This document shows positions 1 through 64,000 of a stretch of 64,000 nt of DNA, piece after piece. Origin of the DNA: Thermoanaerobaculia bacterium (GTDB lineage: Bacteria > Acidobacteriota > Thermoanaerobaculia > Multivoradales > JAIOJS01); contig DASYQD010000018.1 of NCBI GenBank assembly GCA_036005845.1, forward strand, positions 13,333 through 77,332. The letters run 5' to 3'. The notes below the pieces were generated by a model, which saw only the letters and a program-made list of their open reading frames with translations, ran no database searches and was not told where the DNA came from. The number at the start of each line of letters is the position of its first letter. The stretch's first letter is position 1. The translations under genes and the position numbers were made by a program.

Positions 1-497
1 AGCGAGATGTGGCGACCGACGGCCTCGGCGGCGGTGTAGCCGAACAGCCGCTCGGCGCCGGCGTTCCAGCTCTGGACGATGCCGTCGAGCGACTTGCGGA
101 CGATGGCGTCGTCCGAGGACTCGACGATCGAGGCCAGCAGGCGCGACAGCTCGCCGCGCTCGGCGGCGCGCGCATGGGCGCGCCGGGCCGCCTCGCCGAT
201 GGCGATGATGAGCGCGCAGGTGAACAGATAGGCGACGAGCCCCACCACGTTGACGACGTGGTCGAGGCTGAGCTGGCCCCGCGGCGCCATGAACAGCCAG
301 GTACAGGCGGGATAGCCGAGAAGCGTCGTGAGGAGCGCCGGACCCCAGCCGCCCACCCAGACGGCTACCGCGACGGCCCCGAAGAGAGTGACGAGGGGCA
401 GCGAATCGCCCAGCCACGGGTCGAGCAGCCAGCGCAGGCCGATGGCAGCCGCCAGGGCGGCGACGGCCAGCACGTAGGCGCGAAACGGGCCTCGCAC
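1..497 (-). CDS. PAS-domain sensor protein, probably a histidine kinase; N-terminal part only (gene runs off the window start)
   Basis: Manual translation of the minus strand from a GTG near 497 gives a hydrophobic N-terminus followed by a PAS-like segment ([43 protein letters not shown]). No stop codon occurs before position 1. Not in the ORF track because the stop is outside the window. Confidence 0.5.
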
Positions 498-609
498 GGG
501 GGTTGTCTCGCCCACGATCTTGCAAGGAGAAAGCCAGTCAGCCGGCCCGCGCCTCGAGAACGGCGGCGCCCCGCCTCGTGCGGGCTACGCCCCGATCAGA
601 GCCTAAGAG

Positions 610-1416
610 CTACTGCCAGAACTCGTCGCCGCCCGACGAGGCTGCCGTCGTCGACTCCTGCTTGAGCCAAGCGTCGAACTCGGCGGCCGGGTGGACGGTG
701 ACGAAGCCGCGCATCTTCGAGTGGCCGATGCCGCAGAGCTGCGCGCAGGCGATCTCGTAGTCGTACTTGGGGTCGCCGGTCTTCTCGCGCACGCCGGCCG
801 TGGTGAGCGTCGGTATGAACCAGAGCGGGATCGAGAGGCCGGGGATGGCGTCTTGCTTCACCCGGAACTCGTTGAGCATGAAGCTGTGGATGACGTCCTT
901 GCTGCGCAGCCGCACGATCACCGGCCGGCCGGCGGGCAGGTGGAGCTGGTTGACGGTGGTGACGTCGTCCTTGCCGTTCGGGTCCTTGCGGTCGAGGCCC
1001 AGCGGGTTGGTGGAGACGTCGACCAGCTCGGGCCTGGTGCGACCGAAGATGCCGTCGTTGCCGGCGTAGTGGATGTTCCAGGCGAACTGCTCGCCGGTGA
1101 CCTGCACCTCGAGCGCCTGGTCCTCGGGCGGGAACTTGTCGACGCGCTGCGACCAGAGCGGGATGGAGTAGCCGAAGAGCAGAATCAGCTCGGCGACGAC
1201 GACGCCCCACTCGACCCAGCGGGTGGCGTGCGTGCGCAGGCCCTCGTACTGCGCCTGCGGATGGCGCGAGCGGCGGAAGCGCACCAGCATGTAGAGGAAG
1301 AAGGCGCTCCAGCCGACGAACATGACGAACATCAGGATGTGCACCCACGTCGTCACGGCGTCGATGTCGTGGGCGTGGGCGGAGGCTTCGAGAGGCAGTC
1401 CGAGCCAGTTGCTCAT
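610..1416 (-). CDS. coxB: cytochrome c oxidase subunit II, aa3-type (CuA site, no haem-c domain)
   Basis: 268 aa with two N-terminal TM helices and the CuA motif H...CAQLCGIGHSKM. No CXXCH motif, so it differs from the caa3-type CoxB at 12525..13562. Confidence 0.9.
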   Translation of the reverse strand: MSNWLGLPLEASAHAHDIDAVTTWVHILMFVMFVGWSAFFLYMLVRFRRSRHPQAQYEGLRTHATRWVEWGVVVAELILLFGYSIPLWSQRVDKFPPEDQALEVQVTGEQFAWNIHYAGNDGIFGRTRPELVDVSTNPLGLDRKDPNGKDDVTTVNQLHLPAGRPVIVRLRSKDVIHSFMLNEFRVKQDAIPGLSIPLWFIPTLTTAGVREKTGDPKYDYEIACAQLCGIGHSKMRGFVTVHPAAEFDAWLKQESTTAASSGGDEFWQ

Positions 1417-1682
1417 GGCGTTGAGTCCTTGGATGCCGAGGGCGTTGGAGCGACGGCGTGTTCGTCGTTGGATGGTGCCGGCCCGCCGGCGGCAGCGGCG
1501 CGCAGCGCCTTGCGGCGCACGATCAGCACCATGCCGACGCCGCCGCCGAGCAGCAGGTAGGTGAGGCCGAGCAGGAAGACGATCGACAGCTTGGTGCCGT
1601 GCACCACCGGGTCCTGCGCGGCGCCCCAGCAGACGCTGCAGGCGAGCAGCATCTGGGTCTGCATCAAAGAACCAGTCACCAA
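1413..1682 (-). CDS. small 2-TM membrane protein inside the oxidase operon (function unknown)
   Basis: 89 aa with two predicted TM helices. It overlaps the stop/start of both neighbours (1413-1416 and 1676-1682), which suggests translational coupling within the cox operon. Confidence 0.4.
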   Translation of the reverse strand: MVTGSLMQTQMLLACSVCWGAAQDPVVHGTKLSIVFLLGLTYLLLGGGVGMVLIVRRKALRAAAAGGPAPSNDEHAVAPTPSASKDSTP

Positions 1683-1882
1683 GAGCTCACCTGGCGCGTC
1701 TTGCGCAGGAACCAGACCTCGTAGACGACGAGGCCCGCGGCGGCGCCGAAGGCGCCGAGCGATAGCGCCAGCCAGCCGCCGCCGCCGACGGCCTGGCGCT
1801 GGTCCCAGGCCCAGACGCCCAGCCAGAGCGCGAGCAGCACGGCGGCGCTGATGAAGATCACGTGGAATGCCTTGAGCGACAC
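1676..1882 (-). CDS. small 2-TM membrane protein inside the oxidase operon (function unknown)
   Basis: 68 aa, two hydrophobic helices. Lies between the coxIV-like gene and coxB. Confidence 0.4.
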   Translation of the reverse strand: MSLKAFHVIFISAAVLLALWLGVWAWDQRQAVGGGGWLALSLGAFGAAAGLVVYEVWFLRKTRQVSSW

Positions 1883-1892
1883 CGGTTCCGGC

Positions 1893-2234
1893 TCAGTGGA
1901 TGGGATTGATCTCGTTGAGCTCGGTGATGGTCGGCCCGAGCAGCACGCCGAAGAAGAAGAACACCGTCGCCAGCATGAGGATGAGGATGAGCTTGCGCTC
2001 CGAGATCAGGTGCATGAAGTAGCAGGCCACCAGCGACCCCTTCACCAGGGCGATGGCGAGGGCGACGAGAATGGCCGGCACCGTCGGCAGGTGCAGGTAC
2101 TTGAGCCCGACGGTCACCAGCGTCAGCACCATCAGGCTGCCGAACACCAGCATGTAGGTGCGGACGTGCTTCTTGAGGTCGGCGTGCAGGTGCGGGTCGC
2201 CCTGCTCGGCGGTGTCGATGTGCTGCATGGTCAC
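1893..2234 (-). CDS. ctaF: cytochrome c oxidase subunit IV (prokaryotic CtaF/CoxD family)
   Basis: 113 aa, 3 TM helices, immediately downstream of coxC. Paralogous to the product of 9786..10151. Confidence 0.65.
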   Translation of the reverse strand: MTMQHIDTAEQGDPHLHADLKKHVRTYMLVFGSLMVLTLVTVGLKYLHLPTVPAILVALAIALVKGSLVACYFMHLISERKLILILMLATVFFFFGVLLGPTITELNEINPIH

Positions 2235-2253
2235 CTCAGTGCGACATCTTCGT

Positions 2254-2877
2254 TCAGTGCGAGACCGGAGGCCCGAAGTTGAGCAGGTAGAGGACGGGGA
2301 AGAGGAAGATCCACACCAGGTCGACGAAGTGCCAGAACAGGCCGGCCACCTCCACCCGGTTGGCGAACTGCTGCGGGTCGGTCTGCATCATCTTGGCGCC
2401 GGGGAAGCCGAAGTAGAAGTTGACGCACATCCCGGCCAGCACGTGCAGCGCGTGCAGGCCGGTGAAGGTGAAGTAGCAGGCCATGAAGGTGCTGTACGAG
2501 GGCGGGTGGTGGTGCTCGAACTTGGCGGCGTACTCGAAGCTCTTGACCACCATGAAGACGGCGCCCAGGCCCACCGTGGCGCCCATGTAAAGCCGCAGCT
2601 TCTTGAGGTTGCGCTCCATCGCCGCCACCCACGACATCACCATCGTCACCGACGAGGTGATGAGCACGATGGTGTTGAGGGTGGCGAGCGGGATCGACAG
2701 CAGCTCCGAGCCCGCGCCCCACGCCGGGTTGCCGGTGCGCAGCAGGATGTAGCCGGCGAAGAGCGAGCCGAACAGCATCACCTCGGAGGAGAGGAAGAGC
2801 CAGATGCCGAGCTTGACGTTGTTGAGGCCGGTGTCCGGCCTCGCGTCGACGGTGTACGGGATTGCTGCCGTGGACAT
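2254..2877 (-). CDS. coxC: cytochrome c oxidase subunit III
   Basis: 207 aa with a typical COX3 polytopic profile (WHFVDLVWIFLFPVLY C-terminus). Confidence 0.9.
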   Translation of the reverse strand: MSTAAIPYTVDARPDTGLNNVKLGIWLFLSSEVMLFGSLFAGYILLRTGNPAWGAGSELLSIPLATLNTIVLITSSVTMVMSWVAAMERNLKKLRLYMGATVGLGAVFMVVKSFEYAAKFEHHHPPSYSTFMACYFTFTGLHALHVLAGMCVNFYFGFPGAKMMQTDPQQFANRVEVAGLFWHFVDLVWIFLFPVLYLLNFGPPVSH

Positions 2878-2886
2878 CTCAGCTCC

Positions 2887-4713
2887 TCAAGCGTGTGCGG
2901 GATGCGGAGTGCCCGGGATCGGCGACACCGTCTCCGGCCCCGGCTCGCTCTGCGGGAAGAAGTCGCCCGGATGGTCGGGCACGCTGTACTCGTAGGGGCC
3001 GCGGTAAGCGACCGGCTGCACCTCGAAGTTGCCGTGCGGCGGCGGCGACGGGGCGGACCACTCGATCGTCGTGGCGTCCCACGCGTTGGCGGGCGCCAGG
3101 GCGCCGTGGCGCTTGCTCCAGAAGAAGTTGATGATGAAGGGAATCTGCGACAGCCCCAGGCCCCAGGCCGAGAACGAGATCACCTTGTGCAGCCACAGCA
3201 CGTGCGCGGTGTGGGTGTAGCTGGCGCCGCCGTCGTAGAGCCGCCGCTGCATGCCGGCGAGGCCCTGGATGAACATCGGCATGAAGACGCCGTTGATGAA
3301 AACAAGACTGGGCCAGAAGTGCAGCTGGCCGAGCCTGGTGCTCATGTAGCGGCCGGTGGCCTTCGGATACCAGTAGTAGATGCCGGCGAAGAGCGCGAAC
3401 AGCGTCCCCGGCGCCACCACGTAATGGAAGTGGGCGATGACGTAGTAGGTGTCGTGGAAGTGGATGTCGGGGCTGGCGAGGCCGAGCGGCAGGCCGGTCA
3501 AGCCGCCGATGCCGAACATCGGCAGGAAGGCGAGCGCGAAGAGCATCGGCGGCGTGAAGCGGATCGAGCCGCCCCACAGCGACAGGATGAGGCAGGTGAG
3601 GATGATCACCGAGGGGATCGAGATGATCATCGTCGTGGTCTGGAAGAAGGTCGACATCACCGTGCCCATGCCGGTCATGAACATGTGGTGCGCCCAGACG
3701 ACGAACGACAGCGCGCCTATGGCGAGCACCGAGAAGACCAGCGGCCGGTAGCCCCACAGCGGCTTGCGCGTGTTGTTGGCGATCACCTCGGCGACGATGC
3801 CCATCGCCGGCAGGATCAGCACGTAGACCTCGGGGTGGGCGAGGAACCAGAAGAGGTGCTGCCAGAGCAGCGGCGAGCCGCCGCCGGAGACCTTGAGCAC
3901 CTGCCCGGAGACCACCAGGCCCTGCGGCAGGAAGAAGCTCGTCTTGGCGACGCGGTCCATGAGCTGCATGATGCCGGCCGCCTGCAGGGCCGGGAAGGCG
4001 AGCAGCAGCAGGAACGAGGTGACGAACTGCGCCCAGACGAAGAAGGGCAGCCGCCAGAAGGTGAGCCCCGGCGCGCGCAGCTGGATGATGGTGGTGATGA
4101 AGTTGACCGCGCCGAGCAGCGACGAGGTGATCAGGAAGAGCATGCCGAGGATCCACAGCGTCTGCCCGGTGGGGAGGATGTCCGAGAGCGGCGGGTAGGA
4201 GGTCCAGCCGCCCTGCGCCGAGCCGCCGGGGACGAAGAAGCTGCCGAGCATCACCACGCCGCCCCAGAAGTAGGCGTGGTACGAGAACATGTTGAGCCGC
4301 GGGAAGGCCATGTCGGGGGCGCCGATCTGCAAAGGCACGACGAAGTTGCCGAAGCCGCCGACGGCGAGCGGCACGACGCCCAGGAACACCATGATGGTGC
4401 CGTGCATGGCGCCGAGCTGGTTGTAGAACTCGGGCAGCATCGAGCCGCCGGGCATGCGGGTGTCGCCGAGGATCTTGCCGAGCAGCGGGATCGCCTTGCC
4501 CGGGAAGGCGAGGTTCCAGCGCATCAGCATCATCAGCGAGAAGCCGAAGAGCAGGAACAGCAGGCCGGTGAAGGCGTACTGGATGCCGATCATCTTGTGA
4601 TCGGTGGAGAAGACGTAGTGGCGCCAGAAACCGAGCTGGTGGTGCTCGAGATGCGCGTCGCCATGCGCGTGCGCCGCGGTCTCCGGGTGGGCGTGCGTCG
4701 AAACGTCGGTCAT
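2887..4713 (-). CDS. coxA: cytochrome c oxidase subunit I (haem-copper oxidase catalytic subunit)
   Basis: 608 aa with COX1 signatures (WFFGHPEVYVLILP, HHMF, conserved His ligands). Confidence 0.95.
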   Translation of the reverse strand: MTDVSTHAHPETAAHAHGDAHLEHHQLGFWRHYVFSTDHKMIGIQYAFTGLLFLLFGFSLMMLMRWNLAFPGKAIPLLGKILGDTRMPGGSMLPEFYNQLGAMHGTIMVFLGVVPLAVGGFGNFVVPLQIGAPDMAFPRLNMFSYHAYFWGGVVMLGSFFVPGGSAQGGWTSYPPLSDILPTGQTLWILGMLFLITSSLLGAVNFITTIIQLRAPGLTFWRLPFFVWAQFVTSFLLLLAFPALQAAGIMQLMDRVAKTSFFLPQGLVVSGQVLKVSGGGSPLLWQHLFWFLAHPEVYVLILPAMGIVAEVIANNTRKPLWGYRPLVFSVLAIGALSFVVWAHHMFMTGMGTVMSTFFQTTTMIISIPSVIILTCLILSLWGGSIRFTPPMLFALAFLPMFGIGGLTGLPLGLASPDIHFHDTYYVIAHFHYVVAPGTLFALFAGIYYWYPKATGRYMSTRLGQLHFWPSLVFINGVFMPMFIQGLAGMQRRLYDGGASYTHTAHVLWLHKVISFSAWGLGLSQIPFIINFFWSKRHGALAPANAWDATTIEWSAPSPPPHGNFEVQPVAYRGPYEYSVPDHPGDFFPQSEPGPETVSPIPGTPHPAHA

Positions 4714-4744
4714 CGCTCGGAGCTCCTCAGGCGTTTGCGGATCG

Positions 4745-5962
4745 CTAGACGTTCTCGAAAGCCAGGGACTCGACGAGCCGCGGATCGTTGACCGGCACCA
4801 GCGCCCGCCGCCGCAGCGTCCACGCCAGCGCGCCGGCGAAGAGCAGGCCGAGCGCGAGGAAGGTCAGCACGTCGAGCAGGCGCAGCCGCGGCCCGTCATG
4901 GTACAGGCTCGGCATGATCAGCCAGTAGATGTCCAGCCACTCCATGAGCAGCAGCCAGAGCGCCGAGGCCCAGAGCCCCCAGCGCACGCGCTTGACGTCG
5001 CGCATCAGCAGGAAGAAGAAGGGAATCACGAAGTGGCCGACGACCAGGGCGCGCGTCAGCGGCAGCCAACCCGGGTTGAGCCGCGCGGCGAACCAGTTGG
5101 TCTCCTCGGGCATGTTGGCGTACCACTGCAGCATGAACTGCGCGAAGGCGATGTAGATCCAGAAGACGACGAAGGCGAACATCAGCTTGCCGAGGTCGTG
5201 GAAGTGCTCCATCGTCACCACGCCGCCGAGGGCGCCGCGGCGCTGCAGGAGCAGCGCCAGCACGATGAGCAGCGCGAACGACGACATCGCCAGGCCGCCG
5301 AACAGGTAGCCGCCGAACACCGTCGAGTACCAGCGCGGCGACAGCGACATCACCCAGTCGAAGGAGGCGAGGGTGAGCGTGATGGCGAAGACCAGCATCG
5401 ACGGCGCCGACACCGACTGCATCCGCCGCGTGATCTGCAGCGCGCCCATGCGGTCCTGCCGCTCCGACTGCCGCCAGAACCACCAGCCGAGCAGCGACCA
5501 GAGGACGAGGTAGATCGCGGCGCGGACCACGAACGGCCCCGGCGCCAGCCACCCCGACTTGTGCGCGATGACCGGGTCGTGCGCCGCCGCCTCGCTCGCC
5601 CACGGATAGATGGCGCGGACGCCGAAGGCGATAGGCACGAAGAGGATCGCCGTCACCGGCAGGGTGGCGCCGACCGCCTCGGCCAGGCGCCGCACGACGA
5701 CGCTCCAGCCGGCGCGCGTCAGGTGCTGCAGCAGCACGAAGAAGAGCCCGCCGAGCGACAGCATGGCGAAGTAGACCCAGTTGAAGAGGTAGGAGTGGAA
5801 GAGCTGCGCTGGATCGCCTTTGCCGACGATGAACGCGACGGCGAGCAGCACGACGCCCAGCGCGCCGGCGATCAGCGGCAGCCCGCCGGCGCCCTCGCGC
5901 TTCAGAGTCACCTGCGCGCGGTCGAGCGACGGCGCGGCGTGCGCGTCGTCGCCGTGCGGCAT
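4745..5962 (-). CDS. ActF-like NrfD/PsrC-family polytopic membrane protein (paralogue of ACIII subunit ActF)
   Basis: The ORF track gives 4745..6427. The N-terminal 155 aa are low-complexity and overlap the ActD-like gene. The in-frame ATG at 5962 gives 405 aa, co-linear and similar to ActF at 15003..16223 (406 aa). Confidence 0.75.
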   Translation of the reverse strand: MPHGDDAHAAPSLDRAQVTLKREGAGGLPLIAGALGVVLLAVAFIVGKGDPAQLFHSYLFNWVYFAMLSLGGLFFVLLQHLTRAGWSVVVRRLAEAVGATLPVTAILFVPIAFGVRAIYPWASEAAAHDPVIAHKSGWLAPGPFVVRAAIYLVLWSLLGWWFWRQSERQDRMGALQITRRMQSVSAPSMLVFAITLTLASFDWVMSLSPRWYSTVFGGYLFGGLAMSSFALLIVLALLLQRRGALGGVVTMEHFHDLGKLMFAFVVFWIYIAFAQFMLQWYANMPEETNWFAARLNPGWLPLTRALVVGHFVIPFFFLLMRDVKRVRWGLWASALWLLLMEWLDIYWLIMPSLYHDGPRLRLLDVLTFLALGLLFAGALAWTLRRRALVPVNDPRLVESLAFENV

Positions 5963-5982
5963 CCCGGTGTGCGTCCCGGTGT

Positions 5983-6536
5983 TCACGCCGGCTCCTCCAC
6001 CAGCTCGACCGCCAGCGCGCCGGCGCGCTCGAGGAGCTGCACCGTGGCGCTGCGATCGAAATGCGGGTCGGCGGCTTCGATGGAGATGAAGAAGCGGTCG
6101 TCCGTCACCCGCTCGAAGCGCTTCGATTCGAAGAGCGGATGGTGGTGGCGCGGCAGCTTCGAGAAACCGAGGAAGCCGAGCACCGCGCCGGTGGCGCCGC
6201 CCAGCACGCCGCACTCGAACATGATCGGCACGAAGGCGGGCCAGCTGAAGAACGGCTTGCCGGAGATGACGAGCGGATAGGCGCGCGTCGCCACCCACCA
6301 CTGCAGGCCCATGCCCGCCGCGGCGCCGGCGAGGCCGAAGACGAGCACCGCCAGCGGCACCATCGACCGCTTGAGGCCCATCGCCTTCTCGAGGCCGTGC
6401 ACGGGGAACGGGCTGTGGGTGTCCCACTGCTCGAAGCCGGCATCGCGCACCCGCTCTGCGGCCTTGTAGAGCGCCGCCGGCGAGTCAAACTCGGCCAACG
6501 CTCCCCAGACCGTGCCGGTCGTTGCGGCCGCGGCGC

Positions 6537-6540
<4 letters not shown>
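5983..6540 (-). CDS. ActD-like membrane protein (DUF3341 family), paralogue of ACIII subunit ActD
   Basis: Only the C-terminal ~185 aa of track ORF 5983..7857 are protein-like. This part aligns with ActD at 16854..17402 (EFDSPAAL.../...SWPAFVP...). A GTG at 6540 overlaps the stop of the upstream ActC-like gene (GTGA). Confidence 0.65.
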
Positions 6541-8006
<1,466 letters not shown>

Positions 8007-8023
8007 TCAGCTCCCTCGCGTCA

Positions 8024-8056
8024 CCGCGTTTGTGGTTGGGGGCCCCGCGTTTGGTG
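8024..8056 (-). promoter_or_regulatory. direct repeat pair CCGCGTTTG(N)TG in the 155-nt leader upstream of the actC'-actD'-actF'-cox operon
   Basis: Two copies (about 8024-8035 and 8045-8056) lie 20-50 nt upstream of the ATG at 8006. Candidate regulator binding site. Confidence 0.25.
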
Positions 8057-8160
8057 CCCGCTTCTTACCAAGGGTCCGGGGGCGGGTCAAGTGGCGGCCG
8101 GCGGCGGCCGGACCGGGCCTGCGCGGAGCGTATGCCGGCGCCGCGAAGGGCCTTCCCCAG

Positions 8161-8197
8161 GTCATTGCGAGGAGCGCAGCGACGAAGCAATCTCGAC
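8161..8197. repeat. second copy (left arm only) of the 60227 palindromic element
   Basis: GTCATTGCGAGGAGCGCAGCGACGAAGCAATCTCGAC. Lies at the 3' end of the radical SAM gene, in the leader region of the cox operon. Confidence 0.5.
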
Positions 8198-9406
8198 GCT
8201 GGGAGCGCCGAAAGAGGGCGCCCGCCCGCTGCCCTGGATGGCTTCCTCCATCAGCTCCGGGGTCACTATGGGCGAACTGCGGCGGCGGGCGAAGGCCTCG
8301 ACGCCGCGCTCCACCTTGCCGCGGATGAAGGCGATGGGGATGCGCTCCAAGCGGGCGCGCGCGGCGGGGTTCCACACCAGCGGGCGTTCGTCGAGCGGCA
8401 CGCCGGTAGGGATGTAGGTGCAGCCGGGGTCCTCGGCCAGCACGTCCCCGGTGTGCGCGTAGGCGCGGCAGCGGCAGCCGCCGCAGAGGTCGCGGAATTC
8501 ACAATTGCCGCACCTGCCGCCGAGGAGCGAGGTGTCGCGCAGCGACTGCAGTAACGGCGCCTCCCGCCAGATGCGCGCGAAGCCGCCGTCGTCGCGGACG
8601 TTGCCGGCGACGGCGGTCATGTAGGGGCACGGCGTGACGTCGCCGTCGGGCGTGATGCGGCAGTAGTCGACGCCGGCCATGCAACCGCCGCTGTCGAGCC
8701 CCGCCTCGCCCTCCTCGTAGGCGATGCGCTTGAAGTGCGGCGCGCACTTGGCGCGCACGAGCATCGGCCGGTACTGCTGCTGCAGGGTGACGAGCCGGCG
8801 CAGCATCGCCTCGCCGCGGGCCGGCGGCAGCTCGTGCATCGTCTCACCGCGCCCGGTCTGGACGAGGAAGTAGAGGTTGAACGACCAGGCGCCGAGCCGC
8901 CGCGCCAGCTCGAGCAGCGGCTCGACCTCGTCGTAGTTCTCCTCCATCACCGTCGTCTGCACCAGCACCTCGAGCCCGCGCGCGCGGCAGACCTCGAGCG
9001 CGCGCACCGAGGCGGCGAAGGCGCCGCGGCCGCCGCGGAATCCGTCGTGCCGCTCGGCGTCGATCGAGTCGATGCTCACCGCCACCCCGCGCACGCCGCA
9101 CTCGACCATCCGCGCCGCCACCGCATCGGTGACCAGCACGCCGTTGGTCCCCATCACCACCCACAGGCCGGCGGCCGAAGCGGCCGAGGCGATCTCGTAA
9201 ATGTCACGGCGCAGCAGCGGCTCGCCGCCGGTGAGGATCACCATCTCCGTCCCGAGCGCCTTCATCTCCGCCAGCACCGAGAGGCACTCCTCAGTCGACA
9301 GCTCGTGCGCCGCCGCCTTCCCCGCCTCCATGTAGCAGTGCGGGCAGCGCAGATTGCAGCGCTTCGTCAGGTTCCAGGAGACGAGGGAAGGTCGGAACGA
9401 TGCCAT
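8162..9406 (-). CDS. radical SAM enzyme with C-terminal SPASM domain (AhbD/NirJ-like; possibly haem/cofactor maturation)
   Basis: N-terminal CNLRCPHC (CX3CX2C) motif and a C-terminal Cys cluster (CGNCEFRDLCGGCRC). 414 aa. Confidence 0.8.
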   Translation of the reverse strand: MASFRPSLVSWNLTKRCNLRCPHCYMEAGKAAAHELSTEECLSVLAEMKALGTEMVILTGGEPLLRRDIYEIASAASAAGLWVVMGTNGVLVTDAVAARMVECGVRGVAVSIDSIDAERHDGFRGGRGAFAASVRALEVCRARGLEVLVQTTVMEENYDEVEPLLELARRLGAWSFNLYFLVQTGRGETMHELPPARGEAMLRRLVTLQQQYRPMLVRAKCAPHFKRIAYEEGEAGLDSGGCMAGVDYCRITPDGDVTPCPYMTAVAGNVRDDGGFARIWREAPLLQSLRDTSLLGGRCGNCEFRDLCGGCRCRAYAHTGDVLAEDPGCTYIPTGVPLDERPLVWNPAARARLERIPIAFIRGKVERGVEAFARRRSSPIVTPELMEEAIQGSGRAPSFGAPSVEIASSLRSSQ

Positions 9407-9518
9407 GACAGCGTGCGGAGATCCTAGCCGCTCGCGCTAGTCGATAACATGCCCTCGTGGGTCGCTACGACAAGCTCTTCGAGGCCGTCCTCGGCGGTCG
9501 TTACAACCTGGAGCTGCC

Positions 9519-9737
9519 ATGACCGCGCACAGGTACGAGGTCATCATCTACTGGAGCGACGAAGATCGGTGCTTCGTCGCCGACGTGCCCGAACTGCCTG
9601 GCTGCATGGCGCATGGTGATTCCTACGAGGCAGCGTTGGCGAGCGCGCAAGAGGCCATCGATCTCTGGCTCGACACGGCCGCGGAGCTCAACCGGCCGAT
9701 TCCGCAACCCAAGGGCCGGCGCCTGACCTACGCCTAG
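9519..9737 (+). CDS. hicB: HicB-family antitoxin (UPF0150), apparently orphan
   Basis: 72 aa (YEVIIYWSDEDRCFVADVPELPGCMAHGDSYEEAL.. pattern typical of HicB N-domain). No intact hicA partner nearby. Confidence 0.75.
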   Translation: MTAHRYEVIIYWSDEDRCFVADVPELPGCMAHGDSYEAALASAQEAIDLWLDTAAELNRPIPQPKGRRLTYA

Positions 9738-9785
9738 GTCGGAGCCGTGGCGTGGTTGGGCCGTTGGCCGGCCGCGACCGCCTGC

Positions 9786-10151
9786 CTACTCGCGGACGCC
9801 GTAGGTCGTCTGCTGCACGCGGATCGCCGGCACGCGCCGGGCCCAGTAGTCGGACCAGGTGATGCCGAAGATGGTGAGCAGGAAGAGGATGGCGGCGACG
9901 ACGCACAGCCGCACCATGGCGGTGCTGTACTTGACGTGCATGAAGAAGAGCACCACCAGCGTCGCCTTGGTGAGCGCGATGGTGATGGCGACGACGTCGT
10001 TCCAGGGATCGCCGAGGTGGTGGAAGGCGACGAATACCGTGAGCGCCGTCAGCACCAGCAACGCACTGAACACCGCTAGGTAGGTGCTCACCGGGATGAC
10101 TTTGTGGGCGAGCGGGTAGTCGCCCGGCTTGTCGAGGTGCAACCGGGGCAC
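9786..10151 (-). CDS. ctaF: cytochrome c oxidase subunit IV (CtaF/CoxD family), second copy
   Basis: The track ORF 9786..10730 has a spurious N-terminal extension overlapping coxC. A GTG at 10151 lies directly after the coxC stop at 10154 and gives ~121 aa with 3 TM helices, homologous to 1893..2234. Confidence 0.6.
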   Translation of the reverse strand: MPRLHLDKPGDYPLAHKVIPVSTYLAVFSALLVLTALTVFVAFHHLGDPWNDVVAITIALTKATLVVLFFMHVKYSTAMVRLCVVAAILFLLTIFGITWSDYWARRVPAIRVQQTTYGVRE

Positions 10152-10153
10152 TG

Positions 10154-10867
10154 TCAATACCTCCCCAGCAGGTACAGCAGCGGGAAGAGGAAGATCCACA
10201 CGATGTCGACGAAGTGCCAGTACAACCCGAAGAGCTCTACCGGGTGCGCGTACTCGACGGTGAACTTGCCCTTCGCCGCCAGCGGGATGTAGACGAGCAG
10301 GATGCCGGCGCCGATGATCATGTGGATGGCGTGCATCCCGGTCATCGCGAAGTAGAGGCAGAAGAAGAGCTGCACGTGCCCGCCCTCGCCGGCGGGGAAG
10401 TGGGCCTGGTTGAAGTTGTAACCGGGAACGAGCCCGTGGTGGAACTTCTCGGCGTACTCGAAGTACTTGATGACCAGGAAGACGGTGCCGAGCAGCAGCG
10501 TCAGCACCAGGAACGACGTGAGCAGCTTGCGCCGCCCGGTCTGTGCCGACCACACTGCCATGGCCATGGTGAGCGACGAGGTGATGAGCACCGCGGTGTT
10601 GATGCCGCCGAGCAGGATATTGAGCTGGTGGCTGCCGAGGTGGAAGGCCTGCGGATAGAGGAAGCGGTAGACGAGGTAGGCGGTGAAGAGGCCGCCGAAG
10701 AACATCGCCTCCTGCGCCACAAACGCCCACATGCCCAGCGTCGAGGCGTCGCGCTGCTGGTCGAGGCTGTCGAAGTGGTGCTGCAGCACGCCGGCGTGCG
10801 CGTGCGCGTCGGGCGCATGCGTATCGGACGGCACGATGCCGCCGTGCGGCCGGGCGTCAGCGGCCAC
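10154..10867 (-). CDS. coxC: cytochrome c oxidase subunit III
   Basis: 237 aa with COX3 profile ([18 protein letters not shown]). Confidence 0.9.
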
Positions 10868-10893
10868 GGTGGCCCCCCTCTCCGCGCGCCGCC

Positions 10894-12528
10894 TCAGGCC
10901 GCAACTTTCTTCTCCCCCTCACCGTTGCGGTGGTAGTCGTACGCCTCGTGGTCGACCACCGGCGCGACGTCGAAGTTGAAGGTCGGCGGCGGCGAGCTGG
11001 TCTCCCACTCGAGCCCCACCGCGTTCCACGGGTTCGCTCCCGCCTTCTTGCCGTAGCGCATCGCCCACACCAGGTAGATCATCGGCAGCAGGTAGCCGAC
11101 GCCGAGCACCGTGGCGCCCGCCGTCGACAGCACGTTGAGCACCTGGAACTCCGGCGCGTAGGCGTGGTAGCGGCGCGGCATCCCCATGTAGCCGAGGATG
11201 AACTGCGGGAAGAAGGTGAGGTTGAAGCCGACGAAGACGAGGATCGCCGAGATGCGCCCCCAGAACTCGGGGTAGAGCCGGCCGGTGATCTTCGGCCACC
11301 AGTAGTGGAGGCCGCCGAGGTAGCCCATCAGCGTGCCGCCCACCATGATGTAGTGGAAATGCGCCACCACGAAGTAGGTGTCGTGGACGTGGATGTCGAA
11401 GCCCATGGTGGCGAGAAAGACTCCCGTCAGGCCGCCGATGGTGAAGAGGCCGAGGAAGCCGAAGACGTAGAGCATCGGCGTCTGCCACGACACCGAGCCG
11501 CGGTAGAGCGTCGCCGTCCAGTTGAAGACCTTGATCGCCGAGGGGATGGCCACCAGCATGGTGAGCACCGAGAACAGCGTCCCGGCGAACGCCGTCTGGC
11601 TGGAGACGAAGAGGTGGTGCCCCCAGACCAGGAAGCCGAGCACCGCGATCGCCATCGACGAGAAGGCGACGAACGAGTAGCCGAACACCCGCTTGCGCGA
11701 GAAGGCGGCGACGAGCTCGCTGATGATGCCCATCGCCGGCAGGATCATGATGTAGACCGCCGGGTGGGAGTAGAACCAGAAGAGGTGCTGGAAGAGCACC
11801 GGGTCGCCGCCCAGCGTGGGGTCGAAGATGCCGAGGTGCAGCGCCCGCTCGAGCATCAGCATCACCAGCGTGATGGCGAGGATCGGCGTCGCCAGCATGA
11901 TGATGACGCTGGTGGCGTAGAGCGACCAGACGAAGAGCGGCAGCCGGAACCACGACAGCCCCGGCGCCCGCATGCGGTGCACGGTGACGATGAAGTTGAG
12001 CGCGGTCAAGATCGACGAGAAGCCGGCGATGAAGCCGGCAAGGGCCACGAGGGTCACCGGCGAGTTGGAGAAGCGCGTCGAGAAGGGTGGATAGAAGGTC
12101 CACCCGGTGTCGGCGCCGCCCTGGATGAGCGCGTAGACGCCGAGCGAGCCGGCCACCATGTAGACGTACCAGGAGAGCAGGTTGATCTTCGGGAAGGCGA
12201 GGTCCTTGGCGCCCAGCATCAGCGGCAACAGGAAGTTGCCGAGCACCGCCGGGATCACCGGGATCAGGAAGAAGAAGATCATCACCACGCCGTGCATGGT
12301 GAACAGCCGGTTGTAGGTGTCGGAGGAGACGAAGTCACCTTCCGGCGTCAAAAGCTCGATGCGTACCAGGCCCGCGAAGATGGCGCCGACGGCGAAGAAC
12401 AGCGTCACCGAGCCGAGGTAGAGCAGCGCGATGCGCTTGTGGTCCTTGGTGAGCAGCCAGCTCTTCACGCCGTAGGCGGCGTTGAGGTAGTTGGGCCGCA
12501 GCGTGCGCGCGGCGACGGCGGCACTCAT
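10894..12528 (-). CDS. coxA: cytochrome c oxidase subunit I
   Basis: The track ORF extends to 13239, but its first 237 aa overlap coxB in another frame. The ATG at 12528 overlaps the coxB stop (ATGA). 544 aa with COX1 signatures ([19 protein letters not shown]). Confidence 0.95.
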
Positions 12529-13562
12529 CGGGCGCCTCCTTGCGTGGCTGGAGCGGCGGCCGGCGCTGCTGCTGCCGCGGCGGGCGCCGGTGCGGCCGGA
12601 GCCTGCGGCTGCGCCGCCGGTCCGCCGCCCGCCTCGCCCAGGCTCTTGACGTAGGCGATCAGCTTGAAGAGGTTCTCCTCGCTGATCTGCCCCTTGTAGG
12701 TCGGCATGATCGGCTGGTAGCCGGCGACGACGTCGGCCGGCGGCTCGAGGATCGAGCGCCGCACGTAGCTGGCGTCGGCGACGATGGTCTGTCCGCTGGC
12801 GAGCTGCACCGGCTTGCCGAAGACGCCGCGCAGCGACGGCGCGCGGCCGCCGCCCGCCTCGACGTGGCAGGTGTTGCAGCCGATGGAGGCGAAGAGGTCG
12901 GCGCCCGCCGCGGCCGGCGCCTTGTCGGCCTGCGCGCCGCCGGCGAGCCAGTGCTCGTAGTCCTCGGGCGTCATCACCGTCACCCAACCCACCATGCCCG
13001 AATGCTGCGTGCCGCAGTACTCGGCGCAGAAGAGGTGGTAGGTGCCGGGCTTGGTCGCCTCGAACCAGAGCGTCGTGTACCGGCCGGGCACCAGGTCCAT
13101 CTTGGTGCGGAAGGCGGGGATGTAGAGGCTGTGGAGGACGTCCTCCGCGATCATCTCGATCTTGATCGGCTGCCCGGTGGGCACGTGCAGGGCGTTGATC
13201 TCGCGCTGCCCCTCGGGATGCTGGAAGCGCCACATCCACTGCTTGCCGGTGGCGGTGAGCTCGAGCGCGTTGGCCGGCGGCTCGACCTGCAGGAAGAACA
13301 CGCGCGCGCCCCAGAAGAAGAGGAAGAGCACGATGCCGAGCGGGATGATCGTCCAGGTCACCTCGAGCAGCATGGAGGCGTGGAAGCTGCCGCCCACCTC
13401 GTCGGCCGAGCGGCGCCGGTAGCGGACGGCGCAGTAGACCACCGAGGCGGCGATGAGCAGCGAGAAGAAGGCGCTCATCGCCACCAGGAAGACGTAGAGC
13501 GCGTCGACCTGGCCGGCCATCGTCGAGGCCGCCTCGGGGAAGAGTGGGAAACCGGAGTGCAT
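12525..13562 (-). CDS. coxB: cytochrome c oxidase subunit II fused to a C-terminal cytochrome c domain (caa3-type)
   Basis: CuA motif [11 protein letters not shown]...[12 protein letters not shown] plus a C-terminal CNTCH haem-binding motif and an Ala/Pro-rich tail. 345 aa. Confidence 0.9.
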
Positions 13563-14435
13563 CTAGGTGGACACCTCGATCCGGGAGGGGCGGTTCATCG
13601 CAATGCGGCCGCGGCGCTCCTGCCGCAGCATGAAGGCGATGAAGGCGCCCAGCGCCAGCACGGTGAGCACGCCGCCGATGCGCACGAGACGCATCGTCAG
13701 CAGCGTGTACTTGCCGGTCATCGCGTCGTAGTGGAAGCAGTAGAGGAGGACCTGGTCGGCGAAGGTGCCGAGGCGGCCCGCCGAGGCTTCGACCATCGCC
13801 AGGCGAAGGTCCTTCGGCGCCGGCTCGGTGGTGTAGAGGTAGCGCGCGATCCTGCCCTGCGGCGTCGCCATCACCAGCGTCGAGGCGTGCACGAACTGGC
13901 CGCCTTCGGCCTTGTAACGGAAGCCGATGGCGCGGGTCATGGCGGCGATCGCGCGCGCGTCGCCGGTCAGGAAGTGCCAGCCGGCGTCGCCGCCGGCGCG
14001 GCCGAAGGTGGCGAGCGCGTCGGCCTTCTTGCGCCGTGCGTCGGCCGCCGTGTCGCGCGGGTCGAAGCTGAAGACGACGAGCTCGTAGTCGGTCCGCGCG
14101 CCGAAGGTGAGCATGCGCAGCGAGCGCGCCAGGCCTTCGAGCGCCAGCGGGCAGAGCATCGGGCAGTTGTAGTAGACCGGCACCACGATCACCGGCTTCT
14201 TGCCGAAGTACTGGCCGAGGCGCACCTCGGCGCCGGTCTCGTCGCGGAGGCGGACGTCGAGCGGGAGCTGGCCGCCGACGTGGCGGTCGATGCCGACGTC
14301 GCGCAACGCCGGCGGCAGCACCGACGCCGCGGGGTCGTCGGCGCGCAGCGGCGCGGGGTTCGCCAGAGTGAATACCGTCGCGACGGCCGCCGCGAGCGCG
14401 CCGAGCGCGACGATGCGTGCGCGCCGCGCGCTCAC
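13563..14435 (-). CDS. SCO1/SenC copper chaperone (thioredoxin-like, CxxxC)
   Basis: CPMLCP motif and a conserved downstream His. Membrane-anchored. Start GTG overlaps the upstream stop (GTGA). Its stop abuts the coxB ATG. Confidence 0.85.
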
Positions 14436-15010
14436 CGGTGCGCCTCCGGTGTCGGGGCAGGAGTGGCGCTCGTGGTCACGACAGGTGCGGCACCAGCCGC
14501 GGCCGGCTCGGCGGTCATCGCCGGCACGGTCGCCCTCGCGGCAGGCGCCGGAGTCGGCGCCGCCGCCCGCGCCGGCAGCCCGCGCGCCGCCAGGATGTCG
14601 ATCGCGCGCTCCACCGGGATGTGCGCGACGCCGGCGGCCTGGTCGACCCAGCCGTAGCTCTCCAGCCGCTCCTTCTCCCCGCGGCGCACGCGTTCGAGCT
14701 CGCGCTCGGGCCGCGCCAGCAGCTGCGGCGCCGCCGCCCTGGCCGCCGGCGCGACGAGCGGCTGATTGGCCGCCGCCGCCTCCGCGCGCCAGCTCACGAA
14801 GCCGCGCAGCAGGAAGAAGACGCCGACGCCCGACAGCAGGGCGGTGACGAGCAGCGCGACGCCCATCCAGATCAGCTGGTGGTACTGGATCTCGCGGTCG
14901 AACTCCACCGACTCGTGCGGCGGCTCGTACGGCGCCTCGTGGGCGTGCGCGTAGCCGCCGGCGGGCGCCAGGCCGGTGCCGTGCGTGCCGGGCGGCCGCG
15001 GCTCACTCAT
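14432..15010 (-). CDS. single-TM hypothetical protein, positional candidate for ACIII subunit ActG
   Basis: 192 aa with one TM helix ([23 protein letters not shown]) and an Ala/Pro-rich C-terminus. Start overlaps the actF stop by 8 nt. Confidence 0.45.
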
Positions 15011-16223
15011 GCGCCAGCACCTCCGCCAGGAACGGGTCTTTCACCGGCAGCAGCGACCGCGCGGCGAGCTGGCCCAGGTAGAACCAGACGAAGATGCCGC
15101 CGATGCCGACCAGCGCCGCGAGGTCGATCCACAGCCCGGCCAGCCCGCTGCCGCGATCGCCGGCACCGTGTCGCACCGCCTGCAGCGTCGGCGCCACGTG
15201 CCAGAAGTAGTCGAGCCAGCGCATGAAGAGCATCCAGATCGCCACCTTCACCAGCATCGCGCCGCGGCGCTTGACGTCGGCCGAGAGCAGGATGAGGAAG
15301 GGCAGGAAGAAGTGGCCGATCACCAGCAGGGCCGAGACCAGGCCCCAGCCGCCGTGCGCGCGGCGCAGGTAGAAGGGGATCTCCTCCGGCAGGTTGCCCG
15401 CCCAGATGAGCAGGAACTGCGAGAAGGAGAGGTACGCCCACAGCATGGTGAAGGCGAAGAACAGCTTGCCGTAGTCGTGGAAGTGCTGCGGCCGCAGCAC
15501 GCCGGCCATCGGCGCGTGCCGGCGCAGCCAGTTGGCGACCACGACGGCGAAGACGAGGCCCGAGAGGCCGAGACCGGCGAAGAACCAGAGGCCGAAGAGG
15601 CTCGACTGCCAGTGCGGGTCGAGCGACATCAGCCAGTCGATCGAGGCGAAGCTGCCGGTGAGCGCGAGCAGCAGGAAGCCGGCCGCCGAGATCGCCTGCA
15701 AGCGGCGGAAGATCGCCGGGTCGCCGGTTTCGTCCTGGCGGCGCGAGAGCTGCGTCAGCGACCACGCCAGCGCGATCCAGATCAGGAAGTAGAAGAGAGC
15801 GCGGCCGATGAAGAACGGTACGTTGAGGTAAGGCGCCTTCTGCTGCAGCACCTGGTCGTGGCGCACCACCTCGTCGCGGCTCCACTCGAAGAGATCGTGC
15901 ATCCCGAGCAGCACCGGCACGAAGAGCAGCAGCAGCAGCGGCAGCGTGCGCGCGCCGGCTTCGAGCGGGCGGCGGATCATCAGCCCCCAGGCGCCGCGCG
16001 AGAGGTGGTGCAGCATCGCCAGCCCGAGGCAGCCGAGCGCCACGCTCAGCCACAGCACCCAGGCCACCAGCCAGGACTGGAAAAAGTGCGGCCGGTCGAC
16101 GACGAAGCCGAGCGCGGCGACGACGAGCCCGACGACGCCGGCGATGAGGAACCGGCCCTGCAGGCCGCGCAGCTCGGACGGCGGCGCGAAGGAGTCGGCG
16201 GTAATCGGCGCGTCGATGGCCAT
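15003..16223 (-). CDS. actF: alternative complex III subunit ActF (NrfD-like membrane protein)
   Basis: 406 aa polytopic protein in the canonical act position. Paralogous to 4745..5962. Confidence 0.85.
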   Translation of the reverse strand: MAIDAPITADSFAPPSELRGLQGRFLIAGVVGLVVAALGFVVDRPHFFQSWLVAWVLWLSVALGCLGLAMLHHLSRGAWGLMIRRPLEAGARTLPLLLLLFVPVLLGMHDLFEWSRDEVVRHDQVLQQKAPYLNVPFFIGRALFYFLIWIALAWSLTQLSRRQDETGDPAIFRRLQAISAAGFLLLALTGSFASIDWLMSLDPHWQSSLFGLWFFAGLGLSGLVFAVVVANWLRRHAPMAGVLRPQHFHDYGKLFFAFTMLWAYLSFSQFLLIWAGNLPEEIPFYLRRAHGGWGLVSALLVIGHFFLPFLILLSADVKRRGAMLVKVAIWMLFMRWLDYFWHVAPTLQAVRHGAGDRGSGLAGLWIDLAALVGIGGIFVWFYLGQLAARSLLPVKDPFLAEVLAHE

Positions 16224-16864
16224 CAGTGGTGCTCGCCAGGCTCCTCCGCCTCGGCGGCGGGCGGCGCCGCGGCGGCGGCAGCGGCCTGGTCCACGCCGGC
16301 GCGGTCCGTCGGCTCGAGATCGGCGAGGTGCGCCCGCTGCGAGAGCTGCAGCGCCCGCACGTAGGCGGCGATCGCCCAGCGGTCCTCGGGCGGGATCGAC
16401 GGCGCGTAGCTCGGCATGACGCCGAAGCCGTGGGTCATGACGTCGAAGTAGTAGCCCACCGGCGAGTTGACCAGGCGGTCGTCGTGGAAGGACGGCGGCT
16501 GCTTGAAGCCGCGCCGCACCGCCATGCCCTGGCCGTCGCCGAGGCGGCCGTGGCAGGGCGAACAGTAGACGTCGAAGCGCTGGTGGCCGCGCTCGAGGAG
16601 CTGCCTCGTCGCCGGCATCGGCAGCTCGGCGACGACGTTGCCCGCGGCGTCCTTGCCGGTCGAGAACGCCACGTCTTCGCCGAGGTGGCCGCGCGCCACC
16701 GTGCCTTCGGGGAGCTGGCGCGACGCCATTCCGTCGGCGAAGAACTTCGACGCCTCGAGCGGCTCGTAGCGCGGCTGGTCGTGCATGTCCTGACGGCAGC
16801 CGCCGAGCACGAGCCCGCCGCCGAGCATCAGCGGCGCGACGAAGCGTCTCGCCCTAATACTCAA
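16223..16864 (-). CDS. actE: alternative complex III subunit ActE (monohaem cytochrome c, lipoprotein)
   Basis: Single CSPCH motif. The probable TTG start at 16864 yields the lipoprotein-like signal MSIRARRFVAPLMLGGGLVLGGC. The track ORF (to 17026) is over-extended into actD. Confidence 0.75.
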   Translation of the reverse strand: MSIRARRFVAPLMLGGGLVLGGCRQDMHDQPRYEPLEASKFFADGMASRQLPEGTVARGHLGEDVAFSTGKDAAGNVVAELPMPATRQLLERGHQRFDVYCSPCHGRLGDGQGMAVRRGFKQPPSFHDDRLVNSPVGYYFDVMTHGFGVMPSYAPSIPPEDRWAIAAYVRALQLSQRAHLADLEPTDRAGVDQAAAAAAAPPAAEAEEPGEHH

Positions 16865-17398
16865 CTTCGGAGACCTCCGTCGGCGCCTGCGACTCCAGGA
16901 ACTGCCGCGTGCCGTCGGCGTGGAAGCGCGCGTCGACCGCCTCGATGCAGAGGAAGTAGCGGTCGCGCGAAGCGGCGGAGAACCGCGGCAGGTTGAACAC
17001 CGGATGGTAGGGAGTCGGCAGGCCATTGAGCGCCAGCATGCCCAGCACCGCCGTCAACGACGCGAAGAGGATCGTCATCTCGAAGGTCACCGGCACGAAC
17101 GCCGGCCACGACAGCGGCGGCTTGCCGCCGATGTTGAGCGGATAGGCGATGGCGTTGACGTAGACCTGCAGCCCGAGCCCGGCGAGGCAGCCGGCGACGC
17201 CGCCGCCGAGCACCATCAGCGGCAGCTTGCTGTGGTGGTGCCCGAGCGCGTGCACCACCTCCTCGATCGGGTAGGGCGCGTAGGCGTCCATCTTCCGGTA
17301 GCCGGCCTTGCGCGCCTGCTCGGTGGCGGCGATCAGCGCGCCCGGCGTCTCGAACTCCGCCATCAACCCGTAGAGGCGGCCGCCGCTGTCCTGGCTGC

Positions 17399-17402
<4 letters not shown>
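16854..17402 (-). CDS. actD: alternative complex III subunit ActD (DUF3341)
   Basis: ATG at 17402 overlaps the actC stop (ATGA). 182 aa with a central TM pair. Confidence 0.8.
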
Positions 17403-21995
<4,593 letters not shown>

Positions 21996-21999
<4 letters not shown>

Positions 22000-22646
22000 C
22001 GGTGGCACACCGAGCAGCTCGTGCGGCTGACGATCTTGTATTCCTTCATCAGCTCTGCGCGCCGCGCCGCGGAGATCAAAGCCGGGTCCCAGTTGGGGTT
22101 GAAGACTTCCTCGCGCGGCCGCACGTACTTCGCCGGGTCGCGATGGCAGCCGACGCACCACTCCATCTTCAGGCTCGACGCCTTCCAGGTCAGCGGCATG
22201 CGGCCGATGTCGCCGTGACAGGTGGTGCAGCCGATGCCCTTGGCGACGTGGATGCTGTGATTGAAGTAGACGAAGTCGGGCAGGTCATAGACGCGCCGCC
22301 AGTGCAGGGGAGTGCCGTCGCGGAAGCTCGCCCGCACCGGCTCGAGGATGGGCGAGTCGGCGAACAGCACCGAGTGGCAGCCCATGCAAGTGGCCGTCGG
22401 CGGGATGCCGGCGAAGGCGCTCTTCTCGACCGAGGTGTGGCAGTAGCGGCAGTCGAAGCCTTCCTCGCCGACGTGATGGTCGTGGCTGAACGGCACCGGC
22501 TGCTCGATCACCTGCCGCTCGCGCGTCACCGCCGGCGAGCGGTCGATCGCCATCGCCACCCACCCCGCGAACGCGATGAAGAAGATCAGCCCGAAGATGC
22601 TGACCCGCGAGATCGTGTTCGTGCTGGGGTGGAAGATCTGCGCCAT
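21996..22646 (-). CDS. actA: alternative complex III subunit ActA (pentahaem cytochrome c, membrane anchored)
   Basis: Five CXXCH motifs (CRYCH, CMGCH, CTTCH, CVGCH, CSVCH) after one N-terminal TM helix. Start ATG at 22646 (the track ORF is 36 aa longer). Confidence 0.9.
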
Positions 22647-22733
22647 CGCTCTCCCTGACTGCTGCCCAATCTGCGATGCGCCCCGCGAAACGCGGCGCCC
22701 AACATACCAGCACTCACGGCGGCACGTCCCGCC

Positions 22734-22756
22734 CCTTGTGCGCGGCCGGCACAAGG
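22734..22756. promoter_or_regulatory. perfect palindrome CCTTGTGC-N7-GCACAAGG in the divergent actA/ctaB intergenic region
   Basis: Lies 88-110 nt upstream of actA and ~106 nt upstream of ctaB. TGTGC/GCACA half-sites resemble CRP/FNR-family operators. Confidence 0.35.
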
Positions 22757-22861
22757 TATCGCGCGGCTATCGCTAGGTCAACACATGCCGCGCGATTGAC
22801 GGATGCAGCGTCGCCTTGTGATCGATGAGCGGCCGCAGACCGACTGCTATGCTCGCCGCCG

Positions 22862-23752
22862 ATGCGCGAGAGCACGCTCCAGGCGACGGCGGGAGTGCGC
22901 CTGCGCGATTTTCTCGGCCTCGCCAAGACGGGCATCACCGCGATGGTGGCGCTCTCGGCGGCGGCGGGGATGCTGCTCGCGGCCGACGACGGGCCGACCT
23001 CGCCGGCGCTGTGGTTCCACACCTTGCTCGGCACGGCACTGGTGGCTGCGGCGGCATCGGCACTCAACCAGGTCGTCGAGCGCGACGTCGACGGCTTGAT
23101 GCGCCGCACAGCGCAGCGGCCGCTGCCGGCGGGGCGGATGCAGGCCGATGCCGCGGTGGCGTTCGCGGCGCTCCTCGGCGGCGGCGGGCTGCTCGAGCTG
23201 GCGCTGGGCGCCAACCTGCTGGCGGCGTCGCTGGCGGCCGCGACGCTGGTCGGTTACGTCGCCGTCTACACACCGCTCAAGCGCGTCAGCTCGCTGTCGA
23301 CCGTCATCGGCGCGATCCCCGGCGCGGTGCCGCCGATGGTCGGCTGGGCAGCGGTGACCGGCACGCTCGGGCCCGGCGCGTGGGCGCTCTTCGCACTACT
23401 CTTCTTCTGGCAGATGCCGCACTTCCTCGCCATCGCCTGGCTCTACCGCTCCGACTACGCTCGCGGCGGCTTCCCGATGCTGTCAGTGGACGACGAAGGC
23501 GGCCTGCGCACGTCGCGGCAAGCGCTTCTGTACTGCGCGGCGCTCGTGCCGGTGAGCCTACTGCCTGCGGCACTCGGGCTCGCAGGCGCCGTCTACTTCG
23601 CCGGCGCGCTCATTGCTGGCGGCTGGTTCCTCGCCGCGAGCGCGGCGTTCGCGCTCGACCGCAGCGCGCCGGCCGCGAAGCGGCTGATGCTGGTCTCGGT
23701 GTTCTACCTGCCGGCGGTGCTTGCCGCGCTGGCGGCCGACCGGCTGATCTGA
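22862..23752 (+). CDS. ctaB: protohaem IX farnesyltransferase (haem O synthase)
   Basis: 296 aa polytopic UbiA-family protein with NQ..ERD.D..M.RT..RPLP motif. Confidence 0.9.
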   Translation: MRESTLQATAGVRLRDFLGLAKTGITAMVALSAAAGMLLAADDGPTSPALWFHTLLGTALVAAAASALNQVVERDVDGLMRRTAQRPLPAGRMQADAAVAFAALLGGGGLLELALGANLLAASLAAATLVGYVAVYTPLKRVSSLSTVIGAIPGAVPPMVGWAAVTGTLGPGAWALFALLFFWQMPHFLAIAWLYRSDYARGGFPMLSVDDEGGLRTSRQALLYCAALVPVSLLPAALGLAGAVYFAGALIAGGWFLAASAAFALDRSAPAAKRLMLVSVFYLPAVLAALAADRLI

Positions 23753-23916
23753 GCTGATCGCGGCTGCGCGGTGCTGGGTCGTAATGCCCTCACGAGAGCG
23801 TGTTCCCAGAGTGAGGCCCGCCGTGCTGCTCCGTGACGCCGGTCCGGCCCGCTACCAGTGACGGGGCTTTGCCCAGCAAATCGCTCCTGCCCAAATAATC
23901 GGCAGGCTGCCAAAGG

Positions 23917-24141
23917 TCACTTAGCGTCGGGAAGGATGTCCGCCGCGCGGAGCGCTAGCCGGCGCAGCCATGCGCTCAACTTCAAGCCGTCACGCGCGGC
24001 AGCAGCCTCAAGAGCGCGCTTCTGCTCGGCCTGGATGCGCATGCGCACGACGTCATCCTTGAGCGCCTTGCCGGCCGGCGGGCCGGCCCTCCTCTTCGCC
24101 TGGGTCACGGCGTTAGATTGTGGGCGGATGTAGCTACACAT
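23917..24141 (-). CDS. ribbon-helix-helix protein, MobC/CopG-like (relaxosome accessory or antitoxin-type)
   Basis: ...RRAGPPAGKALKDDVVRMRIQAEQKRALEAAAARDGLKLSAWLRRLAL. Start is uncertain: track ORF starts at 24234, and the ATG at 24141 gives 74 aa. A TGTAGCTACA palindrome abuts that ATG. Confidence 0.5.
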   Translation of the reverse strand: MCSYIRPQSNAVTQAKRRAGPPAGKALKDDVVRMRIQAEQKRALEAAAARDGLKLSAWLRRLALRAADILPDAK

Positions 24142-24604
24142 CAAGTCAGCGTCCGCCAATGGTAGTCGGGCACCTTGAGGTACTTCCGGAGCGCTCGACG
24201 CATGACCTCGCTCTCGCTGAGCAGAGTTGGCCATCCAGCGCGATCCCGGCCTGTTCGCCTATTACTATCCGCCAAGCGGGGCGGTCTTCGTCAGGTGCGT
24301 CCACTGCGCCAAGTGCGGCGAGGAGTCCGCCTTTGGGTTCACCACAGGCGCAGATGACCGTGAGCGATTGGCGCGGATCGCCCTGCCGCAGAGCGCCCTA
24401 AGCCAGGCTGTCACTTCAAATGACCAGCGCCGCCTTGTGGCGCGGCGCGAAGCCTCAGCGGCCGCTGCCGCTACCACCGCCCGCATGGCTTGCCCTGCGC
24501 CGCCTTCCTCGCCGTGGGCATCTTGTGGCGCCCTGGAGACGAGTGGCACGCAGCGGCGTGCATCTGCTATGTCGCGTCGGCTGGTGCCGCGCCAGAAACG
24601 GGCG

Positions 24605-24844
24605 CTATTGCTTAGTCGTCGCCGTCAGCTTCTTTGAAGGGAAGAAGTGCCAGAAGACCGGATAAAGAGTCCCGGTCAAGAAAGACTCCACTAGGGCGAT
24701 TGGCCATGAACGGCAAAAAAAGATGAGCGCCACGGCGAGGCCCAAGTACACAAATCCTGCCAAAAGAACGAGCCACACCTTGGCACCGATGTCGGCAATA
24801 ATCTTGTAGGCCTTAGCCTGCTCTTCGGTGATGCGCTCGGGCAT
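24605..24844 (-). CDS. small 2-TM membrane protein (island gene, unknown function)
   Basis: 79-86 aa depending on start (TTG 24865 or ATG 24844). Two hydrophobic helices. Low GC. Last gene of a three-gene minus-strand operon. Confidence 0.4.
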   Translation of the reverse strand: MPERITEEQAKAYKIIADIGAKVWLVLLAGFVYLGLAVALIFFCRSWPIALVESFLTGTLYPVFWHFFPSKKLTATTKQ

Positions 24845-24857
24845 GGCTGTCGGCAGC

Positions 24858-25220
24858 CTAGGCAACGACGCTGTAGACTTCGATTACCTGCAACTTGCGC
24901 GGATCGAATTGGCACTCCTCGCCTTCAGCCTCGCACACATGACAAACAACGGTTGCGGGCACGCGCTCGCCCGCCGGCACGTACTCAGCAATGTTCTTGT
25001 CGCGAGGGCAGAGATAGCCGTGCCGCTTGGCGAATAGGCCCTCTCTCACGGCGAGTTCGCATAACATATGAGCTACACGGTAAGGGACACGAAAGAAGCT
25101 GCGGATATTCTCGACGTAGATGTTTTGTGGATCGGTGTTGCGCATTAGCTCGGCACGGCGTGCGAACGCATCCCCAATCCAGCTCCTATCCATTGCGCCG
25201 ACGAATCTCTCGAACCACAT
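24858..25220 (-). CDS. Cys-rich hypothetical protein (possible zinc ribbon, CHVCEAEGEEC)
   Basis: 120 aa. Overlaps the upstream gene by 35 nt. No recognisable family. Confidence 0.4.
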   Translation of the reverse strand: MWFERFVGAMDRSWIGDAFARRAELMRNTDPQNIYVENIRSFFRVPYRVAHMLCELAVREGLFAKRHGYLCPRDKNIAEYVPAGERVPATVVCHVCEAEGEECQFDPRKLQVIEVYSVVA

Positions 25221-26043
25221 AGGCCGCCCCTTGGTCTAAATGGGAAAACGTCCTGAAGCTAACGATGCCCTTGGTCGGGTCTACTGTGAAGTGATCCAGG
25301 CCGATGCTGTCCCCCATCCACTTGAAAGTGGTGGCAAGCAGCGGCTTGTCGCGCAGATCGTCGTATAGAGATGGATCGTCTCTCTTCACCAAGTAGTTTC
25401 CGTCCATCACCTGACGCGTCGTCGCGCGCGCCTTCTTAAACTGCACAGCCGGGGCGTCGATCAAACCTTCGTCCCAAAGCGCCTTCACTCCCTCGTTCAA
25501 GTCCTCGGGATGTACATCGGAAAGGCCGAGAGAATCGAACACAAGGATCTCCACCATCGCTTCGTCTAGATCCTTGATGCTTCGTATGACTCGACCCGGC
25601 TCGTACTGAGCTGCAAGATTCTTCTCCATAATCGTAAAGCGCAGTTCTAAACTGTTCCGACCGCACGTGACGTGCACGGGCCAGAGATAATCGACGGCCT
25701 TCTTCTCTAGTGGATCGGCAAGGTAGACAACGTAGGGAAGGTCCAGCAGATAGAACCAGCTACGGCTCGTCCTAGCGGGGTCGCTTGCCAGCAACCGACC
25801 ATCGTCAAGCAACCCCTCAGGCAGATCGCGTACTGTGACGTCCGAACACCTGTGGAGGTGCACATGGTGCTTTGTCGTGAGATGGTGCGTGATGATAAAC
25901 GCGTCGACCTCGCCCCCGTCGCGGGAGCCCAGGATTGCTTCGATGACCTGTGCCTTGGTGCCGGTCGGTAGATCGAAGTACTGCCGCAGCTGTTCAAGGG
26001 GATACAGATCTAGTAAGCGAACGGCAAGTGGATTCTGAGCCAC
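25186..26043 (-). CDS. hypothetical protein (285 aa, no recognisable domain), first gene of island operon
   Basis: The track ORF extends to 26448 through high-GC sequence. A GTG at 26043 is preceded by a strong Shine-Dalgarno (GGAGGGGGC-GTG). Low GC. Confidence 0.5.
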   Translation of the reverse strand: MAQNPLAVRLLDLYPLEQLRQYFDLPTGTKAQVIEAILGSRDGGEVDAFIITHHLTTKHHVHLHRCSDVTVRDLPEGLLDDGRLLASDPARTSRSWFYLLDLPYVVYLADPLEKKAVDYLWPVHVTCGRNSLELRFTIMEKNLAAQYEPGRVIRSIKDLDEAMVEILVFDSLGLSDVHPEDLNEGVKALWDEGLIDAPAVQFKKARATTRQVMDGNYLVKRDDPSLYDDLRDKPLLATTFKWMGDSIGLDHFTVDPTKGIVSFRTFSHLDQGAAYVVREIRRRNG

Positions 26044-26233
26044 GCCCCCTCCAGACCTGTTGAACCAGTGGACTACGGCAGACCATACCGCAGATCGTGA
26101 CGAGAGGAGCCAGGGCGTCACGGGCGGCCGTGGATGCGCCGGCCGCCAGTCTAGCGCACTCCTCGGCCAGACCCTGGTCTGCGACCGACCTCCGGACAGG
26201 CGGCACATCCCGCAAGCCACGAATCGCCCCGGG

Positions 26234-26262
26234 TTGACTTGTCGAAATGTCGCCAATAAAAT
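26234..26262 (+). promoter_or_regulatory. sigma70-like promoter (TTGACT-17nt-TAAAAT) driving a near-leaderless transcript for the 26269 ORF
   Basis: Consensus-like -35 and -10 boxes with 17-nt spacer. ATG at 26269 is 7 nt after the -10. Direct TGTCG repeats and a TGTCGC/GCGACA inverted repeat overlap the -10 and start codon. Confidence 0.5.
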
Positions 26263-26268
26263 AGGCCC

Positions 26269-26910
26269 ATGAGCGACAACGACCACCACCCCGACGGGAT
26301 AGCGAAGCGCGACAGCCTCACTCCGCTCAACGCCTGCGTCCACGCCGCGCTGGAGCACGGCGTGGGGCTGGCTCAGGCGTTCTTTGAAGGGCGCCAGCTT
26401 GACCCGTGGCTGTTCGCTCACATTGTGCGCTACGGGGTGCTGGAGCACCTACCGGACGCCATCGTCAACGTGGACGATTACGGCGTCACACGCAACGCCA
26501 TGTGCGGCGTGGAGATTCACGCTGACGGTTGCTCCATTCGGATCTGGAAGAAGCCCAGGGCCGAGGATGAGTATCTCCAGCCTCCAGGAGAGTCGGAGGT
26601 CCGCCAATCCTTCTACTGGCAGCAGATCCCTCTGCCTTTCGCAGTCGAGCAGCAGCTACCTCAGCCGGACAACTTGGCGTATGTCTGGGAAGCCTTGCCC
26701 TCCGGGACAATGAATCTGTTCCTCGTCAAGCCGAGCGGCATCGAAGGAATCTGGAAGCCGGGTCTATTCGAGTGGGCCGTTCCGGTGCCGCATCCGGCGG
26801 AGCTGGTCACCGTCGGTACCGACTTCCTCGAGGGCGACGAGGACGAAGATCTGGATATCGACCTGCCAAACGCGGGTTCTGGTGGCGGCGAGCCCAACGG
26901 CGGAGCCTAA
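26269..26910 (+). CDS. hypothetical protein with acidic C-terminal tail (213 aa)
   Basis: ORF begins immediately after the promoter. No recognisable family. Co-directional and adjacent to the XRE/ImmA-like gene. Confidence 0.5.
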   Translation: MSDNDHHPDGIAKRDSLTPLNACVHAALEHGVGLAQAFFEGRQLDPWLFAHIVRYGVLEHLPDAIVNVDDYGVTRNAMCGVEIHADGCSIRIWKKPRAEDEYLQPPGESEVRQSFYWQQIPLPFAVEQQLPQPDNLAYVWEALPSGTMNLFLVKPSGIEGIWKPGLFEWAVPVPHPAELVTVGTDFLEGDEDEDLDIDLPNAGSGGGEPNGGA

Positions 26911-26917
26911 GGCAGTC

Positions 26918-28024
26918 ATGGCGGCAGTCAACGGAGAACGCGTCAAGCAGGCGCGCGAGATACGAGCGCTTACGCAGGGTGAGCTTGCAGAGCGCATCGG
27001 AGTCTCGCAGCCAACCATTTCGCTCATCGAACAAGGAGCGCAGCAGCCATCCGAAGGGGTGCTGCAAGCGCTGGTGCTGGCGACGGGCTTTCCTGTGGGC
27101 TTCTTTCAGAAAGGGAAGGGGCCGGACTTTCCGTCGGGGTCTATGCTCTATCGCAAGTCGAAGAAACTACCGAGCACGCCAGCCAGTCAGTTGCGGCAGT
27201 CGGCGCGGCTTGCTCTGGAGCTGGTCCAAGCCCTCGGCACTCGATTCAAGCCGATCCCCGTGCGGATACCGCTGGTAGGCAGCGGTGATCCGATAGAGGC
27301 CGCGCATGTCGGCCGGTCGGTCCTGGGAGCATCGCCAGACGGGCCGATGACCGGAGTCATTCGGCGCCTGGAGCGCGCCGGGGTGCTTGTCGTATTCCTC
27401 CCCTCGGCGCCCGACGGATTCGACGGCTTCTCCGCTTGGTCCGACGAGGGCGACGGACACGAGAGGCGCCCAATCATTTGCCTTAAGCACGGCGTGCCGG
27501 GCGACCGTCTTAGGCTCACGGCGGCGGAGGAGCTGGGCCACCTGATGATGCATCAGGACTTCCTAGGCGGTTTGAAGGAGCTGGAGCAGGAAGCCGATGA
27601 GTTTGCAGGAGAGTTTCTATTTCCGCAGAGCGAGATGAAGGAGCAACTCAGGCTGCCGATAACACTCGCGCACTTGGGCGAGCTCAAAGCGCGTTGGGGC
27701 GTCTCCATCGCTGCCATCGCACACCTTGCCGAGCAGCGGGGATTGATCAGCGACCGCCAAAAGCGGTACGTGCGGGCAAAGCTGCATGATCGCGGGTGGC
27801 TGCATACGGAGCCGATCCATATCCCGGTAGAGGCCCCCAAGCTTTGGCGCCAGATGGCGGAGGGCATCTTCGGAGCGCCGGTTGACCATAAGCGCTTGGC
27901 GCGCGAGTTTGAGGTCTCCTCTGGCTTCGTTCAACAGTTGATCGAGGTCAACCGGCCGCTAGACGCGAGACCCATTGCTCCTAGCTCTCAGGTTCTTCTG
28001 CGCTTCGACCGCCGTCGCGCCTGA
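26918..28024 (+). CDS. XRE-family HTH fused to ImmA/IrrE-like (COG2856, M78-type) metallopeptidase domain
   Basis: N-terminal HTH (QAREIRALTQGELAERIGVSQPTISLIEQG) and central AAEELGHLMMH. The latter is an ImmA-like motif with the first His replaced by Glu. 368 aa from ATG 26918. Confidence 0.75.
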   Translation: MAAVNGERVKQAREIRALTQGELAERIGVSQPTISLIEQGAQQPSEGVLQALVLATGFPVGFFQKGKGPDFPSGSMLYRKSKKLPSTPASQLRQSARLALELVQALGTRFKPIPVRIPLVGSGDPIEAAHVGRSVLGASPDGPMTGVIRRLERAGVLVVFLPSAPDGFDGFSAWSDEGDGHERRPIICLKHGVPGDRLRLTAAEELGHLMMHQDFLGGLKELEQEADEFAGEFLFPQSEMKEQLRLPITLAHLGELKARWGVSIAAIAHLAEQRGLISDRQKRYVRAKLHDRGWLHTEPIHIPVEAPKLWRQMAEGIFGAPVDHKRLAREFEVSSGFVQQLIEVNRPLDARPIAPSSQVLLRFDRRRA

Positions 28025-28087
28025 ATCGCAGGCTTGACACGTAGCTCGTTGGTAACCACACCGTGGATACTAATTGGAGACGTGGCG

Positions 28088-28519
28088 ATGGACCCAAGAG
28101 AACGGCGCAGACTGGTGATAACGGTAACGGTCCGAATCACTCGGAAGGGTAACGCATGGACTGTTCCTTCTCAGTGAGCGTCCCGAACGTTGGACCACCT
28201 CGGGGAAGTGGCGGTCACCCACCGTTGGCACTCTCGGATGGTGACTGGTAACGATGTCAAGTTTCGCGGGCCGCGGTGGAGAAGCTGCGAGCAGAGCGGG
28301 TGGCGAGATGCGCGTGTGGGGGAGCACCGTGCTAATCAAAACGCTGGCCGAGTACGACCGGTCGACGAGTACCGGCTCGCCGGCTACCCGCTCGTGCTGA
28401 GCACTGGCAAGAAGCTGTTCTCCGACAGGTTCGCGTCACCAGACTTCACCCTGACCGAGTCGCGCGCCGTGCGATCCGGAGGCCTGGTCAACACCTACCG
28501 TGGCGCCGGCTCAGGCTGA
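28088..28519 (+). pseudogene. frameshifted/degraded RibD C-terminal domain (dihydrofolate reductase-family) gene
   Basis: C-terminal frame gives VDEYRLAGYPLVLSTGKKLF...LTESRAVRSGGLVNTY (RibD_C hallmark). Upstream part is in another frame (..VLIKTLAEYD..). A short ORF from ATG ~28088 stops after 29 codons. A TTGACA lies at ~28035. Confidence 0.45.
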
Positions 28520-28672
28520 TCAACCACACCGACAGCTCGTCTCGGCGTTCTGCTTGCCGGCGGTGGTCGCCGCGCTGGCGGGTGACGGGCTGATTGAGCT
28601 GAGCGCGGCGGCGCGGATACGGGACCGCCTGGCGGGGCAGCACGTGATTCACGTGCTAATCTGGGAGCCGCC

Positions 28673-28906
28673 ATGAAGACGAACGTCACGCTCAAGCTCG
28701 ATGCGGATCTCCTCCGCGAGGCGCGCGTGGTGGCAGCCGAAGAGGGGCGATCGATGAGCGCTCTTCTCACCGATCAACTCGAAGGCATCGTGCGCGAGCG
28801 GAAGGCCTTCGTTAAGGCGCGGCGGCGGGCACTTGCCCGTCTCCGAGAGGGTCTCGACCTCCAGTGGACACCGCCCGCATCGCGGGACGAGCTCCATGAG
28901 CGATAG
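28673..28906 (+). CDS. vapB: VapB-type RHH/AbrB-like antitoxin
   Basis: 77 aa (MKTNVTLKLDADLLREARVVAAEEGRSMSALL). Overlaps vapC by 11 nt. Confidence 0.7.
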   Translation: MKTNVTLKLDADLLREARVVAAEEGRSMSALLTDQLEGIVRERKAFVKARRRALARLREGLDLQWTPPASRDELHER

Positions 28907-29348
28907 ACACTTCGTCGACACCAACATCCTGATGTACGCCCACGACGCTGCCACGGGCGAGAAGCATCAAATGGCCCGGGCGCTGGTGGAGCAGTTGTGG
29001 GAGACGAGGTCGGGTGTCGTCAGCACCCAGGTCCTTCAGGAGCTGGCGGTCAACTTGCGGAGGAAGGCCAAGAAGCCACTCGATGCAAGGACGACTCGTG
29101 ACGTCGTGTCCGACTACCTTGCGTGGCACGTTGTCGTGAATGGCGGGGAGTCGGTTCTCGAAGCGCTCGATCTCGAAGCGCGGCATCGCATCTCTTTCTG
29201 GGATGCCCTCCTGATACAGGCCGCGAACGCTTCTGGCGCTGAGATCCTCTACTCCGAGGATCTGTCGGACGGCCAACGTTACGGATCGGTACGAGTCATC
29301 AATCCGTTTCGAGTGAAGGCCCGCGCCGCTCCGCCATCGCCCGGCTAG
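28896..29348 (+). CDS. vapC: PIN-domain toxin VapC
   Basis: MSDRHFVDTNILMYA...FWDALLIQAA, 150 aa from ATG 28896 (the track ORF starts 21 codons earlier). Confidence 0.85.
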   Translation: MSDRHFVDTNILMYAHDAATGEKHQMARALVEQLWETRSGVVSTQVLQELAVNLRRKAKKPLDARTTRDVVSDYLAWHVVVNGGESVLEALDLEARHRISFWDALLIQAANASGAEILYSEDLSDGQRYGSVRVINPFRVKARAAPPSPG

Positions 29349-29360
29349 AATCCGCGGCCG

Positions 29361-30011
29361 ATGGCTGCCATGGCTCCTCCCCCCGTGCGCTGGCTTCCGG
29401 CCGCGCTCGGCGCGCTGCTGCTGATGATGACGATCGGCCTCGGCCTCGTCTGGTGGTGGGGGAGGCAGCCGCCGCCGTCGCTGCCGGTGATGAGCGAGCT
29501 GCCGGCGTTCACGCTCATAGACAAGAGCGGCGCGACGGTCACGCCCGCCACGCTCGCCGGGCGGCCGTGGATCGCCGACCTCGTCTTCACGCGTTGCCAG
29601 CTCTCCTGTCCGCTGATGACCGAGCGCATGGCGTCGCTCGGCCAGCGCCTCGCGCCCGGCGTGCGCCGCGTCAGCATCTCGGTCGATCCGGCGCACGACA
29701 CGCCGGCGGTGCTCGCCGAGTACGCGAAGGTGCACAAGGCGGAGGCGCCCGATTGGCTCTTCCTCACCGGTGACGAAGCCGAAATGCATCGCCTCGCGGT
29801 CGAAGGGTTCAAGCTCGGCGTCGCTCCCGCCGACGCCAGCGATCCGCGCGCCGCGCAGGAGCCGGTGACGCACAGCACGCGCTTCGTGCTCGTCGACGGC
29901 CAGGGCCGCGTGCGGGGGTGGTACGACGCCTTCGACGAGGGCTCGCTGGGCAAGTTGCTGCGCGACGCGGCGTGGCTCGCCGCCAGCAACGACGGGGCCG
30001 CCGGCGGGTGA
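29361..30011 (+). CDS. SCO1/SenC copper chaperone (second copy)
   Basis: N-terminal TM, CQLSCP motif, downstream His (THSTRFVLVD). Confidence 0.85.
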   Translation: MAAMAPPPVRWLPAALGALLLMMTIGLGLVWWWGRQPPPSLPVMSELPAFTLIDKSGATVTPATLAGRPWIADLVFTRCQLSCPLMTERMASLGQRLAPGVRRVSISVDPAHDTPAVLAEYAKVHKAEAPDWLFLTGDEAEMHRLAVEGFKLGVAPADASDPRAAQEPVTHSTRFVLVDGQGRVRGWYDAFDEGSLGKLLRDAAWLAASNDGAAGG

Positions 30012-30421
30012 CGCTGCGCGATCTGCCGGCGCTCAACGCTGCCCTCAACGCCGCCTCGGCGATCACGCTCCTCATCGGCTACGGGCTCATCCGCCGCGGC
30101 CGCTGGCGCGCGCACCGCGCGGCGATGATCACGGCGTTCGTGCTGTCGAGCGTGTTCCTCACTTCGTATCTCGTCTACCACGCGCAGGTGGGCAGCGTGC
30201 GCTTCCCGGGGCAGGGCTGGGTGCGCACGCTCTACCTAACGATCCTCGCCACGCACACGGTGCTCGCCGCCGCCGTGCCGGTGCTGGCGATCGTCACGCT
30301 GTCGCGCGCGCTGCGGCGGCGCTTCGACCGCCACAAGCTGATCGCGCGCTGGACGCTGCCGATCTGGCTCTACGTATCGGTGACCGGCGTCGTCGTCTAC
30401 TGGATGTTGTACCGACTCTGA
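30008..30421 (+). CDS. ctaM: DUF420 membrane protein (CtaM-like oxidase assembly factor)
   Basis: GTG at 30008 overlaps the sco stop (GTGA). 137 aa with 4 TM helices (LNAALNAASAITLLIGYGLIRRGRWRAHRAAMITAF). Confidence 0.7.
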   Translation: MTLRDLPALNAALNAASAITLLIGYGLIRRGRWRAHRAAMITAFVLSSVFLTSYLVYHAQVGSVRFPGQGWVRTLYLTILATHTVLAAAVPVLAIVTLSRALRRRFDRHKLIARWTLPIWLYVSVTGVVVYWMLYRL

Positions 30422-30472
30422 GCGCGTCACGCGCGCGCCCAATCGCCGCCGGCGCGCCTGTATCCTTGCGGC

Positions 30473-30940
30473 GTGGCATGGCGCGATCGCCCGCTGGGCC
30501 TGATCCTCATCGTCGCCTACAAGGCGATCTGGGGCACGCTCGAGATCGCGGCCGGCATCTCCGTCCACTGGGTGCCGTCGCTGCTCGCGGCGAGGCTGGC
30601 CGACGACCCGCAAGACCAGCTCGCCAACTGGTTGAAGGCTCACGTGCCGCTCGAGCCGGAGCACCTGCGTTTGGCGATCTTCGGTCTGCTGGCGCTCGGC
30701 ATCCTCAAATGGGCGCTGGCGATCGGGATCTGGCGGCGGTCGTGGCTGGTGCGCGACCTGGCGCTGCTGGTGATGGGCGTCGCCGGCGTCTTCGCCATCG
30801 TCGGGTTGGCGGCGCATGCGACGATCTTCCGGCTGGTGGTCGTCGTCACCGACCTGCTCATCGTCGTCTACATCTGGCGCTTCCTGCCGCGCCACCTGCC
30901 GCCGCGGCCGAGGCGCGCCGGGACGCCGGTGCTACCCTGA
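30473..30940 (+). CDS. DUF2127 membrane protein
   Basis: 155 aa (YKAIWGTLEIAAG pattern), 4 TM helices. Confidence 0.55.
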   Translation: MAWRDRPLGLILIVAYKAIWGTLEIAAGISVHWVPSLLAARLADDPQDQLANWLKAHVPLEPEHLRLAIFGLLALGILKWALAIGIWRRSWLVRDLALLVMGVAGVFAIVGLAAHATIFRLVVVVTDLLIVVYIWRFLPRHLPPRPRRAGTPVLP

Positions 30941-30944
30941 TCGC

Positions 30945-31844
30945 ATGACGGCGCGGGATCCCCAAGCCACACCGGGACCGCTCGAGGTGTTGGCCGAGGC
31001 CGAGCGCACGGTGCGCGAGCAAGGCCGCGCCGCGCTCTGCCAGGTGGTGCGCGTCGAGGGGTCGACGCCCGGCAAGGTGGGCTGGAAGCTGCTCGTGCGA
31101 CCCGACGGCAGTTCGTGGGGCAACCTCGGCGGCGGCGCCTTCGAGGCGATGGTCGCTGCCGACGCCGCCGAGCTGCTCGCCGCGTCGAACGCGGGCTCGG
31201 AGGTCAAGCGCTACTACCTGACCGAGAAGGCGGTGCAGGGCGAGCCCACGGGCATGGTCTGCGGCGGCCTGATGGAGGTGCTGCTCGAGGTGCTGGCGGC
31301 GCCGCCGCTGGTCGTCGTTTGCGGCGGCGGACCGGTGGGGCAGGCGGTCGTGCGCGCGGCGGCGCTCGCCGGCTTCGACTCGGCGGTGGCCGAGGACCGC
31401 CCGCGCTTCCGCGAGCCGGCGCTCTTCCCGGCGGCGACGCGGCCGGTCGAGGTGTCGCGCGATTACCGCGAAGACTTTCTCGCGCCGTTCGCCGGCCGCG
31501 AGCTCTACGTGGCGATCGTCTCGCGCTGCTGGGAGACCGATTCGGCGGCGCTGGCGGCGGTGGTGCGGCAGGCGCCGGCGCGGCTCGCCTATCTCGGTTT
31601 GATGGGCAGCCGGCGCAAGATCGCGCGCGTGCGGCGCGAGGTGGAGAAGCAGGGTCTCGCGCTCGACCGAGGCTTGACGCTGGATGGCGCCGGTCTGCGC
31701 GCGCCGATCGGGCTGCCCATCGGCGGCGACACGCCGGGTGAGATCGCCATTGCGATCGTCGCCGAGATGATCCAGGTGCGCAGCGCGGCGGCGGCCGCGG
31801 CGAGTAGCGGCGCCGCCAGCGCATCCGGCGCGCGGTCGGCTTAG
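30945..31844 (+). CDS. XdhC/CoxI-family accessory protein (molybdenum cofactor insertion chaperone family)
   Basis: N-terminal XdhC_CoxI-like region and Rossmann-like GxGxxG (VVVCGGGPVGQAV). ATG at 30945 (the track ORF starts 43 codons earlier in low-complexity sequence). Confidence 0.7.
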   Translation: MTARDPQATPGPLEVLAEAERTVREQGRAALCQVVRVEGSTPGKVGWKLLVRPDGSSWGNLGGGAFEAMVAADAAELLAASNAGSEVKRYYLTEKAVQGEPTGMVCGGLMEVLLEVLAAPPLVVVCGGGPVGQAVVRAAALAGFDSAVAEDRPRFREPALFPAATRPVEVSRDYREDFLAPFAGRELYVAIVSRCWETDSAALAAVVRQAPARLAYLGLMGSRRKIARVRREVEKQGLALDRGLTLDGAGLRAPIGLPIGGDTPGEIAIAIVAEMIQVRSAAAAAASSGAASASGARSA

Positions 31845-33196
31845 GCGTCGATCGCAGCCGCCGAGGCTTCCGCTGCGCCGCTCGCCGCTGCCGCGGTGCG
31901 CATGCCGTCGGCGAAGAGCGCCACAGCCATTGCCGCGATCGTCGCCGGGAAGATCTGCAGCACGATGCGCGTGAAGGTGGTGACGACCAAAAGCCTCGTG
32001 TCGGTGTCCTGGCCGGCGCAGCTCGCCAGGTAGCCGGCGAGGTGGAGCAGGGCGACGGCGACGAACGGCCGCAGCCGCGGCACGAGCAGCAGCAGCGGCA
32101 GCACGAGGAGCAGCAGCGCGAAGCCGTGCCACTCCGGCGCCAGCAGTTGTTCGGCGACGATGCGGAGGGTGGCGACGAGCCGACTCGGGATGGGCAGCCC
32201 TTTGTCGTAGCTCTGCAGCAGGTGGTGCTGCGCGATGCGCCACCACGAATAGCCGACGATGAGCATCGGTGGCACGAGGAGCGCCGCGGAACCTGCCGGG
32301 CGCGGGCGTCGGCCGTGCCAGAACCAACGGCTGAGCTGCACGGCGACGAGACCGACCGCCATCACCAAGCCCTCCTGCTTCGAGGCGCCAGCGAGCGCGG
32401 CGCAGAGACCGATCTGCACGTCGGCCGCGGTCGACAGCGGCGCGAGGAGCGCGGGCAGCGAGGCGGCGAGCGCCAGCGCGAGGAACCAGTCGGCGGCGCC
32501 CGCCATGATGTTGGCGACGGCGAAGCCGGCGCAGGAGAGCGCGACGAAGGCGACGACGGCGTGGCGCCGGAACGGCGGGATGCCTTCCGCGACCAGCACC
32601 TCACGCACGCTGATCAGGATGAGCGCCAGCAGCAGCGGCGACCAGAGCAGCAGTGCACCTTCGCGCCAGCCGGCAAGCATCGCGGTGACCGCCAGCAGCT
32701 CGGGGTAGAGGTTGGGGTAGTCGGGGTGGAACACCCAGCCCAGCGGCTGCGCGAGGTAGCCGTAATCGACATGGCCCTCGAGCAGGAAGCGATGTCCCTT
32801 GAGACCCCAGTGGTAGATGAAGTCGGGGATGGCGATCCACCCCGTCCAGGCGAGTGCAGCGAAACCGAGCACCGCCAGGATCGCGACGGCATCACCCCAG
32901 CCGAAGCTCGCGCTCCGCCGCGACGGCCTGCGCGCGCGAACAACGAACGCGATGAGCGCGGCGGCGAGTAAGAACGGCAGCGCGATAGCGAGTCTCCAGC
33001 GCCAGCCGAGGAGGTCGAGCAGGCTCAGCAGCGCGTGAAGCAGCAGCGCGCCAGCGATGAACCCAAGGACGAGTCGCAGCGGTCGCGTGACCGGCAGCCG
33101 CGCGGCGATCGGCTGCCCAGCCGCGGCGAGCAGCACGAGCACCAGAGGCGCCGCCAACCAGCCGAGCGCGCTCACGGCAACCGGTAGAGACCGCAC
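31841..33196 (-). CDS. polytopic membrane protein, possible GT-C-type glycosyltransferase
   Basis: ~450 aa with >=10 TM helices. The first ~54 aa of the track ORF look spurious. Start is approximate. Confidence 0.45.
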   Translation of the reverse strand: MRSLPVAVSALGWLAAPLVLVLLAAAGQPIAARLPVTRPLRLVLGFIAGALLLHALLSLLDLLGWRWRLAIALPFLLAAALIAFVVRARRPSRRSASFGWGDAVAILAVLGFAALAWTGWIAIPDFIYHWGLKGHRFLLEGHVDYGYLAQPLGWVFHPDYPNLYPELLAVTAMLAGWREGALLLWSPLLLALILISVREVLVAEGIPPFRRHAVVAFVALSCAGFAVANIMAGAADWFLALALAASLPALLAPLSTAADVQIGLCAALAGASKQEGLVMAVGLVAVQLSRWFWHGRRPRPAGSAALLVPPMLIVGYSWWRIAQHHLLQSYDKGLPIPSRLVATLRIVAEQLLAPEWHGFALLLLVLPLLLLVPRLRPFVAVALLHLAGYLASCAGQDTDTRLLVVTTFTRIVLQIFPATIAAMAVALFADGMRTAAAASGAAEASAAAIDA

Positions 33197-33663
33197 CAGG
33201 GCTCGCCCGCCACGCGCCGCGCGCCTGCTGGCGCCGAACGCGAGCTCGCGACGACGACGCGGCCCGGCGGCGTCGCCGCACCCGCCTGCACCACCTCGCG
33301 GTGCGGCAGGAAGTACGCGGCCCAGCGCCAGCGGAAGAAGTCGTTCGTCGGGTCCCACAGCAGCACCGGCTCGCGCGCCGGGAGCAGCGCGTCGACGCTC
33401 CGCAGGCAGCGGTCCAGGCGCTCCGGCGGCCGGCTGCCGAGCCGCCAGTACATCGAGCTCGGCTGGTGGAGCGTGCCCGCAAGCCAGTCGTGGCGCGCGC
33501 CGCGGGCCTCGAAAACGAAGGTGCCGCCGGCCCAGACGAGCAGCAGCGCGACCAGCACGTCCGCCAGCCGACGCGACGAGCCGGGCCCGCGCGCACGCAG
33601 AAGTGGCGTCGCGCCATCCACGGCGCGTGCATCACTCGGTGGCGTCGACGGCGTGGCCATCAT
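33172..33663 (-). CDS. hypothetical protein with N-terminal TM anchor
   Basis: Candidate start at MMATPS.. in track ORF 33172..33750. Overlaps the start region of the downstream membrane protein. Weak support. Confidence 0.3.
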   Translation of the reverse strand: MMATPSTPPSDARAVDGATPLLRARGPGSSRRLADVLVALLLVWAGGTFVFEARGARHDWLAGTLHQPSSMYWRLGSRPPERLDRCLRSVDALLPAREPVLLWDPTNDFFRWRWAAYFLPHREVVQAGAATPPGRVVVASSRSAPAGARRVAGEPWCGLYRLP

Positions 33664-33748
33664 CGAAGGGTGCGCGAAGCGGCGCGCAGACGATATCGCC
33701 CGCGCGGCGCAGGGCCGCACGGCGCGCGAGCGGATAAGCTGCGCGGCC

Positions 33749-35083
33749 ATGCCGCAAGCCGCTCTGGCGCCGCCGCGGCCTGCGGTGAGCGCGCTCCTCG
33801 CCGAGTGGGGGAGGTCCCCCGACGACCCGCGGCTCGAGGTCGACGCGCGCGACGAGATGCTCGGCTTCCTGCGCGAGCTCCACGGCGGCGACGAGGAACA
33901 GGCGCTCGCTGCCTACTACCGGAGCGGGGCCGCCATTGCCGCCGTGTACCTGCAGGTGCTGCGCTGGCGTTTCGGCAAGGCGAGCGCGGTGCCGTCGCTG
34001 CTCGACTTCGCCAGCGGCTACGGCCGCGTGACCCGGTTCCTGCTCGACGCAGTGCCGGCGCGGGCGCTGACCGCCGCCGACGTCCTTCCCGGCGCCGTTG
34101 CCTTCCAGCGCCGCACCTTCGGCGTGCAGGCGGCCGCGTCGGCCACCCGGCCGGAGGAGCTCGAGCTGCCGGGGCCGTTCGCCGCCATCCTGGTCACCTC
34201 GCTGTTCACGCACCTGCCTGACGCGCGCTTCCGGTCGTGGCTCGCCGCATTGCTCGCGCGGTTGGCGCCCGGCGGCGTGCTCGCTTTCAGCACCCACGAC
34301 TTGGCGCTGTTGCCGCCCGAGCAGCGGACGGCGCGCGGCCTCGTGTTCCAGCCGCACAGCGAGATCGCCGACCTCGCGGTCGAGGACTACGGCTCGACCT
34401 GGGTCGACGAGTCCTTCGTGCGCGACGCGCTCGCCGCCACGGGCCGCAGGGTGGCCGCTCGCCGCTTCACGCGCGCTCTCCTCAACCACCAGGACCTGTG
34501 GCTCGTCGTGGACGAAGTGGATGGAGCCGACGCGTTCGCCGGCCTGCAGTTGCAGAGCGAGCCCGAGGTCGTGGTGGAGGAGTGCGAGCTCGCCAGCGGG
34601 TCGCTGGCGCTCGCGGGCTGGGCGCACGCGCGGCAGGGGACTGTGGCGCGCGTGGAGGCGAGCCTCGACGGCGTACGGCTCGGCGCCGCTGTGGTGGATC
34701 AGCCGCGTGCCGACGTCGCCGCCGTGCTGGGTCCCGGCGCGGAGCGCAGCGGCTGGGGCCTGCGCCTCGCGTTGCCGCCGAGCTTCTCGCCGGTCGACTC
34801 AGTGCTGCTGCTGCGTGCCGTCGACCGCGCCGGCCACGCGCATCCGGTGTGGGTAGGGCGCCCACTCGTCCTCGCCCTGCAGTCGCGGGCGTTGCAGGCC
34901 CGCGAGGCGCGCGCCGCGCTCCACGTCGCGCGCCGCGAGCTCGCCGAGCACCGCGCCTGGGCCGCGCACGAGATCGAGGGCTTGCGTGCCACCGTCGCCG
35001 CCATGCGCGCCAGCCGCTTCTGGAAGCTGCGCGATGCCTGGTTCACGGTGAAGCGCGCGCTGCGCTTGACGGACGAGAGCTAG
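33749..35083 (+). CDS. class I SAM-dependent methyltransferase with C-terminal extension/coiled coil
   Basis: Motif I LLDFASGYGRVTRFL. ATG at 33749. 444 aa. Confidence 0.6.
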   Translation: MPQAALAPPRPAVSALLAEWGRSPDDPRLEVDARDEMLGFLRELHGGDEEQALAAYYRSGAAIAAVYLQVLRWRFGKASAVPSLLDFASGYGRVTRFLLDAVPARALTAADVLPGAVAFQRRTFGVQAAASATRPEELELPGPFAAILVTSLFTHLPDARFRSWLAALLARLAPGGVLAFSTHDLALLPPEQRTARGLVFQPHSEIADLAVEDYGSTWVDESFVRDALAATGRRVAARRFTRALLNHQDLWLVVDEVDGADAFAGLQLQSEPEVVVEECELASGSLALAGWAHARQGTVARVEASLDGVRLGAAVVDQPRADVAAVLGPGAERSGWGLRLALPPSFSPVDSVLLLRAVDRAGHAHPVWVGRPLVLALQSRALQAREARAALHVARRELAEHRAWAAHEIEGLRATVAAMRASRFWKLRDAWFTVKRALRLTDES

Positions 35084-35087
35084 CGCC

Positions 35088-37577
35088 GTGGACGCGGCGT
35101 GGTCTCCCGCGGCGCTGCTGCCGGCCGCCCTGGTGCTCGCCTGCGGCGCCGCGCTGCTCGCCGCGCTGCGCCGCTGGTACGACGCCGTGCCCTGGCGCGT
35201 GGCGGCGGCGTTCGCGCTGCTGTTGGTGCTGCTGCTCTGGCCGGTGCTCGTCGGCGGCAAGGTGCTGCTGCCGCTCGGCAACCTCGTCGGCTTCCCGCCC
35301 TGGCGCGGTCTGCCGCCGCCGCAGCCGCCGACGCATGCGATCCAGGGCGACCTCGTGCACCAGATCGTGCCCTGGCAGGCGGAGGTGCGGCGGTCGCTCG
35401 CCGACGGCCGCTGGCCGCTGTGGAACGAGCACGCCGGCGCCGGCATGCCGCTGATGGCCGACCCGCAGTCGCAGGTCTTCCAGCCTTTGGTCGCGGTGGC
35501 GCTGCCGCTGCCGCTGTCGGCCGCGATGGGCGTCACCGGAGCGCTGCGCATCCTGCTGGCGCTGGTCGGCATGTTCGTGCTGCTGCGGCGCCAGGGGATC
35601 GGCGAGGCCGCGGCGCTCGTCGGCAGCGTCGGCTACGGCCTGTGCGGCGCGATGCTGCTCTGGCTCGGTTGGCCGCTCGCCAACGCGGTGGCGTGGACGC
35701 CGCTAGGCCTCTACGCAGTGGTTCGCTGCCACCGCGACGGCGGCCGGCGCGACGTCGCGCTGCTTGCCGCGGTGACTGCGGCGCTGCTGCTCGGCGGCCA
35801 TCCCGAGACGATCGTGCAGTCAGGTGTGCTGATAGGACTGTTCGTGCTCGCGTGCGCATGGGAGCGGCGGCGGAACGGCTCGCCGGTTGCGCCGTTCGTG
35901 CTGCGCTGCGCCGGCGCGGCGGCGGTTGCCGGGCTGTTGCTGGCGCCGCTGCTGTTGCTGCAGCAGGGCTACCTGCCGGCGACCGATCGCGCCACCGCTC
36001 TGCGCTGGTTCCTGGCGATGCCGTCGTTGACGCAGCTGTGGTCGTTCTGGCAGCGGGCCGAGGCGTGGCGCGCCTGGGCGGCGCGCGTCGAGCCGCAACT
36101 GCTGTCGCTCTTCGCGTTGCGCGCGTGGGGCGGCCACGAGCTGTTCTGGGGCGAGGCGAACTTCGTCGAGCAGGGGTCGGCATCGGTGGGCGCAGCGGTC
36201 GGCGTGCTGGCTGTGGCGGCGGTGATGCGGCGCCGGGCGCGGATGCCGCAGGAGTCGCTGCTGATCGGCTTCTCCACGGTCGCGCTGCTGCTGATCGCCA
36301 AGCCGCCGCTGATCTACCGGTTCGTCGGCCAGCTGCCGCTGCTCGGACCCTCGTCGGTGCACGAGAACCACCGGCTGATGCTGCTCGTGGCGCTCGCTGC
36401 GTGCTATCTGGCGGCGTGCGAGGTCGAGCGATGGACGCGCGGCGAACGCGCGCCGCGCGCGCTGGCGATCGGCGCCGCGATCGTGGTCGGCGTGCTGGCG
36501 TGGGCGTACCTCGGGCACCTACCTCCGGGCAGCGCGGAACGGACGGTGCAGGCGTGGTGGCTGGCGCTGCAAGTCGCGGCCGGGCTATTCGTTGTCGGTT
36601 TGACTTTCTTGCTCGGGTCGGCCATTCGACTGCGCCGATCGGCGCCTTGGCTCCTCGCCGTCGTCGTCGCGGCCGAGCTGGTGACGCTGCACCGGAGCGC
36701 CCTCGTACCGGCGCCCTCGCGGCTCTTCTATCCACGCGCGCCGAGTCTCGACTACTTGGCGCAGCACCTCGGCGGCGACCGCCTGGTGGCGCTCGCCGAC
36801 ACGCTGCCCGCCAACTTCGCCCAGGTCCTCGGTTTCAATGACGTGCGCATCGACGGTCCGGCGCGGCCCAACGCCTACGTGCAGCTGATCGACCCGCTGC
36901 GCGACCCCGGCCCGGTGACGCTCGCCAACGCCGCGCAGCTCGGCCAGCCGGGAGCGCGGCTCTACGATCTGCTCGGCGTCCGCTACGTGCTCGGCCCGCC
37001 CGGATGGGAGCTGCCGCTGCCCGTGGCCTACCGGGACGGGTCGCTGTGGATCTACGAGCATCCGCGCCCGCTGCCGCGCTTCTTCCTGCCGCCGGCGGCC
37101 ACCATCTACCGCGGCGCCGACTGGACCGCCTGGTTCCGCCGCCAGCGCGACTTCGCCGCGCGCGCCCTCGTCGCCGCCGGCCCGCCGGGCGCCGACGCCC
37201 CGCGATGGCGCGCGCGCCGCGGCCGCGCCGCCTTCACCTTCGCGCGTCGCGAAACCACGCGCTGGACCGCCGACGTGCGCGCACCGGAGCCGCGCCTGCT
37301 CACCGGCGCCGTCTACCAGGACGGCGGCTGGCGCCTCCTCGTCGACGGCCGCCCGCACGAGACCGTGCCCGCCAACGGCCCCCTCTTCGGCGCCTGGCTC
37401 CCCGCCGGCGAGCACCACCTCGACCTGCTCTACCGCCCGCGCCGCTTTGTCGCCGGCTGCCTGCTCGCGGCGCTCGCGCTCGCTGCCGGCCTCGCCTGGC
37501 TGACGCCGCCGCCGCGCTCGCCGACGCGATCCGGACGGCGCCCCTGCCGGCGAGGAGCTGCTCGCGTGGCTGCGTAA
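35088..37577 (+). CDS. YfhO-family membrane protein (bacterial membrane glycosyltransferase family)
   Basis: 829 aa with N-terminal multi-TM region, large extracytoplasmic domain and C-terminal TM. Start 5 nt after the methyltransferase stop. Confidence 0.65.
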   Translation: MDAAWSPAALLPAALVLACGAALLAALRRWYDAVPWRVAAAFALLLVLLLWPVLVGGKVLLPLGNLVGFPPWRGLPPPQPPTHAIQGDLVHQIVPWQAEVRRSLADGRWPLWNEHAGAGMPLMADPQSQVFQPLVAVALPLPLSAAMGVTGALRILLALVGMFVLLRRQGIGEAAALVGSVGYGLCGAMLLWLGWPLANAVAWTPLGLYAVVRCHRDGGRRDVALLAAVTAALLLGGHPETIVQSGVLIGLFVLACAWERRRNGSPVAPFVLRCAGAAAVAGLLLAPLLLLQQGYLPATDRATALRWFLAMPSLTQLWSFWQRAEAWRAWAARVEPQLLSLFALRAWGGHELFWGEANFVEQGSASVGAAVGVLAVAAVMRRRARMPQESLLIGFSTVALLLIAKPPLIYRFVGQLPLLGPSSVHENHRLMLLVALAACYLAACEVERWTRGERAPRALAIGAAIVVGVLAWAYLGHLPPGSAERTVQAWWLALQVAAGLFVVGLTFLLGSAIRLRRSAPWLLAVVVAAELVTLHRSALVPAPSRLFYPRAPSLDYLAQHLGGDRLVALADTLPANFAQVLGFNDVRIDGPARPNAYVQLIDPLRDPGPVTLANAAQLGQPGARLYDLLGVRYVLGPPGWELPLPVAYRDGSLWIYEHPRPLPRFFLPPAATIYRGADWTAWFRRQRDFAARALVAAGPPGADAPRWRARRGRAAFTFARRETTRWTADVRAPEPRLLTGAVYQDGGWRLLVDGRPHETVPANGPLFGAWLPAGEHHLDLLYRPRRFVAGCLLAALALAAGLAWLTPPPRSPTRSGRRPCRRGAARVAA

Positions 37578-37617
37578 GGGCGCGCGCATGAACTGCGCAG
37601 CACTGAGCCCGCGACGA

Positions 37618-39018
<1,401 letters not shown>

Positions 39019-39040
39019 GTCTTCACGAATGAACGCGGCC

Positions 39041-40774
39041 TCACGGCGTCACCGAGGTGGCGGCGTACTCGGGCAGCTCGTCGGCGATCAACGGCGCCGC
39101 GCCGCCGATGGGCAGCTCGGCGGTGATGGCGGTGCCCGAGCCTGGCGCCGTCTCCACGTGCACCTGGCCGCCGTGCTCCTGCAGGATGCGGTAGACGATC
39201 GCCATGCCGAGGCCGGTGCCCTGGTCGAAGAACGACTTGAAGGGCTGGAAGAGCTTGGCGCGCTCCTCGGCGCCCATGCCGCGGCCGGAGTCGGCGACGC
39301 AGAGCTGGTACATGTCGCCGGCGATGCGGCCGCTGATGCGCAGCGTGCCGCCGCCGGGCATCGCCTTGAGCGCGTTGCGGGCGAGGTTCCAGAAGATCTG
39401 GCTCACCTGGTCGGGGTCGGCGTAGATGCGGGCGCTGGGCGGGTCGAGCGACACGTCCAGCCGGTGCCGCGCCTGCAGCTCGGGGCTGTTGGAGAGCAGC
39501 TCGACGTGCTCGGCGAGCAGGCGCGCGACGTCGAACCAGGCGCAGGCGCGCTCCTTCGGCCGCGCGAACTGCAGGAAGCTCTTGATCGTGCGGTCGAGCC
39601 GCTGGCTCTCGCGCAGCACGATCTGCAGCAGCTTGCTGCGCTGCGGGTCCTCCTCGGCCGCCGGCGAGAGCATCTGCACCGAGCCCGAGATGGCGGCGAG
39701 CGGGTTGCCGATCTCGTGCGCGATGCCGGCGGCGAGCTCGCCCACCGCCGCCATGCGGTCCTTCATGCGCAGCTCGGCCTGCAGCGCCCGCCACTCGGTC
39801 AGGTCCTGGAAGACGACGATGTAGCCGCCGAGGCTGGCATGGGCGTCGGTCAGCGGGCTGACGGTGAAGCCGAACCAGCTCGTCCCCTGCTGGCCGCCGC
39901 CGTCGTACTCGGCGCGCACCCAGCGGCTGCGCCGGCTCTCCTCGGTGAGCACCTCCCAGCGCTCGGCAGGGAAGAGCTTCGCCTCGGCGATGTGGCAACC
40001 CATAAGGCGCTCGGCGTGCCGGCCGAGGAGCTGGCCGCCGGCGCGGTTGAGGCTGGTGACGATCCCGTCGCGGTCGGTGGTGATGAGCCCCGACGAGATC
40101 GACTGCACGACGTCGTGGTAGACGACCTGCAGGTCGGCGAGGTTCTCGCGCTGCTCCTGCAGCTCGCTCTCGGCGAGGGTGGCGTTCTTCGCCAGGTAGG
40201 AGGTGAAGAAGGCGACGCCGTAGAAGCCGAGCAGGTGGATGCCGAGCTTGTAGATGAGCAGGAAGACGGAGATCTGCTCGACGTCGACGGCGGCGGGGAA
40301 CCAGCCGTAGTGGAGACCGAGCAGCGTCGTCGCATAGAGCAGGTAGGCGACGTTGGCGACCAGCACCGCCGAACGCCGCCGCAGCAGCGCCGCCGCGACG
40401 CTGATGACGATCAGGTAGAGCATCGAGAACGGGCTGCCGCTGCCGCCGAACCAGTAGACGAGGGCGGTGATGAGCAGCAGGTCGCCCAGGAACTGCGCAT
40501 ACGCCTGTACCTCGGCGGGCGCGCGCGCGCCGAGCAGCCCGAGGTAGACGAGCGAGAACCCGTAGGCGAGGCCGAGGAGCACGAAGACGAAGCGCGGCGC
40601 GATGAACAGCGCCGGCTCGCGCGGCAGCAGGGCGACGAGGAAGTAGAGCAGGAAGACGCTGGTCACCACCACCAGGCGGATGGCGACCAGCCACTTGAGC
40701 TGCCGGCGCAGCAGCCCGAGGTCGCGCGGCGCGCCGCGCGAGGTCACTTTCACCCGCCCGCCCGCGGCGCGCAT
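39041..40774 (-). CDS. pilS: sensor histidine kinase PilS-like (multi-TM N-terminus, PAS, HisKA, HATPase)
   Basis: 577 aa from ATG 40774. The track ORF (to 41749) overreads into pilC. H-box IAHEIGNPL. G-boxes DSGRGM / GTGLGMAIV. Confidence 0.85.
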   Translation of the reverse strand: MRAAGGRVKVTSRGAPRDLGLLRRQLKWLVAIRLVVVTSVFLLYFLVALLPREPALFIAPRFVFVLLGLAYGFSLVYLGLLGARAPAEVQAYAQFLGDLLLITALVYWFGGSGSPFSMLYLIVISVAAALLRRRSAVLVANVAYLLYATTLLGLHYGWFPAAVDVEQISVFLLIYKLGIHLLGFYGVAFFTSYLAKNATLAESELQEQRENLADLQVVYHDVVQSISSGLITTDRDGIVTSLNRAGGQLLGRHAERLMGCHIAEAKLFPAERWEVLTEESRRSRWVRAEYDGGGQQGTSWFGFTVSPLTDAHASLGGYIVVFQDLTEWRALQAELRMKDRMAAVGELAAGIAHEIGNPLAAISGSVQMLSPAAEEDPQRSKLLQIVLRESQRLDRTIKSFLQFARPKERACAWFDVARLLAEHVELLSNSPELQARHRLDVSLDPPSARIYADPDQVSQIFWNLARNALKAMPGGGTLRISGRIAGDMYQLCVADSGRGMGAEERAKLFQPFKSFFDQGTGLGMAIVYRILQEHGGQVHVETAPGSGTAITAELPIGGAAPLIADELPEYAATSVTP

Positions 40775-40788
40775 GGGCGCACCGGCCC

Positions 40789-41997
40789 CTACCCGATCTT
40801 CTGCAGGATCGAGTACATCGGCAGGTACATGGCGGCGACGATGAAGCCGATGATGCCGCCGAGCACGGTGATCAGCAGCGGCTCGATCAGCTTCATCATG
40901 CCCGCCACCGCGGTGTCGACCTCGTCCTCGTAGAAGTCGGCGATCTTCGACAGCATCTGGTCGAGGGCGCCGGTCTGCTCGCCGACGCCGATCATCTGCA
41001 CCACCATGGCAGGGAAGACCTTGGTCTGGCCGAGCGGGTCGGCGAGGGTCTTGCCCTCTTCCACCGCCTTGCGCACCGCCATGATGGCGTCTTCGATGAT
41101 GGTGTTGCCGGCGGTCTTGGCGGTGATCTCGAGGCCGTCGAGGATGGGCACGCCCGAGGAGGTGAGGGTCGACAGCGTGCGGCAGAAGCGCGCGATGGCG
41201 ATCTTTCTCAGCAGCATGCCGATGACCGGGATCTTGAGCAGCGCGGCGTCGACGATGCGGGTGAACTTCGGCTGCGACTTGTAGAAGCGGTAGAAGGCGA
41301 TGCCGCCGGCGATCAGCACCGGGATGACGAACAGCGTGTAGCTGGCGAGGAAGTTCGACAGCGCGATGACGACGCGCGTCGGCAGCGGCAGCTCGCTGCC
41401 GAGGCCGGCGAAGAGCTGGGCGAACACCGGGATCACCTTCCAGAGGATGATCCACACCACGCCGATGGCGATGAAGATGACGGCCGCCGGGTAGATCAGC
41501 GCCGACTTGACTTGGCTCTTCAGCTTGACCGACTTCTCGATGTAGGTCGACAGGCGCTGCAGGATGATGTCCAAGATGCCGCCCGCCTCGCCGGCGGCGA
41601 TCATGTTGGTGTAGAGCGCGTCGAACGCCTTGGGATGCTTGCGCATGGCGTCGGCGAGCGAAGCGCCCTGCTCGACGTCGGAGCGCGTCTTCTGGATGAT
41701 CTCGCGGAAGGTGCGCTGCTCCTCCTGCTCGCCCAAGATCTCCAGGCACTGCACCAGCGGCAGGCCGGCGTCGAGCATCACCGAGAACTGCCGCGTGAAC
41801 AGCGCCACCCGCTTCGAAGAGACGCCCTGCGGCAGCCGCGGCAGGATGGCGACCTCGCGCCCCTTCTCCTTGATGCTGGTGATCTGGATGTTCTGGCGGC
41901 GCAGCACCGCCTCGGCGGCGGCGCGGTTGTCGGCGAGCAGGATGCCTTCCTGCACGGCGCCGGTGCGGCTCTTGCCTTTCCAGGTGAAGTTCGGCAT
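40789..41997 (-). CDS. pilC: type IV pilus inner-membrane platform protein PilC (GspF family)
   Basis: 402 aa, duplicated T2SSF domains, 3 TM helices. Confidence 0.9.
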   Translation of the reverse strand: MPNFTWKGKSRTGAVQEGILLADNRAAAEAVLRRQNIQITSIKEKGREVAILPRLPQGVSSKRVALFTRQFSVMLDAGLPLVQCLEILGEQEEQRTFREIIQKTRSDVEQGASLADAMRKHPKAFDALYTNMIAAGEAGGILDIILQRLSTYIEKSVKLKSQVKSALIYPAAVIFIAIGVVWIILWKVIPVFAQLFAGLGSELPLPTRVVIALSNFLASYTLFVIPVLIAGGIAFYRFYKSQPKFTRIVDAALLKIPVIGMLLRKIAIARFCRTLSTLTSSGVPILDGLEITAKTAGNTIIEDAIMAVRKAVEEGKTLADPLGQTKVFPAMVVQMIGVGEQTGALDQMLSKIADFYEDEVDTAVAGMMKLIEPLLITVLGGIIGFIVAAMYLPMYSILQKIG

Positions 41998-42028
41998 CGG
42001 TGGCTCCTAGGTCCGAGTGATCGCGGGC

Positions 42029-43165
42029 TCAGCGTTCGGCGCCGGCGGTCGCGGGAGTGGGGGTCACTCCGCCGCCGATGGCGAGGCCGAGCGCCGCCGG
42101 GCCGCGGGCGATGATCTCCTGCAGCTCGTCGGGGTGCGAAGACCGCCCCATCGCGGTCTGCAGGCTGATCAGGCGGCGGAAGTACAGCGACGCCAGCGAC
42201 TGGTTCATCGTCTGCATCCCGAACTTCGCCTGGCCGGTCTGCATCATGCCGTAGATCTGGTGGATCTTGTCCTCGCGGATCAGGTTGCGGATCGCCGAGT
42301 TGGGGATCAAGATCTCCATCGACATCACGCGCCCCTTGCCGGTCGCCTTGGGCAGGAGCGACTGGCAGAGGATCCCCTCCAGCACGAACGAGAGCTGCAC
42401 ACGGATCTGCCCCTGCTGGTGGGCGGGGAAGATGTCGACGATGCGGTTGATCGTCTGCGCCGCCGAGTTGGTGTGGAGCGTGGCGAAGGTCAAGTGGCCC
42501 GTCTCGGCGATGCGCAGCGCCGACTCGACGGTCTCGAAGTCGCGCATCTCGCCGATGAGCACCACGTCGGGGTCTTCGCGCAGCGCCGAGCGCAGCGCGT
42601 TGCTGAAGCTGTGGGTGTCGGCGTGCAGCTCGCGCTGGTTGACGATGCACTTCTTGTGCGAGTGCAGGTACTCGACCGGGTCCTCGATGGTGATGATGTG
42701 CTCGGCGCGCTCGCGGTTGACCTTGTCGAGCATGGCGGCGAGCGTCGTCGACTTGCCCGAGCCGGTGGGGCCGGTGACGAGCACCAGGCCGCGCGGCTTC
42801 TCGCAGATCTTCTCGACGATCGTCGGCAGGCCGAGGTCGCGGAAGGAGCGGATCTCGTAGGGGATCTGGCGGAAGGCGGCGGCGATGGCGCCGCGCTGGT
42901 GGAAGACGTTGGCGCGGAAGCGGGCGAGGCCCTTGATGCCGAAGCTGAAGTCGATCTCGAGGTTCTCCTCGAGGCGGTGCTTCTGGTTGTCGGTGAGGAT
43001 CGAGTAGGCGATCTGCTTGGTTTCGCTGGGCGTCAGCGGCGGGTAGTTGAGCGGTTTGAGCCGGCCGTCGTGGCGAATCTGCGGCGGCGAGTTGGTGGTC
43101 AGGTGCAGGTCCGAGGCGCCCTGCTCGACCATCGTCTTCAGCAGCTCGTTCAGGGTCGGCGGCAT
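42029..43165 (-). CDS. pilT: twitching-motility retraction ATPase PilT
   Basis: Walker A GPTGSGKST, Asp/His boxes, and a C-terminal tetrapeptide region typical of PilT rather than PilB (378 aa). Confidence 0.9.
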   Translation of the reverse strand: MPPTLNELLKTMVEQGASDLHLTTNSPPQIRHDGRLKPLNYPPLTPSETKQIAYSILTDNQKHRLEENLEIDFSFGIKGLARFRANVFHQRGAIAAAFRQIPYEIRSFRDLGLPTIVEKICEKPRGLVLVTGPTGSGKSTTLAAMLDKVNRERAEHIITIEDPVEYLHSHKKCIVNQRELHADTHSFSNALRSALREDPDVVLIGEMRDFETVESALRIAETGHLTFATLHTNSAAQTINRIVDIFPAHQQGQIRVQLSFVLEGILCQSLLPKATGKGRVMSMEILIPNSAIRNLIREDKIHQIYGMMQTGQAKFGMQTMNQSLASLYFRRLISLQTAMGRSSHPDELQEIIARGPAALGLAIGGGVTPTPATAGAER

Positions 43166-43260
43166 TCCGGCTCCACTCCCTTCGAGGTGGACGCCACGAG
43201 ATCGCGGCCTCGCAAGAGGGCTCTCGTGGATGTGACGATTTTTGTCGGCCGGCAGTGTAG

Positions 43261-43293
43261 CACAAGCGAAAAGGCGGGCCCTGTGGCCCGCCT
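43261..43293 (-). terminator. rho-independent terminator for the cytochrome c gene
   Basis: 9-bp GC stem AGGCGGGCC/GGCCCGCCT with 4-nt loop. On the minus strand it is followed by TTTTCGCTTGT. ~55 nt past the stop at 43348. Confidence 0.5.
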
Positions 43294-43347
43294 CTCACCG
43301 ACGCCGCGGCGCGCGGCGTCGCGCCAAAACGAGTGGAGATCCCGCTG

Positions 43348-43920
43348 CTAGGTGCCCGGCTCCGCGTGCGGGATCGAGCGCAGGTACTCGTAAATGGCGG
43401 TGAGGTCGCGGTCGGTCATCTCGCCGAAGACCGGCCAGGGCATGACCTGGAGGAGCTCGTCGGGGTCGTCGGGGTCGTGGCCGGTGCGCATCAGGTTCTT
43501 GAACTCGGCGAGCGTCAGGCCGGCCGGCAGCCCGTCGGCGTCGGGGGTGATGTTGTCCGAGGTGAACGGACCGAAGGACACGCCGCCGGCGAGGTAGTGC
43601 TCGGTGTTGATCCGCTTCGGCTGGCCGAGGTACGGGTCGCCGCCGGGAGCGTAGGGCGGGTTCGTGTGGCAATCATTACAACCGCTCTGCGCATTGACGA
43701 TGTAACTGCCGAGGCCCACGAGGTCCCGGTCCTTGTGCCGCGTGTTCAGCGGTACGGGGGCGATCTTGAAGCCCGTGAGGATGCGGTCGAGCTCGGCATT
43801 GCCCGAGCGCGCCTTCTCGACCGCCTGCCCGCCGGCCGGCGGCGCGGCCGCCGAGACGCCGAGCACGCAGAGGACCAACACCAACGCCGCCGAGGCCACC
43901 AGCCACGCTCTCGTTCGCAT
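43348..43920 (-). CDS. secreted monohaem cytochrome c
   Basis: Signal peptide MRTRAWLVASAALVLVLCVLG and a single CNDCH motif. ~190 aa. Confidence 0.7.
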   Translation of the reverse strand: MRTRAWLVASAALVLVLCVLGVSAAAPPAGGQAVEKARSGNAELDRILTGFKIAPVPLNTRHKDRDLVGLGSYIVNAQSGCNDCHTNPPYAPGGDPYLGQPKRINTEHYLAGGVSFGPFTSDNITPDADGLPAGLTLAEFKNLMRTGHDPDDPDELLQVMPWPVFGEMTDRDLTAIYEYLRSIPHAEPGT

Positions 43921-44036
43921 CACGTCGCTCCTTCCTGTCATGCCGCCGTCAGCTGCCCTTCGAATGCTTCAGCGCAAAAACGCGCGCAGGGCATTCACGT
44001 GAGGTGCCAGCGCTCGCGCTGCTATCGTCCCGTTCG

Positions 44037-46001
44037 ATGGCCGAAGATCCCCATCAGGAAGAAGCCCTCGGCAAGGCCTACGACGCGCATCTGATGCGCC
44101 GGCTGGTGGCGTACGTCCGCCCCTACCGCGGACAGATGGCGCTCGCCGTCGCGCTCATCGTGCTCTCCTCGGTGCTCGACCTGGTCGGGCCGCTGGCCAC
44201 GGCGGTCGCGCTCGACCTCTTCGTGAAACCGGCCGGCGGCGGCACGGTGTCCGGCCTGTCGCGCTGGGTGCTCGGCCGGCTCGCGGCAGCCGGGCTCCAT
44301 CCCGATCGCGCGACCGGCCTCGCTTGGTGCGGCGTCGTCTACCTGGTGTCGCTGCTGTCGACCTTCGGCGTCCTCTACTGGCAGTCGTACGTGATGCAGC
44401 TCATGGGGCAGCGCATCATGCGCGACCTGCGGCGCGAGGTGTTCGCGAAGTTGCAGCGCCTGCAGGTGGCGTTCTTCGACCGCAACCCGGTGGGGCGGCT
44501 GGTGACGCGCGCGACGACCGACGTCGATGCGCTCAACGAGCTGTTCACGGCGGGCCTGGTGTCGGTGTTCGGCGACGTGGTCACGCTGCTCGGCATTGTC
44601 TGCGTGCTATTCGCGCTCAACTGGCGCTTGGCGCTGGTGACGTTCTCGATCCTGCCGCTGCTGCTGCTCATCACGCTCTGGTTCAAGGCGCGGGCGCGCG
44701 ACATGTACCGCCAAGTGCGGGTCTGGATCGCGCGCATCAACGCCTACCTGCAGGAACACATCAGCGGTATGGCGGTGGTGCAGCTCTTCGGCCGCGAGGA
44801 GCCGGCGCTCGCCGAGTTCCGCGCCATCAACAAGACCCACCGCGACGTCAACGTCAAGACGATCTTCTATTACGCCGTATACTACCCGGCCGTCGAGCTA
44901 ACGACGTCGCTCGGCCTGGCGCTCATCATCTGGTACGGCGGCGGCCGCGTGCTGGCGGGCGCGCTCTCCATCGGCGCCCTCGTCGCCTTCTTCCAGTACG
45001 CGCAGCGCTTCTACGAGCCGATCTCCGACCTCTCCGACAAGTACAACATCCTGCAGGCGGCGATGGCGTCGTCGGAGCGCATCTTCAAGCTGCTCGACTC
45101 GCCGGTGGAGATCGCGACGCCGGCGGCGCCTTACGAGCCTGAGGCGCTGCCGGCGCTGCCGAGCGCCGCCGCGGCGACCGTGCCTGCCGGCCCGCGTGCC
45201 CGCGCCGTGCGCGGCGAGGTCGAGCTCGACCACGTTTCGTTCGAGTACAAGGCGGGCGAGCCGGTGCTGCGCGACGTCTCCTTCCGCATCGAGCCCGGGC
45301 AGTCGGTAGCGGTAGTCGGCCACACCGGCGCCGGCAAGAGCACGCTGGCGAGCCTGCTGCTGCGCTTCTACGACCCGCAGGCGGGGAGCGTGCGCGTTGA
45401 TGGCGTCGACGTGCGGCAATGGGACCTCGGAACGCTGCGGCGCAGCATCGCGATGGTGCTGCAGGATGTCTTCCTGTTCGCCGGCAACTTGGCCGACAAC
45501 GTCACGTTGGGCGATCCGGCGATCAGCGGCGAGCGCCTGCGCTGGGCGGCGCGCGAGGCGCGCGCGTTGGACTTCATCGAGCGCCTGCCGCAAGGCTTCG
45601 ACACCGCGGTGCAGGAGCGCGGCGCGGGGCTGTCGGTGGGGCAGAAGCAGCTCGTGTCGTTCGCGCGGGCGCTGGCGTTCGACCCTGCGATCCTGATCTT
45701 GGACGAGGCGACGTCATCGGTCGACACCGAAACGGAGCAGCGCATCCAGGAGGCGCTCGATCGGCTGCTGGTCGGCCGCACGAGCCTGGTCATCGCGCAC
45801 CGCCTGTCGACCGTGCAACGCTGCGACCGCATCCTCGTCATGCACAAAGGCGAGCTCCGCGAGTTCGGCACGCATCAAGAGCTCCTCGCCCGCCGCGGTA
45901 TCTACTACCGCCTGTATTTGCTGCAGTACCGCGACCAGCTCGGAGGGGAAGTCGGCCCCGCGCCGGATGTGGCGCTGCCGGGTGTAACGTCGCCGCCATG
46001 A
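44037..46001 (+). CDS. ABC exporter, fused permease-ATPase (MsbA/lipid-export-like family)
   Basis: 6-TM domain then NBD with Walker A GHTGAGKST, signature LSVGQKQ, Walker B ILILDEATS. Confidence 0.85.
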   Translation: MAEDPHQEEALGKAYDAHLMRRLVAYVRPYRGQMALAVALIVLSSVLDLVGPLATAVALDLFVKPAGGGTVSGLSRWVLGRLAAAGLHPDRATGLAWCGVVYLVSLLSTFGVLYWQSYVMQLMGQRIMRDLRREVFAKLQRLQVAFFDRNPVGRLVTRATTDVDALNELFTAGLVSVFGDVVTLLGIVCVLFALNWRLALVTFSILPLLLLITLWFKARARDMYRQVRVWIARINAYLQEHISGMAVVQLFGREEPALAEFRAINKTHRDVNVKTIFYYAVYYPAVELTTSLGLALIIWYGGGRVLAGALSIGALVAFFQYAQRFYEPISDLSDKYNILQAAMASSERIFKLLDSPVEIATPAAPYEPEALPALPSAAAATVPAGPRARAVRGEVELDHVSFEYKAGEPVLRDVSFRIEPGQSVAVVGHTGAGKSTLASLLLRFYDPQAGSVRVDGVDVRQWDLGTLRRSIAMVLQDVFLFAGNLADNVTLGDPAISGERLRWAAREARALDFIERLPQGFDTAVQERGAGLSVGQKQLVSFARALAFDPAILILDEATSSVDTETEQRIQEALDRLLVGRTSLVIAHRLSTVQRCDRILVMHKGELREFGTHQELLARRGIYYRLYLLQYRDQLGGEVGPAPDVALPGVTSPP

Positions 46002-46549
46002 GCGAAACCGTGGCGACGCAGCCGGCCGAGGACCTGCGCTATCCGGTGGGAGAGTGGGACCGGCAGCCGGCTGCGGATCCCGCGGCGGTGGCCGCAGCGA
46101 TCGCGACGATCGAGGCGCTGCCGACGCGGCTGCGCGAGGCGGTCGCCGGCCTCGACGACGCGCAGCTCGACACCCCCTACCGCCCAGGCGGCTGGACCGT
46201 CCGGCAGCTCGTCCACCACGTCGCCGACAGCCACCTCAACGCCTACATCCGCTGCAAGTTCGCCCTCACCGAAGACCGGCCGGCGATCAAAGCGTACGAA
46301 GAGAAGCTCTGGGCGGAGCTACCAGAGGCGAAGAGCGCGCCGGTCGAGGTCTCGCTGAAGCTGCTCGAGGCGCTCCACGAGCGATGGGTGCTCGCCCTGC
46401 GCGCGCTCGGGGAAGCGGAGCTCGATCGCCCCTACGTGCACCCCGAGATTGGCGAAATGCCCCTGCGCGCCATGCTGGGAATGTACGCCTGGCACAGCCG
46501 CCATCACGTCGCGCATGTCACGGGGTTCCGGCGGCGACAGGGCTGGTAG
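45998..46549 (+). CDS. DinB/YfiT-like metal-dependent hydrolase family protein
   Basis: 183 aa (WTVRQLVHHVADSHLNAY...AWHSRHHVAH). Start ATG overlaps the ABC gene stop (ATGA). Confidence 0.65.
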   Translation: MSETVATQPAEDLRYPVGEWDRQPAADPAAVAAAIATIEALPTRLREAVAGLDDAQLDTPYRPGGWTVRQLVHHVADSHLNAYIRCKFALTEDRPAIKAYEEKLWAELPEAKSAPVEVSLKLLEALHERWVLALRALGEAELDRPYVHPEIGEMPLRAMLGMYAWHSRHHVAHVTGFRRRQGW

Positions 46550-46713
46550 GTGGCTGTTCGCAGGTTGACCAGGTGTACGTCATACGAGGGCTAGGAGCAT
46601 TCCCGCGCCGTGCCGCGCGCCCGCACAGTTCAGATCCGGCCGTCATCGCTACGACGCGAGCGACCTAGAACTGGAGCCTTTGAGACGCCAGCACTCAGAA
46701 CACCGCAGCGCTC

Positions 46714-47508
46714 CTATTGTGTCTCGGAGGCCGGCTGGTCAACACAAGCATACGGCTGGCACCGATCCCACAGATCCTCGAAATAGGTCTCGAAGAGCGC
46801 GTAGATAGAGGGTTGACCCTGACTCATCTTTCTGCACTCGATCACAGGTGCGTGCTCCTCGTTTTGCTTGCGCACGATGTAAGGTACGATAAAAAGTACT
46901 TCGTCCAAGAAGAAAAGCCGCCAGAGATACGGCTCCCGATGGCAGCGAACCTCGATGGCAATTCCTTCCATCACCAATGCCTGAATGTTAGTCAAAGTGT
47001 AGGCGACAGCCGCCATCCAACTCTCGTAGCTACTGCCGAGGTCCTTCGCCCGCTGCCGAGTGAATTGATCAGAGTTCTTTCCGGCGCACAGCACCCGAAT
47101 CGTTTCATCTGATCGTTTCTTCAGGCGAGCCGCATCGAATAGTAGCGCCTTATCGTGCCCTCCCAAGATGTTCCGCCCAAGTTGGATGAGGATTCGCGAG
47201 GTCTTTGCTCTCGAAAAGTTGTCTCGAATTGCGTTCTCGGCATGCCGAAAGTTCGGATAGAACCGCACAAAGCCGAAAGCACCTCCAGCTCGCCGCGCCC
47301 AGTAGGCAGACAGGCGATCGAGGAGTGCATCGCGGAGCTGTCGCCGCAGCGCGACTACGACGATCATGGCCAAAGTTATGCCGGTTGCGGCGGTTAGCCA
47401 AGGATCTCCAAGAGGCCTGCCAAACGCCTTCATTAGCGCGTAGACTACCGCCGCGAGCAAGGCGACTACCGCCGCAGAAAGGAGATCACTCAGAAGTTCT
47501 TTCTTCAT
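46714..47508 (-). CDS. 2-TM membrane protein with ~200-aa cytoplasmic domain of unknown family
   Basis: ATG at 47508 (MKKELLSDLLSAAVVALLAAVVYALM...) is preceded by AAGGG. 264 aa. Last gene of the minus-strand island operon. Confidence 0.5.
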   Translation of the reverse strand: MKKELLSDLLSAAVVALLAAVVYALMKAFGRPLGDPWLTAATGITLAMIVVVALRRQLRDALLDRLSAYWARRAGGAFGFVRFYPNFRHAENAIRDNFSRAKTSRILIQLGRNILGGHDKALLFDAARLKKRSDETIRVLCAGKNSDQFTRQRAKDLGSSYESWMAAVAYTLTNIQALVMEGIAIEVRCHREPYLWRLFFLDEVLFIVPYIVRKQNEEHAPVIECRKMSQGQPSIYALFETYFEDLWDRCQPYACVDQPASETQ

Positions 47509-48973
47509 TGCTGGCCCTTTGTTTGCGGAGCCAAAGAATCGCCGGTCGCGCATCGTACTGGCCCGTTCCAATCAGCTCTAAGTAATGCGACAGTGGCACA
47601 TGCTCCAGGCTTGGCCCTAGATGCGCGATAAAGTCATTAAGCGTGAGGCCATTTTCGTCGAGCATCTGCTGCAATAGCTGCCGCCCGGTCGCCACATCGG
47701 CAGTCTCAGACGCGGACGGTCGCGCTGGCTCTCGGACCTTGTAGTCTTCGTGGGACGCCTCGCCGAACTCTGCGACCGCGTGCATGCCGAGCGTCCGCGT
47801 CTGAATTTCTGCCAATCCGACATCACCGCCCCTCGCGGTCGAGGCAACCCAGTGCAACGACTGGTAACCATTACTCTTCGGGCGAGCGATGTAGTCCGAA
47901 AATCCCCGTGGACTGTTCCAGCGGGTCAAAAGCGCGCTTAGAACGTCAACAAACTTGTAACAGGTGCTTGGATTCCTGTCATCGATAACCGCTCGGTAGC
48001 CAATGCTGTCCCAGAGACCAGATACCGGGACTTCGTACCGTAGTGATTTCTGGTAGGCGCTGAAGACCGACTTCGTCCTACGCTGCAAGACGACACGAGT
48101 CGGTGACAACTCTGCAGCCGCGAGCTCAAGTGCCTGTTCCACCTCGCAGAGAAAGCGACTTCCGGGCAGGGCCTCGTCAAGGTCTTGGCGCGTCTCGGCA
48201 AATATCTGTGGATCGACTTCCGCAAATGCCAAATCGCGCAAGTCTCTCGCTCTGTCCCCGAAGCGGTGCTCCCCGACCAGAAGGGGCAGGACTCGGAGAG
48301 CGAAGCTCGCCAACTCAGCCCGCAAGGCTGTCGGCACTTCGAGAGCTGATACTTCCGAGACGGAGGCTACCACTGTGCTGAAGAAGAGAAGAATATAGAC
48401 GGCCTCCCTCTCTGCTTGGCTTGGATCGAGCGAGCTACGAAGCTGCTGCCGAAGAAAGCCCGCAGCATCGATGGCGGCGCGGGATACGGGCAGGTGTGGC
48501 GGCGGCGATTCGGCGGAAACCGATCGCGCCGCGCGCAATGCCCGGCGAAGGCTTTCCTGGAATGGTCCGTAAAAGAACGCCGCTATCCGGAGTCCAGCGC
48601 GCGCGCGCGCGGATAGCTCTCGAGTCGTCGATCCTCTCGCTTTGTGTGCGAGCTCGTGTCCGGCCAGACATAAAATTTCAAGAAGCTCCAAATCCAGCGC
48701 GAAGAAGCCGGGCTGAAAGCTGCTGGTGTCCGCGCCGAAGTCCATAAAAAGACGCCAGACCGCCCTAGACGAATAGAGAGGGAGTTTCAGGCCAGCCAAT
48801 TCCCTCAGCTGGATAGGGACCTGTCGAATTTCCTCGAGAAAGCCACCCTGGGGATAAAGCTCCCGGCAGAGCTCAGACTGCTCGAGCTCTTCCAAGTGCG
48901 CCAGTTCGCGGGCGAGCCAGGGATGATCGTTCCGCGCCACAGACAACCAATTGCGGTCTAAGGAGACAATCAT
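47486..48973 (-). CDS. fusion protein: N-terminal HEXXH metallopeptidase-like domain + C-terminal RelA/SpoT (RSH) nucleotidyl/pyrophosphotransferase domain
   Basis: ILCLAGHELAHKARG (HEXXH) at residues ~105-115. C-terminal DSIGYRAV.., GYQSLHWV, EIQTRTLGMHAVAEFGEASHEDYK match RSH synthetase motifs. 495 aa. Confidence 0.7.
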   Translation of the reverse strand: MIVSLDRNWLSVARNDHPWLARELAHLEELEQSELCRELYPQGGFLEEIRQVPIQLRELAGLKLPLYSSRAVWRLFMDFGADTSSFQPGFFALDLELLEILCLAGHELAHKARGSTTRELSARARAGLRIAAFFYGPFQESLRRALRAARSVSAESPPPHLPVSRAAIDAAGFLRQQLRSSLDPSQAEREAVYILLFFSTVVASVSEVSALEVPTALRAELASFALRVLPLLVGEHRFGDRARDLRDLAFAEVDPQIFAETRQDLDEALPGSRFLCEVEQALELAAAELSPTRVVLQRRTKSVFSAYQKSLRYEVPVSGLWDSIGYRAVIDDRNPSTCYKFVDVLSALLTRWNSPRGFSDYIARPKSNGYQSLHWVASTARGGDVGLAEIQTRTLGMHAVAEFGEASHEDYKVREPARPSASETADVATGRQLLQQMLDENGLTLNDFIAHLGPSLEHVPLSHYLELIGTGQYDARPAILWLRKQRASNEERTSE

Positions 48974-49117
48974 GCCGTCTCTATCTTGGGTCCAATCAGG
49001 TTATTGCTTGTTTGTTGTTTGCTCGAAGTCGGCTCTCGGTCAGGATGCTACAAACCTCTACGCGTGAGATGCGCGCCGATAGTCCTCAGCAAAGAACGCG
49101 GCCGGACTCAGCGCCGC

Positions 49118-49483
49118 TCAGGACATACTAGACAGTTGAGCCATGAGCGAAACGACCAATCCAGCGACCTCCTCGGCCTCGTGCCCACGCCCGCTAAAAA
49201 GATGGAACCGCTTAAAGTATTCTAGCACGTCGGATTTCTGCAGGCGCCGAGCAGAAAGAGCGTATGGAAGGTAGTTGACTGATACGCCTCTCAAAAGGCG
49301 CGTATAGCTCCTGGTGGTCAGCCGACGAGCGGCATACTGAACGAGAAAGGCCTCATGCTCGCTGAGAGCATGCTCGAGGTCGGCGATCGTTGCTACGTTA
49401 AACAAGAGAAAGTGGTCGGTGTGGCCTGCGGCAACACCAGATAGTACAAGCCTATCCAGGAGGACTGAAGCAGCCTCGGCCAT
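49118..49483 (-). CDS. hypothetical protein (121 aa)
   Basis: ORF lies between the two RSH genes and overlaps the upstream gene by 90 nt. Coding status uncertain. Confidence 0.3.
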   Translation of the reverse strand: MAEAASVLLDRLVLSGVAAGHTDHFLLFNVATIADLEHALSEHEAFLVQYAARRLTTRSYTRLLRGVSVNYLPYALSARRLQKSDVLEYFKRFHLFSGRGHEAEEVAGLVVSLMAQLSSMS

Positions 49484-50226
49484 CGCACGTCTATTCTAGC
49501 GACCAGCGGACTCGCCCGGATGAAGCGGTCGAGAGAGTCCGCATCAATTGTGACCTCGCCAGGACTGACCTGAATGTCACTATCCAAGGCGGCCCGATAG
49601 CCGTGCAATGTATCGCGAAGACGCGAAAACTCTTGATCAGCAAGCTCAAGAAGACCGGCAATCCTTGAGAACGCTCGCTGTGCCTGTCGCGGCACAGCAT
49701 TCCTGGTCTTGTATCCGAGATCATGGTGGATCTCGGCCCAGGAGTGTTGGAGAATGGATCTGATTTGTATCTCTGCCTTAAGGTCTCGAAACCGCCTATA
49801 CTCTGGAAGATCTATCCTGGATTCTCCCAGCGACACAACGTAGTGCACGGAGAGATACCCAAACCGGTCTGGATCCAAGATCGCTCTCTTGTCGACCGAA
49901 TTGTCAGTGTCCACTTCGAACTCTTCCTGTACAAGCTCTGCGATTCTGTCCACGTCGTCCGCAAAGTAGGTGATCAGGCGAATTCCGGCCAGGTCAGTGA
50001 TCTCGTCGAGCGATTGATACGCGGACGGATGTCTTTGTAGTTTTAGCGAGAGCGACTCGGCTGTCTTCGGACGTCCGGTTATTGAGTGAATTGCTGAAGC
50101 AGTGGGCTCTATGAGCCTTTGAAGGAGACTTGTCATCTCCGTAGCGAAGCGGGCGTAGATTTGGAACCTGTGCTGATACTCGCCAAGGATCGCCTCAGGG
50201 CGGCGGGGCGCCAACGACAGATTCAT
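49393..50226 (-). CDS. RelA/SpoT-domain small alarmone synthetase-like protein
   Basis: ITDLAGIRLITYF, GYLSVHYVV, LKAEIQIRSILQHSWAEIHHDLGYK are canonical (p)ppGpp-synthetase-fold motifs. 277 aa, no HD hydrolase domain. Confidence 0.8.
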   Translation of the reverse strand: MNLSLAPRRPEAILGEYQHRFQIYARFATEMTSLLQRLIEPTASAIHSITGRPKTAESLSLKLQRHPSAYQSLDEITDLAGIRLITYFADDVDRIAELVQEEFEVDTDNSVDKRAILDPDRFGYLSVHYVVSLGESRIDLPEYRRFRDLKAEIQIRSILQHSWAEIHHDLGYKTRNAVPRQAQRAFSRIAGLLELADQEFSRLRDTLHGYRAALDSDIQVSPGEVTIDADSLDRFIRASPLVARIDVRWPRLLQSSWIGLYYLVLPQATPTTFSCLT

Positions 50227-50277
50227 GACCTCAGCAAGGGATGGTCGGTGAGGCGTCGGCGGCCCGGCTGTAATCTG

Positions 50278-50317
50278 GGCCGCCGGCGGGGCTGCGCGGC
50301 CGCCGGCAGGGCTGCGC
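50278..50317. repeat. 20-bp tandem direct repeat x2 (GGCCGCCGGC[G/A]GGGCTGCGC) upstream of the RSH gene
   Basis: Two adjacent units differing at one position, 50-90 nt upstream of the start at 50226. Confidence 0.55.
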
Positions 50318-50889
50318 TAGCATTGCCAGTGAGAGCAAAATGATGATTGGGGCTGCCTGACATGTGCTTAGAGCACCACCAACGGAGGCGACAAGACCGG
50401 CGCACCCGGCCAGCGTCCCCCTTCTGCTTCCGAGAGAGTGACGATGTTGCCCATCCTACGGCGGCCAAATGCGCGTCGCTGAGACGAGAGAGGCTCGCCC
50501 GCTCTCCCATATGGCCTCGTGGCTGGCTTCTGCCATTCCTACTTAGACGGACGCGGGGACGCGATTTCCCCGCCGACGAAGGCCTCACCTTCGACGTGAC
50601 TGTAGTAGTTAGGAGTCTGCGCGAGGTTCTTTGTCACCTGCGTGCGCTGCCCCGCGTTGACCGAGGGCCTGAGGATCCCGAGGCGCGATGCATGGATCGG
50701 ACGATTTGCACAGCCTCTCGGGAGACCTCCCGTTTCCACTAGACGACGGAGCCTGCGGGCCTTGGCAGGATTCCGTGGCCGGAGGTCGCCTTTCCGGCGA
50801 TCTTTGGTCGCCTCGGCTCGCTCGCGGAGAGCGCGCTGAGAGCCTGGTGTTTATTGCTATCCGCGGACGGGCCTGCCGGATCAGGATCC

Positions 50890-51191
50890 GCCGGGCGGAC
50901 TTGCTGCATGGGATGTGATTTCTGGTGCGGCCCGCCTCGGCGCGCGGGTGTTCGGCGTCAGCACAGGACACTCCCTATCAGCGGGGGGGCGTCGAGCGCC
51001 TGCACCTGCCTTACGAGCTGCTCAGCGATGCGCGGCTCGAGCTCGCCGGTGCGCTTCGGTTGCCGACCTTATCGGTGGCGGGGCACACCGTGATCAGGCG
51101 GCTGACTCTGATCGGACGGCACGGTCGGATCGAGACCTGCTTGTACCCGGTCTTTCTGCCGGACGCGGATGCCCACAGCGTCCTAGGGTAG
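50890..51191 (+). pseudogene. 5'-truncated, frameshifted peroxiredoxin (Bcp/AhpC-TSA family) remnant
   Basis: C-terminal frame: ERLHLPYELLSDARLELAGALRL...RRLTLIGRHGRIETCLY. An upstream adjacent frame reads ARVFGVSTGHS. The catalytic Cys region is absent. Confidence 0.45.
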
Positions 51192-51262
51192 ATTGCCAAG
51201 GCCGGCGCCTGAGGGACCATCGAGCACCCGTCGGCGCCGGCGACAACCAGGAGAGAGCAGCG

Positions 51263-51688
51263 ATGGCGAGAGTGACCGGGATCGGCGGTGTGTTCTTCAA
51301 GAGCAGGGGCGACCACAAGGCCGTGGCGGCCTGGTATCAGAAGCACCTGGGCATGGCGCCCGAGCCTTGGGGCGGCGTGATCCTCAAGTGGCCGGAGGAC
51401 AAAGCCGCGGACGGGGGTCTTACCGTTTGGCATGTCGCCGGCAGCGACAGCAAGTGGTTCAGCCCCAGCGAGTCGTCCTTCATGATCAATTACCGCGTCG
51501 ACGATCTCGACGGGCTGCTCGCGCAGCTGCGCGCCGACGGAGTGGAAGTCGTGGGCGAGCCGCAGTCGGATGACAACGGCAAGTTCGCCTGGATCCTGGA
51601 CCCGGACGGCAACAAGGTCGAGCTCTGGCAGCCCATGAGCGGCAAAGACGAGAACCAGGAGGACGCCGCCGCGAAGCCGCAAGCGTAG
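51263..51688 (+). CDS. VOC-family (glyoxalase/bleomycin-resistance fold) protein
   Basis: 141 aa. RBS AGGAGAGAG upstream of the ATG. Confidence 0.7.
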   Translation: MARVTGIGGVFFKSRGDHKAVAAWYQKHLGMAPEPWGGVILKWPEDKAADGGLTVWHVAGSDSKWFSPSESSFMINYRVDDLDGLLAQLRADGVEVVGEPQSDDNGKFAWILDPDGNKVELWQPMSGKDENQEDAAAKPQA

Positions 51689-51749
51689 GGCCCGCCGCCA
51701 AGGTGCGTGCCCTTCCGCGCGTTGCGCGCTGACGCGCAGTTACCACTCC

Positions 51750-52241
51750 ATGAGGCCGAACCGTCGTCCGCTCGCGCTGCATCGTCGTCTGCCGGCGCTG
51801 AATCGTCATCTGCTCGTGCTCGGCGCGCTCGCTCTGCTTCTTTCCTCGTTCGCCTGCCGCCACGGCAGCTCCACGGAGCCTGGCGCCCGCACGCTCTTTC
51901 TCGTCTACAGCGAGCCCTCCTCGTTTCCGCCGCCGGGCGACCCGGGCTGTACCCACCACAACGCCCCGGCGTTTCTGCACGCGATGACGGATTGGGGTGG
52001 CGCCGGCACGCTCCAGCCGCGAGAGGGCCGGGTGCACTCGCTGCTGTTCGACGCGCCGCCTCCCGGCGAGCACTGGCTCCAGGTCTTTGACTATCGGTTC
52101 TGCGCCACGGGTTGCCCGATCGCGGTCGAGGGTCTCTCCATCAACAGCGTGCAGCTACGGCGAGTCTCGCCGTCCGGCGGCGCATCGTCGTGTCCGGTCG
52201 TGTGGTTCAGCCTCGGCTCCCACGGCTCGGTCTCGCCCTAG
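51750..52241 (+). CDS. putative lipoprotein, unknown function
   Basis: Signal peptide with lipobox-like LLSSFAC. 163 aa. Confidence 0.4.
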   Translation: MRPNRRPLALHRRLPALNRHLLVLGALALLLSSFACRHGSSTEPGARTLFLVYSEPSSFPPPGDPGCTHHNAPAFLHAMTDWGGAGTLQPREGRVHSLLFDAPPPGEHWLQVFDYRFCATGCPIAVEGLSINSVQLRRVSPSGGASSCPVVWFSLGSHGSVSP

Positions 52242-52245
52242 TTTC

Positions 52246-52884
52246 TTACCGCGGTGAGGCGGGAGCCGCGGGCAGCTCCTGCAGCACCTTGCCGTCGGAG
52301 TCGAGGAACTGGATCGACGCGGCGCCTTCCGGGGCAACCTTCAAGACCAGGCGCTGCTTCCCCCCCGCATCGGCGAGCGCCAGTTGCGCGACGCCGTCAT
52401 CGCCGCGGCCCACGAAGACGCGTCGTTGGTTCGGTCCGCCGGGCGGGCTGTCTCGGATGATGAGCCCGGCCCGCCGCACTTCGTGGTCGTTGACGCCCAT
52501 GAGCTGCACTTCCTGGCTCGCACCGTAGCGATCGAAGGTGAGGCTGCCGCCGGCGTCGGCCACCTCGCCCTTTTCGTTCTTGTGCCCCGCGAAGATGAGG
52601 CCGCCGTTCTCGCTGCCTTCGTCGTTGAGGAAGATGAGCCCGGCATACGGCCGGGGCTCGCTCGCCGTTTCCTTGCCGTGCACGTACACGCCCGGCAGGC
52701 GCGTGCGATCGCTGATGACCAGCCGCAGGGTCCCGTCGGGCTCGACGACGTTGATGCGCTGCACGTCGATCTCGTCGAAGCTCGGGTGCTTCGCGGGTGC
52801 GGCGGCGAGCAGCACCGTACCCGCGAGGACCACGGTCAGAACGCCGGAATAGACGACTAGGAACCTCTCGCCTCTCTTGGCCAT
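52246..52884 (-). CDS. hypothetical secreted/periplasmic protein
   Basis: 212 aa, N-terminal hydrophobic anchor, no recognised motifs. Confidence 0.4.
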   Translation of the reverse strand: MAKRGERFLVVYSGVLTVVLAGTVLLAAAPAKHPSFDEIDVQRINVVEPDGTLRLVISDRTRLPGVYVHGKETASEPRPYAGLIFLNDEGSENGGLIFAGHKNEKGEVADAGGSLTFDRYGASQEVQLMGVNDHEVRRAGLIIRDSPPGGPNQRRVFVGRGDDGVAQLALADAGGKQRLVLKVAPEGAASIQFLDSDGKVLQELPAAPASPR

Positions 52885-52953
52885 GGCTGTCTCCTTCGTT
52901 GACCGCCAAGAGAGTGTATGGCTGGGATGCGGGCGTGCCCGCGCGGGCCGGTG

Positions 52954-53646
52954 TCAGCGGGTGACCGTCACCGGCTGGTCGCGATACATCTGCGGGTAGA
53001 GCCGCTTGAGCGCCGCCACCTTCGGCAGGTCGTTGCGCACGATGTAAGGGTGCGTCGGGTTGTGGATGAGGAAGTCCTGGTGGTAGCCCTCGGCGGCGTA
53101 GAACGCCTTCAGCGGTTCCACCTTGGTCACGATCGGATCGTCGAAGATCGCCGCCTTGCCGAGCTGGGTGATGTAGGCGCGGGCAACGCGCTCCTGCGCC
53201 GGCGAGGCGAAGAAGATCTGCGAGCGGTAGCTCGACCCGCTGTCCGGGCCCTGGCGGTCGAGCTCGGTGGGGTCGTGGGCGACGGAGAAGTAGAGCCGCA
53301 GGAGCTGGCCGTATGACACCTTCGCGGGGTCGAAGGTGATCTCGACCGCTTCGGCGTGCCCGGTGCGCTCCGTGGTCACCTGGTCGTAGGTCGCCGTCGC
53401 CTTGTCGCCGCCCGAGTAGCCGGCGACGACCTTGGTGACGCCGTCGACGTGCTCGAACATCCCCTGCATCCCCCAGAAGCAGCCGCCGGCGAGCACGGCG
53501 ACCTCGGTGTGTTTGGCCGGCGCCACGGGCGCGTCGACCGCCGGCGCGGGGATCACTTTGTCGATGGCATCGGCGCTGGAGGAGCGGGCGAGGAAGCCGG
53601 CGGCGAGGGCGGCGCCGGCGATGGTGACGAGCAGCTTCGATCGCAT
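52954..53646 (-). CDS. msrA: peptide-methionine (S)-S-oxide reductase MsrA (exported form)
   Basis: GCFWG active-site motif. Signal peptide MRSKLLVTIAGAALAAGFLA. The track ORF is extended 53 codons upstream. Confidence 0.85.
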   Translation of the reverse strand: MRSKLLVTIAGAALAAGFLARSSSADAIDKVIPAPAVDAPVAPAKHTEVAVLAGGCFWGMQGMFEHVDGVTKVVAGYSGGDKATATYDQVTTERTGHAEAVEITFDPAKVSYGQLLRLYFSVAHDPTELDRQGPDSGSSYRSQIFFASPAQERVARAYITQLGKAAIFDDPIVTKVEPLKAFYAAEGYHQDFLIHNPTHPYIVRNDLPKVAALKRLYPQMYRDQPVTVTR

Positions 53647-53774
53647 GATTGGGTGTCTCCCTTCGACGTGGGCTGCACGACGATGGGGCGTCGGCAACGC
53701 TCCATGGTACGTCTCGCCGCTGCCGGCGGATTTCGGGAGTCGAGCCGCCAAGGGTACGCTCGTCGAAGTAGCGC

Positions 53775-54383
53775 ATGCCCTTCGCTCGCCAGCTGGCGCG
53801 GCCACGCGGATTGTTGGGCCTCCTCGCCGGCGAGGCGCTGGCCTGGCAGAACCGCGAGGTCAACGCTTGGACGCTCTCGCTGCTCGGCCTCGGCGTCGAG
53901 GACCGCATCGTCGAGATCGGCTTCGGCCCCGGCGTGGGAGTGAGACTGGCGGCGGCGCGAGCGCGGCGGGGCCTGGTGGCCGGGGTGGATCCATCGTCGA
54001 TGATGGTGCGGCGAGCGCGGTGGCGCAACCAGCGCGCGGTACGCCGCGGGCGAGTCGACCTGCGCCGCGGCACCGTGGAGGAGCTGCCGTGGGTCGACGC
54101 CACCTTCACGCACGCGTGGAGCGTCAACACGTTCTTCGAGTGGCCCGACCAGGCGGCGGGGCTCGCCGAGGTGGCGCGCGTGCTACGGCCTGGCGGCCGA
54201 CTGGCCCTCACCACGCAGGCGCGGTGGGCGCATGACGAGGCCGAGGCGAAGGACGCCACCCGCGAGGCGCTCGATCTCCTCGCTGCCGCGGGTTTCCACG
54301 AGCTCGAGGTGAAGCGGCGCCGGATGAAGCCGCTGCCCGCCGTTTGCCTCCTCGGCAGCAAGCTGGCTGTCAGCGCTGGCTGA
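53775..54383 (+). CDS. class I SAM-dependent methyltransferase (Methyltransf_11-like)
   Basis: VEIGFGPGVG motif I. 202 aa. Confidence 0.6.
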   Translation: MPFARQLARPRGLLGLLAGEALAWQNREVNAWTLSLLGLGVEDRIVEIGFGPGVGVRLAAARARRGLVAGVDPSSMMVRRARWRNQRAVRRGRVDLRRGTVEELPWVDATFTHAWSVNTFFEWPDQAAGLAEVARVLRPGGRLALTTQARWAHDEAEAKDATREALDLLAAAGFHELEVKRRRMKPLPAVCLLGSKLAVSAG

Positions 54384-55323
54384 TCGCGATCGCAGCGGAC
54401 GCCTGTCGCTCGTTGCGAAGGTGCTCGTCGAGGTAATCGAGCAGAGCAGCGTCGACGTCGGGGTCCACCTTCCGCCCGAAGTGGCATCCGCTCGCCACCA
54501 GCGCCGGCCCATCGCTCAGCCGCCAAGTGCTCGGGTGGCCGTCCTTGCCGAAGATCGTGGCGATGCAGCGACGGTGGTCGTTGGCGAACCGCAGGCCCTT
54601 CTCGCCGAGGAGCACGGTCTGCACGAAGGCTTCGTCGGGGCAGATGGTGCCTTCGAAGTAGCTCACGAGGTCGGGCTCGCCGCGGTACGCGGCCATCACT
54701 TTGTCGACCGCCACTCTTCGCAGCGTCGTCCACTGCGAGCCGCGGTAGACGGTCCTGCCGCGCAGCGCCGGGATCTCGCGCAACCGCCGGCCGAGGCGCG
54801 GTCCGTACGTCAGGTGCACCTGGAACCAGGGCTGCCAGCTGTTCGCCTTGCGCAGCACGCGCAGCAGCGGCAGCGCGCGCGGCTTGTCGACGTACTCGTA
54901 GCAGTAGCGCACGCGCCCTTGTCGCCGCCGGCCGTCCTCGAAAGGCTCGTGGATCGGGAAATAGGTCATGTACCCGTCCCACTCGCCGGCCGCGAGCTCG
55001 GCTTCGGTCTTCGCCAGCGGCTGCAGCGGGTAGTCGGCTCCCGACAAATACACGAGCCAGTCGTAGTCGACACCGCGCTTTTCGAGCAGCTCGACGGCGG
55101 TGAAGTAGGGCTCGAGCAGGCTCCAGTAGCCGCGGCGTCCCTGCCGAGCGTGGCGGAAGTGGAGCGTGTCGAGCGTCCGTAGCCGCTCCTCGTCGAGCGG
55201 CGGCGCGGTCGGGCAGTGGCCGACGACGAGCGCGGCGTCGGAGCTGCCTTCTCGCAACCGCGTGAGCAGCCGCAACACCTGGTCGGGCTGGCGGTGCGTC
55301 TGTACGAAGTAGGCGACGCGCAC
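54370..55323 (-). CDS. putative glycosyltransferase (Core-2/I-branching, GT14-like)
   Basis: 317 aa. Weak pattern similarity only (WLVYLSGADYP, DGYMTYF). Confidence 0.4.
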   Translation of the reverse strand: MRVAYFVQTHRQPDQVLRLLTRLREGSSDAALVVGHCPTAPPLDEERLRTLDTLHFRHARQGRRGYWSLLEPYFTAVELLEKRGVDYDWLVYLSGADYPLQPLAKTEAELAAGEWDGYMTYFPIHEPFEDGRRRQGRVRYCYEYVDKPRALPLLRVLRKANSWQPWFQVHLTYGPRLGRRLREIPALRGRTVYRGSQWTTLRRVAVDKVMAAYRGEPDLVSYFEGTICPDEAFVQTVLLGEKGLRFANDHRRCIATIFGKDGHPSTWRLSDGPALVASGCHFGRKVDPDVDAALLDYLDEHLRNERQASAAIAISQR

Positions 55324-55334
55324 CGGCGATCCAC

Positions 55335-56297
55335 CTAGGCCGTCGCGGCCGACGCCGCGGCGGCCTCACTATTTTCGAGCGCCCGCAGCTCGCCGAACCG
55401 TGACAGGTAATCCAGGTACAGATCGGTGATGCGGTCGAGCGACGTCGCCACCCGCACCGCCGCGAGCTGCTCGAGCGCGCGCTTCCACTCCGTGCCGCCG
55501 ATTCGCCGCTCGAGCACGGCGATCGCCGCGATCACCGCCTCGCGATCGGGATCGGTGTAGAAGGGGTAGTCGTCGCCGAGGTGCTCGCGCGCCGCTTCGT
55601 CGCGGCTGGTGAGCAGCACGGCGTTGCACGCCGCTGCCGTCGCCACTTTGTTGTTGGGCTTGTAAAGCACCTCGCGCCTGGTGCCGCGCACCGACAGGTG
55701 CGCATTGAATTCGGATGCGCGGCCGAACCAGTCGTCGAAGACGGTGGTGAGGCCCGGGATCGCCTCTTTGAACGGCAGCGAGCGCGGGTCGCCGATGAAG
55801 CCCAGCCGCAGGCGGTCGTCGGGCACGGTGCGCGGGCGGTAGCGCTCGTCCCAGTGCTGCGGGATGAGCACGGCGCCGGGGCGGCCGCCGCCGAAGTCTT
55901 CGAGCGCGCGGCGGCTCCGGAAGATCATGCCGTCCCAGGCGGCGGCGTAGCGGATGCCGCGCTTGAAGACGACGGTGTCCTGCACGTCGACGACGATCGG
56001 GTTGCCGGCGCGCTTGGAGCGCCAGAGGTCGAGCAGGTCGATGCGCTTGACGAAGACGAGGATCGCATCACGCAGGCCGGCGAGCTCGCCGGCGAAGATG
56101 GAACGCGCCGCCACGCCGCGCCGGCGCAACGCCACCGCCATCTGGTCGGCGGCGATGTCGGTCGAGCCCTTCTGGTAGTACTTGACGAAGCACACTTCTC
56201 GTGCGGGCGAGGATTGGCGCGCGGGCGAGGAGCGGCGGCTCGGCGCCGGGGCCGGGCGGGCGGAGGCGTTGGAAGCGGCCATGGGGGAGAAGGGCAC
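55335..56297 (-). CDS. hypothetical protein, possibly a glycosyltransferase-associated protein
   Basis: 320 aa with Ala/Ser/Pro-rich N-terminus. No clear motifs. Confidence 0.35.
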   Translation of the reverse strand: MPFSPMAASNASARPAPAPSRRSSPARQSSPAREVCFVKYYQKGSTDIAADQMAVALRRRGVAARSIFAGELAGLRDAILVFVKRIDLLDLWRSKRAGNPIVVDVQDTVVFKRGIRYAAAWDGMIFRSRRALEDFGGGRPGAVLIPQHWDERYRPRTVPDDRLRLGFIGDPRSLPFKEAIPGLTTVFDDWFGRASEFNAHLSVRGTRREVLYKPNNKVATAAACNAVLLTSRDEAAREHLGDDYPFYTDPDREAVIAAIAVLERRIGGTEWKRALEQLAAVRVATSLDRITDLYLDYLSRFGELRALENSEAAAASAATA

Positions 56298-56346
56298 ACG
56301 CTATCAGCAGTACACTAGGCACGCCCACTCCAGCGAGGTGCTACTC

Positions 56347-57006
56347 ATGCGCCAGCCGCCCATCGCGCTGACCGGTCGTTTGTCGCTCGCCTGCGTGCTG
56401 CTCGCGCTGTCCTCACCGCTGCTCGCGCAGTCGCAAACCACTGCAGCGCCTCCGCGGCCCGCCGCCGGCGCCGCGGTGCAGTTTGAAGACGAGGCCCTCG
56501 CCGCCGCCGACCGCGACGTGCTCGCGCGCGCCGCGCAGCAGGTCGGCCGCTGGGCGATGATCCAGCGCGTGGTGCAGGCGGTGAAGGCGCAGGAAGCGTC
56601 GCCGCCGGCGATGGAGCGCGTGCGCGCGATCGACGCGGCGTGGCAGCGCGGCGAGGACCCCGAAGGGCTCGCCACGTCGCTGGCGAAGAACGATTGCGCG
56701 CAGGCGCTGCAGACGCTGATGTCGGCCAACCCCGGCTACGGCGACGCGTATGTCACCGACCACCAGGGCGCCATCGTTTGCATGACCGACCGCACGAGCG
56801 ACTACTGGCACGGCGACGAGGAGGCGTGGACGCGCGCGTATGCGGGCGGCGCCGGCGCCGTCGTCGTCGGCAAGAACGAGCGCGACGCGACGACCGGGCT
56901 CGACGTGGTGCCGATCTCGGTGCCGATCAAGAGCGCCGGCCAGGTGATCGGTGTGCTGACGGTCGGGCGGATCGCGGCGCCGCCGGTGCACGCCTCGCCG
57001 GGTTGA
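56347..57006 (+). CDS. secreted hypothetical protein
   Basis: Signal peptide MRQPPIALTGRLSLACVLLALSSPLLAQS. 219 aa. Confidence 0.4.
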   Translation: MRQPPIALTGRLSLACVLLALSSPLLAQSQTTAAPPRPAAGAAVQFEDEALAAADRDVLARAAQQVGRWAMIQRVVQAVKAQEASPPAMERVRAIDAAWQRGEDPEGLATSLAKNDCAQALQTLMSANPGYGDAYVTDHQGAIVCMTDRTSDYWHGDEEAWTRAYAGGAGAVVVGKNERDATTGLDVVPISVPIKSAGQVIGVLTVGRIAAPPVHASPG

Positions 57007-57181
57007 TCGCGCCGCCGCGGAAACCCTTCCGCAGGCTTGTGTTATCATCGGTAGAGACTTACCTGTTCTCCGATGGCTGCAGTCCTCCCGGTTTGCCGGC
57101 CCGATGCCGGCGCTGATCGTTTCCCCCCGCTCTCCGCCAGAGGCCTTCCCGCCTGACACCCGTTACCCTTGGAGAGGAGCG

Positions 57182-57466
57182 ATGAAGAGGCTGTACGTTG
57201 GCAACCTTCCGTTCAGTGCCACCGAGGATGAGGTCCGCGACCTGTTCGAGCAGCACGGCCGCGTCCACTCCTGCTCGCTGATCAACGACCGCGAGACCGG
57301 GCAGCCGCGCGGCTTCGGGTTCGTCGAGATGGAGGAGGAGGACGCCGACTCGGCGGTCGGCGCGCTCAACGGCTACTCCCTCGGCGGCCGCGCCTTGAAG
57401 GTGAACGAGGCCAAGCCTCGCGAGCCTCGCGGCGGTGGCGGCGGCGGACCGCGCCGTTCCTGGTAG
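57182..57466 (+). CDS. RRM-type RNA-binding protein (glycine-rich tail)
   Basis: RNP1/RNP2 motifs (LYVGNLPF, RGFGFVEM). 94 aa. RBS GGAGAGGAG upstream. Confidence 0.8.
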   Translation: MKRLYVGNLPFSATEDEVRDLFEQHGRVHSCSLINDRETGQPRGFGFVEMEEEDADSAVGALNGYSLGGRALKVNEAKPREPRGGGGGGPRRSW

Positions 57467-57701
57467 CCCGCCTCCGCCGGCGGACGACCCGCAGGCTCTG
57501 GCGCTCGCGGTGCGCGAGGCCTGCCGTGCCGCGCTCGTCGAGGCGCACGAGGAGGCACTCGTCGCGGGCCTCTGCGGCGAGGGTGCGTGGGAGGCGGCGC
57601 TCGGCTCGCTGTCGCGGCTCGGCGCCGAGGAGTTGCTGGCGCGAGCGCGAAGCGGCGATCGAGAGCCGTCGGCTTCGCCCGTCGATCGGAAGTAGTCGGG
57701 G

Positions 57702-58475
57702 CTAAGCGCGCGAGGCGCGATTCGCGCGCGGCGCGGCCGGCGGGCTCGCGTCGTCGGTGACTTCCGGCGGCAGACCCGCCGGCTCGACGGCGCCGCGGTG
57801 CTGCAGCGCCCGTACCGTGACGCCGCACGTCAGGGCCCAAAGGCCGCCCACGATCCAGCCGCCGATGACGTCGGTCGGGTAGTGGACGCCGAACAGCACG
57901 CGCGTGAAGCCGATGAGGATGACGAGCGCCGCCGCCAGCGCCAGCACGTAGAGCCGCACGCGCCGGTAGGGCACGAGCCGCGCGACGAGCACCGCGATCG
58001 ACAGGTAGACGGCCGACGAGAGCAGCGCGTGGCCGCTGGGGAAGCTGGCGTTGCCGACGTGGACGAGCTGCGGCACGAGCACCGGCCGCGGGCGCGCGAA
58101 GAGGCGCTTGAGCACGTTCTCGAGCAGCATGGCGCCGCCGCCCGAACCGAGCATGGCGAGCGCCATCGCCTGTTTGCGCAGCAGCAGCAGGAAGCCGGCG
58201 GCGGCGAGCAGCACCGGCACCAGCACGGCGTGGCTGCCCAGCGCGGTGATGTCGCGCGCCGCGCTCAAGAGCCACGCCGGCCCGCGCAGGTGATCGGGCG
58301 CCGAAGGATCGCGCAACGCGCGCAGCGCCGCCTCGTCGAGCGCGCGGCTGTCGCCGTGGAGCACGGCAAAGGCGAGCGCGGCGAACAGCCAGACGCCGGC
58401 GACGACGAGCAATGCCAGCGCGAGAGCGCGGTGCTCGGGAGCGAAGCGGCGCGCGGTGGGCGGGGGCGCGGTCAT
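57702..58475 (-). CDS. PAP2-family membrane phosphatase
   Basis: KRLFARPRP, PSGH and RVLFGVHYPTDV motifs. Confidence 0.8.
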   Translation of the reverse strand: MTAPPPTARRFAPEHRALALALLVVAGVWLFAALAFAVLHGDSRALDEAALRALRDPSAPDHLRGPAWLLSAARDITALGSHAVLVPVLLAAAGFLLLLRKQAMALAMLGSGGGAMLLENVLKRLFARPRPVLVPQLVHVGNASFPSGHALLSSAVYLSIAVLVARLVPYRRVRLYVLALAAALVILIGFTRVLFGVHYPTDVIGGWIVGGLWALTCGVTVRALQHRGAVEPAGLPPEVTDDASPPAAPRANRASRA

Positions 58476-58584
58476 TGCAGGATTAGAGCCACGCGCGAGG
58501 CGCAACGACGCATCGTAGAGCGGTGCGGGCGCCGAGCGCTCCCTCGCGCCGCACCGTCAGCTGACCCGCCGGCCGCGGCGTAGG

Positions 58585-60216
58585 ATGCGCGCCGTGGAAG
58601 AGGGCCTGCGCCGCGACCTGCTGCTGCTCGCGCTCGCGGCGTCGCTGCTGTTCCTGCCCGGGCTCGGCCGGCGAGACGTGTGGAATCCCGACGAGGCGCG
58701 CTACGCCGAGGTGGCGCGCGAGATGCGCGACGCCGGCTCGTGGGCGCTGCCGCGGCTCGACGGCGAGGTCTACACGCAGAAGCCGCCGCTCTTCTTCTGG
58801 CTCATCGCCGCGAGCTCGCTGTTGACCGGCGGCGTCGACGAGACGGCGGCGCGGCTGCCGTCGGCGCTCGCCGGCATCGGCGCGGTGCTGCTCGTCTATC
58901 GGCTCGGGCGGCGATTCCACGGCCGGCGCGCGGGGCTGCTCGCCGCGGCGGTCTTCGCCACCTGCTTCAAGGTGCTCTGGCAGGCGCGCTTCGGGCAGAT
59001 CGACATGCTGCTGGCGTTCCTCGTCGCGCTGCAGCTCTGGTGGTTCGCGCGCGGCTACACCGAGTCGCGGCCGCGCTGCTACTGGCTGATGCACCTCGCC
59101 GGCGGGCTCGCGATCCTGGCCAAGGGGCCGGCGGGGTGGCTGCCGCCGCTTCTCGCCATCATCGTTTTCCTGCTCTGGAACGGCGAGCGCGGCGAGCTGC
59201 GCCGGCTGCGGCTCGGGCGCGGCGTGCTGGTGGTGGCGGCGGTGGCGCTCGCCTGGCTGGTGCCGGCGGGGATCGCCGGCGGCCGCGCCTACCTCGACCA
59301 GATCGTGATGCGGCAGAACGTGACGCGCTACGCCAACCCGTGGCACCACCGGGAGCCCTGGTACTACTACCTGACGGTGATCCCGCCCGAGTTCCTGCCC
59401 TGGTCGCTGTTCCTGCCGACGGCGGTGGTGGCGGCGCGCGGCGCCGGCGGCCGCGAGAAGAGCGGCGCGCGGCTGTGGGCGTCGTGGGCGATCGTCACCG
59501 TGGTGTTCTTCAGCCTCTCGCCCGCCAAGCGCGACGTGTACGTGCTGTCGATGTACGCCGCTCTGGCGCTGCTCGTCGGCGCGGCGCTCGATCGGCTCGC
59601 GGGACTGTGGCCGGCTCGGCGGCGGTGGGCGGTATGGCCGTTCGCGATCTTCGCGGTGCTCGTGCTGCTCATCGTGGCGGCAGTCGTCGTCGCCGGCCGC
59701 GGCCGGCCGGAAGCGGCGGCGCTCGGCGGCGACGCGTTCGTCTGGATGGTGACGGCCTCGCTGGTGCCGTTGCTGCTCGCCGCCGCGCTCGGCTGGTGGT
59801 GGGCGCGGCAAGGGCGGCTGCCGCGCGCGGTGTTCGCGGTCGCCGCGGGGATGGGCGCGCTCGAGCTGGCGCTTGCCTTCGCCATCCTGCCGCGCTTCGA
59901 TGCCGTGAAGTCGGCGCGCGGGCTGTCGCGCGAGCTGGTGGCGCGCATGCAGCCGGGCGACGTCTACGGCATCTACCCGCGCCTCGATTCGACGTTCCTC
60001 TTCTACAGCGGCCGCTACGCCGCGGACCTGCAGAGCGAGGCGGAGCTGCGCGCGTTCACCGCTCGACCCGGCCGCGTCTGGGTGCTCGCGCAACGCGACG
60101 ATTGGTCGAGGCTCGCGTCCCGGCCGCCGCTCGTCGAAGTAGCGCGCGACGCCGACCCGCGCGAGGGTTACCTGCTGCTCGCAAAACCGGAGATGAACGG
60201 CGGGCCGCGCCGCTGA
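58585..60216 (+). CDS. ArnT/PMT-like glycosyltransferase (GT83/GT39 family, undecaprenyl/dolichyl-phosphate sugar transferase)
   Basis: DEARYAEVAREM motif in first periplasmic loop, 11+ TM helices. Divergent from the PAP2 phosphatase. Confidence 0.75.
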   Translation: MRAVEEGLRRDLLLLALAASLLFLPGLGRRDVWNPDEARYAEVAREMRDAGSWALPRLDGEVYTQKPPLFFWLIAASSLLTGGVDETAARLPSALAGIGAVLLVYRLGRRFHGRRAGLLAAAVFATCFKVLWQARFGQIDMLLAFLVALQLWWFARGYTESRPRCYWLMHLAGGLAILAKGPAGWLPPLLAIIVFLLWNGERGELRRLRLGRGVLVVAAVALAWLVPAGIAGGRAYLDQIVMRQNVTRYANPWHHREPWYYYLTVIPPEFLPWSLFLPTAVVAARGAGGREKSGARLWASWAIVTVVFFSLSPAKRDVYVLSMYAALALLVGAALDRLAGLWPARRRWAVWPFAIFAVLVLLIVAAVVVAGRGRPEAAALGGDAFVWMVTASLVPLLLAAALGWWWARQGRLPRAVFAVAAGMGALELALAFAILPRFDAVKSARGLSRELVARMQPGDVYGIYPRLDSTFLFYSGRYAADLQSEAELRAFTARPGRVWVLAQRDDWSRLASRPPLVEVARDADPREGYLLLAKPEMNGGPRR

Positions 60217-60226
60217 CGGCAGCCTC

Positions 60227-60303
60227 GTCATTGCGAGGAGCGCGGCGACGAAGCAATCTCGATCTACCAGCATCGAGATCGCTTCGCTTCGCTCGCGATG
60301 ACG
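60227..60303. repeat. ~77-bp imperfect palindromic element whose left arm (37 bp) is duplicated at 8161..8197
   Basis: GTCATTGCGAGGAGCGCGGCGACGAAGCAATCTCGAT...ATCGAGATCGCTTCGCTTCGCTCGCGATGAC. The 8161 copy matches 36/37 nt and supplies the last 12 codons of the radical SAM ORF. Confidence 0.5.
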
Positions 60304-60319
60304 ATGGGGCTTCCGGCGG

Positions 60320-61243
60320 CTACGCCCGCGCGCGCTCCTTCTTCTCCTCCAGCTCTTCGAGCGTCTTCGGCCAGTCCTCCTTCATCAGCCGTGACAGCAC
60401 GCGGTCGGCGAGCAGGCGGCCGCCGGTCTGGCAGGTGGGGCAGTAGTTGGCCTCGTTCTCGGCGTAGAGGATGCGCTGTACCGGCGTGCCGCAGACCGGG
60501 CAGGGCTGGCCGTAGCGGCCGTGCACGGCCATCTGCGGGCGGAAGGCGGTGACCTTCTCGGGGAAGTTGTCGCCGGTCTCCTCGCGAAGGCGCACGACCC
60601 ATTCGCGCAGCACCTCCTGCGTCGCCGCGAAGAGCCGCGCGGTCTCCTCCTCATCGAGATCGGTCGTGCGCTTGAACGGCGACAGCTTCGCGCGGTGCAG
60701 GATCTCGTCGGAGTAGGCGTTGCCGATGCCGGAGAGGATGCGCGGGTCGGTCATCGCCCGCTTCAACGTGTGCGTCTCGGCGGCGAGCGCGGCGCGGAAA
60801 GTCTCCGGCGTGGCGTCGAGCACCTCGAGGCCGCCGCGATCGTGCGTGGCCAGGCCCGCTTCGCCGGCTACGAGGTAGAGCGAGGCGCGCTTCTTCGGGC
60901 TCGCCTCGGTGAGCAGCAGCGTGCCGTTGGGGAAGTCGAAGGCGGCGAGCCCGACCTTCTTCGGCACCGCGACCGGCGCCGCGCCGGCGGCGTGCGGCTT
61001 CCAGCGCAGCCGCCCGGCGATCATCAGGTGGAGGACGAGGAAGAGGTCGCCTTCGAGCGCGAAGACGAGCCGCTTGCCCAGCCGCCGCAGCGCGACGACG
61101 CGCTTGCCCTCGGCGCTCGAGATCGGCGGCGCGACCGAGCGCAGCAGGAACGGGCTCGCCAGCCGCACGCGCTCGAGCGTCTGGTCAAGGACCCGCGGCT
61201 GGAGCGCCTCGAGGTAGAGGACGACGTCGGGCAGCTCGGGCAT
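60320..61243 (-). CDS. formamidopyrimidine-DNA glycosylase family (Fpg/Nei) with C-terminal zinc finger
   Basis: N-terminal MPELPDV catalytic Pro2. C-terminal CPVCG...CPTCQ zinc finger. 307 aa. Confidence 0.8.
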   Translation of the reverse strand: MPELPDVVLYLEALQPRVLDQTLERVRLASPFLLRSVAPPISSAEGKRVVALRRLGKRLVFALEGDLFLVLHLMIAGRLRWKPHAAGAAPVAVPKKVGLAAFDFPNGTLLLTEASPKKRASLYLVAGEAGLATHDRGGLEVLDATPETFRAALAAETHTLKRAMTDPRILSGIGNAYSDEILHRAKLSPFKRTTDLDEEETARLFAATQEVLREWVVRLREETGDNFPEKVTAFRPQMAVHGRYGQPCPVCGTPVQRILYAENEANYCPTCQTGGRLLADRVLSRLMKEDWPKTLEELEEKKERARA

Positions 61244-61543
61244 CGCGCGCCCTACGTTACGCTCACCGGCGTGAGCGAGCGCAGCCCGAACGTTTCATTG
61301 CCGGCGAGCGACGGCGCGGCCACCACCTTCTGCTGGGACTTCTTCGGTCCGCGCGCCGAGGGTACCGCCAGGCACTTTCTTCGGCACCTGGACGAGTTCC
61401 TGCAGCGCGAGCGCGTGGAGGGTTGCGCTACGGCGGTGGAAGAGCTCCGCGCCGGACATTGGGTCGTGACCTGCCGAACGCCGGCGGAAGCGGCGACAGC
61501 CGTGCGCCAGGCGTTGCGCCCGCGGCGCGAGATCGAGCCGACG

Positions 61544-62334
61544 TGACCGCGCCCGCCGAACCCCGCGCCGCCGCGGCGGCACCCGCGACGACGCCGCCGG
61601 CGAGCGGCGCCGTCCCCAACACCGCCGCGGCGCCGCCCTGGTTCCGCGCCGTCGTTTGGGACAGCTTGCTCGGCGGCCTCTGCCCGCTGCTGCCCATTCC
61701 GTTCCTCGACGACCTCGTGCTCGCCCGCATGCGCCGCCGCATGGTCGAGCACCTGGTGAGCCGCTGGCAGGTGGCGCTGGCGCCGGCGCAGCTCGCGCTG
61801 CTCGCCGCCGGCGCCCGCCGCGGCGGGCTCGCCCGCTTCGCGGTGAAGGCCGTCATCTACCCGTTCAAGGAGATGCTGCGGAAGATCCTCTACTTCCTCG
61901 CGGTCAAGGACGCGGTCGATACCTTCTCGCTGCTCTTCCACCAGGGCTACTTGGTGCACGCCGCGCTCGCACACGGCGCGCTCGGCAGCGGCGGCGCGGT
62001 CGACGACGCGCGCGTCGCGAGCACGGCAGCCGCCGTCCACGGCACGCTCGCGGCCACCAACACGCGGCCGCTGCGGCGACTTCTCATCGGCGTGCTGCGC
62101 AACAGCCGCGACCTCGTGCGCGCCACTGTGCGTTGGCTGGCTGCACGGCTCGGGCGCCGCCGCGACGCCGCGCCGATGATGGCCGCCGTCGCCGACGAGG
62201 GCGCCTCGCGGCCCGAGCTCGGCTCGCCCGAGGCCGAGCAGCTCCTCGACCGCCTGCTGCGCGCGCTCTGGGGCGAGCGCAGTTACCTCGAGCGGCTCGA
62301 GGCCGACCTCGCGCGGCGGCTGCCGTCGCGCTGA
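61544..62334 (+). CDS. hypothetical protein
   Basis: 263 aa from GTG 61544. Conserved-looking core (FLDDLVLARMRRRMVEHL...IYPFKEMLRKILYFLAVKD). No family assignment. Confidence 0.35.
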
Positions 62335-62400
62335 GCCCTTCTCGTCGCGCTGACCTTGCCTCGTGACAAACTAGCGGGCCTTCCGCAACGTAGTGCATCT

Positions 62401-63072
62401 ATGGCTCTCGAAGCGCGCCGCCACCGACGCTACGACGTCGCCGACGTCCGCGGCAGCCTGCTGCTCTCGCTCGACGCCCGCATCCTCAACATGAGCTTGA
62501 CCGGCATGGCGATCGAGACGAGCTCGGTGCTCAAGGTGGGCGGCGACTACTGGCTGCGCCTGTCGCAGGACGGCGACCCGCTGCGCTTCAAGACCAAGGT
62601 GCAATGGTGCCGCCTGGTGCGCAACGAGAAGGACGCCGCCGGCGAGGTGCGCGCCGTCTACCAGGCCGGGCTCGACTTCCGCGACGGGCTCGACGAGCAC
62701 GCGCGGCAGGTGCTCGCCTTCCTCGAGAAGAACATCGTCGTCGAGGTCGACCGCCGGCTCACCGGCCGCTTCAACCTCGCCCAGGCGCCGACCGCGGCGC
62801 TCGCCGTGCGCCACGACTTCGAGGTGCGCCGGTTGAGCCTCGGCGGCATGATGGTGGAGACGGTCTGGGACCCGGCGCTCGACTCCATCGTCGACCTCGA
62901 GGTGCAGACCGGCCGCGGCGTCGTGCACACGCGCGGCCGCGTGCGCTCGGTGCTGCCCGCCATCGGCGATCCCAACGGGCCGCCCGTCTTTGCCGTCGGC
63001 CTGGCGTTCGTCGGCCTGGCGCCCGAGGACCAGCGCTCGCTCACCGCGCTGGTCGAGACCCTGCTCGAGTAG
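62401..63072 (+). CDS. PilZ-domain protein (c-di-GMP receptor family)
   Basis: RRHRRY...DLS.TGM motif near the N-terminus and a second PilZ-like repeat. 223 aa. Confidence 0.65.
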   Translation: MALEARRHRRYDVADVRGSLLLSLDARILNMSLTGMAIETSSVLKVGGDYWLRLSQDGDPLRFKTKVQWCRLVRNEKDAAGEVRAVYQAGLDFRDGLDEHARQVLAFLEKNIVVEVDRRLTGRFNLAQAPTAALAVRHDFEVRRLSLGGMMVETVWDPALDSIVDLEVQTGRGVVHTRGRVRSVLPAIGDPNGPPVFAVGLAFVGLAPEDQRSLTALVETLLE

Positions 63073-63088
63073 GCGTCGGCCGCCCGGC

Positions 63089-63146
63089 TTGACAGCCGCG
63101 GCGGAGCGACGCTATCTTGTTAGCAGCCAACCGCGGTGAGTGCTAA
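63089..63146 (+). promoter_or_regulatory. groESL promoter (TTGACA-18-TATCTT) with CIRCE/HrcA operator TTAGCAGCC-N9-GAGTGCTAA
   Basis: CIRCE inverted repeat at ~63120-63146 matches the consensus TTAGCACTC-N9-GAGTGCTAA in 7/9 + 9/9 positions. Confidence 0.75.
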
Positions 63147-63220
63147 TCGCGCTCGTAAAGACCGCGCCGGCCAAATACCGCAAATCGAGCCTTTTCAGCC
63201 AGTTGTCAAACGTGTCGTAA

Positions 63221-64000
<780 letters not shown>

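Follow-up and report, generated by a model that had tools for sequence, protein, structure and literature searches.

A 495-amino-acid protein encoded in the 64,000-nucleotide stretch of Thermoanaerobaculia DNA analysed here (the window) is, on balance, likely to be a divergent and shortened descendant of a long RelA/Rel-type RSH, and not a fusion of a peptidase to an RSH enzyme, because every part of it with detectable homology points to RelA/Rel-type RSHs. It would represent a rare natural RelA-like enzyme of the 'N-terminal-half-only' kind, which has lost all of the ribosome-sensing domains and gained a conserved membrane partner. Sequence context suggests that the two genes travel between genomes as a low-GC cassette, and that the pair probably forms a mobile module of two genes with a ribosome-independent alarmone synthetase at its core. 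Such a module would show a housekeeping stress enzyme turned to a new use as a mobile element, and would provide a test case for alarmone synthesis under the control of the membrane rather than the ribosome.

Synthetase domain, C-terminal tail and domain loss

The gene and the parts of its product discussed in this section are as follows.

47486..48973, minus strand: RSH-superfamily gene, 495 amino acids (open reading frame list, exact protein on record and Pfam RelA_SpoT match)
47729..48223, minus strand: SYNTH (pyrophosphokinase) domain, residues 251-415, catalytic residues intact
47528..47701, minus strand: family-specific helical tail, residues 425-482, with probable homology to the AH domain

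The reading frame is present as originally called, and its product is identical to the NCBI protein record HEV8238137.1 (VGS57_02070) from a Thermoanaerobaculia MAG. Pfam RelA_SpoT (PF04607) matches residues 299-414 (E 5.5e-18, 65.7 bits against a cut-off of 27 bits), which places the protein in this family above the curated threshold, and the protein has the SYNTH fold. The RSH sequence blocks first recognized near the C terminus also held up: in an alignment with 29 long RSHs, RRTKSVFSAYQK, WDSIGYR, RPKSNGYQSLH, EIQTRT and AEFGEASHEDYK occupy columns that are invariant or nearly so. Residue roles tested were the ATP-binding Arg/Lys (RxKxxxSxxxK), the Mg-binding Asp (DxxGxR), the stacking Tyr (GYxSLH) and ExQxRT; R299, K301, S305, K309, D322, R327, Y370, H374, E389, Q391 and R393 are invariant across the 29 long RSHs and the orthologue described below. 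By these residues, the SYNTH domain looks catalytically intact.

The enzyme would move the beta,gamma-pyrophosphate of ATP to a ribose 3'-OH. Its acceptor loop, RPKSNGYQSLH, agrees at every position with the long-RSH consensus of the alignment, and for this reason the acceptor would most likely be GDP or GTP, yielding (p)ppGpp. Upstream of this loop long RSHs carry one of two variants, EXDD or RXKD. The window protein has RGFSDY here and its orthologue RGYTDY, which match neither variant and suggest that acceptor preference may differ from that of long RSHs.

Small alarmone synthetases (SAS) such as RelP and RelQ consist of the SYNTH domain alone, at about 200-250 amino acids. We rejected a single-domain identity of this type, given a length of 495 residues, about 250 residues upstream of SYNTH and far better matches to long RSHs. 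In phmmer searches against the PDB, the closest solved relatives were the long RSHs RelA and Rel (E 2e-16 to 1e-12, with alignments beginning at residues 214-219), whereas small alarmone synthetase structures matched weakly (E 0.005-0.2). Every search was topped by long RSHs, at about 34% identity. Homology also covers sequence that precedes SYNTH, reaching long-RSH positions 171-200: from about residue 213 hhalign aligns the protein with the final hydrolase-domain helices and the central helix bundle (residues 213-412 on long-RSH 171-363, probability 99.5; residues 220-413 on 178-364, probability 99.8).

In long RSHs the link to the ribosome is made by the TGS, zinc-finger/RIS and ACT/RRM domains, and an alpha-helical (AH) domain comes after TGS. 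The window protein has no Pfam match to TGS, and just some 80 residues, aligned with AH, follow SYNTH; ZFD/RIS and ACT/RRM are absent, as the protein stops at residue 495 and no sequence is left for them. Synthesis would thus be free of ribosomal control. The tail is kept in all three family members and aligns by hhalign with long-RSH residues of about 504-563 (probability 80%, E 1.4e-5). A second hhalign comparison gave a probability of 71%, an E of 3.8e-5 and a score of 37.4; the best of 20 column shuffles scored 20.2, and the reversed control 14.3. On this alignment we identify the tail, with moderate confidence, as an AH-like segment. Its assignment to TGS was rejected, as this rested on a coincidence of MAFFT columns and hhalign puts the tail on AH.

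In very large collections, only two members of the family were found at full length, along with one fragment from the C terminus. The one full-length orthologue found (P0165, contig L002) has 496 residues and is 40% identical to the window protein over residues 172-493 and 34% globally. A search with the full 495-residue protein returned long RSHs exclusively, and was not exhaustive: it missed P0165, which is its own cluster representative, and the window protein itself, whose 90% cluster has as its representative a 55-residue peptide that looks unrelated. DNA scans of genome, metagenome and viral contigs with the RSH protein or its C-terminal alignment found no relatives, and tblastn of the protein against plasmids found long RSHs only, over residues of about 218-456.

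The loss of several domains, an unrecognizable N terminus and a frameshift in the adjacent RSH gene could be read as signs of a decaying, non-functional long-RSH paralogue. We consider this very improbable, since intact frames of 495 and 496 residues in two genomes at this level of identity, together with the retention of the catalytic residues, the C-terminal tail and the partner gene, indicate purifying selection.

The N-terminal region and its HEXXH motif

Upstream of the synthetase domain the protein divides into two parts, the first of which contains the motif.

48461..48973, minus strand: orphan helical N terminus, residues 1-171, predicted all-helical and without homologues
48224..48460, minus strand: conserved helices, residues 172-250, matched to long RSHs by hhalign and phmmer
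48644..48658, minus strand: HELAH pentapeptide, residues 106-110, read from the translation

The original prediction was of a zinc metallopeptidase of the ImmA/IrrE/SprT type at the N terminus, fused to an RSH effector and acting as its switch. A protease-switched alarmone synthetase would be a new regulatory principle, if true, but the evidence is against it. The protein does contain one HExxH and just one, HELAH; it lies in a predicted helix, as this reading would have it, and is the only such string in about 17.5k residues of window open reading frames. However, HExxH arises in 2.1% of composition-preserving shuffles of the protein, so that one occurrence among the roughly 47 frames scanned is close to chance expectation. 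Additionally, the single full-length orthologue on which the conservation of the motif can be judged has no HExxH in its N-terminal half and reads LLRHVFQ (GLLRHVFQNNSS) at the aligned position. No peptidase profile of Pfam or NCBIfam matched the whole protein at E<=1 or its N-terminal 216 residues at E<=10, and BLASTP found no meaningful resemblance between these 216 residues and the M78 protein of the window.

The AF2 models place HELAH within a long helix of an all-alpha region, and no peptidase fold is among the fold matches listed for them, at an N-terminal pLDDT below 50 that does not amount to a confident fold. In a MAFFT alignment HELAH falls on or beside the 'LLHDVVED' HD-motif helix of long RSHs, and an hhalign extension likewise puts it at this helix, with an alignment confidence of zero. 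Profiles, orthologue and predicted helices largely refute the fused peptidase, to which we assign hardly any probability. On sequence grounds HELAH is best regarded as a lineage-specific pentapeptide inside a helix, a five-residue coincidence with no catalytic role. Of the proposed fusion of two families, the RelA/SpoT nucleotidyltransferase stands and the zinc metallopeptidase does not; we rejected the fusion in favour of a long-RSH derivative lacking TGS, ZFD and ACT. The fusion of XRE and Peptidase_M78 domains noted in the window's other low-GC stretch is present (26882-28024, Pfam E 6.2e-16), but the generalization to both islands of a protease-type switch paired with an effector fails for the RSH island, where the peptidase half is unsupported.

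Residues 1-171 have no homologues among 1.84e9 representative proteins, where phmmer with residues 1-250 gave just two matches, both spurious, and the N-terminal 216 residues match no Pfam family at E<=10. Identity to the orthologue is just 19% over residues 1-171, compared with 32-45% over the remainder; residues 172-250 align with it without gaps at 32% identity and are modelled by AF2 at a pLDDT of 58-77. There is no Pfam match to HD_4 or HD in the protein, and residues 1-215 gave hhalign probabilities of <=1.2%, which are not significant, against hydrolase-domain profiles built from all long RSHs, a RelA-like subset and an HD-active subset, in local and global mode. Two AF2 runs predicted only helices and no beta-strand before residue 294, with a pLDDT mostly below 50 at residues 1-171. 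A single-sequence run of the whole protein had a mean pLDDT of 37 and was usable at the C-terminal helices alone, and the Rel-like N-terminal half of the second model is not independent evidence, as its input alignment contained long RSHs. From collinearity and length, which are the grounds for reading residues 1-212 as a decayed hydrolase, we infer that the fast-evolving residues 1-171 may be a hydrolase (HD) domain that no longer has an intact HD metal site, which would give residues 1-170 a hydrolase origin.

A membrane partner on a low-GC insert

The RSH gene lies within a low-GC segment that holds three genes.

46600..50300: low-GC insert with three genes, delimited by GC and GC3
46714..47508, minus strand: partner gene VGS57_02065, 264 amino acids, a called gene directly downstream of the RSH gene
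49118..50226, minus strand: SAS-type gene, extended at its C terminus and interrupted by a frameshift, recognized by a family HMM in two frames

The low GC that had been ascribed to this stretch was confirmed, at 0.55-0.60 against 0.67-0.72 around it; GC3 of the insert genes is 0.61-0.65, compared with about 0.9 for the surrounding genes. The pair is low in GC relative to its flanks in both contigs long enough for testing (the window and L002). The insert is not marked out by flanking repeats of att type, tRNA genes, Rfam matches, or promoter or terminator signals.

The partner gene starts 23 nt inside the RSH gene, with a Shine-Dalgarno-like site, AAAGGG. Its product has two predicted N-terminal TM helices followed by a cytoplasmic domain of about 200 residues, and hydropathy peaks at residues 8-26 and 36-54 recur in 3/3 partner homologues. 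The two further homologues found each lie immediately downstream of an RSH orthologue, and the pair is therefore present on three contigs: the window, L002 (with a 4-nt overlap) and L003. The partner has no match in Pfam, the PDB or PADLOC and no similarity to known antitoxins, defence proteins, or effector or sensor domains. Its conserved block HREPYLWRLFF.D..LF.VPY may resemble a PLD-like or DUF5919-type domain, for which the Pfam search returned nothing. Neither a tblastn search of plasmids and phages with the partner nor a scan of viral contigs with the partner alignment found relatives.

The third gene of the insert encodes a second RSH. One of its frames matches the SAS family HMM over positions 7-247 (E 1.5e-117), and the next frame matches it over 264-360 (E 2.7e-13). 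Homologues of the gene product are of about 360 residues, and the gene matches the candidate-defence profile PDC-S33. The 121-residue frame at 49118-49483 was rejected as a separate gene or antitoxin, being the out-of-frame C-terminal part of this SAS gene.

We propose that the RSH gene is translationally coupled to that of the two-TM protein, and that the pair would have been acquired by horizontal transfer as a module of two genes. Most likely the membrane partner would restrain or trigger the synthetase, in the manner of an antitoxin or a sensor, or else respond to its product, and the module would act by arresting growth or by setting off a stress or defence response. We advance only tentatively, as a minority possibility, that this is a new mobile system in which the membrane protein gates a toxic alarmone-producing or tRNA-modifying enzyme on envelope or phage cues, or is itself a membrane effector activated by the product. 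If the effector option were true, CBASS/Pycsar would have an 'alarmone-signalling' counterpart in this system.

Two more specific versions can be weighed against these data. A toxSAS-like toxin, with the N-terminal 170 residues as a novel, unrelated and fast-evolving trigger sensor, a SYNTH domain that pyrophosphorylates tRNA 3'-CCA or makes (pp)pApp, and the membrane protein as antitoxin or immunity factor, appears unlikely. It would fit the conserved overlapping bicistron on low-GC inserts, an N terminus far more variable than the rest and the adjoining RSH gene with its PDC-S33 match. The catalytic Asp and Tyr are also found in tRNA-modifying toxSAS (10.1101/2021.04.30.441581), and for this reason are uninformative on the acceptor. 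Less likely still is a CBASS/Pycsar-like arrangement, in which a nucleotide signal made by the RSH on infection or stress would be bound by the cytoplasmic domain of the two-TM protein and lead to membrane damage. The gene order, with the enzyme translationally coupled to a following two-TM protein on a mobile low-GC insert, is what such a system would have. Against this, the partner lacks homology to known effector or sensor domains, no relatives were found in viral, plasmid or phage collections, and housekeeping RSHs already make (p)ppGpp, which could serve only poorly as a private signal if it is what this enzyme makes too.

Relation to known RSH systems

The best sequence and fold matches of the window protein are long RSHs (E. 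coli RelA 5iqr/5kps, B. subtilis Rel 6yxa/8acu and M. tuberculosis Rel 5xnx), with which it has in common the SYNTH catalytic residues, the acceptor loop, the helices linking hydrolase and synthetase and the AH-like tail. The nearest matches are proteobacterial RSHs (P0001-P0011) that themselves lack the HD dipeptide, with YLVYAC where others have LLHDVVED. Unlike long RSHs, which are of about 730 residues, the window protein has no HD domain recognizable by profile and lacks TGS, ZFD/RIS and ACT/RRM, and unlike the genes of housekeeping long RSHs its gene overlaps that of a membrane protein on a low-GC insert.

RelA 1-455 is an engineered, constitutively active N-terminal fragment of RelA. 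The window protein resembles it in joining a putative pseudo-hydrolase to a synthetase and in missing the ribosome-binding C-terminal half, and by this analogy would be predicted to carry out ribosome-independent, potentially growth-inhibiting synthesis. It differs in being natural, in its diverged N terminus, in keeping an AH-like tail and in having a dedicated membrane partner. With the window's XRE-M78 protein, of the ImmA/IrrE Peptidase_M78 type, the likeness is the H-E-x-x-H string alone; the window RSH has neither the profile match, the motif conservation nor the predicted mixed alpha/beta fold.

The toxSAS enzymes (FaRel, FaRel2, PhRel and CapRel) are single-domain and of SAS type (PMC7229694, 10.1101/2021.04.30.441581). 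The pair described here appears similar in combining an RSH enzyme, a conserved bicistron, mobile DNA and plausible growth arrest, but its enzyme is derived from a long RSH, and its two-TM partner is unrelated to known antitoxins. Long RSHs are known to have shrunk through the loss of domains in the RickSpo/RickRel-type derivatives, which are now single-domain after secondary loss (PMC7229694) and so set a precedent. The window protein belongs to another lineage and, unlike these, keeps its N-terminal half and AH-like tail, and has a membrane partner.

The synthetase half and its long-RSH origin

The RelA/SpoT-superfamily (RSH) protein examined here is already deposited in exact form (HEV8238137.1, VGS57_02070, Thermoanaerobaculia MAG) and also occurs on a JGI contig. 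Its gene and the features considered with it are as follows.

Features of the window discussed in this section
47486..48973, (-): RSH ORF, 495 aa
46714-47508, (-): partner gene, 264 aa, downstream of the RSH gene with a 23-nt overlap
49118-50226, (-): RelQ/YjbM-like small alarmone synthetase (SAS) gene with a C-terminal extension, same insert, split by a frameshift
about 46.6-50.3 kb: low-GC insert carrying the RSH ORF, recognized by GC composition
26882-28024, (+): XRE HTH fused to Peptidase_M78 (ImmA/IrrE), in the window's other stretch of low GC, Pfam E 6.2e-16

The C-terminal RSH motifs described in the original prediction are present in the ORF product, and its aa 299-414 match Pfam RelA_SpoT with E 5.5e-18 and 65.7 bits, where the cut-off is 27 bits. 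The best solved-structure matches were long RSHs, the multidomain RelA/Rel-type enzymes (RelA 8fr8, E 2e-16; M. tuberculosis Rel 5xnx, 8e-15), aligning aa ~214-436 with RSH positions ~160-436; SAS structures reached E 0.005-0.2 only. When the protein was aligned with 29 long RSHs and its orthologue, the catalytic columns R299, K301, S305, K309, D322, R327, D360, K366, N368, Y370, H374, E389, Q391 and R393 were invariant, and the acceptor loop, RPKSNGYQSLH, was the same as the long-RSH consensus in this alignment. Judged by these alignments, the RSH half is genuine and looks catalytically active.

Profile-profile comparison with the N-terminal halves of long RSHs placed aa 213-412 on RSH positions 171-363 (probability 99.5), and a two-member family profile placed 220-413 on long-RSH 178-364 (probability 99.8). 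Thus, the final hydrolase-domain helices and the central helix bundle mark the start of homology, upstream of the point at which single-domain synthetases begin. The C-terminal ~60 aa, GRQLLQQMLDENGLTLNDFIAHLGPSLEHVPLSHYLELIGTGQYD, form the best-conserved family-specific block (three of three members) and align with long-RSH residues ~504-563, in the alpha-helical domain after TGS (probability 80%, E 1.4e-5). A second comparison with this domain gave probability 71%, E 3.8e-5 and a score of 37.4; the highest score among 20 column shuffles was 20.2, and the reversed control reached 14.3. Neither TGS, ZFD/RIS nor ACT/RRM has a counterpart in the protein. These comparisons show what is, by homology, a long-RSH-derived enzyme with an intact synthetase site, lacking all ribosome- and tRNA-sensing domains.

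The HELAH motif and the orphan N-terminus

The original prediction saw a zinc-metallopeptidase-like HEXXH domain fused to the synthetase; the ORF, the motif and the RSH half are all present, but the peptidase half found no support. The single HExxH is HELAH, aa 106-110 (nt 48644-48658). No peptidase family matched the whole protein (Pfam or NCBIfam, E<=1) or its first 216 aa (Pfam, E<=10), and BLASTP against the window's XRE-Peptidase_M78 protein gave no meaningful similarity. Two structure predictions consisted entirely of helices up to aa 294, with HELAH inside predicted helix 90-112, although confidence in this part was low (pLDDT around 40). HExxH arises in 2.1% of shuffles of the protein, and HELAH is the sole instance across about 17.5k aa of window ORFs, of the order that chance predicts. 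The region reads CLAGHELAHKARG here versus PLMGLLRHVFQNNSS in the 496-aa orthologue (L002:1223-2713), the sole full-length orthologue found. An ImmA/IrrE/SprT-type peptidase is thus not supported, with no profile match, no meaningful M78 similarity and a motif missing from the orthologue; non-conservation of HEXXH in that one protein makes the strongest case against it.

The XRE-M78 fusion invoked alongside it is genuine by Pfam, but its zinc motif is AAEELGH rather than HEXXH, with Glu in place of the first His, so that this peptidase, too, may lack activity or be atypical. Close by, at 28833-29348, is a PIN-domain protein.

The first ~170 aa had no homologue among 1.84e9 representative proteins and no significant match to hydrolase-domain profiles, and share 19% identity with the orthologue, against 32-45% in the rest of the protein. 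The region spans 171 aa here and 172 in the orthologue, a length and collinearity compatible with a decayed hydrolase domain. Both MAFFT and a zero-confidence greedy hhalign extension put HELAH (window) and LLRHVFQN (L002) on or beside the 'LLHDVVED' helix, and matched the conserved YILLFF to the 'RVVLIKLADRL' helix. Should this placement be correct, the 'HE' of HEXXH would plausibly be a vestige of the HD dipeptide, and the remaining hydrolase metal ligands would plausibly have been lost. No His occurs within aa 76-105, and under the putative placement the LADRL Asp position holds a hydrophobic residue. The structure model of this half is of low confidence, and its input alignment included long RSHs.

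The membrane partner and the low-GC insert

The insert has a GC of 0.55-0.60, against 0.67-0.72 in its surroundings, and a GC3 of 0.61-0.65, against about 0.9 for neighbouring genes. tRNA genes, flanking repeats, Rfam elements and consensus promoters were sought at its borders, and none delimits it. Its upstream edge (50227-50925, about 700 bp) holds no compositionally supported ORF and contains a 20-nt tandem duplication at 50278-50317; Rfam and promoter searches of this edge gave no matches. The neighbouring SAS gene, whose homologues are about 360 aa long, matches HMM positions 7-247 in one frame but positions 264-360 only in the following frame; it is a pseudogene, or else the assembly contains an error. 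PADLOC candidate PDC-S33 matches only its RSH core.

The partner's ATG is preceded by an AAAGGG site. Two hydrophobic helices (aa 8-26 and 36-54) are flanked by positive charges, and the other ~200 aa are probably cytoplasmic. Searches of Pfam, NCBIfam, PADLOC and PDB with the partner gave no matches. Its cytoplasmic domain, which may resemble PLD-like/DUF5919 domains, carries blocks strongly conserved with homologues P0161 and P0162 (RILIQLG..GG.D..LLF, HREPYLWRLFF.D..LF.VPY and YFE.LW).

Just two partner homologues occur in a 5.8e9-protein collection, both directly downstream of an RSH orthologue. Contig L002 carries, in this order, a long-RSH C-terminal fragment, the 496-aa RSH and a 259-aa partner, the last two overlapping by 4 nt; contig L003 carries the C-terminal fragment of a third orthologue, then a 263-aa partner. 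The L002 pair, like that of the window, is low in GC (0.46-0.48 versus 0.55-0.59 in the flanks), and the pair thus behaves as a horizontally acquired two-gene cassette. Scans of genome, metagenome and viral contigs, and searches of plasmid and phage collections, gave no relatives. The representative of the 90%-identity cluster that contains the RSH protein is a 55-aa peptide (P0164) that looks unrelated to it, which explains why the homology search returned no self match, so that a lack of matches in that search calls for caution.

On L002 (Logan contig, 1-3489) the pair is an insert that follows a canonical long RSH gene at a distance of 56 nt; the fragment of that gene on the contig extends from the C-terminal end of SYNTH via TGS to ACT. 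The upstream flank is present on two contigs, and on each the cassette adjoins another RSH gene, which may reflect coincidence, integration preference or a functional link.

Proposed activity and relation to known RSH enzymes

The catalytic Asp and Tyr also occur in tRNA-modifying toxSAS (10.1101/2021.04.30.441581), and thus tRNA or adenine nucleotides could also serve as acceptors; we infer GDP/GTP because the acceptor loop fits the long-RSH consensus. With GDP/GTP, the enzyme would transfer pyrophosphate from ATP to the 3'-OH, yielding (p)ppGpp. RelA truncated at its C-terminus is constitutively active, and for this reason a natural N-terminal-half-only enzyme would need other control. The translationally coupled membrane protein would be the obvious candidate, as inhibitor or sensor; it might instead be an effector of the enzyme's product.

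A non-exhaustive full-text search of the literature gave no account of this architecture or of the two-TM partner. That the pair might be a novel RSH module tied to the membrane, with a role in growth arrest, defence or signalling, is a speculative and rather doubtful suggestion. The protein is, on its sequence matches, a member of the RSH superfamily. Compared with long RSHs, it lacks TGS, ZFD and ACT and its hydrolase domain is not demonstrable, so that it departs from their architecture; it also departs from that of single-domain SAS. The RickSpo/RickRel groups provide a precedent for domain loss from long RSHs (PMC7229694).
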